NCBI RefSeq assembly: GCF_001945605.1
Contig: NZ_MPKA01000139.1
Location: 1 to 32,000, forward strand
DNA: 32,000 nucleotides
Reading direction: 5' to 3'
Source: Dubosiella newyorkensis
GTDB taxonomy: Bacteria; Bacillota_I; Bacilli_A; Erysipelotrichales; Erysipelotrichaceae
The first letter of the stretch is position 1. Every line of letters starts with the position of its first letter. The translations under genes and the position numbers were made by a program. Below are positions 1 through 32,000 of this stretch, one piece after another. The notes beneath the pieces were generated by a model. It made no database searches and was not told where the DNA came from. It saw nothing but the letters and a program-made list of their open reading frames with translations.

Positions 1-90
1 TACCTGTTCCCGTCCCGAACACAGAAGTCAAGCACTCCATCGCCGAAGGTAGTTGGCTTAGCGCCTGCAAGAATAGGACGCTGCCGGTTC
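1..90 (+). rRNA. rrf: 5S rRNA, 3-prime ~90 nt (5-prime end lies upstream of the window)
   Basis: CCGTCCCGAACACAGAAGTCAAGC...AGAATAGGACGCTGCCGG aligns by eye with the conserved core and 3-prime end of Bacillota 5S rRNA (B. subtilis ...CCGAACACGGAAGTTAAGC...GAGAGTAGGACGCCGCC). A rho-independent terminator follows directly. Confidence 0.85.
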
Positions 91-97
91 TAGAGAA

Positions 98-127
98 GCT
101 AGCAAGACAGACTTGCTGGCTTTTTTT
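98..127 (+). terminator. rho-independent terminator of the rrn operon
   Basis: Stem GCTAGCAAG (98-106) / CTTGCTGGC (112-120) with one G:T pair, loop ACAGA, then T7 (121-127). Confidence 0.8.
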
Positions 128-154
128 GTAGGATTCCATTTTGTATGTTACAAT
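126..154 (+). promoter_or_regulatory. sigma-A type promoter, TTGTAG-17-TACAAT with TG extension
   Basis: -35 TTGTAG 126-131, 17-nt spacer, TGt at 146-148, -10 TACAAT 149-154. The track ATG at 145 lies inside this promoter. Confidence 0.55.
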
Positions 155-177
155 TCATAAGGCAAAGGGGAAACAGT

Positions 178-1638
178 GTGAAAACAGGATTTGATAACGA
201 TAAATATTTAGCTTTACAATCTGAAAATATAAAAAACAGAATCGCTCAATTTGGAGATAAATTGTATTTAGAGTTTGGAGGCAAGCTGTTCGACGACTAC
301 CATGCAAGTCGTGTATTGCCTGGATTTGCTCCCGACAGCAAGCTTCAAATGCTCCTGCAGCTCAAAGATCATGCAGAGATCGTAATCGTCGTTAACGCAA
401 ACCACCTTCAAGAAAATAAGATCCGCTCAGATCTTAGGATCGGATACGATGAAGAAGTCTTTCGCTTGATCGATGAATTTACGAATGTAGGACTTTACGT
501 AGGCTCTGTCGTCATCACCCAATACGGTCGTCAAAAAGAAGCCAAACGATTAGAGTCTCGTTTAAAACGGAAAAATATTCCCGTTTATCATCATTATTCG
601 ATCGAGGGATATCCAACGAATACGAAAAAGATCATTTCTAAAGAAGGATTTGGACATAACGATTATATCCAAACTTCTAGAGAACTTGTCGTTGTAACAG
701 CGCCTGGCCCGGGAAGCGGAAAAATGGCGACATGCCTTTCGCAGCTCTATCATGAAAACCTTCATGGAATCAAAGCCGGCTATGCAAAATACGAAACCTT
801 TCCAATTTGGAATTTACCACTCGATCACCCAGTTAATCTAGCCTATGAAGCGGCTACTGCAGATTTGAACGATGTCAACATGATCGATCCATTCCATTTG
901 ACGGCTTATAATGAAATCACCGTCAACTACAATCGAGACATTGAGATCTTTCCGGTCTTAAAACATATGTTTGAAGAGATCTATGGCGAAAGCCCATATC
1001 TTTCGCCGACCGATATGGGTGTCAATATGGCAGGCTTCTGCATTTCGGATGATCTTGTCTGCCGCGAAGCTTCAAAACAAGAAATCTTGCGCCGCTATTT
1101 TGGAACACTTACACGCCTATACAATGAATTGTGCACAGAAAGTGAACTACAAAAACAGCAGCTTTTGCTCCAGAAAGCGCAAATCGTTGAAGAAGATCGT
1201 CCTTGTGTCAAAGCGGCCCGCGAAAAAGAAGCAAGAACGCATTCTTTTTCTGGCGCCATCGAATTGAAGGACGGAACCCTCGTCACCGGAAAAACAAGTC
1301 AATTCATGGGACCATGTGCCGCGATCATTATGAACGCGATCAAATATTTAGCGAATATCGATGAAAAAGAAGATCTAATCAAAAAAGACGCGTTCAAGCC
1401 CATTCAAAATCTAAAAACGAATTATCTAGGAAGCCTCAATCCGCGTCTTCACTCCAACGAGATGTTGATCGCGCTCTCGCTTAGCGCGCAATCAAACCCA
1501 CTCGCGAAAAAAGCGCTCGAGCAGCTTCCTAAACTCCAAGGAAACCAAGCTCATATCACATCCAGGATCTCGAATGTCGATATGACGATTCTCAACAATC
1601 TAGGTATTCAAGTGACCTATGAAGCACAGAAAGGATAA
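178..1638 (+). CDS. DUF1846 / UPF0371 family protein (function unknown)
   Basis: Translation matches my memory of the family along its whole length (GFDNDKYL..LYLEFGGKLFDDYHASRVLPGF..VVVTAPGPGSGK..AGYAKYETFPIWNLPL..NLAYEAATADLNDVNMIDPFH). GTG 178 is preferred as the start: GGGG RBS at 167-170, family N-termini begin near KxGFD, and ATG 145 sits inside the promoter. Confidence 0.85.
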   Translation: MKTGFDNDKYLALQSENIKNRIAQFGDKLYLEFGGKLFDDYHASRVLPGFAPDSKLQMLLQLKDHAEIVIVVNANHLQENKIRSDLRIGYDEEVFRLIDEFTNVGLYVGSVVITQYGRQKEAKRLESRLKRKNIPVYHHYSIEGYPTNTKKIISKEGFGHNDYIQTSRELVVVTAPGPGSGKMATCLSQLYHENLHGIKAGYAKYETFPIWNLPLDHPVNLAYEAATADLNDVNMIDPFHLTAYNEITVNYNRDIEIFPVLKHMFEEIYGESPYLSPTDMGVNMAGFCISDDLVCREASKQEILRRYFGTLTRLYNELCTESELQKQQLLLQKAQIVEEDRPCVKAAREKEARTHSFSGAIELKDGTLVTGKTSQFMGPCAAIIMNAIKYLANIDEKEDLIKKDAFKPIQNLKTNYLGSLNPRLHSNEMLIALSLSAQSNPLAKKALEQLPKLQGNQAHITSRISNVDMTILNNLGIQVTYEAQKG

Positions 1639-1642
1639 ACTT

Positions 1643-1930
1643 ATGGCAAAAACAATTTCCGCTTCTGGATCAGGCGCCGTACGCACGATCCTCAAAAATA
1701 AAGAAGCATTTGAGTTCGCGCTCCGTTCTAAAGAAACAGAAGGAAACCGCATTCGCTATTTCTATGATGTTTTTTATGAAAACACAAACGGAACGCTCAA
1801 TATCGCGGTCGAAGACGGCGATGTCAAGATCGCATCTCTGAACTTATCACTGGGAAAGGTCATCAATCTTTACAATGATAAGAACTTAAAAAAGCTCTGC
1901 CATTACGTACTTGAACATACAGAAGAATGA
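1643..1930 (+). CDS. hypothetical small protein (95 aa)
   Basis: ORF starts 5 nt after the DUF1846 stop with RBS AAAGGA. No recognisable motif. Confidence 0.55.
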   Translation: MAKTISASGSGAVRTILKNKEAFEFALRSKETEGNRIRYFYDVFYENTNGTLNIAVEDGDVKIASLNLSLGKVINLYNDKNLKKLCHYVLEHTEE

Positions 1931-2226
1931 AAGCTCTCTTATATATCGTCGTAAAAGGAAATGAACAAACCGTTCAACATATTCAAGAGATCCTTCGATC
2001 ACGGATTCAATCGGTTTCCTTTTCACCCTATCGCGAGCAAGCAAGCTTGAAGGACTGCATCGAAATGAATGCCACATTTTCGATCGAACAAGACGAAGTC
2101 GACGCACTCCTTCAGTTTCTAGATAACGATTGGGATGGAGAAAAAGACGACTGCACTTGTTATGGATTCAATACAAAACCGTTTGATCCTTCGATCTATT
2201 TTATGCGATTTGAATACTTACACTAA
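1927..2226 (+). CDS. hypothetical small acidic protein (99 aa)
   Basis: ATGA stop/start overlap with the preceding ORF (translational coupling). No recognisable motif. Confidence 0.55.
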   Translation: MKALLYIVVKGNEQTVQHIQEILRSRIQSVSFSPYREQASLKDCIEMNATFSIEQDEVDALLQFLDNDWDGEKDDCTCYGFNTKPFDPSIYFMRFEYLH

Positions 2227-2251
2227 AAAAACGCCATCAAGGCGTTTTTTT
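2225..2251. terminator. bidirectional rho-independent terminator shared by convergent genes
   Basis: A6-ACGCC-atcaa-GGCGT-T6. The A-run and T-run allow function in both directions. The minus-strand nnr stop codon (2237-2239) lies in the loop. Confidence 0.8.
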
Positions 2252-3760
2252 AGATTGAAGCGTTAAAAAGGCTTGAGAAAGATTTTCAACAAGATCATTG
2301 GGGGTGAAGCTGATTGGATCCACAGACGATAAAGAAGCAGCCAATGAATGAGCGTACACGCCGCAAAGAGCCGCTAGATAGGCATCATGACACCAAGCAT
2401 ACAAACCAAGGATCATCCCTGCAAGCGTATCGCCAGATCCCCCCTTGGCCAGCGCAGAAGTCGGGTGATCGAGCACGAATAATCGATCTTGGAAACCAAT
2501 CAATGTGATCGAAGATTTTAAAACAAGAACCACGGAAGGATTCTCTTTACAAAAACGCTTTACGATCTTTATACGATCTCTTTCGATTTCTTTTACATCT
2601 ATATCTAGAAGATCGGCCATCTCTTTCAGGTGAGGCGTCAAGATCGTGTCCGCCTTCCTTTGACTTAGATCGATCTCTTTCTTTATATACACTAATCCAT
2701 CCGCATCCACTAAAACGGGCTTATTGGAAGCAAGAAGGAGTTTGACCATTTGTTCTGTAACCGCATATTTATGCATTCCATTTCCAATGCTGAAAGCATC
2801 ATACCGATCAAGCTGCTCCTTTAAGATAGAAAGCGCATCTTGGCTAAATCGGCCATTCTCCTCCGGAACGCCAAGACTCATGACATAACTCATCTTTGTT
2901 TCCAGAAGCATCTGGATCGATTTTGGTACAAAAACACTCAATAAACCAACTCCGCTATGAAAGCAAGCATCGGCAGCCATAGAAATGGCGCCAGGCATTT
3001 CATCGCTCCCACCAATCATCAATACTTTTCCATTCTTATTTTTATAACTGAACGGATCGCGCCTAGGAAAGATCGAGCGGACGTACTCTAAATTCAATAG
3101 ACTCGCACAATCCCGATGCAAAAAAGAAGGGATACCAATGTCGACGCTCTTAAGAGTGCCACATACATTTTTTCCTTCTCTCAACAATTCTCCCCATTTG
3201 ATCGAGTCGATCGCTATGGTGAGATCGGCGTGAGCACAAACTCCCAAGATCTCTCCAGTATCCGCATTTAAGCCGCTAGGAATATCGATTGCCAACACAA
3301 AAGTATCTAAAGAATTGATTGCTTCGATCCACGTCGCAAAGATCCCTTCAATGGGTCTAGAAAGGCCGCTTCCAAATAGAGCATCTACGATCATGTCTGC
3401 TTGCTCGAGTTCGACAAAGGCAGCAGGATCCGTGTTTAAAAAACATGGAATATCGAGCTTTTGAATCGCTTCAAATTGAATTTTTTCTTCGTTTGAAAAA
3501 CGATCCATAGAAGGGTGGATGCAAGAAACGGGCTGTTCTTTGAGTGCAAGGAGCCGAGCGAGCGCCATTCCATCGGCTCCGTTGTTTCCTGGTCCGCAAA
3601 CGATCACGATTTTTTGATACGAAGTGTCTGGAATCGAATGTAAAAGTTCGATTGCGGCATGCTCCATCAAGACCAAAGAAGGGATCTTGATTGAATGAAT
3701 CGCTTCATAATCGATTTGACGAGCTTGTTCTCTAGAAGCGATAAAAATCTCATTCGACAT
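2237..3760 (-). CDS. nnr: bifunctional NAD(P)H-hydrate repair enzyme (NAD(P)HX epimerase / ADP-dependent NAD(P)HX dehydratase)
   Basis: N-terminal YjeF_N motif VCGPGNNGADG and C-terminal carbohydrate-kinase-like motif KGGSGDTLAG; 507 aa is typical of the fused form. Confidence 0.88.
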   Translation of the reverse strand: MSNEIFIASREQARQIDYEAIHSIKIPSLVLMEHAAIELLHSIPDTSYQKIVIVCGPGNNGADGMALARLLALKEQPVSCIHPSMDRFSNEEKIQFEAIQKLDIPCFLNTDPAAFVELEQADMIVDALFGSGLSRPIEGIFATWIEAINSLDTFVLAIDIPSGLNADTGEILGVCAHADLTIAIDSIKWGELLREGKNVCGTLKSVDIGIPSFLHRDCASLLNLEYVRSIFPRRDPFSYKNKNGKVLMIGGSDEMPGAISMAADACFHSGVGLLSVFVPKSIQMLLETKMSYVMSLGVPEENGRFSQDALSILKEQLDRYDAFSIGNGMHKYAVTEQMVKLLLASNKPVLVDADGLVYIKKEIDLSQRKADTILTPHLKEMADLLDIDVKEIERDRIKIVKRFCKENPSVVLVLKSSITLIGFQDRLFVLDHPTSALAKGGSGDTLAGMILGLYAWCHDAYLAALCGVYAHSLAASLSSVDPISFTPNDLVENLSQAFLTLQSKKTP

Positions 3761-4031
3761 CGATCGTCACCGAATGATCCATATAGGGTGCGAATTCTTG
3801 TTTGATCTTTTGATGAAATGGATCGTTGGCATACCGGTCTAGATCCTCTTTGTTCAATTCGACTTCTAATAAAACATCATAGCTGCGAGGGGAATCTAAA
3901 AAATCGGCGCCAACAAAAAATGACGAAACATAAGGGATCGTTTCCTGATCCATCTTTCTTAAAATGTCCATGACACGCTTCTGATTTTGAGAAGTGCGCT
4001 CCTTTAATTTGATCAATACGATATGTTTCAT
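3750..4031 (-). CDS. Dabb (stress-responsive alpha/beta barrel) domain protein
   Basis: 93 aa. The pattern MKHIVLIKLK...F.G.DF......YD..L.VE......L..Y..DP.H is typical of Dabb proteins. Overlaps the nnr start by 11 nt. Confidence 0.7.
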   Translation of the reverse strand: MKHIVLIKLKERTSQNQKRVMDILRKMDQETIPYVSSFFVGADFLDSPRSYDVLLEVELNKEDLDRYANDPFHQKIKQEFAPYMDHSVTIDVE

Positions 4032-4092
4032 AAATCCTCCTTTATTTGCTTTTTTATTTTAAACAAGTTGTGTCAAAACCACAATTTTCATG

Positions 4093-4101
4093 TGCTATAA
4101 T
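4093..4101 (+). promoter_or_regulatory. extended -10 promoter element (TGcTATAAT)
   Basis: TG 4093-4094 and TATAAT 4096-4101; no good -35. The track ATG at 4090 lies inside it, which supports the downstream start at 4123. Confidence 0.5.
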
Positions 4102-4122
4102 GATGAGCTGAAGGAGACTACT

Positions 4123-5754
4123 ATGCCAAAAGGAAAAGTAAAAAAGTCAATTATATACAGTGGCTTGATTGGAACAGGAGGCTATTTCTTTGCGAAGCTG
4201 ATCAGTCTGTTTTATGTGATCCCTTTGAGTTCGATCTTAGATTCAGCAACGTATACGAACTTTTATGGAACAGCCTATAATATCTATTCCTATTTTTTAA
4301 ATATATTTAGCGCAGGATTTCCTTTCGCTATCGCGACTCTGGTGGCTAAATACTCAGCTAAAGAGGATGCGAAAACGATCTTGATCATTAAAAGGATCTC
4401 GATTTTATTTCTTTCCTTGACTGGATTTGTCGGAATGCTTGTCATGTGCGCATTATCTGGGCCGATCGCACATCTTGTTGCCGCCTCATCCGATCCAGCC
4501 ATCATTCAGATCATGCAGATCGTCTTATGCATATTAGGCGTGGCGATCTTTTTTGTCCCTGTTTTGTCGGCTTATCGAGGCTTTGTCCAAGGCGAAAAAG
4601 AAATCGAAGAATATGCGTTTTCTCAAACATTCGAACAAATATTTCGGGTCGGTTTTCTCTTAAGCGCTTCGTGTCTATGTGTTTATGCTTTAGGGATGGA
4701 GCGAAAATGGGCGCTCTATGCTTCTGTATCGAGCACTGTGATCGCCGCCATTGCCGGTTTGATCCAGATCATCCGTTTCGATCGCAAAAGCAACAAACGC
4801 CTTCAAAAAGAGGCGGCCATTCAAAAGACTCATGCGATCCCGACCAAAAAATTATTTCGAGAATTTATTTTATTAGCTATTCCATACTTTGTGGTTGCCG
4901 TTCTTGGCTATAGCGATCAAATCTACAATTCGATCTTATTGCCATTGGGTCTAAAATCTGGCCAATATTTACCAGAAGAATATGACACGATTATTTCGGC
5001 TTTCAACTTTTCTGGCGGTAAGATCATCGCGATCCCGATGATTTTAGCCCCTGGATTTACGGCTGCGATCATTCCTCATATCACGACCGCTTTGGAAGAA
5101 AAGAATATACGACTTGTTCGTTCTAACGTGATCGACTGTTTAAATATTATTCTTTATATCGGATTTATGCTTTCGTTTTGCATATTTATTTATGCAAAAC
5201 CGATCACGTATATTTTATTTTCTTCTAAAAATCTTGAATTGAGTAGCAGCGTGTTGCGTTGGCTTGCACTTGAAGGCTTTACCGGCACGCTTATGCCCGT
5301 GATCACCAATATCATGATGGCGCTGCGTTTGCGAAAAAGCGTTTTGAAACGGTTATTCATTTATACGCTCATCAAAGGAATCTTGATGGTGCCTATGATT
5401 TGGCTGATCGGATTCCCAGGTGCTATTCTTTCTTCAATGATTGCTGCGATCTATCTTGTTTATTCCAACCTGAAAGAGATGGCAGAAACGTATGGGATCC
5501 ATTTTAAAGGGCTGATCCATAAGTTTGTGCTCGAATTTATGATTTGTCTATGTATGTGGCTAGTTGCCTTCCTGTTGACAAAGATCGGTTTAGATGGCGT
5601 AGGCGGCTCACGAGTCTTCGGATTTTTTAAGCTTGGCATCAACGGATTGTTTGTCGTGCTTTTCTATATTGGAATGAGCTTGTTTTTTCAGATTCCGCAG
5701 ACGATCTTTCATTTTAAGCTGAAAAGAAAGCCAAGCAGAACGGAGGTACGCTAA
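4123..5754 (+). CDS. MOP-superfamily polysaccharide/lipid II flippase (MurJ/YtgP/SpoVB-like)
   Basis: 543-aa polytopic membrane protein with many hydrophobic helices along its length. Size and N-terminal pattern (K...S..Y.GL.GT...F.AK..S..YVIPL) resemble the Bacillota polysaccharide-biosynthesis-protein family. Start at ATG 4123 with RBS GGAG. Confidence 0.7.
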   Translation: MPKGKVKKSIIYSGLIGTGGYFFAKLISLFYVIPLSSILDSATYTNFYGTAYNIYSYFLNIFSAGFPFAIATLVAKYSAKEDAKTILIIKRISILFLSLTGFVGMLVMCALSGPIAHLVAASSDPAIIQIMQIVLCILGVAIFFVPVLSAYRGFVQGEKEIEEYAFSQTFEQIFRVGFLLSASCLCVYALGMERKWALYASVSSTVIAAIAGLIQIIRFDRKSNKRLQKEAAIQKTHAIPTKKLFREFILLAIPYFVVAVLGYSDQIYNSILLPLGLKSGQYLPEEYDTIISAFNFSGGKIIAIPMILAPGFTAAIIPHITTALEEKNIRLVRSNVIDCLNIILYIGFMLSFCIFIYAKPITYILFSSKNLELSSSVLRWLALEGFTGTLMPVITNIMMALRLRKSVLKRLFIYTLIKGILMVPMIWLIGFPGAILSSMIAAIYLVYSNLKEMAETYGIHFKGLIHKFVLEFMICLCMWLVAFLLTKIGLDGVGGSRVFGFFKLGINGLFVVLFYIGMSLFFQIPQTIFHFKLKRKPSRTEVR

Positions 5755-7604
5755 TGTATGATGTGATCGTGATCGGAGGAGGACATGCGGGAATCGAAGC
5801 TGTATTGGCGGCTCATCGTATGGGAAAAAAAGCGGCGCTGATCACTTTAAATATCGATATGATCGGCTCGATGCCTTGCAATCCTAGCGTTGGCGGACCA
5901 GCCAAAGGAATCGTTGTCCGTGAAATCGACGCGCTTGGAGGCTTGATGCCTATCGCCGCGGATAGGACCGCCCTCCAATTCAAAATGCTCAATACCACAA
6001 AGGGTCCTGGTGTCTGGTCTTTGCGAGTTCAAAGCGATAAAGAAGAATATAAGCGGTTCATGAAAAACTACCTTCTTGATCAAGAAGGCTTGGATGTGAT
6101 CGAGGCTGCTGTTGCCAAAGTATGGATCGAAGAGGGTGTTGCCAAAGGGGTGATCTTGGCCAACGGAGAAAGACTATTCTCGAAAACGGTCGTATTGACA
6201 GCGGGCACCTACATGACATCCAATGTTCTTCGTGGCCATACATCGATCGAGAGCGGACCAGAAAACCAGCCAACGATCAATACTTTATCGGCTTCCTTGG
6301 AAAAAGAAGGCGTGCGCTTGTTTCGATTAAAAACAGGCACACCTCCACGAATCAAGATGGCCACTGTTGATTTTCTTCATGCGGAAAAACAACCAGGCAG
6401 TCCAGCGTTTTATAGTTTTTCTGAGACGACAAAACCAGATGAGGTGCTCTCTTTTCAAGAACAAGAAATGTGCCATCTTATTTATACAACACCAGAAACG
6501 CACGCGATCATTCATGAACATCTTCATGATTCCGCTATGTATTCAGGACTTGTCAAAGGGGTAGGCCCGCGTTATTGTCCAAGCATAGAAGATAAGCTGG
6601 TTCGTTTTTCCGATAAGCCAAGGCATCAGTTATTTTTAGAGCCTGAATCCAAATCGCTCGATACGATCTATATTCAAGGCTTTTCAACTTCGATGCCGAT
6701 CGACGTTCAAGAAAAAATGGTCCATTCCTTGCCAGGATTGGAGCATTGTGAAATTGAAAAATACGCGTACGCGATCGAATACGACGCGATCGATCCGCTG
6801 CAGATGAAACCTTCTTTAGAAAACAAGGTCATTGAAAATTTATTTACGGCTGGGCAAGTCAATGGAACAAGCGGCTATGAAGAAGCGGCAGGACAAGGTC
6901 TATTGGCTGGAGCGAATGCGGCTTTGAAGATCGATGGAAAAGAACCGCTGATCTTAAAAAGAGATGAAGCGTATATGGGTGTGATGATCGATGATCTTAG
7001 CACCAAGGGAACGAAAGAGCCATATCGCCTTTTAACTTCGCGCGCTGAGTTTCGTTTGCTGTTGCGCCATGACAACGCTGATCAGCGTCTTCTTGAAAAA
7101 GGGTACAAGATCGGTCTTGTCAGTCAAGAAAGATACGACGCCTATCGAAAGAAAATGGAAGCGATCAAGCAAGCTCGTGAAGAACTCGAACAGATCCGCA
7201 TCAAACCAGATGCCAAGACGAACGCGTATTTAGCCACATTCGGCTATGATGAACTCAAGCATGGATGTTCGGCTTTAGAATTGCTGAAACGTCCTAAGAT
7301 CACTCTTGAAAATATGGCTGAGCTCATTAGCAAACGTTATGATCCGAAAGCTGCGCAAGATATTGAAATCGAATGTAAATATGAAGGATATATCGCCAAA
7401 GCAAAACGAGATGTCGCGCATCTGCGTTCGATGGAAGATAAAAAGCTTCCGCAAGATCTTGATTATCTTCAAATGGAAAATTTGTCTTTAGAAGCACGTC
7501 AAAAGCTCGATTCGATCCGACCGATGACCTTAGGGCAAGCATCGCGGATTTCCGGGATCAATCCAAGTGACATCGCGATTTTGGCGATGCATATAAATTC
7601 GTGA
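5754..7604 (+). CDS. mnmG: tRNA uridine 5-carboxymethylaminomethyl modification enzyme MnmG (GidA)
   Basis: MYDVIVIGGGHAGIEA FAD fingerprint, GPRYCPSIEDK motif, full-length similarity, 616 aa. The start overlaps the previous stop by 1 nt. Confidence 0.95.
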   Translation: MYDVIVIGGGHAGIEAVLAAHRMGKKAALITLNIDMIGSMPCNPSVGGPAKGIVVREIDALGGLMPIAADRTALQFKMLNTTKGPGVWSLRVQSDKEEYKRFMKNYLLDQEGLDVIEAAVAKVWIEEGVAKGVILANGERLFSKTVVLTAGTYMTSNVLRGHTSIESGPENQPTINTLSASLEKEGVRLFRLKTGTPPRIKMATVDFLHAEKQPGSPAFYSFSETTKPDEVLSFQEQEMCHLIYTTPETHAIIHEHLHDSAMYSGLVKGVGPRYCPSIEDKLVRFSDKPRHQLFLEPESKSLDTIYIQGFSTSMPIDVQEKMVHSLPGLEHCEIEKYAYAIEYDAIDPLQMKPSLENKVIENLFTAGQVNGTSGYEEAAGQGLLAGANAALKIDGKEPLILKRDEAYMGVMIDDLSTKGTKEPYRLLTSRAEFRLLLRHDNADQRLLEKGYKIGLVSQERYDAYRKKMEAIKQAREELEQIRIKPDAKTNAYLATFGYDELKHGCSALELLKRPKITLENMAELISKRYDPKAAQDIEIECKYEGYIAKAKRDVAHLRSMEDKKLPQDLDYLQMENLSLEARQKLDSIRPMTLGQASRISGINPSDIAILAMHINS

Positions 7605-7638
7605 TATAGTAGAGATATAAAGCGAGGGGATAGAGACG

Positions 7639-7959
7639 ATGAAACAAGTAAAAAAGCGCCGAAAGCTCGCAGAACCGATCCGTAAGTTAGGTTCTGTACT
7701 GTTGTTGTTCGTTTCTGGATGTTTCTTTTATTTTGGAGCTAAGGATATTTCGACTACAATCGCTTTAAAAGAAAGTATCCAGGAAAACTTAAAAGAATCC
7801 GCTGAATTGGATTCAAAAAAGAAAGAACTAGAAGCTACAAAAGAGAATCTTTCCAATCCGGAATATGTGGAATATATTGCTCGCGGAAAGTATTTGGTCA
7901 CGAAAGAAGGGGAACAAGTGTTCAAGTTTCCTAGCATCGATCTGCAAGAAGGGGAATGA
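7639..7959 (+). CDS. septum formation initiator family protein (DivIC/FtsB-like)
   Basis: Basic N-terminus, one TM helix, a coiled-coil stretch (LKESAELDSKKKELEATKENL), then the conserved tail PEYVEYIARGKY..TKEGE.VFKF. Confidence 0.75.
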   Translation: MKQVKKRRKLAEPIRKLGSVLLLFVSGCFFYFGAKDISTTIALKESIQENLKESAELDSKKKELEATKENLSNPEYVEYIARGKYLVTKEGEQVFKFPSIDLQEGE

Positions 7960-8453
7960 AAATGGCGCAAGATTATTCAATGTATGAGTGGCGAAAATAT
8001 AAACAATACTATACAGAACAAGAGGGAAAGATCCTATTCAAGGAGGATACACCCTCTTTTGTTTTAGAGAGCTATCAAAAAGAAATGGCGCAATACCAAG
8101 GGTTGCAGGATTTTGCCAAAAGAAAAAATTCTAAGACATCCATTTTATTCAAATCTAAGAAAAAAGAAAAAAAGCCAATCGATCAGTTTGTCAAAGGATT
8201 GAAGGAACATCGCTTTGATGAAGATCTTTTCGCGCCTGTTTTTTTGTGGCTTAGCGTAGACGGGAAAGCTCTAGCTCGAGCAAGCTGGATTGACATTTCT
8301 GAAGAGCTGCATTTGATCCAGGTTTACGAAAACAAAGAAATCACGTTCGTAAAAGCGCAAAGCGAAACGGGAGATCATCTATTTATGCTCACATGGGATG
8401 CAAAAAACCAACCCACAAGAATACAGGGATTTTATGCGATATTACCACAATAA
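7956..8453 (+). CDS. hypothetical protein (165 aa)
   Basis: ATGA overlap with the divIC-like gene. No recognisable motif. ATG 7962 is an alternative start. Confidence 0.5.
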   Translation: MKMAQDYSMYEWRKYKQYYTEQEGKILFKEDTPSFVLESYQKEMAQYQGLQDFAKRKNSKTSILFKSKKKEKKPIDQFVKGLKEHRFDEDLFAPVFLWLSVDGKALARASWIDISEELHLIQVYENKEITFVKAQSETGDHLFMLTWDAKNQPTRIQGFYAILPQ

Positions 8454-8495
8454 ACCTTAATAAAATAACACGAATAAGTTTTACGAACATATCAA

Positions 8496-8524
8496 TTGTA
8501 ATTATATGACTTCTTTTATACTAT
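8496..8524 (+). promoter_or_regulatory. putative promoter TTGTAA-17-TACTAT
   Basis: -35 at 8496-8501 and -10 at 8519-8524 in an AT-rich spacer. The track ATG 8506 lies inside it. Confidence 0.45.
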
Positions 8525-8550
8525 ATAAGTTAAATAGGAGGGCCATAATT

Positions 8551-9042
8551 ATGGAAAAAGATCATGGATTAAATATCCCAAAATATTTAATTGTTCCTTA
8601 TAGATCGGATCTAGCCAAAGAAATCTTCATTTCCCTCAATTTATGGCAAAGAGAGCATTGGACGATCAATACGAAACCGACATGGATCTGTATCCCCGGC
8701 AGCGATACGCATGGAATGATCTATTGGATCGAAACGGCTGATTTGATCATTCGCCCTCAATCGAAGCAAGTGTTCAAAGGAAAAAAAGAACTTCATTTGA
8801 CGCCGACCACGTTTCAGATCTTGCATCGACTCGTTGCTTGCAGTGCTTTTACTGTGACTCGTGATTCGCTTCATACGATTTATGATCACGAAATTGAAGA
8901 AAACACACTGACACAAGCAATCAGCGATCTTAGAAAACAGCTCGGAGAAGGGCCACGAGGAAAACAATATATCCAGACAGTGAAAGGAGTCGGGTATCGT
9001 TGGGGATATCCTGTGGAGCGAATCGATGAAGGAGTTTTATAA
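8551..9042 (+). CDS. OmpR/PhoB-type winged-helix DNA-binding protein with a short non-canonical N-terminal domain
   Basis: The C-terminal ~95 aa read as Trans_reg_C (LTPTTFQILHRLV...TRDSL...........NTLTQAISDLRKQL.......YIQTVKGVGYRW). The N-terminal ~75 aa lack the receiver acidic pocket. Start ATG 8551 with RBS TAGGAGGG. Confidence 0.7.
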   Translation: MEKDHGLNIPKYLIVPYRSDLAKEIFISLNLWQREHWTINTKPTWICIPGSDTHGMIYWIETADLIIRPQSKQVFKGKKELHLTPTTFQILHRLVACSAFTVTRDSLHTIYDHEIEENTLTQAISDLRKQLGEGPRGKQYIQTVKGVGYRWGYPVERIDEGVL

Positions 9043-9112
9043 AATTTAATATCCTTAGTGTTTGTTTGTATACGAAAATACAAATTCTGCAAGTTTAATG
9101 CCCATAATTTCT

Positions 9113-9140
9113 TTGATTTGTGGAATTCAATTGGTATAAT
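9113..9140 (+). promoter_or_regulatory. strong promoter TTGATT-16-TATAAT with TG extension
   Basis: -35 at 9113-9118, TGg at 9132-9134, -10 TATAAT at 9135-9140, 22 nt upstream of the glgP start. Confidence 0.65.
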
Positions 9141-9161
9141 AGGTAAACAGGGAGGAATATT

Positions 9162-11573
9162 ATGTCAACTTTCAGTTCGAAAGAAAATTTTGTAAACACC
9201 TTCAAAGTAGCGGTCGCGGAAACCTATGGCCGTGATTTTGAAGATACAAAAAGCGTAGAACGGTATCTTGTTCTAGGTCATTTGATCCGCGATTATGCAG
9301 GAATAAATTGGAAGGAAACAAAGAATGCCATTAAAAAATCACAAACTAAGCAGTTGTATTATTTTTCAATGGAATTTTTAATGGGCCGCCTTCTAACCAA
9401 CAATCTAATGAACTTAGGAATTTATGATGTCGTCAAAGATGGCCTTGATGAGCTGGGCATGAACATCAATGAAATCGAAGAAGTGGAAAGCGACGCTGGT
9501 CTAGGAAATGGTGGATTGGGTCGTTTAGCCGCTTGCTTTATGGATTCGCTCGCTTCCTTGAATCTTGCCGGAAACGGGAACTGTATTCGTTATCGGTACG
9601 GTTTATTCAAGCAGAAGATCGAAAATTTCCAACAAGTCGAATTGCCAGACTGCTGGCTCAAATATGGAAATGTTTGGGAAGTTTGGAAACCACAGCATGA
9701 AGTCAAAGTCAAATTTGGCGGAAAAGTCGACGCCTATATGGATTACAACGGTAAATTCCATATGAAGTACGAGCCAGACTTTGTCGTTCGGGCCGTTCCT
9801 TATGATGAGCCGATCATCGGATATCATACGAAAACTACGAACACGTTACGTTTGTGGGATGCCCAGGTCGATGAAAACTCGGTAAAACCTGGTCAACTCG
9901 GTCAATATTTAAGCGATGTCAGCGCACTGACAGCCAACGTATACCCGGATGATTCTACGTTGGATGGAAAACGCCTTCGTTTGAAGCAAGAATACTTCTT
10001 TGTCTGCGCGGGAATCAATCAGATCATCGAATCGCATTTGCGCGTGTATCCAAGCTTGGATAATCTTGCGGAAAAAGTAGCGATCCAGCTCAATGATACG
10101 CATCCTGTTCTCGTGATCCCTGAATTGATGCGCGTATTGATGGATGACTACAATTATGACTGGGATCCGGCATGGAATATCGTTACACATACAGTCGCCT
10201 ACACAAATCATACAGTTATGGCGGAAGCGCTTGAAAAATGGCCACAAGATATGATGCGCGACTTATTGCCGCGTGTCTATATGATCATCGAGGAAATCGA
10301 GCGCCGCTTCCATTATGAAGTGGATCACCGCAATATGGGGTATTTATTCAATTCTGTCTCAATCTTAAAAGACAACCAAGTCCATATGGCCCATCTTGCG
10401 ATCGTAGGAAGCCACAGTGTCAATGGGGTGGCTAAGATCCATTCAGAAATCTTAGTCAATGATGTCATGTCTTCGTTTGCGGCTCTCTATCCAGACCGCT
10501 TCAACAATAAGACCAACGGGATCACACATCGTCGCTGGCTCTTGTATTCGAATCCGCAGCTTACGGATCTTTTGATCGATACGATCGGCGATGGATTCAT
10601 CAAGCATCCTTCTGAGTTGAGTAAATTAATGGATTATGTAGATGATCCGATCTTACAGAATCGTTTTATGGAAGTGAAACGGGAACGAAAGGCCATCCTT
10701 GCCAAATATGTAAAAGACACGCTGAATATCGATGTCGACGTCGATTCGATCTTCGATTGTCAAGCGAAACGTCTGCATGCCTATAAGAGACAATTGCTCA
10801 ACGTCTTCCATATCATGCATTTGTATTTGAGGATGAAGAAAGATCCAAATTTCCGTATCTATCCACGGACGTTCTTCTTCTCCGCCAAAGCGGCTCCTAG
10901 CTACGCCTTAGCTAAAGAGATCATCAAACTGATCAACATGGTCGCTGAAAAGGTGAACAACGATCCAGAAATCTCTCGATACATCAAAGTCGTATTTATT
11001 CCAAACTATTCTGTTTCGGTCGCTGAGGTGCTGATGAACGCGGCAGATGTGAGCGAACAGATTTCGACGGCCGGTAAAGAGGCGAGCGGAACTGGAAATA
11101 TGAAATATATGATGAATGGCGCTTTGACATTAGGAACACTCGACGGTGCCAATGTCGAGATCGTCGAACAAGTCGGATACGAAAATGCGCAGATCTTTGG
11201 ACTTCATGTCGAAGATATCAATGAATTGAAAAAAGAGAACTCTTATAATGCATGGAATCTTTACAACCAGGATGCGAATATTCGCGAAGTGATCGAAAGC
11301 TTAAAAAATAATACTTGGGCGAACGATCCAAACGCGTTCCAGCTGATCTATAACGATTTGATGCTCAGAAACGATGAATTCTTCGTGCTTGCGGACTTTG
11401 AAGCATATATTTATGCGCAATCGCTCGTACAGAGAATGTACGAAGATCGTTCGAGATGGGCTCGAATGATGCTTATCAATATCGCGAAATCGGGTTATTT
11501 CTCTTCCGATCGAACGATCCAAGAATATGCGGATCAAATTTGGGGACTCACTCCGATCCCTTTTGAAAATTAG
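9162..11573 (+). CDS. glgP: glycogen/alpha-glucan phosphorylase
   Basis: 803 aa. PLP-lysine motif EASGTGNMKYMMNGALTLGTLDGANVEI plus GLGNGGLGRLAACF and QLNDTHP motifs. Confidence 0.95.
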   Translation: MSTFSSKENFVNTFKVAVAETYGRDFEDTKSVERYLVLGHLIRDYAGINWKETKNAIKKSQTKQLYYFSMEFLMGRLLTNNLMNLGIYDVVKDGLDELGMNINEIEEVESDAGLGNGGLGRLAACFMDSLASLNLAGNGNCIRYRYGLFKQKIENFQQVELPDCWLKYGNVWEVWKPQHEVKVKFGGKVDAYMDYNGKFHMKYEPDFVVRAVPYDEPIIGYHTKTTNTLRLWDAQVDENSVKPGQLGQYLSDVSALTANVYPDDSTLDGKRLRLKQEYFFVCAGINQIIESHLRVYPSLDNLAEKVAIQLNDTHPVLVIPELMRVLMDDYNYDWDPAWNIVTHTVAYTNHTVMAEALEKWPQDMMRDLLPRVYMIIEEIERRFHYEVDHRNMGYLFNSVSILKDNQVHMAHLAIVGSHSVNGVAKIHSEILVNDVMSSFAALYPDRFNNKTNGITHRRWLLYSNPQLTDLLIDTIGDGFIKHPSELSKLMDYVDDPILQNRFMEVKRERKAILAKYVKDTLNIDVDVDSIFDCQAKRLHAYKRQLLNVFHIMHLYLRMKKDPNFRIYPRTFFFSAKAAPSYALAKEIIKLINMVAEKVNNDPEISRYIKVVFIPNYSVSVAEVLMNAADVSEQISTAGKEASGTGNMKYMMNGALTLGTLDGANVEIVEQVGYENAQIFGLHVEDINELKKENSYNAWNLYNQDANIREVIESLKNNTWANDPNAFQLIYNDLMLRNDEFFVLADFEAYIYAQSLVQRMYEDRSRWARMMLINIAKSGYFSSDRTIQEYADQIWGLTPIPFEN

Positions 11574-11580
11574 GATTAAA

Positions 11581-11605
11581 AGACGGTGATCGACCGTCTT
11601 TTTTC
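11581..11605 (+). terminator. rho-independent terminator after glgP
   Basis: AGACGGT-gatcg-ACCGTCT followed by T6. Confidence 0.8.
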
Positions 11606-11629
11606 TTGTTTTCGGAGTACAATAGAAAT

Positions 11630-12769
11630 ATGAAACCAAAAAGAATTCTCTTATTAGGTGCAACTGGATCGATCGGTACCCAAACGATCGACGTGATCGA
11701 CCAGCACCCTGAACGCTTTGAGCTCGTTGGGGTCAGCGCTGGGCACCAAGAACAAAAGCTCAAAGAAATCGTAGATTCGCATCCTTCGATTCAATGTGTC
11801 GGACTCGCCAAAAAGCCAGAAATCGATTTTGGAGATGTCCAGCTGTTTTATGGCGAAGGAGCGATGGAAAACTGTATAAAAGAAACGGAGTACGACTTGC
11901 TTGTCAATGCGACCGTTGGATTTCGTGGCTTGAAGCCAACACTTGCTTCGATCGAGAAAGGAAAAGATGTGGCACTTGCCAATAAGGAAAGTTTAGTGGC
12001 AGGCGGAGAGCTCGTAAATGAAGCTCTTGAGAGAAATGGAGTCCGGTTGTATCCGATCGATTCGGAACACAGTGCGATTTTTCAATGTCTTCAAGGAAAC
12101 TCGACCAAAGAAGTGAAGCGTTTGATCATTACGGCAAGTGGAGGAAGTTTCCGCGATAAAAATAGAGAAGAGCTCAAAGAGGTGAGTGTCCAAGAAGCCT
12201 TGGCGCATCCGAATTGGGCTATGGGACAAAGGATCACGATCGATAGCGCCACCATGGTCAATAAAGCTTTCGAGGTGATCGAGGCGCATTATTTGTTCAA
12301 TGTGCCAAAGGAAAAAATTGGAGTTGTTCTCCATAAACAAAGTATCGTCCATTCCATGGTGGAATATGATGATCATGCGATCATGGCGCAGCTTGGAAGT
12401 GCCGATATGCGTTTGCCGATCCAATATGCGCTGACTTATCCTGAGCGTCTGCCTCTTCATGAAAAGCATCCTTTAGATATGCTTTTGAGCCGGACACTGG
12501 ATTTTAAAGCGATGGATGAGGAACGCTATCCAATGATCAAGATCGCTTACGAGGTGATCGAAAAGAAAGGAAACTTAGGTGCGATCTTCAATGGAGCGGA
12601 TGAAGAGGCGGTCCAGCTTTTCTTGAGTGGAAAGATCTCTTTTTTACAAATTGAAGAAAGCATCGTTCAAGCGCTCTTGAATAGCGCGTATATTGAACAT
12701 CCAACGTATGAGCAATTGGCTAAAAGCGATCAAGAGGCCCGCGAATTTGTGAAAATGTATTGGAGCTAG
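11630..12769 (+). CDS. dxr: 1-deoxy-D-xylulose 5-phosphate reductoisomerase
   Basis: MKPKRILLLGATGSIGTQT NADPH-binding N-terminus, plus LANKESLV, PIDSEHSAIFQ and HPNWAMG motifs. The track start (TTG 11606) abuts the terminator T-run, so ATG 11630 is preferred. Confidence 0.93.
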   Translation: MKPKRILLLGATGSIGTQTIDVIDQHPERFELVGVSAGHQEQKLKEIVDSHPSIQCVGLAKKPEIDFGDVQLFYGEGAMENCIKETEYDLLVNATVGFRGLKPTLASIEKGKDVALANKESLVAGGELVNEALERNGVRLYPIDSEHSAIFQCLQGNSTKEVKRLIITASGGSFRDKNREELKEVSVQEALAHPNWAMGQRITIDSATMVNKAFEVIEAHYLFNVPKEKIGVVLHKQSIVHSMVEYDDHAIMAQLGSADMRLPIQYALTYPERLPLHEKHPLDMLLSRTLDFKAMDEERYPMIKIAYEVIEKKGNLGAIFNGADEEAVQLFLSGKISFLQIEESIVQALLNSAYIEHPTYEQLAKSDQEAREFVKMYWS

Positions 12770-12786
12770 CTTTCTTGCTTCAATCT

Positions 12787-12795
12787 TGTTACAAT
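12787..12795 (+). promoter_or_regulatory. extended -10 promoter element (TGtTACAAT)
   Basis: TG at 12787-12788 and TACAAT at 12790-12795. This is the same TGtTACAAT nonamer as at 146-154. Confidence 0.45.
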
Positions 12796-12827
12796 AAAGC
12801 GTACGCAGAAAGGAAGTGATGCTTAGC

Positions 12828-14243
12828 ATGAAGAAACGAGTGTTGATCACATTAACGAGCGCCGTTCTCTCTGCCCCTTTGATTCCATACAACGATGTTG
12901 TTTTGGCTTTGAGCCAAAGTGGACCTGTTCAAAACAGCAATGTGGAACCAATCATGATCGACTCGCCAGAAAAATTTATCGAAACGTATTGTTCAAACAC
13001 GATCGTGCAAGTCGACCCAAACACAAAGCAGACTTTGCTTGATCCGATCACTCAAAAACCGCTTGAGATCAAAGAGCGGATTTACGAAGTGACGATCAAT
13101 AACTATATGATCCTTTTGGAGGGGAATGATTTTCTACAAAAACAGACTCCTGCTTTTCAAGAACAAGTAAAGACGTATTTCAATACGACACTGACTAACG
13201 ATCCAACAAAAAAAGCGAGCTTTGCGAGCTATGATGAAATGATCGGACAAGCGATCCTCATCCAGCAGCAGGAAGAAGCTAAAAAACAAGAGGCGATCCA
13301 GCAAGAAGAAGCCAACAAACAAGAGGATGCCAACAATCAAGGTGTAGTAAAACCAGGTACGACAAACCAAGATGCGGCGAATCAAGATACAACAAATCAA
13401 GACGGGCCAAATCAAATTGTCGGCTCGCCTTCTCTTACGCCAACACCAGACGCCCCTGTTGAAGGAGCACTCACGAATGATGTCGATTCGAATGCGGAAG
13501 CATCGCAAGATGGAAAAGATCAGCCAACGAACGAACCACAAGTTCCTAGCGATCAAGAAAACCAGCCATCAGCCGATCCTGTTCAAAATACAGAAACCGC
13601 AAATGGAGAGATCCATGAAGCTTTGGATCCTCAGCCAGCTGAAGAAAATAATGAAGCTGGAGAAGTTCCAATTTCTGAAGAGAAATCGGAAAATGAAGAG
13701 AAAAGCGTTCCTACGAATAAAAATGGTTCTCCATTGCGCATGAGGGGAGCCGCCGGACCGGGTCTTGTTCCTGCAAGCTTCAATCAGCCCAAGCTAAGCC
13801 CATCTTCTTTGAGTGATCCGACACCTAGTGTGCCAGTTGAGATCGCCAAGGTAGATCCTGTTCCTGCACCAGCATTGGATGTTGAAAAGCCATCGACTGA
13901 ACAAGGAACTGATTTTATTAAAACGTATGTGAGTGACGATTCGGGAAATATGTATAAAAGCGCGACTTCGAACAATTATTTACGTATTCTTTCGGGAATG
14001 AACGCGTGGTCGTCGCTGAGTACGGAACAAAGACGGACGATCAATACAACGTTGAAAAACAATGGGGGAAAAAGCTACCAGACCCTTGTGCAAGAAGCGC
14101 AGCAGCTGCAGCTGATCCCTGGGCAAAGAAGTGTTTCGCGTGTTTCAACAGCGAGTTCGACAAACGCTTCTTTATATGGAGCCCTTAGCGTAGCTTCCTT
14201 GTTGGTGATCGAGGAATTAAGCCGAAAAAAGAAGATCTTCTAA
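12828..14243 (+). CDS. secreted / C-terminally anchored surface protein with internal domain duplication and a Q/N/E/P-rich low-complexity linker
   Basis: Signal-peptide-like N-terminus (MKKRVLITLTSAVLSAPL), a long acidic low-complexity middle, and a C-terminal hydrophobic helix plus basic tail (LYGALSVASLLVIEELSRKKKIF). No LPXTG seen. The start is ambiguous (GTG 12816, ATG 12819 or ATG 12828). Confidence 0.65.
   Translation: MKKRVLITLTSAVLSAPLIPYNDVVLALSQSGPVQNSNVEPIMIDSPEKFIETYCSNTIVQVDPNTKQTLLDPITQKPLEIKERIYEVTINNYMILLEGNDFLQKQTPAFQEQVKTYFNTTLTNDPTKKASFASYDEMIGQAILIQQQEEAKKQEAIQQEEANKQEDANNQGVVKPGTTNQDAANQDTTNQDGPNQIVGSPSLTPTPDAPVEGALTNDVDSNAEASQDGKDQPTNEPQVPSDQENQPSADPVQNTETANGEIHEALDPQPAEENNEAGEVPISEEKSENEEKSVPTNKNGSPLRMRGAAGPGLVPASFNQPKLSPSSLSDPTPSVPVEIAKVDPVPAPALDVEKPSTEQGTDFIKTYVSDDSGNMYKSATSNNYLRILSGMNAWSSLSTEQRRTINTTLKNNGGKSYQTLVQEAQQLQLIPGQRSVSRVSTASSTNASLYGALSVASLLVIEELSRKKKIF
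13359..13418 (+). repeat. 4 x 15-nt imperfect in-frame tandem repeat (xxNQD pentapeptide)
   Basis: ACGACAAACCAAGAT / GCGGCGAATCAAGAT / ACAACAAATCAAGAC / GGGCCAAATCAAATT, encoding TTNQD-AANQD-TTNQD-GPNQI. Confidence 0.7.
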
Positions 14244-14249
14244 TCATAC

Positions 14250-14283
14250 AGACTAAACCGAATCGGGGGTTTAGTCTTTTTTT
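14250..14283 (+). terminator. rho-independent terminator
   Basis: 10-bp stem AGACTAAACC (14250-14259) / GGTTTAGTCT (14268-14277) followed by a T-run. Confidence 0.85.
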
Positions 14284-14295
14284 CAGTAACATTTT

Positions 14296-14304
14296 TGTTA
14301 TAAT
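14296..14304 (+). promoter_or_regulatory. extended -10 promoter element (TGtTATAAT)
   Basis: TG at 14296-14297 and TATAAT at 14299-14304. The track ATG 14303 sits inside the -10, so the CDS start is moved to 14333. Confidence 0.55.
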
Positions 14305-14332
14305 GGAAGCTATAAGAAAGGTTTGTGAAACA

Positions 14333-15847
14333 ATGAATACGTTTAAGCAGTATATAGGGCTCCTTTTAAAACGAGCGCAGCTCTATCGGCAAGGTGGCTA
14401 TAAAAACGCAAAACCTCTCAAAAGAACGATGGATGACTATCAAACGCATTTATTTGCGTTTTTAATTGATGTGAATATTTGTCTTCTTCCCGTATATATT
14501 TGGGTCATAGAATTTTTATTGATCTTATGTGGATTGATTCCTCCGCATTTTTTCGATCTATTATTTTATTTGATGTTCGCCCTTTTGTTTTTGACGTGTG
14601 TCGTAGCGCTAGGGATCGTCACCTCCCGCTTTTCCGGTCAAACGATCGGGTATGCGATCATGGGGCTGCGCCTCGTGGACCGAAACAAAAAAGAGGCTTC
14701 CCCGATGCATTTGATGTTGCGTCAAGCCTTAGGCTTTGGCGTGCCGACGATCTTGCTTGGCTTCTTTTTCAAAGTATACGGAATGGTTGGCTGGTGGCTG
14801 CTCAATGGATTGGTCGTGCTTATAACGCCCAACCAACAAACGATCTTTGATTTGATCTTCAAATTGATCCTTGTCAAGGAGGATGATAAGACGACGATCC
14901 AGATCGTGAAGAAAAAAGAAAAAGTGATTCCAGAAGAGATCGAAACAGAAGAGGATCTCCCTCTTTCTCCGATCGATCTGCATATTCGATCCAACTACAG
15001 CGATGATGGCTATTATGATGTAGAGGAAATCTTCAAACTAGCTAAAGAAGCGAAGCTGGAAACGATCTCGATCACGGATCACAACTGTGCTCGAGTGAAC
15101 GCGGCAGCGACTCGTTTCGCCCACCTCTATGACATTCAATATATTCCAGGTGTCGAGTTCGATTGCCAATACGAAGGAAAAAGATTGAGGATCCTTGGAT
15201 ATTATATTGATTGGAATCAAGAGATCTTCAATGTTCTTGAACAAGAGTCCTTGAAAAGAGAAAAAGAAATGTCGATCGAGCGCGTCAAGAAGTTCGAACA
15301 ATATACCCATATTTCGATCGATCTAGATTCTTTGATGTCAAAATCGCGCTTCCAGACGATCACCGCGGAACAAATTTGTGAAATGGTGTTCAGAAACAAG
15401 AAGACAAGAGCGCTTCCGCTCGTAAAGAAATATTTGGACAAATATTCTTCGGAAAAAGAAGCGATGCTTCGCTTTAAACAAGACTTGTTTGGCAAAGGCG
15501 GACCTTGCTTTGGGCAAGGAATCTATCCAGAGGCCAAAGAGATCATCGAAGCGATCCACGATGCCAACGGGATCGCCATCTTGGCAAGCTGGCATCTAGA
15601 TTACTTTGACGATCATACGATCGAAGATCTGATCCATCTTGGAATCGATGGCATCGAATGCTTCTCGCCAGTGATCCAAGAAACGACGGTGACGGCTTTA
15701 TTGAAACTTGTCATGAAGAATAAATTATTTGTGACAGCGGGCAGCGACTTCCATGGACCTTCTCGTCCGGAAAGAAAATTGGGCGATACGAAATGTCCAG
15801 AAAAAGGAATCGCACTTGTTAAAGTGTTTACAAAAGCCGCTAAGTAA
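14333..15847 (+). CDS. RDD-family membrane domain fused to a TrpH/YciV-like PHP phosphoesterase domain
   Basis: The N-terminal ~180 aa have several TM helices and an RDD-like layout (FLIDV..., GQTIGYAIMGLRLVD, QTIFDLI). The C-terminal ~290 aa carry PHP motifs (IDLHIRSNYSDDG, ISITDHN, GVEFD, GSDFHG). Confidence 0.7.
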   Translation: MNTFKQYIGLLLKRAQLYRQGGYKNAKPLKRTMDDYQTHLFAFLIDVNICLLPVYIWVIEFLLILCGLIPPHFFDLLFYLMFALLFLTCVVALGIVTSRFSGQTIGYAIMGLRLVDRNKKEASPMHLMLRQALGFGVPTILLGFFFKVYGMVGWWLLNGLVVLITPNQQTIFDLIFKLILVKEDDKTTIQIVKKKEKVIPEEIETEEDLPLSPIDLHIRSNYSDDGYYDVEEIFKLAKEAKLETISITDHNCARVNAAATRFAHLYDIQYIPGVEFDCQYEGKRLRILGYYIDWNQEIFNVLEQESLKREKEMSIERVKKFEQYTHISIDLDSLMSKSRFQTITAEQICEMVFRNKKTRALPLVKKYLDKYSSEKEAMLRFKQDLFGKGGPCFGQGIYPEAKEIIEAIHDANGIAILASWHLDYFDDHTIEDLIHLGIDGIECFSPVIQETTVTALLKLVMKNKLFVTAGSDFHGPSRPERKLGDTKCPEKGIALVKVFTKAAK

Positions 15848-15868
15848 ATGTTTAGAAAGGATATTAGA

Positions 15869-17827
15869 ATGAGTACGAAAGAACCGTATTATATAACTAC
15901 CGCAATCGCTTATACGTCCGGAAGACCTCATATTGGCAATACGTATGAAATCATCTTGACAGACGCGATCGCGCGCTTTAAAAGAGCCCAAGGATTTGAT
16001 GTCCGTTTTCAAACGGGAACAGATGAGCATGGTATCAAGATCGAGGAGAAGGCGAAAGAAAAAGGCGTCACGCCTCAAGAGTTTGTCGATGAGATCGCTG
16101 GCCAAATCAAGTCGAATTGGGATCTCATGAATACTAGCTATGATAAATTCATTCGAACAAGCGATCCAGACCATGTAGAAGCGGTGAAGAAGATTTTCAA
16201 GCGCTTCTATGAGCAAGGAGATATTTATAAAGGCGAATATGAAGGCTGGTATTGCACACCATGCGAATCTTTTTGGACGGAGTCGCAATTGGTGGATGGA
16301 AAATGCCCGGATTGTGGGCGTCCAGTGCAGAAAGCCAAAGAAGAAGCGTATTTCTTCAATATGAAAAAGTACGCGCAACGCTTGATCGATTATATTGAAG
16401 AGCATCCTGATTTTATTCAACCTGAGTCGAGAAAAAACGAGATGCTCAATAACTTCCTGCGACCAGGTCTACAAGATCTTTGCGTGTCGCGGACATCGTT
16501 TACATGGGGAGTACCAGTCGATTTTGATCCAGGCCATATCGTGTATGTTTGGCTCGACGCCCTCAGCAACTATATTACTGGGCTTGGCTATGATGCCACG
16601 AAAAAAGAACAGCCAGAGCTTTTTGAAAAATATTGGCCAGGCGTGCATATTATCGGGAAAGATATTTTGCGTTTCCATACGATTTATTGGCCAATTTTCT
16701 TGATGGCGCTCGATCTGCCGCTTCCAAAAAAGGTATTTGGTCATCCGTGGCTACTTTTTGGGGAAGGCAAGATGTCAAAGTCCAAAGGGAATGTAATGTA
16801 TGCTGAAGAGCTCGTTAATTATTTTGGCGTTGATGCGGTACGTTACTATTGCTTGCATGAAATGCCTTTCGCCCAAGATGGCACTATCACATGGGAACTT
16901 CTTGTTGAGCGCATCAATTCGGATCTAGCCAATATTTTAGGAAATCTCGTGTCGAGAACGATCGCGATGGTCAATAAATATTTTGATGGCGAAATCTCGA
17001 ATCCAATGATCTATGATCCTGTCGATGAAGGCTTGATTTCTAGAGCGTTGGCGACTCGAGAAAAGGTCGAAGAAAAAATGGACGAGCTTGAAGTTGGCGC
17101 TGCCTTAGACGAGATCTTCAAGCTTCTTCGTCGAAGCAATAAATATATCGACGAGACAGAACCTTGGGTCTTGGCGAAAGATGAATCGAAAAAAGAACGT
17201 CTGGCGACAGTGCTCTACAATTTGTTGGAATCGATCCGAATCAGCGCGGTCCTTTTAGAAAGCTTTTTGCCAGAAACGAGTCAAAAGATCTTGGATATGC
17301 TCCAAACCAATGAGCGCAGTTTAGAATCGACTAATTCGTTTGGTCATTTAGAAACGGGAAATCGTGTCGTGAAAAAACCGGCGCCGCTGTTTGCTCGAAT
17401 CGATGAAAAAGAATTCTTCAAGCGACTTGAAAAAGACTTGAAGAAAGATCAGGAAACAAAAAAAGCGCCAAAGGCGGAACCGAAAAAAGAAGAAGCGGAA
17501 AAGCCAGAAATTACGATCGAAGATTTCGCGAAAGTCGAAATGAAGATCGGCACGATCAAAGAGTGTAAACCGCATCCGAAAGCGGATCGTCTTCTTGTCG
17601 AACAAGTCGATCTTGGAGGGGAAGTGCGGCAGATCGTCAGCGGGATCTCTCAATTCTACAAGCCTGAAGAGCTTGTTGGAAAACAAGTTGTAGTCGTGAC
17701 GAATTTGAAACCTGTCAAATTAAGAGGGGTCGAATCGCAAGGAATGATCTTGTGCGCGGCTAACGAGGAAGATCTTGCGATCATTTCTCCATCGAAAGAA
17801 ATGATCAATGGCACGATCGTTCGTTAA
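15869..17827 (+). CDS. metG: methionine--tRNA ligase with C-terminal tRNA-binding (EMAP/Trbp111-like) domain
   Basis: HIGN motif (RPHIGNTYE), KMSKS motif (GKMSKSKGN), zinc knuckle CTPCESFW...CPDCGRP, and C-terminal FAKVEMKIGTI...VVVVTNLKP...G.ESQGMIL. ATG 15869 has RBS AAAGGA. Confidence 0.95.
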   Translation: MSTKEPYYITTAIAYTSGRPHIGNTYEIILTDAIARFKRAQGFDVRFQTGTDEHGIKIEEKAKEKGVTPQEFVDEIAGQIKSNWDLMNTSYDKFIRTSDPDHVEAVKKIFKRFYEQGDIYKGEYEGWYCTPCESFWTESQLVDGKCPDCGRPVQKAKEEAYFFNMKKYAQRLIDYIEEHPDFIQPESRKNEMLNNFLRPGLQDLCVSRTSFTWGVPVDFDPGHIVYVWLDALSNYITGLGYDATKKEQPELFEKYWPGVHIIGKDILRFHTIYWPIFLMALDLPLPKKVFGHPWLLFGEGKMSKSKGNVMYAEELVNYFGVDAVRYYCLHEMPFAQDGTITWELLVERINSDLANILGNLVSRTIAMVNKYFDGEISNPMIYDPVDEGLISRALATREKVEEKMDELEVGAALDEIFKLLRRSNKYIDETEPWVLAKDESKKERLATVLYNLLESIRISAVLLESFLPETSQKILDMLQTNERSLESTNSFGHLETGNRVVKKPAPLFARIDEKEFFKRLEKDLKKDQETKKAPKAEPKKEEAEKPEITIEDFAKVEMKIGTIKECKPHPKADRLLVEQVDLGGEVRQIVSGISQFYKPEELVGKQVVVVTNLKPVKLRGVESQGMILCAANEEDLAIISPSKEMINGTIVR

Positions 17828-18000
17828 TGAATGACGAACAAAAAGTGTTGTTCAAGCAGCTCCAATTGGCTGGCTTGGGCATCGTGATCGGGGCTTTTGG
17901 ATTGTTTGCCAAACATAGAGCGATCTTTTGGATCGGGATCGGCGTCCTTGTGTGGGGAATCGCCCGTTATCTATTGATCCGGCATTTTCTTTCAAGGTGA
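17827..18000 (+). CDS. small hypothetical membrane protein (57 aa, two predicted TM helices); below the 60-aa cut-off of the supplied ORF track
   Basis: My own translation: MNDEQKVLFKQLQLAGLGIVIGAFGLFAKHRAIFWIGIGVLVWGIARYLLIRHFLSR. The start ATG shares its A with the metG TAA stop (TAATG). Confidence 0.4.
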   Translation: MNDEQKVLFKQLQLAGLGIVIGAFGLFAKHRAIFWIGIGVLVWGIARYLLIRHFLSR

Positions 18001-18025
18001 CAAACTAGAAATAAAATGTTTTAAT
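17997..18025 (+). promoter_or_regulatory. metK promoter GTGACA-17-TTTAAT with TG extension
   Basis: -35 GTGACA at 17997-18002, TGt at 18017-18019, -10 TTTAAT at 18020-18025. The predicted TSS is a few nt before the riboswitch P1. Confidence 0.5.
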
Positions 18026-18037
18026 ACAAGTAAATCG

Positions 18038-18162
18038 AATTATCAAGAGATGGGAGAGAGAGTTAGCTCATTGACACCACGCCAACCTGTACATACAAGG
18101 TGGTCCTGCTAACAACGATAAGAAGTATAGAAAATAAGCGTACTTCGGTACGCTTTTCTTTT
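18038..18162 (+). promoter_or_regulatory. SAM-I (S-box)-like riboswitch aptamer (about 18040-18121) plus intrinsic terminator (18136-18162) in the metK leader
   Basis: S-box landmarks TTATCAAGAGA...GCCAACC...GGTGGTCCTGC...GATAAG. P1 is TTATC/GATAA. P2 is TGG..GAG/CTC..CCA with a GA-rich internal loop. P3 is CCAACC/GGTGG with a bulged A. The P2 loop GTTAG (18062-66) can pair with CTAAC (18109-13) as a pseudoknot. Terminator is AAGCGTAC-ttcg-GTACGCTT followed by a T-run. Confidence 0.7.
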
Positions 18163-18181
18163 ATAAATCAATGGAGGAACT

Positions 18182-19282
18182 ATGAAGAATTATATTTTTA
18201 CGAGTGAAAGTGTAACGGAAGGGCATCCGGACAAGATCTGCGATCAAATCGCCGATGCGATCTTAGATGAAGCGCTTCGGCAAGATCCATATTCGAATAT
18301 GGCTGTTGAGGCGACGATCAAAGATGATTTCGTCTTGATTTATGGAGAAGCGAACACAAAAGCAAACATTGATTATGAAAAGATCGCTCTAGATATGATC
18401 AAAAAAATCGGATACGAGGAAGATTATCAAGTCAAAGTCGTGGTCAACGAACAATCCCCAGAAATCCATAATGCGGTCAATAAAGACGAGATCTGTGCTG
18501 GAGATCAAGGGATCATGTTTGGTTACGCGTGCGACGAAACACCAGAATATATGCCAATGTCAATCTATTACGCGCATCAATTGGCCATGCAGCTCGCGAA
18601 GGTGCGTCGTAAAAATCCGATGCTCAAACCAGATGGAAAGACACAAGTTTCGGTAGAATATGAAAACGATATTCCAAAACGGATCGATGCGATCGTCGTT
18701 TCTTCTCAGCACGATGTTTCGCTTTCTCAAGAGGAATTGAAGAAAATCATCATGGAAGAGGTCATCAAGCCAGTGATCGATCCGGCTTTGCTGGATGAGA
18801 ACACGAAATACTTTATCAATCCATCGGGCAGCTTTGTCGTGGGTGGAAGCTTTGGCGATTCGGGAACGACAGGACGCAAGATCGTATGCGATACCTATGG
18901 AGGACGCGGACGGATCGGCGGAGGCTGCTTCTCTTCAAAAGATCCTACAAAAGTCGATCGTTCGGCGGCTTATTATGCCCGAAAAGTGGCTAAAAATATC
19001 GTGGCCAACAAGCTCGCGAAACGGGCCGAAGTCGAAGTCTCGTACGCGATCGGAAAAAAAGAGCCGATCAGTATTTGTATCGATACATTCGGAAGTGGTG
19101 TGATGGAAGACGAGAAGCTTTTGGAAGTCATCAAGAAGAACTTCAACTTCGATGTCAATAACATTATCAACGATCTCGATCTCCGCAAGCCAATCTACAA
19201 AAAAACGAGCTGTTATGGACATTTTGGCGATCCACAGTTCAGCTGGGAAAAAGTCCAGGAATTGGATACAAACATCGAATAA
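18182..19282 (+). CDS. metK: S-adenosylmethionine synthetase (short, divergent form)
   Basis: FTSESVTEGHPDKICDQIADAILD, GDQGIMFGYA, GRKIVCDTYGG and SKDPTKVDRSAAYYARKVAKNIVA motifs; 366 aa. Confidence 0.92.
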   Translation: MKNYIFTSESVTEGHPDKICDQIADAILDEALRQDPYSNMAVEATIKDDFVLIYGEANTKANIDYEKIALDMIKKIGYEEDYQVKVVVNEQSPEIHNAVNKDEICAGDQGIMFGYACDETPEYMPMSIYYAHQLAMQLAKVRRKNPMLKPDGKTQVSVEYENDIPKRIDAIVVSSQHDVSLSQEELKKIIMEEVIKPVIDPALLDENTKYFINPSGSFVVGGSFGDSGTTGRKIVCDTYGGRGRIGGGCFSSKDPTKVDRSAAYYARKVAKNIVANKLAKRAEVEVSYAIGKKEPISICIDTFGSGVMEDEKLLEVIKKNFNFDVNNIINDLDLRKPIYKKTSCYGHFGDPQFSWEKVQELDTNIE

Positions 19283-19290
19283 TTTGAAAA

Positions 19291-19315
19291 AGAGTCCTGA
19301 AAAGGACTCTTTTTT
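19291..19315. terminator. bidirectional rho-independent terminator between convergent metK and a minus-strand gene
   Basis: AGAGTCC-tgaaaa-GGACTCT flanked by an A-run (19286-90) and T5 (19311-15). Confidence 0.8.
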
Positions 19316-19317
19316 GA

Positions 19318-19773
19318 TCAAAAGAAATAAAGGATATTGAAAAACAGCACAACAAAAAGGAGGATCAAATAGATCGACATCGGCTTGAAGATCAAGTAAA
19401 TCAAACTCCCAAAACACAAAAGCATCATTCCAAACAGCTTTGTAGAACCAGATGTGATCCATAAAATCGTGCAAACCAAAGAGGCAATGATCAAAAACAC
19501 GGACAAGATCTTCATCGCAAGATCATACCTAGGAATCGAGGAGAAGGTTTTAAATTGGACCGATTGCTTAGGAAAAACAGCCATCAGACCCAGTTCAGGC
19601 ATCCAATCCCGCTCATCATAGATCCAGACTGAGTAAGGATCGTGAAGGGCGGGTTCTTCTCCTTTTTTAAATAGCTGGATGTGATCTTTTCCGACTCGTT
19701 GTACAAAGTTGGTATAATCGAGCTCGTTTTCTAAAGTGTCCTGGATGTAGTATGTTTTCATTTTGATTTCCAT
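19318..19773 (-). CDS. hypothetical membrane protein (151 aa; soluble N-terminal half, three C-terminal TM helices)
   Basis: ORF with a strongly hydrophobic C-terminal half. Overlaps the upstream ORF by 16 nt. No recognisable motif. Confidence 0.5.
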   Translation of the reverse strand: MEIKMKTYYIQDTLENELDYTNFVQRVGKDHIQLFKKGEEPALHDPYSVWIYDERDWMPELGLMAVFPKQSVQFKTFSSIPRYDLAMKILSVFLIIASLVCTILWITSGSTKLFGMMLLCFGSLIYLIFKPMSIYLILLFVVLFFNILYFF

Positions 19774-20102
19774 GAACTTTGTTTATGATACACAAAGTAG
19801 AGAGCTATTATAATAATCTGCAGAAAATACACCATCCAATGAACAGGAAAGAAAAACAAATTGCAGACATCAAAGACAATGAGCGAAAAGACGACGATCT
19901 TAAAAGAATCGCGCTCTTTTTGTTTGCGGAGCTCATAATTGGCAGTACAGCCGATCAACAAAAAGATAGGGAGATAGAGCGCGTATCGTGCCCGATCTAA
20001 ATTCTCTAAGTTTTCAAGACAAAATGGCAAGATCACAAGCATGCCTAAGCTCAGCGCGAAAGAGGCGGCAAAGCGCTGGGATGTCGAAAGCGTTTGTTTC
20101 AT
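19758..20102 (-). CDS. hypothetical small membrane protein (114 aa, ~3-4 TM helices)
   Basis: Hydrophobic ORF with RBS AGGAGA 10 nt upstream and its own promoter. Confidence 0.5.
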   Translation of the reverse strand: MKQTLSTSQRFAASFALSLGMLVILPFCLENLENLDRARYALYLPIFLLIGCTANYELRKQKERDSFKIVVFSLIVFDVCNLFFFPVHWMVYFLQIIIIALYFVYHKQSSWKSK

Positions 20103-20147
20103 CGCACGTAATTCTCCTTTCTATAAACGAGATGTTTATTTGTTATT

Positions 20148-20175
20148 ATTATATCTTAGGTTGTATAGATCGCAA
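20148..20175 (-). promoter_or_regulatory. promoter TTGCGA-16-TATAAT (minus strand)
   Basis: The reverse complement of 20170-20175 is TTGCGA and of 20148-20153 is TATAAT. The site lies between the upstream terminator and the 19758-20102 ORF. Confidence 0.55.
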
Positions 20176-20190
20176 AATAGAAAGAAGAAT

Positions 20191-20220
20191 AAAAAAACAA
20201 AAGGTCAGTTTAAACTGACC
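20191..20220 (-). terminator. rho-independent terminator after the thioredoxin-like gene
   Basis: GGTCAG-tttaaa-CTGACC (20203-20220), followed on the minus strand by TTTTGTTTTTTT. Confidence 0.75.
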
Positions 20221-20222
20221 TT

Positions 20223-20675
20223 TTATTGATCGTGCTTATTGATAAATTTTTTAAGAAGCGCATAATCATTTTCCTTCATCGCGCCATAATTATTTGACTC
20301 TTTGAATTTTATGGCTTTCCCCTCCTTAGAAATGTAGAGCAGGGTCGGCACGTATTGCGCGTCATATTTTGTTTCGATCGCTTCCTTTTGGGCATCGGTC
20401 ATTTGATTCACATCGAGATAATAGATCACTAAGCCGCGGTTATCGCGAATGATCGAATTCATACCATCAAAAAATGTACCACAATGAGCGCAATCATCTC
20501 GCGAAATCACAAGGAAATGGTTGGAAAGATCTTGATTTTGCCATTCTTCATACGGGAGATCGACAAAACCGGTTTGTCTCTTGAACGATACAGCGCGCGT
20601 CAAGACAAAAAGAACACAAACACAACAAAGCGCGATCAGAACCGGAATCAGTTTATAGTGCTTTTTCATGAGCAT
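20223..20675 (-). CDS. membrane-anchored thioredoxin-fold protein (CxxC)
   Basis: N-terminal TM anchor (LIPVLIALCCVCVLFVL). The thioredoxin-like core has CAHC in ...LVISRDDCAHCGTF... and a later VPTLLYI strand (cis-Pro region). Confidence 0.7.
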   Translation of the reverse strand: MLMKKHYKLIPVLIALCCVCVLFVLTRAVSFKRQTGFVDLPYEEWQNQDLSNHFLVISRDDCAHCGTFFDGMNSIIRDNRGLVIYYLDVNQMTDAQKEAIETKYDAQYVPTLLYISKEGKAIKFKESNNYGAMKENDYALLKKFINKHDQ

Positions 20676-20741
20676 CTCCCCATTTTTTTACCTAGTTAAA
20701 TTATAACGCAGAATGGAAAAAATGCGATGGAAAAGAAAGGA

Positions 20742-21251
20742 TCATTGAAGCTTCGTTCGATATAACGCCTTTTGAACGATCGGATACGCGACAAAAGCGA
20801 TCACGATTCCAACAAGACTTTGAAGGATGTTTTCAGGAACACCCGAAAGAGCGATGATCGCGCTCCCTTTTAAAAACCATTTCGCAAAAAAGTAGCCAAC
20901 GACCATCACGATCGAACCAGCCCCATAATACGCGAGTCGATACTTCGCTCCAAAGCGATGGAACAAATACGAGATCAAGTACGCCTCGATTCCTTTGATC
21001 AAAAGGGTCCAAATAAAATAATACGCATAACCGCCAGCCAAGTCAGCCATCGCTGAACCAAGACCGCCAACTAGAAAAGCGCCGAAAGGACTCAGTAGTC
21101 CTGCAAACAACATCAAAAAGCCATCTCCCATATTAAAGTAGCCATCCAGCGGATTGGGGATCTTGATAAACATTGTCGCGACAAAGACAAGAGCCATTCC
21201 TAAAGCGGTCAAAACGATTTCATTCGTGGTGTATTTTGTTTTCATACGCAT
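20742..21251 (-). CDS. ECF-transporter S-component-like small integral membrane protein (substrate unknown)
   Basis: 169 aa with ~5-6 TM helices and Gly-rich helices typical of S components (FIKIP....GYFNMGDGFLMLFAGLLSPFGAFLVGGLGSAMADL). No T/A components are adjacent and no recognisable riboswitch lies in its leader. Confidence 0.55.
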   Translation of the reverse strand: MRMKTKYTTNEIVLTALGMALVFVATMFIKIPNPLDGYFNMGDGFLMLFAGLLSPFGAFLVGGLGSAMADLAGGYAYYFIWTLLIKGIEAYLISYLFHRFGAKYRLAYYGAGSIVMVVGYFFAKWFLKGSAIIALSGVPENILQSLVGIVIAFVAYPIVQKALYRTKLQ

Positions 21252-21370
21252 TCTCTCCTTTGATATGCGTTTATCGTAACAAAGAATTGCTCTTTAAAAA
21301 ATATACAAAATCGTAAATAAAAAAGTATACAGAGGGGACAGTTTATAAAATAAAAAAAGGGACAATCGAA

Positions 21371-21410
21371 AATTGAATAAATATGAATCAAATTGAACAA
21401 AAAAGAATAA
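21371..21410 (+). repeat. four tandem 10-bp units AWWWGAAYMA directly upstream of the GRE promoter
   Basis: aattGAATaa / atatGAATca / aattGAACaa / aaaaGAATaa, with the G at 21375, 21385, 21395 and 21405 (exact 10-nt phasing). Confidence 0.6.
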
Positions 21411-21417
21411 AAATCAC

Positions 21418-21446
21418 TTGCAATTGGTCCGAGAAATACTTATAGT
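21418..21446 (+). promoter_or_regulatory. GRE operon promoter TTGCAA-17-TATAGT
   Basis: -35 at 21418-21423 and -10 at 21441-21446. The track ATG 21418 coincides with the -35, so the CDS start is moved to 21475. Confidence 0.6.
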
Positions 21447-21474
21447 GAAGACAGAAAGAAAGAGGATACGATAC

Positions 21475-23739
21475 ATGGCAAAAATCAATATCGATGGCGT
21501 GCAAAACGTTGAGATCTCTAAGAAGATCCCTTGTGAAAAGCCAATCGAACAACAGTTGGAAATCATGGAAAACTATACGCGGACTTATCAAAAGTATATA
21601 GACGCGCCTAAAGCGAAGCGGGAAATCGAATGTCTTAAAACGATCTATCCGATCTTGTTTCGTTCGATCGAAGACGATGATCTGATCGCAGGACGACTTG
21701 ATTTTTTGCCGATCGGCTTTGGCGCTGTCACAAGCGTAGGGGGCGTGGGACACTATTGCGTCTTTCATAAGTTGCGGGCATTCAAAGAAGAGCTTCCACA
21801 AAGTGAATGGGCTCGCGTCGATGCGCTCTACGATTTTTGGCAAGACCACGATGTAAAGACCCTCTATTGTCAAGATATCCTCAACGATACGACGACTGGA
21901 CGCTTTATCGATTGCACCTATCCATTTATGGCGACCGCTCGCCTATCTGGCATGATTCTCGATTATCAAAAACTGGTCACTCAAGGAATCAATGGCATCC
22001 TCCATTCTATCCAAAACGATCAAGAGGATCCGTTCATTCATGGCTGCATCGAAGCTCTCGCTCTTTTCAAAGACGTGATCAAAGCTCAAATCGAATTATG
22101 CGAACAAGCGAAGAAAAACAAAGAACAGTCACGCATCAAACAACTCGAACAAATGCAGGACGATCTAGCCTATTTGTTAGAACACAAGCCAGCCACCTTC
22201 CGTCAAGCCCTCCAGCTCTTCTGGCTGTACGCGCTATGCGCTGGATGCATCAACTATGGCCGATTGGATATCGTTCTTGGTCCATTTTTAAAAAGAGACA
22301 TTGAAACAAAAGAGATCAGCGAAGAAGAAGCGTACGACTTGATTCGATCGTTATGGAAAATGATCGAGAATCGAAGGACGACCGTCAATGGCCGCATCAT
22401 TGTCGGCGGAAAGGGCCGCAAAGATCAAGAGGCCTGCGATCTATTTACCAAACTTTGTTTACGCGTTTGCAAAAACACCCGCTATGTCGAGCCCCAATTC
22501 ACGCTCCGCTTCGACCATGACACCGACCCTGAAATCTTGGATATGGCCTATGATTGCATCGCTTCGGGAGCCACCTATCCTACACTTTACAACGATGATG
22601 TCAACGTCCCAGCCGTCCAATACGCCATGCGTGTATCTGAGGAGATCGCTGAACAATATGTTCCATTTGGATGTGGCGAATTCGTCATCCAAGGAAAAAG
22701 CATCGGAACACCGAATACATTGCTCAATCTCGTCAAGATCTTGCAGCTCGCCCTCAATCAAGGCGTCGATCCGATGGATGGGATCTATAAAGCAGGACCT
22801 GTGGAAGTCAAACCACTTGCTTCCTTTCAAACCTTCGATCAGTTTTATGACCAATACAAAAGGTTGCTCGACTACTATTTTGAATTGAGCGTTCAAGCGC
22901 AAAAGCACAGCTACACGATCATGAATCAAGAAGTTTCGTTTCTATTCAATTCAATCTTGATGGACGATTGTCTTGGACGAAAAAAAGCGCTCTTGGATGG
23001 TGGTGTCGAAATCGTTGGCGGTACCAACGAAACGTATGGGAATATCAACGCGAGCGATGCGCTCTATACGATCAAGACACTCGTTTTTGACCAAAAAAAA
23101 TATATGCTCGATCAACTCAACGAAGCAGCTCTTGCCAACTTTGCCGGCTATGAAAAACTCCATAAAGAAATCATGGCGCTACCTAAGTATGGAAACGATG
23201 AAATGGATTGCGATGAACTTGCCAACGACCTATTTGAATATATTGCCAAAGGAATCCGTCAAAAAGGAATCGATCACGGGATGGATTATTATTTGATCGT
23301 GATTTCCAACAACCAGACCAATACGGATTGGGGACATGAGACACACGCTTCTCTCGATGGACGAAAAAAAGGAGTCTACATGAATCCAGCCAACAATCCA
23401 CAAGGCGGAAATTCAAAAAATGGACCGACGGCCGTATTGAATTCTCTGGCTCGCTTTGATGCCAAATACCATGGGGGAAGCGTGCAAAACATCAAATTCA
23501 CGCCTCGCATGATGCATGAAGATCAAGAAAAGGTCAAAGCGCTCTTCAAAACGTATTTTAAAAAAGGAGGCTGCCAGCTCATGGTCACTGTCGTGGATCG
23601 AGGCGTTCTCGAAGACGCCCAGATCCATCCAGAACTTTATCCTGACTTGATCGTTCGAGTCGCAGGCTATAGCGCGGTGTTTGTCAATTTAGGAAAAGAT
23701 GTGCAGGAAGAACTGCTGAGCCGGACATTGTATGATTAG
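21475..23739 (+). CDS. glycyl radical enzyme, PFL2 (dehydratase/lyase) type, substrate unknown
   Basis: C-terminal glycyl-radical loop LIVRVAGYSAVFVNL and Cys loop PFGCGEFVIQG (Cys-x-Glu); 755 aa. Start ATG 21475 with RBS AGAGGA. Confidence 0.9.
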   Translation: MAKINIDGVQNVEISKKIPCEKPIEQQLEIMENYTRTYQKYIDAPKAKREIECLKTIYPILFRSIEDDDLIAGRLDFLPIGFGAVTSVGGVGHYCVFHKLRAFKEELPQSEWARVDALYDFWQDHDVKTLYCQDILNDTTTGRFIDCTYPFMATARLSGMILDYQKLVTQGINGILHSIQNDQEDPFIHGCIEALALFKDVIKAQIELCEQAKKNKEQSRIKQLEQMQDDLAYLLEHKPATFRQALQLFWLYALCAGCINYGRLDIVLGPFLKRDIETKEISEEEAYDLIRSLWKMIENRRTTVNGRIIVGGKGRKDQEACDLFTKLCLRVCKNTRYVEPQFTLRFDHDTDPEILDMAYDCIASGATYPTLYNDDVNVPAVQYAMRVSEEIAEQYVPFGCGEFVIQGKSIGTPNTLLNLVKILQLALNQGVDPMDGIYKAGPVEVKPLASFQTFDQFYDQYKRLLDYYFELSVQAQKHSYTIMNQEVSFLFNSILMDDCLGRKKALLDGGVEIVGGTNETYGNINASDALYTIKTLVFDQKKYMLDQLNEAALANFAGYEKLHKEIMALPKYGNDEMDCDELANDLFEYIAKGIRQKGIDHGMDYYLIVISNNQTNTDWGHETHASLDGRKKGVYMNPANNPQGGNSKNGPTAVLNSLARFDAKYHGGSVQNIKFTPRMMHEDQEKVKALFKTYFKKGGCQLMVTVVDRGVLEDAQIHPELYPDLIVRVAGYSAVFVNLGKDVQEELLSRTLYD

Positions 23740-24631
23740 ATTAAGCAATATTGAACGATTCGCCACCCACGATGGACCAGGCATCCGAACGACTCTTTTT
23801 TTTAAGGGATGTCATATGCATTGTCCTTGGTGCGCCAATCCAGAAACCTGGAATTTTGAGATCGAATTGCTTCACGATCCAAAAAAATGCACTCAATGCG
23901 CTCGTTGCCAAATCGTTTGTCAAAAACAAGCGATCAAAATCGAGAACGGAAAGTGGAGGCTTCAAAAAAAACAATGCGATCAATGCCGTAAGTGCGAAGA
24001 AGCGTGTTTGAATGATGCGATCACATTTTCAGGAAAAGAGTATTCGATCGAGGAGCTGCAAAGCATCGTCGCCAAAGATCGAGATTTTTATGAAGAAAGT
24101 CATGGGGGCATCACTCTTTCTGGCGGGGAAGTTATGCTTCAGCTTGAGGAAGTCAAAACACTCTTAAAAAAGCTCAAGCAGGAAAACTATCATATCGCTC
24201 TTGAAACCACGGGTAGCTACCCGCTCAGCTCTTTAAAGCAAGTCGTTGAGGATGTGGACTTGTTTTTAATGGATTTCAAACATTTAGATCTAGAAAAGCT
24301 AGAACAGATCACAGGCGCAAATGGAGCGGAAGTGATCGAGAACTTTCAATATTTAGCCAAGCACTATCCCGAAAAAGTGATTCTTCGCATGCCTGTCATT
24401 CCTCGATTCAACGCGGATCGACCAACGATCGAAGCCGTCCTCGATTTTGCTCGCGAATACGGGATCCAAGAAGTCGATCTTTTGCCTTTTCATCCTCTTG
24501 GCGCCAATAAATGGCAGCAGCTCGATCGCTTATATCTATATCAAGAGGAGCCGATGATGGATAAAGAACAGCTCAAACCATATATCGAGCTAGGAAAAAA
24601 GAAAGGCGTCTTCGTGAAAGTAGGTGGATAG
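23732..24631 (+). CDS. glycyl-radical enzyme activating protein (radical SAM)
   Basis: CX3CX2C radical-SAM motif (GCHMHCPWC) and two ferredoxin-type CX2CX2CX3C motifs (CTQCARCQIVC, CDQCRKCEEAC). Also a GGxxLSGGE-type SAM-binding motif (GGITLSGGE). 8-nt overlap with the GRE gene. Confidence 0.92.
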   Translation: MIRLSNIERFATHDGPGIRTTLFFKGCHMHCPWCANPETWNFEIELLHDPKKCTQCARCQIVCQKQAIKIENGKWRLQKKQCDQCRKCEEACLNDAITFSGKEYSIEELQSIVAKDRDFYEESHGGITLSGGEVMLQLEEVKTLLKKLKQENYHIALETTGSYPLSSLKQVVEDVDLFLMDFKHLDLEKLEQITGANGAEVIENFQYLAKHYPEKVILRMPVIPRFNADRPTIEAVLDFAREYGIQEVDLLPFHPLGANKWQQLDRLYLYQEEPMMDKEQLKPYIELGKKKGVFVKVGG

Positions 24632-25414
24632 ATGATCAGTGTACAACGACTAAAATTGATCCAAGAAATGATCGAGAAAAATTCGTTTGTTTCGGTCAAA
24701 GAGATCATGGAACGCTTTGAAGTGTCTCGCTCAAGCGCCATGCGGGATCTGATCGAATTAGAAAATCAAGGCATCGTCATCCGAGAAAGAGGAGGGGCGA
24801 TGTTAAAAGAAAAGGCGGCGACCGTATCGAGTGCCAATGAAGCCGCGATCCGGACCAAAGAAAATCTGCACGCTTCTCAAAAACGAGAAATATGTAAAAT
24901 GGCTTCGCAAACGATCCAAGAAGGAGACTGCATTTATATCGATGGAGGGACGACACCTTTGTTTTTGGCGGAAAAGATCGCGAACATGAAAGTGACGATC
25001 ATCACGCCGAACACGTATTTTTTAGAAAAACTCTCCGTGACATTTCCGGGAACGATCTATTTGCTCGGTGGCGAGTTTGGCCTTGGCCGCGACATGAGCT
25101 ATGGACCTTTGACGATCGAGATGTTGAAGCAGTTCAACTTTGATTTGGCATTTCTATCAACGAACGGGATCGATCTAGAACGAAAAGAAGTCAGCGTTTT
25201 TGATTTCCAAGTGGGAGCTGTCAAAAAAGAAGTGCTGAAACGGTGCAAACACAACCGGCTTCTTGTCGATTCTTCCAAGATCGGAAAGCGCGCGATCTGT
25301 TCGTGGGCACAGCTTGATTCGTTTCAAGATATTTATATGGATACCTGTCCACTAGAGGAACGGCCAGAAAATGTGATCGTCTATGAAGAGAAAGGAAAGA
25401 AAGAGAACGTATGA
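24632..25414 (+). CDS. DeoR/GlpR family transcriptional regulator
   Basis: N-terminal HTH (VSVKEIMERFEVSRSSAMRDLIELENQGIVIR) and C-terminal sugar-phosphate-binding DeoR_C-like domain; 260 aa. Starts immediately after the activase stop. Confidence 0.88.
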   Translation: MISVQRLKLIQEMIEKNSFVSVKEIMERFEVSRSSAMRDLIELENQGIVIRERGGAMLKEKAATVSSANEAAIRTKENLHASQKREICKMASQTIQEGDCIYIDGGTTPLFLAEKIANMKVTIITPNTYFLEKLSVTFPGTIYLLGGEFGLGRDMSYGPLTIEMLKQFNFDLAFLSTNGIDLERKEVSVFDFQVGAVKKEVLKRCKHNRLLVDSSKIGKRAICSWAQLDSFQDIYMDTCPLEERPENVIVYEEKGKKENV

Positions 25415-26163
25415 AAACAACCGACGCAAGAAAAAAAGCGATTTTAGAAAGTATGAAGGGCGGATTGATCGTGAGCTGCCAAGTTCAAAAAGATGATCCG
25501 ATCTATACGGAAGATATGGTCGTGAAAATGGCCGAAGCCGCTCGCTGGGGCGGCGCTGTGGGAATACGTGCTAACTCGCCTGAACAGATCAAGAAGATCA
25601 AAGAAGCAGTGCCAGAACTTCCGATGATCGGTCTTTGGAAAGTTTGGCATGACGATACGGATGTATTCATCACGCCGACGATAAAGGAAGTTAGAGCGAT
25701 CTGGGAGGCGGGCGCCGAGATCATCGCGTTAGATTGCACGGCGCAAATCACCCATGAAGGAAAGCCAGCATGGGATTTGATCAAGCAAGTCAAGCAAGAG
25801 ATCCCGGAAGCGATCGTTTTCGCGGATGTTTCAAATTATGAAGAGGCGAGACGCGCCATTGAAAATGGGGCGGATATCGTGGCGCCAACATTATATGGCT
25901 ATACAAAAGAGACGGCGCATATCGAAGAGCCCGATATGCGGATGTTCGCTAAAATGTGCAAAGACTTTCAAGACGAAGCGTATGTGATGATGGAAGGGCA
26001 TATCTATACGCCAGAGGACGCTATGAAGTGTATCTTTTTAGGCGCGCATAGTGTCGTGGTCGGCAGCGCCATCACACGTCCGCATTTAACGACCAAACGG
26101 TTCACAGATCTACTAGGCAAATACCAAGACAATTGGAGAGAGGCAGAACGGGCGAAACATTAG
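25411..26163 (+). CDS. NanE-family putative (N-acyl)hexosamine-6-phosphate 2-epimerase-like TIM-barrel protein
   Basis: GGLIVSCQ..DDP......V.MAEAA..GGAVGIRANSPEQIKKIKE...LPMIGL.K......DVFITPT..EV......GAEIIALD.T ... VVVGSAITRP...TKRF matches my memory of NanE along the full length. ATGA overlap with the DeoR gene. Confidence 0.8.
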   Translation: MKTTDARKKAILESMKGGLIVSCQVQKDDPIYTEDMVVKMAEAARWGGAVGIRANSPEQIKKIKEAVPELPMIGLWKVWHDDTDVFITPTIKEVRAIWEAGAEIIALDCTAQITHEGKPAWDLIKQVKQEIPEAIVFADVSNYEEARRAIENGADIVAPTLYGYTKETAHIEEPDMRMFAKMCKDFQDEAYVMMEGHIYTPEDAMKCIFLGAHSVVVGSAITRPHLTTKRFTDLLGKYQDNWREAERAKH

Positions 26164-26195
26164 GAGCGAAAGATTTCGCTTCTTTTCTTTTTTTC
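26163..26195 (+). terminator. rho-independent terminator of the GRE operon
   Basis: GGAGCGAA-agat-TTCGCTTC followed by TTTTCTTTTTTT. Confidence 0.75.
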
Positions 26196-26219
26196 GGTAT
26201 TCTAAAAAAGGGTGTTTTT

Positions 26220-26435
26220 ATGGACCAAGAACAACAAGCGATCGTTTTGTGTCAAAAAAATGAAGGAAAGAAATTTCTTTGGAAAGAACAAGAAGGAGTA
26301 TTCGAGATCGTGGAGGACTGCAATTGTTGCGGAGCGAGCAATAATGTCTTGTTCTGTTTTCAAAGCGAGACGAAACGAACGATGCTAGACGCGGGAATGC
26401 TTTTGAAGGCTTTTCAAGAAAGCAAACCGCTCTAA
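26220..26435 (+). CDS. hypothetical small protein (71 aa, contains CNCCG)
   Basis: ORF trimmed to the first ATG downstream of the terminator. Weak RBS and no recognisable motif. Confidence 0.35.
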   Translation: MDQEQQAIVLCQKNEGKKFLWKEQEGVFEIVEDCNCCGASNNVLFCFQSETKRTMLDAGMLLKAFQESKPL

Positions 26436-26702
26436 AAATTAAAATGTATTATTTTTTATAATACTAAGGGACGGAATGAACGATAAAATCGGGGCGGTAA
26501 AAAAGTTGTAAATTTTATGTTGCATTTCACTGTCTTTTTGATTGTTATATTTGTATTATGAGAATGTAAAGTAACAAGGCACATCAAGAGCCCAACTCAG
26601 ACCTGAATTTATAGATTAAAACATTGAAAATGAAAGGTTAAAGCATTCCAGAACCAGGCCGAGGATCACAAAGACTTTACGTTTGGAATGTAGGTAATTA
26701 TC

Positions 26703-26963
26703 ATGACAAAAGATGAATTCAAAAAAGTATTGACTGACGCTATCGGTGGATCTGCATATGGTGATGAAGTAATCGCTGATTTAGTAGCAAACTTCGGTGA
26801 AGAAGGAAAATATGCGCAAAATGCTAAAGACCGCCTTGATGATCGTCTAGGAACACTTAAAGGTTGGGAAAAGAAACATCGTGAAGAAGGCGACGCAGCA
26901 AAAGCTGATGAAGAAGCCGCTAAGATCGCGATCGTAGAAAAAGCTTTGAAAGCAATCGCTTAA
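26703..26963 (+). CDS. hypothetical small charged helical protein (86 aa) with codon usage resembling highly expressed genes
   Basis: Clean ORF with its own strong terminator. Ala GCT/GCA, Gly GGT and Arg CGT predominate, as in eno, unlike the bulk genes in the window. Confidence 0.6.
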   Translation: MTKDEFKKVLTDAIGGSAYGDEVIADLVANFGEEGKYAQNAKDRLDDRLGTLKGWEKKHREEGDAAKADEEAAKIAIVEKALKAIA

Positions 26964-26984
26964 TTTGTTTATTCATTGAAAGAG

Positions 26985-27009
26985 AAAGACCGAGTGATCG
27001 GTCTTTTTT
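26985..27009 (+). terminator. rho-independent terminator
   Basis: AAAGACCGA-gtga-TCGGTCTTT, the 3-prime arm running into a T-run that ends at 27009. Confidence 0.85.
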
Positions 27010-27025
27010 CGTGACAGTTTCCTGT

Positions 27026-27054
27026 TTGACATTCAAGTTAGTCTTATCTAAAAT
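27026..27054 (+). promoter_or_regulatory. near-consensus promoter TTGACA-17-TAAAAT
   Basis: -35 at 27026-27031 and -10 at 27049-27054. The track GTG start (27011) is upstream of it. Confidence 0.7.
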
Positions 27055-27085
27055 TAGAAATATGAATACAGAAAAAAAAGGAAAG

Positions 27086-27466
27086 ATGAAAGAGCATCTT
27101 GGAGAATCGCTCGAAGATTATCTTGAAGCGATTCTTGTCTTATCGAATCAGCTTGCTCAAGTGCGGAGCGTCGATGTGGCGAGCTATTTAGGATTTTCGA
27201 AGCCAAGCGTCTCGCATGCCGTCAAGATCATGAACGAGCAGGGCTTGATTCAATTGGATAAGAATAAATGCTTATATTTAAGCGAACATGGAGAAGAGGT
27301 CGCGAAACGCACCTATCGGCGACATGTCTTCTTTTCCGAAATGCTTCAGCAAATTGGCGTTCCAAAAGAAATCGCCCAAGAAGATGCGTGCCGCATCGAA
27401 CATGTGATTTCGGAGGAAACATTCGAGGCGATCCAAAAGTATTATGAAGAACATGAAGCCCGCTAG
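27086..27466 (+). CDS. DtxR/MntR-family metal-dependent transcriptional repressor
   Basis: SLEDYLEAILVL....A.VRSVDVASYLGFSKPSVSHAVKIM.EQGLI........L.LSEHGEEVAKRTYRRH.F....L..IGV......EDACRIEHVIS aligns with B. subtilis MntR from memory. ATG 27086 has a close AGGA. ATG 27062 would be essentially leaderless from the mapped -10 and cannot be excluded. Confidence 0.8.
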   Translation: MKEHLGESLEDYLEAILVLSNQLAQVRSVDVASYLGFSKPSVSHAVKIMNEQGLIQLDKNKCLYLSEHGEEVAKRTYRRHVFFSEMLQQIGVPKEIAQEDACRIEHVISEETFEAIQKYYEEHEAR

Positions 27467-27480
27467 CCGGCTTCTTTTTT
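27455..27480 (+). terminator. weak hairpin + T6 overlapping the repressor stop codon (possible partial terminator)
   Basis: GAAGCC-cgctagcc-GGCTTC then TTTTTT. The TAG stop is in the loop, and the U32 RBS follows within 10 nt. Confidence 0.35.
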
Positions 27481-27497
27481 GTTTCAAGGAGGATATC

Positions 27498-29678
27498 ATG
27501 CAACCAGAAATATTAGCGCCCGTCGGCAGTCGTGAGTCGCTTGAAGCCGCTTTTGCGGCGGGGGCGAATGCTCTCTATTTTGGCTTGCCTCAATTTGGAG
27601 CGCGAGCGTACGCCAACCGATTTACATTGGAAGAAACAAAGGAGATCATCGAGCGCGCGCATTTAATGAATGTGAAAGTCTATATCACGATGAATACGAT
27701 CTTATTTGAAGATGAGATCGAAGAGGCGTACGAGCAAGCCAAAGCGCTCTATGAAATGAATGTGGACGCTTTGATCATTCAGGATCTTGGCTTGTTGCAC
27801 CTATTGCATCATCGACTTCCTGCTCTTGAACTGCACGCTTCGACGCAGCTTTCTGTATCGACCCCTGAACAGATCGAACAGCTTAAAAAACTAGGGGTCT
27901 CTCGAGTCGTTCTAGCTAGGGAGTGCACGATCGAACAAATCAAAGCGTGCGTACAAACTGGAATTGAGATCGAAGTCTTTATTCATGGCGCCTTATGCAT
28001 CTCCTATTCGGGACAATGTCAATTTTCGGCGCTTGAATATGGAAGAAGCGGCAATCGCGGCCAGTGCGCCCAGCCATGTAGGATGTCGTATACCCTTCTA
28101 GAAGATGGGAAGGAGAAAAAGAATGTCCCTTCTTTTTTGATCTCGCCAAAAGACCTTTCATTGATCCACGATCTAGAAGCGCTTCAAAAAATCGGGGTGG
28201 CTTCTTTAAAGATCGAAGGACGGATGAAATCGCCCGAATATGTGTACGAGACGGTGAAGGCGACCAAAAAGGCGCTCGAACACGAGACGATCACAAAAGA
28301 AGACGATCAAAAGCTTGAAGTCACTTTCAATCGAACATTCACAAAGGGGCATGCGTTCCATCAAACCGGTAAAGAGCTCATGGAAATGCAGGCGAGCAAT
28401 CATCACGGAATCAAGGTCGGCACAGTAATTGCTGTAAAAGGAAAAAAGATCACGATTCGTTTGATCGAAGATCTGCATCAAAACGATGGGATCCGCTTTG
28501 AAAAGGAAAATTGGAGCGAAGGATGTCATGTCAACTATATTTATAATAAGCAAGGAAAACTTGTAAATAGCGCTCTTAAAAATCAAACGATCACGATCGA
28601 TGGTCCACTTCATGTCAAAGTAGGAAACCATGTCAAAAAGACGGTGGACGCCAATCTTCAAGATGAGGTCAAATCCATCTTGAAAAGCTATCATCGTCAG
28701 ATCGAGATTGTTGGAAAAGTATCTTGCCAAGGGGTTGGTCATCCTCTTGTGCTCGAATTGAGCGATGGGAAGCATACAGTTCGAGTTCAAAGCCAGGAAA
28801 TGGCGCAATTGGCAAAATCGAAGGCGAGCGATCCACAAACGATCGAGAAACAAATGCGGAAGACCAACACTTCATGGGCTAGGTTTTCCCGCATCGAATA
28901 CGATGTGGCGGATGATGTGTTCTTTTCTCTCAAGGCGATGAACGCTCTTCGAAAAGAAGGATTGGACGCTTTAAAAGAGGCGCATTTGCGCTTTACGATC
29001 GAAAAAGAGCGGCCGTACACGTATTCTTTCACGATCCAAGATGCGCCAATGATCTTCGCCCAGATCGAAGAGGAGCACCAAAAAGGAAAAGAGGATGTCG
29101 TATGGATCGCGGAGCATGTGTCTGGCGCCAAGAAGCTTGCCCGTATTACAGAGGATGAAGGATTCGTGGTCCGCCATTTGGGCAAGGGGCCTATCATTTT
29201 CAATATGAATGTTTCGAATTCGTACGCGATCGCGGCGCTTATAGAGCTTGGGTATGAGAAAATTGGTGTCAGCGACGAATTGAGCAAAGAGCAGCTTCTT
29301 GAAATGATCGATGGCTTTAGGGCGCGCTATCATCAAATTCCTCCGATCGTTCCTTGTCTCTATCAAAAGAGGCGGCTGATGTTGATGAAGCATTGTCCGA
29401 TCAATACGCTTTTGAGCGATGGAAAGCGCATAGGGTGTCGGTTATGCCACGAGCATAACTATCTGTTGAAAGGAAAAGACAGGCGAACGTATTCTTTATT
29501 GGGAGATTCGGCGTGCAATATGCGGATCTTTTCACGGGAAGTGGAGGATCGTTTTGATTGGCTTCCTTCTTTGAGAAAAAGAGGAATCGACTCGTATTTA
29601 TGTATTTTTGTGGATGAGTCTAAGAAAACGATCGACTCGATTTTGAGGCGCTTATCCGATGAGATCGGCCTTGAATGA
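27498..29678 (+). CDS. long-form peptidase-U32-family protein (Fe-S type U32 fold; RlhA/TrhP/UbiU-V relatives)
   Basis: U32 signature EVFIHGALCISYSGQCQFS with the full CX6CX15CX3C Cys set; 727 aa with an extra Cys-containing C-terminal region. Start ATG 27498 with RBS AAGGAGGA. Confidence 0.85.
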   Translation: MQPEILAPVGSRESLEAAFAAGANALYFGLPQFGARAYANRFTLEETKEIIERAHLMNVKVYITMNTILFEDEIEEAYEQAKALYEMNVDALIIQDLGLLHLLHHRLPALELHASTQLSVSTPEQIEQLKKLGVSRVVLARECTIEQIKACVQTGIEIEVFIHGALCISYSGQCQFSALEYGRSGNRGQCAQPCRMSYTLLEDGKEKKNVPSFLISPKDLSLIHDLEALQKIGVASLKIEGRMKSPEYVYETVKATKKALEHETITKEDDQKLEVTFNRTFTKGHAFHQTGKELMEMQASNHHGIKVGTVIAVKGKKITIRLIEDLHQNDGIRFEKENWSEGCHVNYIYNKQGKLVNSALKNQTITIDGPLHVKVGNHVKKTVDANLQDEVKSILKSYHRQIEIVGKVSCQGVGHPLVLELSDGKHTVRVQSQEMAQLAKSKASDPQTIEKQMRKTNTSWARFSRIEYDVADDVFFSLKAMNALRKEGLDALKEAHLRFTIEKERPYTYSFTIQDAPMIFAQIEEEHQKGKEDVVWIAEHVSGAKKLARITEDEGFVVRHLGKGPIIFNMNVSNSYAIAALIELGYEKIGVSDELSKEQLLEMIDGFRARYHQIPPIVPCLYQKRRLMLMKHCPINTLLSDGKRIGCRLCHEHNYLLKGKDRRTYSLLGDSACNMRIFSREVEDRFDWLPSLRKRGIDSYLCIFVDESKKTIDSILRRLSDEIGLE

Positions 29679-29702
29679 AAGCGCTTGACATTCTAAAAAA
29701 CA

Positions 29703-31081
<1,379 letters not shown>

Positions 31082-31096
31082 GAATAAAATTTTCTA

Positions 31097-31123
31097 AGAG
31101 GCTCGAAAAGCCTCTTTTTTTTT
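31097..31123 (+). terminator. rho-independent terminator after eno
   Basis: AGAGGCT-cgaaa-AGCCTCT followed by a T-run of about 9. Confidence 0.85.
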
Positions 31124-31193
31124 GCAATTGACAAGCAAAAAACATATTTTAGTGGTTTAATGGAAAAGAATAAGTAAATATTGGAGGAAAAGT

Positions 31194-32000
31194 ATGGAAA
31201 GCTACCGTTATCTTCTCGATATTGCGATTATCTTGTTGTTCACCAAAGCATTTGGGATCTTCTCGAAAAAATTGAGGATGCCAAGTGTCGTGGGCGCTCT
31301 GATCGCGGGCATCGTATTAGGGCCTGCGGTTCTTCATATCGTAGAACCGAGCAATTTGATTTCTGCTCTTTCTGAAATTGGCGTCATCGTCCTGATGTTT
31401 TCTGCTGGTCTTGAAACGAGCATCACGGATTTAAAAAAAGCAGGGTTGAAAGCCTTTCTGATCGCTACTTTGGGTGTTTTTGTTCCATTGAGTGTTGGAT
31501 ATTTGATCGGCATGATCTATAATGTCGGACCTTCTGCATGGATCGAAAACTTGTTTATTGGTGTCATCTTTACCGCGACAAGTGTCGGCATCACAGTCGA
31601 GACGCTGAAGGAAATGCATTGCATGTCTACGGAGAGTGGCAATGTTATTTTGGCGGCTGCTGTGATCGATGATGTTCTTGGAATCATTTGCTTGACGCTC
31701 GTCACCGCCTTGGCGGATAGTTCTGTCGTGATCAGCACGGTCATGCTCAAGATCCTAGGCTTTTTTGTGTTCTCGATCGTGGTCGGTATCGCAATGCATA
31801 AAGTGTTCAAATGGTGGTTTAGTCATGATCCAAATCATGGTCTCCAACGGTATTCGATCGTATCGTTCGCGTTCGCTTTGATCATGGCGTATTGTGCGGA
31901 AGAGTTCTTTGGTGTCGCTGATATTACAGGAAGCTTTGTTGGTGGTCTGATCATTTCTGGAACGGCGCAATGTGAATATGTCACGAAGCGGATCGGGACT
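31194..32000 (+). CDS. cation:proton antiporter (CPA2, NapA/KefB-like), 5-prime partial; continues beyond the window
   Basis: My own translation from ATG 31194 (RBS GGAGGA) is open to the window end. It reads MESYRYLLDIAIILLFTKAFGIFSKKLRMPSVVGALIAGIVLGPAVL...LMFSAGLETS...AAAVIDDVLGII, the typical Na_H_Exchanger N-terminus. The ORF is absent from the track because it has no stop. Confidence 0.8.
   Translation, partial: MESYRYLLDIAIILLFTKAFGIFSKKLRMPSVVGALIAGIVLGPAVLHIVEPSNLISALSEIGVIVLMFSAGLETSITDLKKAGLKAFLIATLGVFVPLSVGYLIGMIYNVGPSAWIENLFIGVIFTATSVGITVETLKEMHCMSTESGNVILAAAVIDDVLGIICLTLVTALADSSVVISTVMLKILGFFVFSIVVGIAMHKVFKWWFSHDPNHGLQRYSIVSFAFALIMAYCAEEFFGVADITGSFVGGLIISGTAQCEYVTKRIGT

Follow-up and report, generated by a model that had tools for sequence, protein, structure and literature searches.

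A glycyl radical enzyme and its operon

What does a glycyl radical enzyme (GRE) do when its gene is packed together with those of an activase, a DeoR-family regulator and a NanE-family protein? The question is raised by a 32 000-nt stretch of the Dubosiella newyorkensis genome (contig NZ_MPKA01000139.1, positions 1–32 000; hereafter the window), in which four tightly packed forward-strand genes at 21475–26163 encode a GRE (754 aa; ATG at 21475 to stop at 23739), a radical-SAM activase (299 aa; 23732–24631), a DeoR/GlpR-family transcription regulator (260 aa; 24632–25414) and a NanE-family TIM barrel (250 aa; 25411–26163; hereafter NanE-like). The GRE and activase genes overlap by 8 nt, the activase and regulator genes are separated by a 0-nt gap, and the regulator and NanE-like genes share an ATGA overlap. 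When gene coordinates were re-derived, all genes, overlaps and the gap lay where a preliminary description of this DNA had placed them; the GRE length of 755 aa given there includes the stop codon. The terminator that it placed after the four genes was found as an intrinsic-terminator-like hairpin with a 9-bp stem followed by a T-run (26162–26193, forward strand).

A sigma-70-type promoter (TTGCAA-17-TATAGT; 21418–21446, forward strand) lies upstream, as had been reported, with a ribosome-binding site (AAGAGGA, 21460–21466, forward strand) 3′ of it. Its 9/12 match alone is not above chance, as 11 such matches were found in the window vs 10.6 expected from shuffled sequence. However, the hexamers are kept as −35 TTGnAA and −10 TATAgT across six relatives (GRE identity 79–82 %), which is better evidence for a real promoter than the match itself. 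Just 5′ of the −35 hexamer, four wwGAAyA direct repeats (21373–21409, forward strand) start at 21373, 21383, 21393 and 21403, an exact 10-bp period. Comparison of upstream sequences showed that the GAAYA repeats are also kept in relatives: in 21/100 loci, the 260 nt preceding the GRE gene contain a triple-repeat pattern (position −80 to −123; background rate 0.002 per 260 nt). These phased repeats are likely to be the operator of the DeoR-family regulator and are put forward here as its candidate. The regulator itself was correctly recognized (Pfam HTH_DeoR, 49 bits; DeoRC, 130 bits) and reaches no NCBIfam equivalog.

A divergent gene on the reverse strand (20742–21251) encodes an ECF-transporter S-component-like membrane protein (169 aa; Pfam PF07155, 115 bits). 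It is present as described but is not a conserved member of the cassette: such a neighbour was seen in 5/58 clusters overall, in the closest lineages only, and stands beside the GRE gene in no subclade other than that of the window (W, L040, L041, L042, L043, L001 and L022). It is probably a lineage-specific neighbour rather than a part of the cassette.

The GRE falls outside the characterized families

The GRE matches the Pfam PFL-like (388 bits) and Gly_radical (95 bits) models, and both motifs claimed for it were located, namely the Cys loop GCGE (G399-C400-G401-E402, encoded at 22669–22680) and the glycyl loop RVAGYS (R728-V-A-G731-Y-S, residues 728–733, encoded at 23656–23673). A lone catalytic Cys with a Glu two residues on is the arrangement of 1,2-eliminase and isomerase GREs. 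Alignment places Cys400 and Glu402 on the catalytic Cys and Glu of propanediol dehydratase, CutC, HypD, YbiW and PflD, so that Glu402 matches the catalytic Glu of eliminase-type GREs. The best NCBIfam model is TIGR01774 ('PFL2-3'), in line with the label 'PFL2-type' used previously; however, the score (302 bits) falls short of the cutoff (678), and the label denotes a nearest neighbour only. No NCBIfam equivalog was reached (score/cutoff: HypD, 260/1100; HpfG, 236/1000; CutC, 232/1050; PflD, 202/1109; PflB, 91/994), and the best PDB sequence match scored 210 bits. The AF2 model is confident (pLDDT 92.4), shows the GRE fold and resembles all eliminases and isomerases alike (TM 0.82–0.86, 20–23 % identity), with YbiW bound to AG6P giving the best TMq (0.86) and lowest rmsd (3.6 Å) among the top-ranked PDB matches. 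On these scores and structural matches, the GRE lies outside all characterized clades and belongs to no characterized family. No characterized member was found in the large clade of short 'GCGE' GREs that holds it.

The activase reaches TIGR02494 (316 bits vs cutoff 174) and contains all three Fe–S cluster motifs that had been reported: CX3CX2C (C27/C31/C34) and two ferredoxin-type Cys clusters (C53/56/59/63 and C82/85/88/92). It carries the radical-SAM cluster motif required for radical installation on Gly731.

With the GRE 1,2-eliminases (glycerol/propanediol dehydratases, HypD, CutC, IslA, HpsG and HpfG), the system shares the aligned catalytic residues, the RVAGYS loop, an activase with two extra ferredoxin-type clusters and the fold (TM 0.82–0.85). 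It differs in scoring far under every equivalog cutoff and in its sugar-phosphate context; as previously noted, genes for the usual partners (shell proteins, aldehyde dehydrogenase, P5C reductase and sulfite reductase) are absent from the window. The other close systems are YbiW/YbiY and PflD/PflC of E. coli (Ma et al., JACS 2024, doi 10.1021/jacs.4c07718, as summarised in PMC13450708 and PMC12441222). The link between such GREs and anhydrohexitol-6-phosphates drawn in the preliminary description stands, but as ring-opening isomerization rather than dehydration, PflD and YbiW being ring-opening isomerases (C–O lyases) of 1,5-anhydromannitol-6-P and 1,5-anhydroglucitol-6-P, respectively (PMC13450708). 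Like these systems, the window GRE has a Cys-X-Glu loop and a dedicated activase and is accompanied by no microcompartment genes. The E. coli enzymes act on PTS-phosphorylated substrates and have frw, yijO and ybiV beside the GRE gene; likewise, Fru-/Man-type PTS, AraC and Cof-type HAD phosphatase genes adjoin the GRE gene in relatives of the cassette. In contrast, the window GRE is shorter (754 vs 765–810 aa), is only ~23 % identical, has a G-C-G-E-F Cys loop and lacks six residues ahead of the NYGRxD motif; its cassette lacks an FSA aldolase or GldA, the conserved partners being the NanE paralogue and the DeoR regulator.

A paralogue distinct from canonical NanE

The assignment of gene 4 to the NanE family is borne out by Pfam NanE (168 bits), NCBIfam PRK01130 (254 bits vs cutoff 189) and alignments to solved NanE structures (148–163 bits). 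Read against the NanE active site (S. aureus, C. perfringens and other structures; PMC8482478), all six catalytic residues are kept (Q24, R53, K77, D139, E195 and R223), along with the Tyr and Phe that contact the acetamide and the signature motif 2 V-G-S-A-I-T-R. It is, however, not simply a NanE. Motif 1 reads G-L-W-K-V (P-M-I-G-L-W-K-V) rather than the canonical G-I-I-K-K/R, with loss of the basic residue that follows the catalytic Lys; across the clade, TLSGYT has become TLYGYT and AEGK/N has become MEGH, and a 15-aa C-terminal extension is conserved. It is linked to a GRE rather than to nanA/nanK, and in Breznakia its gene adjoins that of a canonical NanE of 220 aa with a higher score (315 bits). 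By these features the protein is a distinct NanE paralogue, and the systematic clade differences together with the Breznakia tandem suggest that its substrate may not be ManNAc-6-P.

The linkage is conserved and points to a phosphorylated sugar

Neighbourhoods were compared over 58 clusters (lineages), with a limit of 7 kb from the GRE gene and with 37 well-flanked lineages as the base for linkage. A NanE-like gene is present in 31/37 and a DeoR gene in 30/37, while the activase gene is adjacent to the GRE gene in 34/37. The linkage occurs in at least eight gene orders and extends to the deepest branch, a sister lineage (P0121/L030) with 53 % GRE identity. This distribution marks the joint occurrence of GRE and NanE-like genes as both ancestral and robust.

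Of the 58 lineages, 16 carry Man- or Fru-type PTS genes no more than 7 kb from the GRE gene. Man-PTS EIIABCD genes directly adjoin the GRE/NanE-like pair in L030, L095 and L102–L104, and in T. ramosa they occur in the same cluster, abutted by the NanE-like gene; in L014/L015, Fru-type EIIABC genes end 3 nt 5′ of the GRE gene. ROK kinase genes abut the NanE-like gene in some relatives (L114: ROK kinase, NanE-like, GRE, activase), and Cof-type sugar phosphatases occur in L024, L066–L070, L076 and L098. These additions in relatives make a phosphorylated sugar the probable substrate and strengthen the earlier proposal to that effect. A 40 %-identity relative (P0125) has a ribulose-phosphate-3-epimerase-like gene as well as a ROK kinase for neighbours; carbonyl-dependent epimerases thus recur around this GRE clade.

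Proposed function and alternatives

We propose, giving it an even chance, that the four genes form a self-contained catabolic cassette under repressor control, which serves to break down a phosphorylated hexose-type sugar and is centred on a GRE of an uncharacterized family. A Man-/Fru-family PTS or ROK kinase, presumably encoded elsewhere in the genome in D. newyorkensis, would yield the sugar 6-phosphate, and the NanE-like enzyme would invert the carbon adjoining the carbonyl via Lys77 and Glu195. The Cys400 thiyl radical would then take a hydrogen from a hydroxyl-bearing carbon, Glu402 would deprotonate the hydroxyl with expulsion of a neighbouring leaving group (OH, ring oxygen or N-substituent), and return of the hydrogen would give a deoxy-keto sugar phosphate destined for central metabolism. 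The DeoR protein probably binds the phased GAAYA repeats and would be released on binding sugar phosphate. If so, the combination of an oxygen-sensitive radical enzyme and a variant epimerase would form an undescribed anaerobic route for phosphorylated sugar breakdown in a gut Firmicute.

Somewhat more tentatively, we place the epimerase before the GRE, where it would supply the epimer that the GRE accepts, its own substrate being an aldohexose 6-phosphate in open-chain form whose C2 bears a group other than hydroxyl; N-acetylhexosamine-6-P is the likeliest candidate. On chemical grounds, a NanE substrate that keeps registry could not be the direct GRE product, since a 1,2-elimination that makes a C1 aldehyde removes the C2 substituent. 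An upstream, dispensable role also fits a Fru-PTS subclade that lacks the epimerase, whose sister L076 has both. Against the proposal, canonical amino-sugar catabolism requires no radical step and nagA, nagB and nanA/K do not accompany the cassette; no more than roughly one lineage in four has an adjacent PTS or kinase gene; and no NanE-like gene lies nearby in 6/37 well-flanked lineages.

It is possible, though we consider it unlikely, that the cassette is instead the Firmicute equivalent of YbiW/PflD 'anhydroglycolysis', with the GRE ring-opening or dehydrating a carbonyl-less sugar phosphate (1,5-anhydrohexitol-6-P, another anhydro sugar or a hexitol phosphate) and the NanE-like protein acting afterwards on the new carbonyl, as an epimerase or a substitute for the fructose-6-P aldolase step. 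The logic of the E. coli loci (PTS, GRE and activase with AraC yijO and HAD phosphatase ybiV) recurs in T. ramosa, Faecalibacillus and L076, where PTS, AraC and Cof-HAD genes stand beside the GRE gene, and the YbiW–AG6P structural match and the P0125 neighbourhood point the same way. So do Gfo/Idh/MocA oxidoreductases near the cassette in T. ramosa and L111–L117, a family that includes 1,5-anhydrofructose reductase. However, the low identity to YbiW/PflD and the PflD equivalog score argue otherwise, and an FSA-type aldolase is nearby in 1/58 lineages only. For NanE chemistry, the carbonyl must lie five carbons away from the one that bears the phosphate; in 1-deoxyfructose-6-P the distance is four. 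Retention of all NanE catalytic and acetamide-contacting residues argues against aldolase chemistry.

An improbable variant has the GRE form a 2-deoxy or other deoxy-keto sugar phosphate, which a ketoreductase and deoxyribose-phosphate aldolase would convert to acetaldehyde and a smaller aldose phosphate, with the NanE-like protein as stereochemical adaptor. In T. saccharogumia (L007), genes for a GntR regulator, an RmlD-like reductase, DeoC and a PMI-like protein do form a block 3′ of the NanE-like gene, and the same block precedes that gene in Breznakia (L037); DeoC reaches the DERA equivalog (207 and 230 bits vs cutoff 117). Yet DeoC is within 7 kb of the GRE gene in 1/58 clusters only (L007; the L076 copy, although near the cassette, is farther off), the Breznakia block has no full-length GRE within 9 kb, and C2 of a 2-deoxy aldehyde is not a stereocentre, leaving a 2-epimerase nothing to invert. 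We regard it as very improbable that the NanE-like protein is an ordinary ManNAc-6-P epimerase merely sharing a neighbourhood or regulator with an unrelated GRE in no joint pathway, even though it reaches the PRK01130 subfamily cutoff and public records name it N-acetylmannosamine-6-phosphate 2-epimerase. The window contains neither nanA nor nanK, the clade has its own substitutions and C-terminal extension, it occurs in tandem with a higher-scoring canonical NanE in Breznakia, the gene is translationally coupled through its ATGA overlap, and co-location with the GRE gene has persisted through repeated rearrangements.

Gene content and regulation of the cassette

The cassette comprises four genes on the forward strand. 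The glycyl radical enzyme (GRE) gene (21475–23739, +), which encodes 754 aa rather than the 755 aa of the preliminary description, returned Pfam hits to PFL-like (388 bits) and Gly_radical (95 bits). We preferred the ATG at 21475, preceded by the RBS AAGAGGA, over an upstream TTG at 21418 because homologues start at the same place. An activase gene (23732–24631, +, 299 aa; TIGR02494, 316 bits against a cutoff of 174) overlaps the GRE gene by 8 nt, and its product carries a C27X3C31X2C34 motif plus two four-Cys ferredoxin-type motifs. The DeoR regulator gene (24632–25414, +, 260 aa) follows with a 0-nt gap; its product has both family domains, an N-terminal DeoR HTH (HTH_DeoR PF08220, 49 bits) and a C-terminal DeoRC sensor (PF00455, 130 bits), and reached the NCBIfam cutoff of no DeoR-protein equivalog (AgaR, GlpR, SrlR, UlaR and others). 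The NanE-family gene (25411–26163, +, 250 aa; Pfam NanE, 168 bits; PRK01130, 254 bits against a cutoff of 189) is joined by an ATGA overlap. These genes and a divergent ECF-S-like gene (20742–21251, −, 169 aa; PF07155, 115 bits) all lie where they had first been placed, and the terminator previously reported corresponds to a terminator-like hairpin at 26162–26193 (+).

The remaining genes of the window are housekeeping genes (MnmG, glycogen phosphorylase, Dxr, MetG, MetK, enolase and a U32 peptidase), so the earlier term 'orphan' for the operon is apt; a microcompartment-associated GRE was ruled out on the same grounds. The ECF-S protein was also ruled out as a general pathway transporter, as it occurs near the GRE in just 5/58 lineages. 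Beside the ECF-S gene are a 150-aa membrane-anchored protein (20223–20675, −), with a weak match (22 bits, below cutoff) to the PedC/BrcD bacteriocin-maturation disulfide isomerase family, and then two small hydrophobic ORFs (19318–20102, −). Downstream of the terminator lie two small ORFs of ~72 aa (26220–26435, Cys-containing) and 86 aa (26703–26963, Lys/Glu-rich), the latter present in two copies in Dubosiella muris (locus L022, 15028–15216 and 15743–15931).

The promoter proposed earlier, TTGCAA-17-TATAGT (21418–21446, +), gave a mixed result: its 9/12 match is no commoner than in shuffled sequences, but both hexamers are conserved in relatives with 79–82 % GRE identity. Four direct repeats of wwGAAyA with an exact 10-bp period (21373–21409) end 9 nt before the −35 hexamer and are likewise conserved in relatives. 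In 21/100 loci, the 260 nt preceding the GRE contain a triple-repeat pattern, at −80 to −123, against a background of 0.002 per 260 nt (~100-fold enrichment upstream of homologous GRE genes). The repeats are a strong candidate for the operator of the DeoR-family protein.

Mechanistic class and family membership of the GRE

The glycyl loop of the GRE (R728-V-A-G731-Y-S) fits the C-terminal motif RVxG[FWY], and its Cys loop (G399-C400-G401-E402) has a single catalytic Cys with a Glu two residues on. In pairwise HMMER and MAFFT alignments, C400 and E402 coincide with the Cys/Glu catalytic pair of propanediol dehydratase, CutC, HypD and the E. coli ring-opening enzymes YbiW and PflD, bearing out the eliminase-type Glu noted previously; the cognate radical-SAM activase is encoded alongside. 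Since these residues sit on the known catalytic pair, the GRE is, on sequence grounds, mechanistically a member of the Cys-X-Glu (1,2-eliminase/isomerase) class reviewed, with the Cys-X-Glu rule itself, in PMC13450708, and its predicted working is likened here to that of the known members.

The GRE nevertheless falls far short of every characterised family. Its top NCBIfam model, TIGR01774 (PFL2/glycerol dehydratase subfamily), scored 302 bits (cutoff 678), so the 'PFL2-type' label of the preliminary description is no more than a nearest-neighbour one. Equivalog scores were lower still (HypD 260, cutoff 1100; HpfG 236, cutoff 1000; CutC 232, cutoff 1050; HpsG 210, cutoff 1000; PflD NF007437 202, cutoff 1109). 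A pyruvate/ketoacid formate-lyase (PflB/TdcE) was ruled out by the G-C-G-E loop, which has no Cys-Cys pair, and by a score of 91 bits (cutoff 994) against TIGR01255, while the HypD, CutC, HpfG, HpsG, HPAD, IAD, BSS and PflD families were rejected on equivalog scores and PDB similarity. The top PDB sequence match reached 210 bits, with propanediol dehydratase, CutC, HypD, YbiW and glycerol dehydratase nearly tied. An AlphaFold model built from 62 sequences (pLDDT 92.4, pTM 0.92) superposed on all eliminase and isomerase GREs (TM 0.82–0.86, 20–23 % identity); YbiW with anhydroglucitol-6-P was marginally top, and the search did not discriminate among the eliminases and isomerases. By these comparisons, the GRE is outside every characterised GRE family.

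A homologue scan over 1.84 billion cluster representatives returned two closest clusters (P0121, 53 %; P0122, 46 %), followed by ~100 clusters at 50 % identity (P0125–P0200) of ~750-aa GREs with 33–40 % identity and 400–550 bits. These short GREs, among which no characterised member was found, are far nearer to the window GRE than any characterised GRE. They share the Cys loop F-G-C-G-E-Y/F and, compared with YbiW/PflD, lack six residues ahead of N-Y-G-R-x-D; most have the glycyl loop RVGGFSARF, in place of which the window family carries RVAGYSAVF. The neighbourhoods of short GREs vary (L031, L033, L038 and L039: GH38, ROK and RPE-like; AraC with PhoD and a sulfatase; PhyH), an AraC regulator adjoining several, and those of the more distant clusters P0122, P0126, P0127 and P0130 were unrelated and uninformative.

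Conserved linkage of GRE, activase, DeoR and NanE-like genes

Homology searches with the window and partner proteins yielded 107 loci (23 from GTDB species genomes, 80 from metagenomes and several via protein look-ups), forming 58 clusters when grouped at 90 % GRE identity. Sufficient flanking DNA was available for 37 of them, and in this set an activase lay within 7 kb of the GRE in 34, a NanE-like gene in 31 and a DeoR gene in 30, so the linkage proposed in the preliminary description is conserved. Gene order is variable, with arrangements GRE-AE-DeoR-NanE (AE, activase), GRE-AE-NanE-DeoR, NanE-GRE-AE, DeoR-NanE-GRE and DeoR-GRE-AE-NanE, and others in which AraC, HAD or PTS genes stand between DeoR and NanE (GRE-AE-DeoR-AraC-NanE, GRE-AE-DeoR-HAD-NanE, GRE-AE-DeoR-PTS-NanE). 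In a neighbour-joining tree, linkage to the NanE-like gene extends from the deepest branch (P0121, locus L030) across the family, with scattered losses. Greedy ORF clustering of the flanks revealed no other universally conserved neighbour; as all else around it changes, the cassette behaves as a self-contained module.

The NanE-like protein is a distinct paralogue

The NanE-like protein matches solved NanE structures at 148–163 bits. The six active-site residues established by mutagenesis in Staphylococcus aureus NanE (Gln11, Arg40, Lys63, Asp124, Glu180 and Arg208; PMC8482478) are all kept (Q24, R53, K77, D139, E195 and R223) and are conserved in 12/12 NanE-like sequences aligned. The NanE-like protein also retains the acetamide-contacting Tyr and Phe. 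Signature motif 2 (V-G-[SG]-A-x-T-R) is present as V-G-S-A-I-T-R (residues 217–223). At signature motif 1 (x-P-x-I-G-I-x-K-[basic]), the window reads L-P-M-I-G-L-W-K-V, and throughout the GRE-linked clade the canonical G-I-I-K-K/R is G-L-W/Y-K-V/I, with Val or Ile replacing the basic residue. The clade also has TLYGYT for TLSGYT and MEGH for AEG(K/N/R), lacks two Arg of D-A-T-K-R-x-R and carries an extra conserved C-terminal tail of ~15 residues.

In Breznakia (L037, 9001–10433), a 249-aa NanE-like protein (84 % identical) is followed 20 nt on by a canonical 220-aa NanE, which scores 315 bits against the NanE model compared with 254 for the NanE-like protein of the window. The clade-specific changes and this coexistence with a higher-scoring canonical copy indicate that the NanE-like protein is a distinct paralogue, which probably still abstracts a proton adjacent to a carbonyl, with a changed specificity. 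Neither nanA nor nanK was found in the window.

Accessory genes, candidate reaction and alternatives

Genes for sugar uptake and phosphorylation recur near the GRE in relatives. A PTS adjoins it in 16/58 clusters, and none is present in the window itself. Locus L030 reads mannose-family EIIABCD-NanE-GRE-AE-GntR followed by a PMI::ROK fusion; Thomasclavelia ramosa has NanE, a 98-aa ORF, mannose-family EIIA/B/C/D and a Gfo/Idh/MocA gene; and L095 and L102–L104 also have a mannose-family PTS. In L014 and L015, a fructose-family EIIABC stops 3 nt 5′ of the GRE, and in L076 the fructose-family PTS is MngA/FruA-like. Locus L114 reads ROK kinase-NanE-GRE-AE, then a Mac-type acetyltransferase, and Cof-type HAD sugar phosphatases and AraC regulators also recur beside the GRE/NanE-like pair. 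In three lineages (L035, 9786–12575; L012, 6180–9017; L074, from ~7282), a ~930-aa GH94-superfamily protein (PF17167, 75 bits), for which we found neither a solved relative nor an NCBIfam name, directly adjoins the NanE-like gene; it may free the pathway sugar from a glycoside.

In the mechanism we propose, the activase would form a radical at Gly731, and the substrate, a sugar 6-phosphate, would lose hydrogen from a carbinol carbon to a thiyl radical at Cys400; Glu402 would deprotonate the hydroxyl, a vicinal leaving group would depart, and the hydrogen would be handed back to give a deoxy-keto product. The NanE-like protein would act upstream, providing an aldohexose-6-P in the C2 configuration that the GRE accepts. 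This order is favoured because a NanE-type substrate (C1 aldehyde, C2 stereocentre, C6 phosphate) cannot, on chemical grounds, be an immediate GRE product, as 1,2-elimination creating the C1 aldehyde would necessarily remove the C2 substituent, and because the epimerase is missing from the Fru-PTS subclade, the sister lineage of which has both. We tentatively suggest, as a real possibility rather than a probable one, that the epimerase is upstream and that the substrate is an aldohexose-6-P bearing a group other than hydroxyl at C2, for which an N-acetylhexosamine-6-P is the obvious candidate. A bolder step, which we regard as unlikely, is that the 6-phosphate of an amino sugar or related aldohexose undergoes radical chemistry in the GRE that is new to the superfamily. 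The enzyme might, for example, cleave a C-N bond so that the axial C2 substituent of the manno epimer formed by the NanE paralogue leaves as acetamide or ammonia, or it might catalyse ring or phosphate elimination.

The main alternative has the GRE react, in the manner of YbiW/PflD, with a sugar phosphate that lacks a carbonyl, after which the NanE paralogue would work on the carbonyl compound so formed. In the YbiW/PflD route, anhydrohexitol 6-phosphates produced by a PTS are ring-opened by the GRE to 1-deoxyfructose-6-P (PMC13450708); the link of these enzymes to anhydrohexitol-6-phosphates mentioned in the preliminary description is thus correct as to substrates, but the reaction is ring opening, not dehydration. 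The accessory PTS, phosphatase and AraC genes of the cassette relatives mirror the E. coli loci frwCB-pflDC-frwD with yijO and ybiY-ybiW-ybiV with fsaA, and the cassette resembles these sugar-phosphate systems in its logic. It does not belong to them, however, by sequence or by partners: the PflD equivalog score is far below cutoff, and the GRE matches solved YbiW/PflD structures at 176–200 bits (phmmer) with 23 % identity in structural alignment. A homologue of FsaA/B, the fructose-6-P aldolase (FSA) of the E. coli pathway, was found within 7 kb in 1/58 cassette lineages and not in the window; the constant partner in its place is the NanE-like gene. Overall, we judge this alternative somewhat unlikely.

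A deoxy-sugar route via deoxyribose-phosphate aldolase (DERA) would draw on GntR, RmlD-like reductase and DeoC genes that adjoin, as a block, the NanE-like gene in Thomasclavelia saccharogumia and, 5′ of the tandem pair, in Breznakia, where the DeoC is a true DERA. The Breznakia block, however, has no full-length GRE within 9 kb, the sole GRE-related gene there being a 77-aa GrcA-like ORF, and we consider such a route improbable. That the GRE and NanE-like genes are merely co-located seems very improbable indeed. The upstream-epimerase reading remains the one we prefer.

GREs give gut anaerobes otherwise impossible steps, including those behind trimethylamine, p-cresol and H2S precursors, hydroxyproline use and the recently discovered 'anhydroglycolysis'. 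The superfamily and mechanism class of the present enzyme are known; what appears new is a populous clade of which we found no characterised member and a conserved partner, the NanE paralogue, without precedent. Literature searches found no description of the cassette or its NanE pairing and nothing relevant linking GREs with NanE, ManNAc, N-acetylmannosamine-6-phosphate or an epimerase, and a June 2026 GRE review (PMC13450708) includes no member of this clade and makes no reference to NanE or DeoR. With four genes, the system is small and directly testable. Identifying the substrate would bring a new reaction or pathway into gut sugar-phosphate metabolism, assign a function to many genes annotated 'pyruvate formate-lyase family' or 'ManNAc-6-P epimerase', reveal how a radical enzyme works together with an epimerase of the carbanion type and open the wider short 'GCGE' clade to study. 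If the new radical chemistry were true, it would constitute a radical branch of hexosamine/mucin-sugar catabolism widespread in gut Erysipelotrichales and neighbouring taxa.

Distribution and mobility

The homologue search returned >100 clusters at 90 % identity. Hosts include Dubosiella, Faecalibaculum, 'Firmicutes bacterium M10-2', Thomasclavelia (including T. ramosa), Faecalibacillus, Absicoccus, Solobacterium, Faecalicoccus, Peptacetobacter and one Atopobiaceae MAG, and one cassette lineage has Bacteroidota-like neighbours. In three loci from uncultured Erysipelotrichales (L011, L012 and L021), the GRE is followed directly by DeoR and the activase is absent from the fetched DNA; here, the activase must be encoded elsewhere in the genome or the GRE must be inactive. 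Two MAG loci labelled Segatella copri and Bacteroidaceae (L002 and L003) carry the cassette at 75–77 % GRE identity to the window with Firmicute-type PTS regulators nearby, and probably represent a mis-binned Firmicute contig or else a recent transfer. In T. ramosa (L024, 1–9675 and 15828–17135), the cassette lies immediately 3′ of type-IV secretion/conjugation genes encoding a TraG-like coupling protein, TrbL, PrgI, a VirB4-like ATPase and a CHAP lysin. An IS element (DDE_Tnp_1) interrupts the adjoining HAD phosphatase gene in this locus, and IS remnants also flank L030 and L035; together, the conjugation genes and IS elements suggest horizontal mobility of the cassette.
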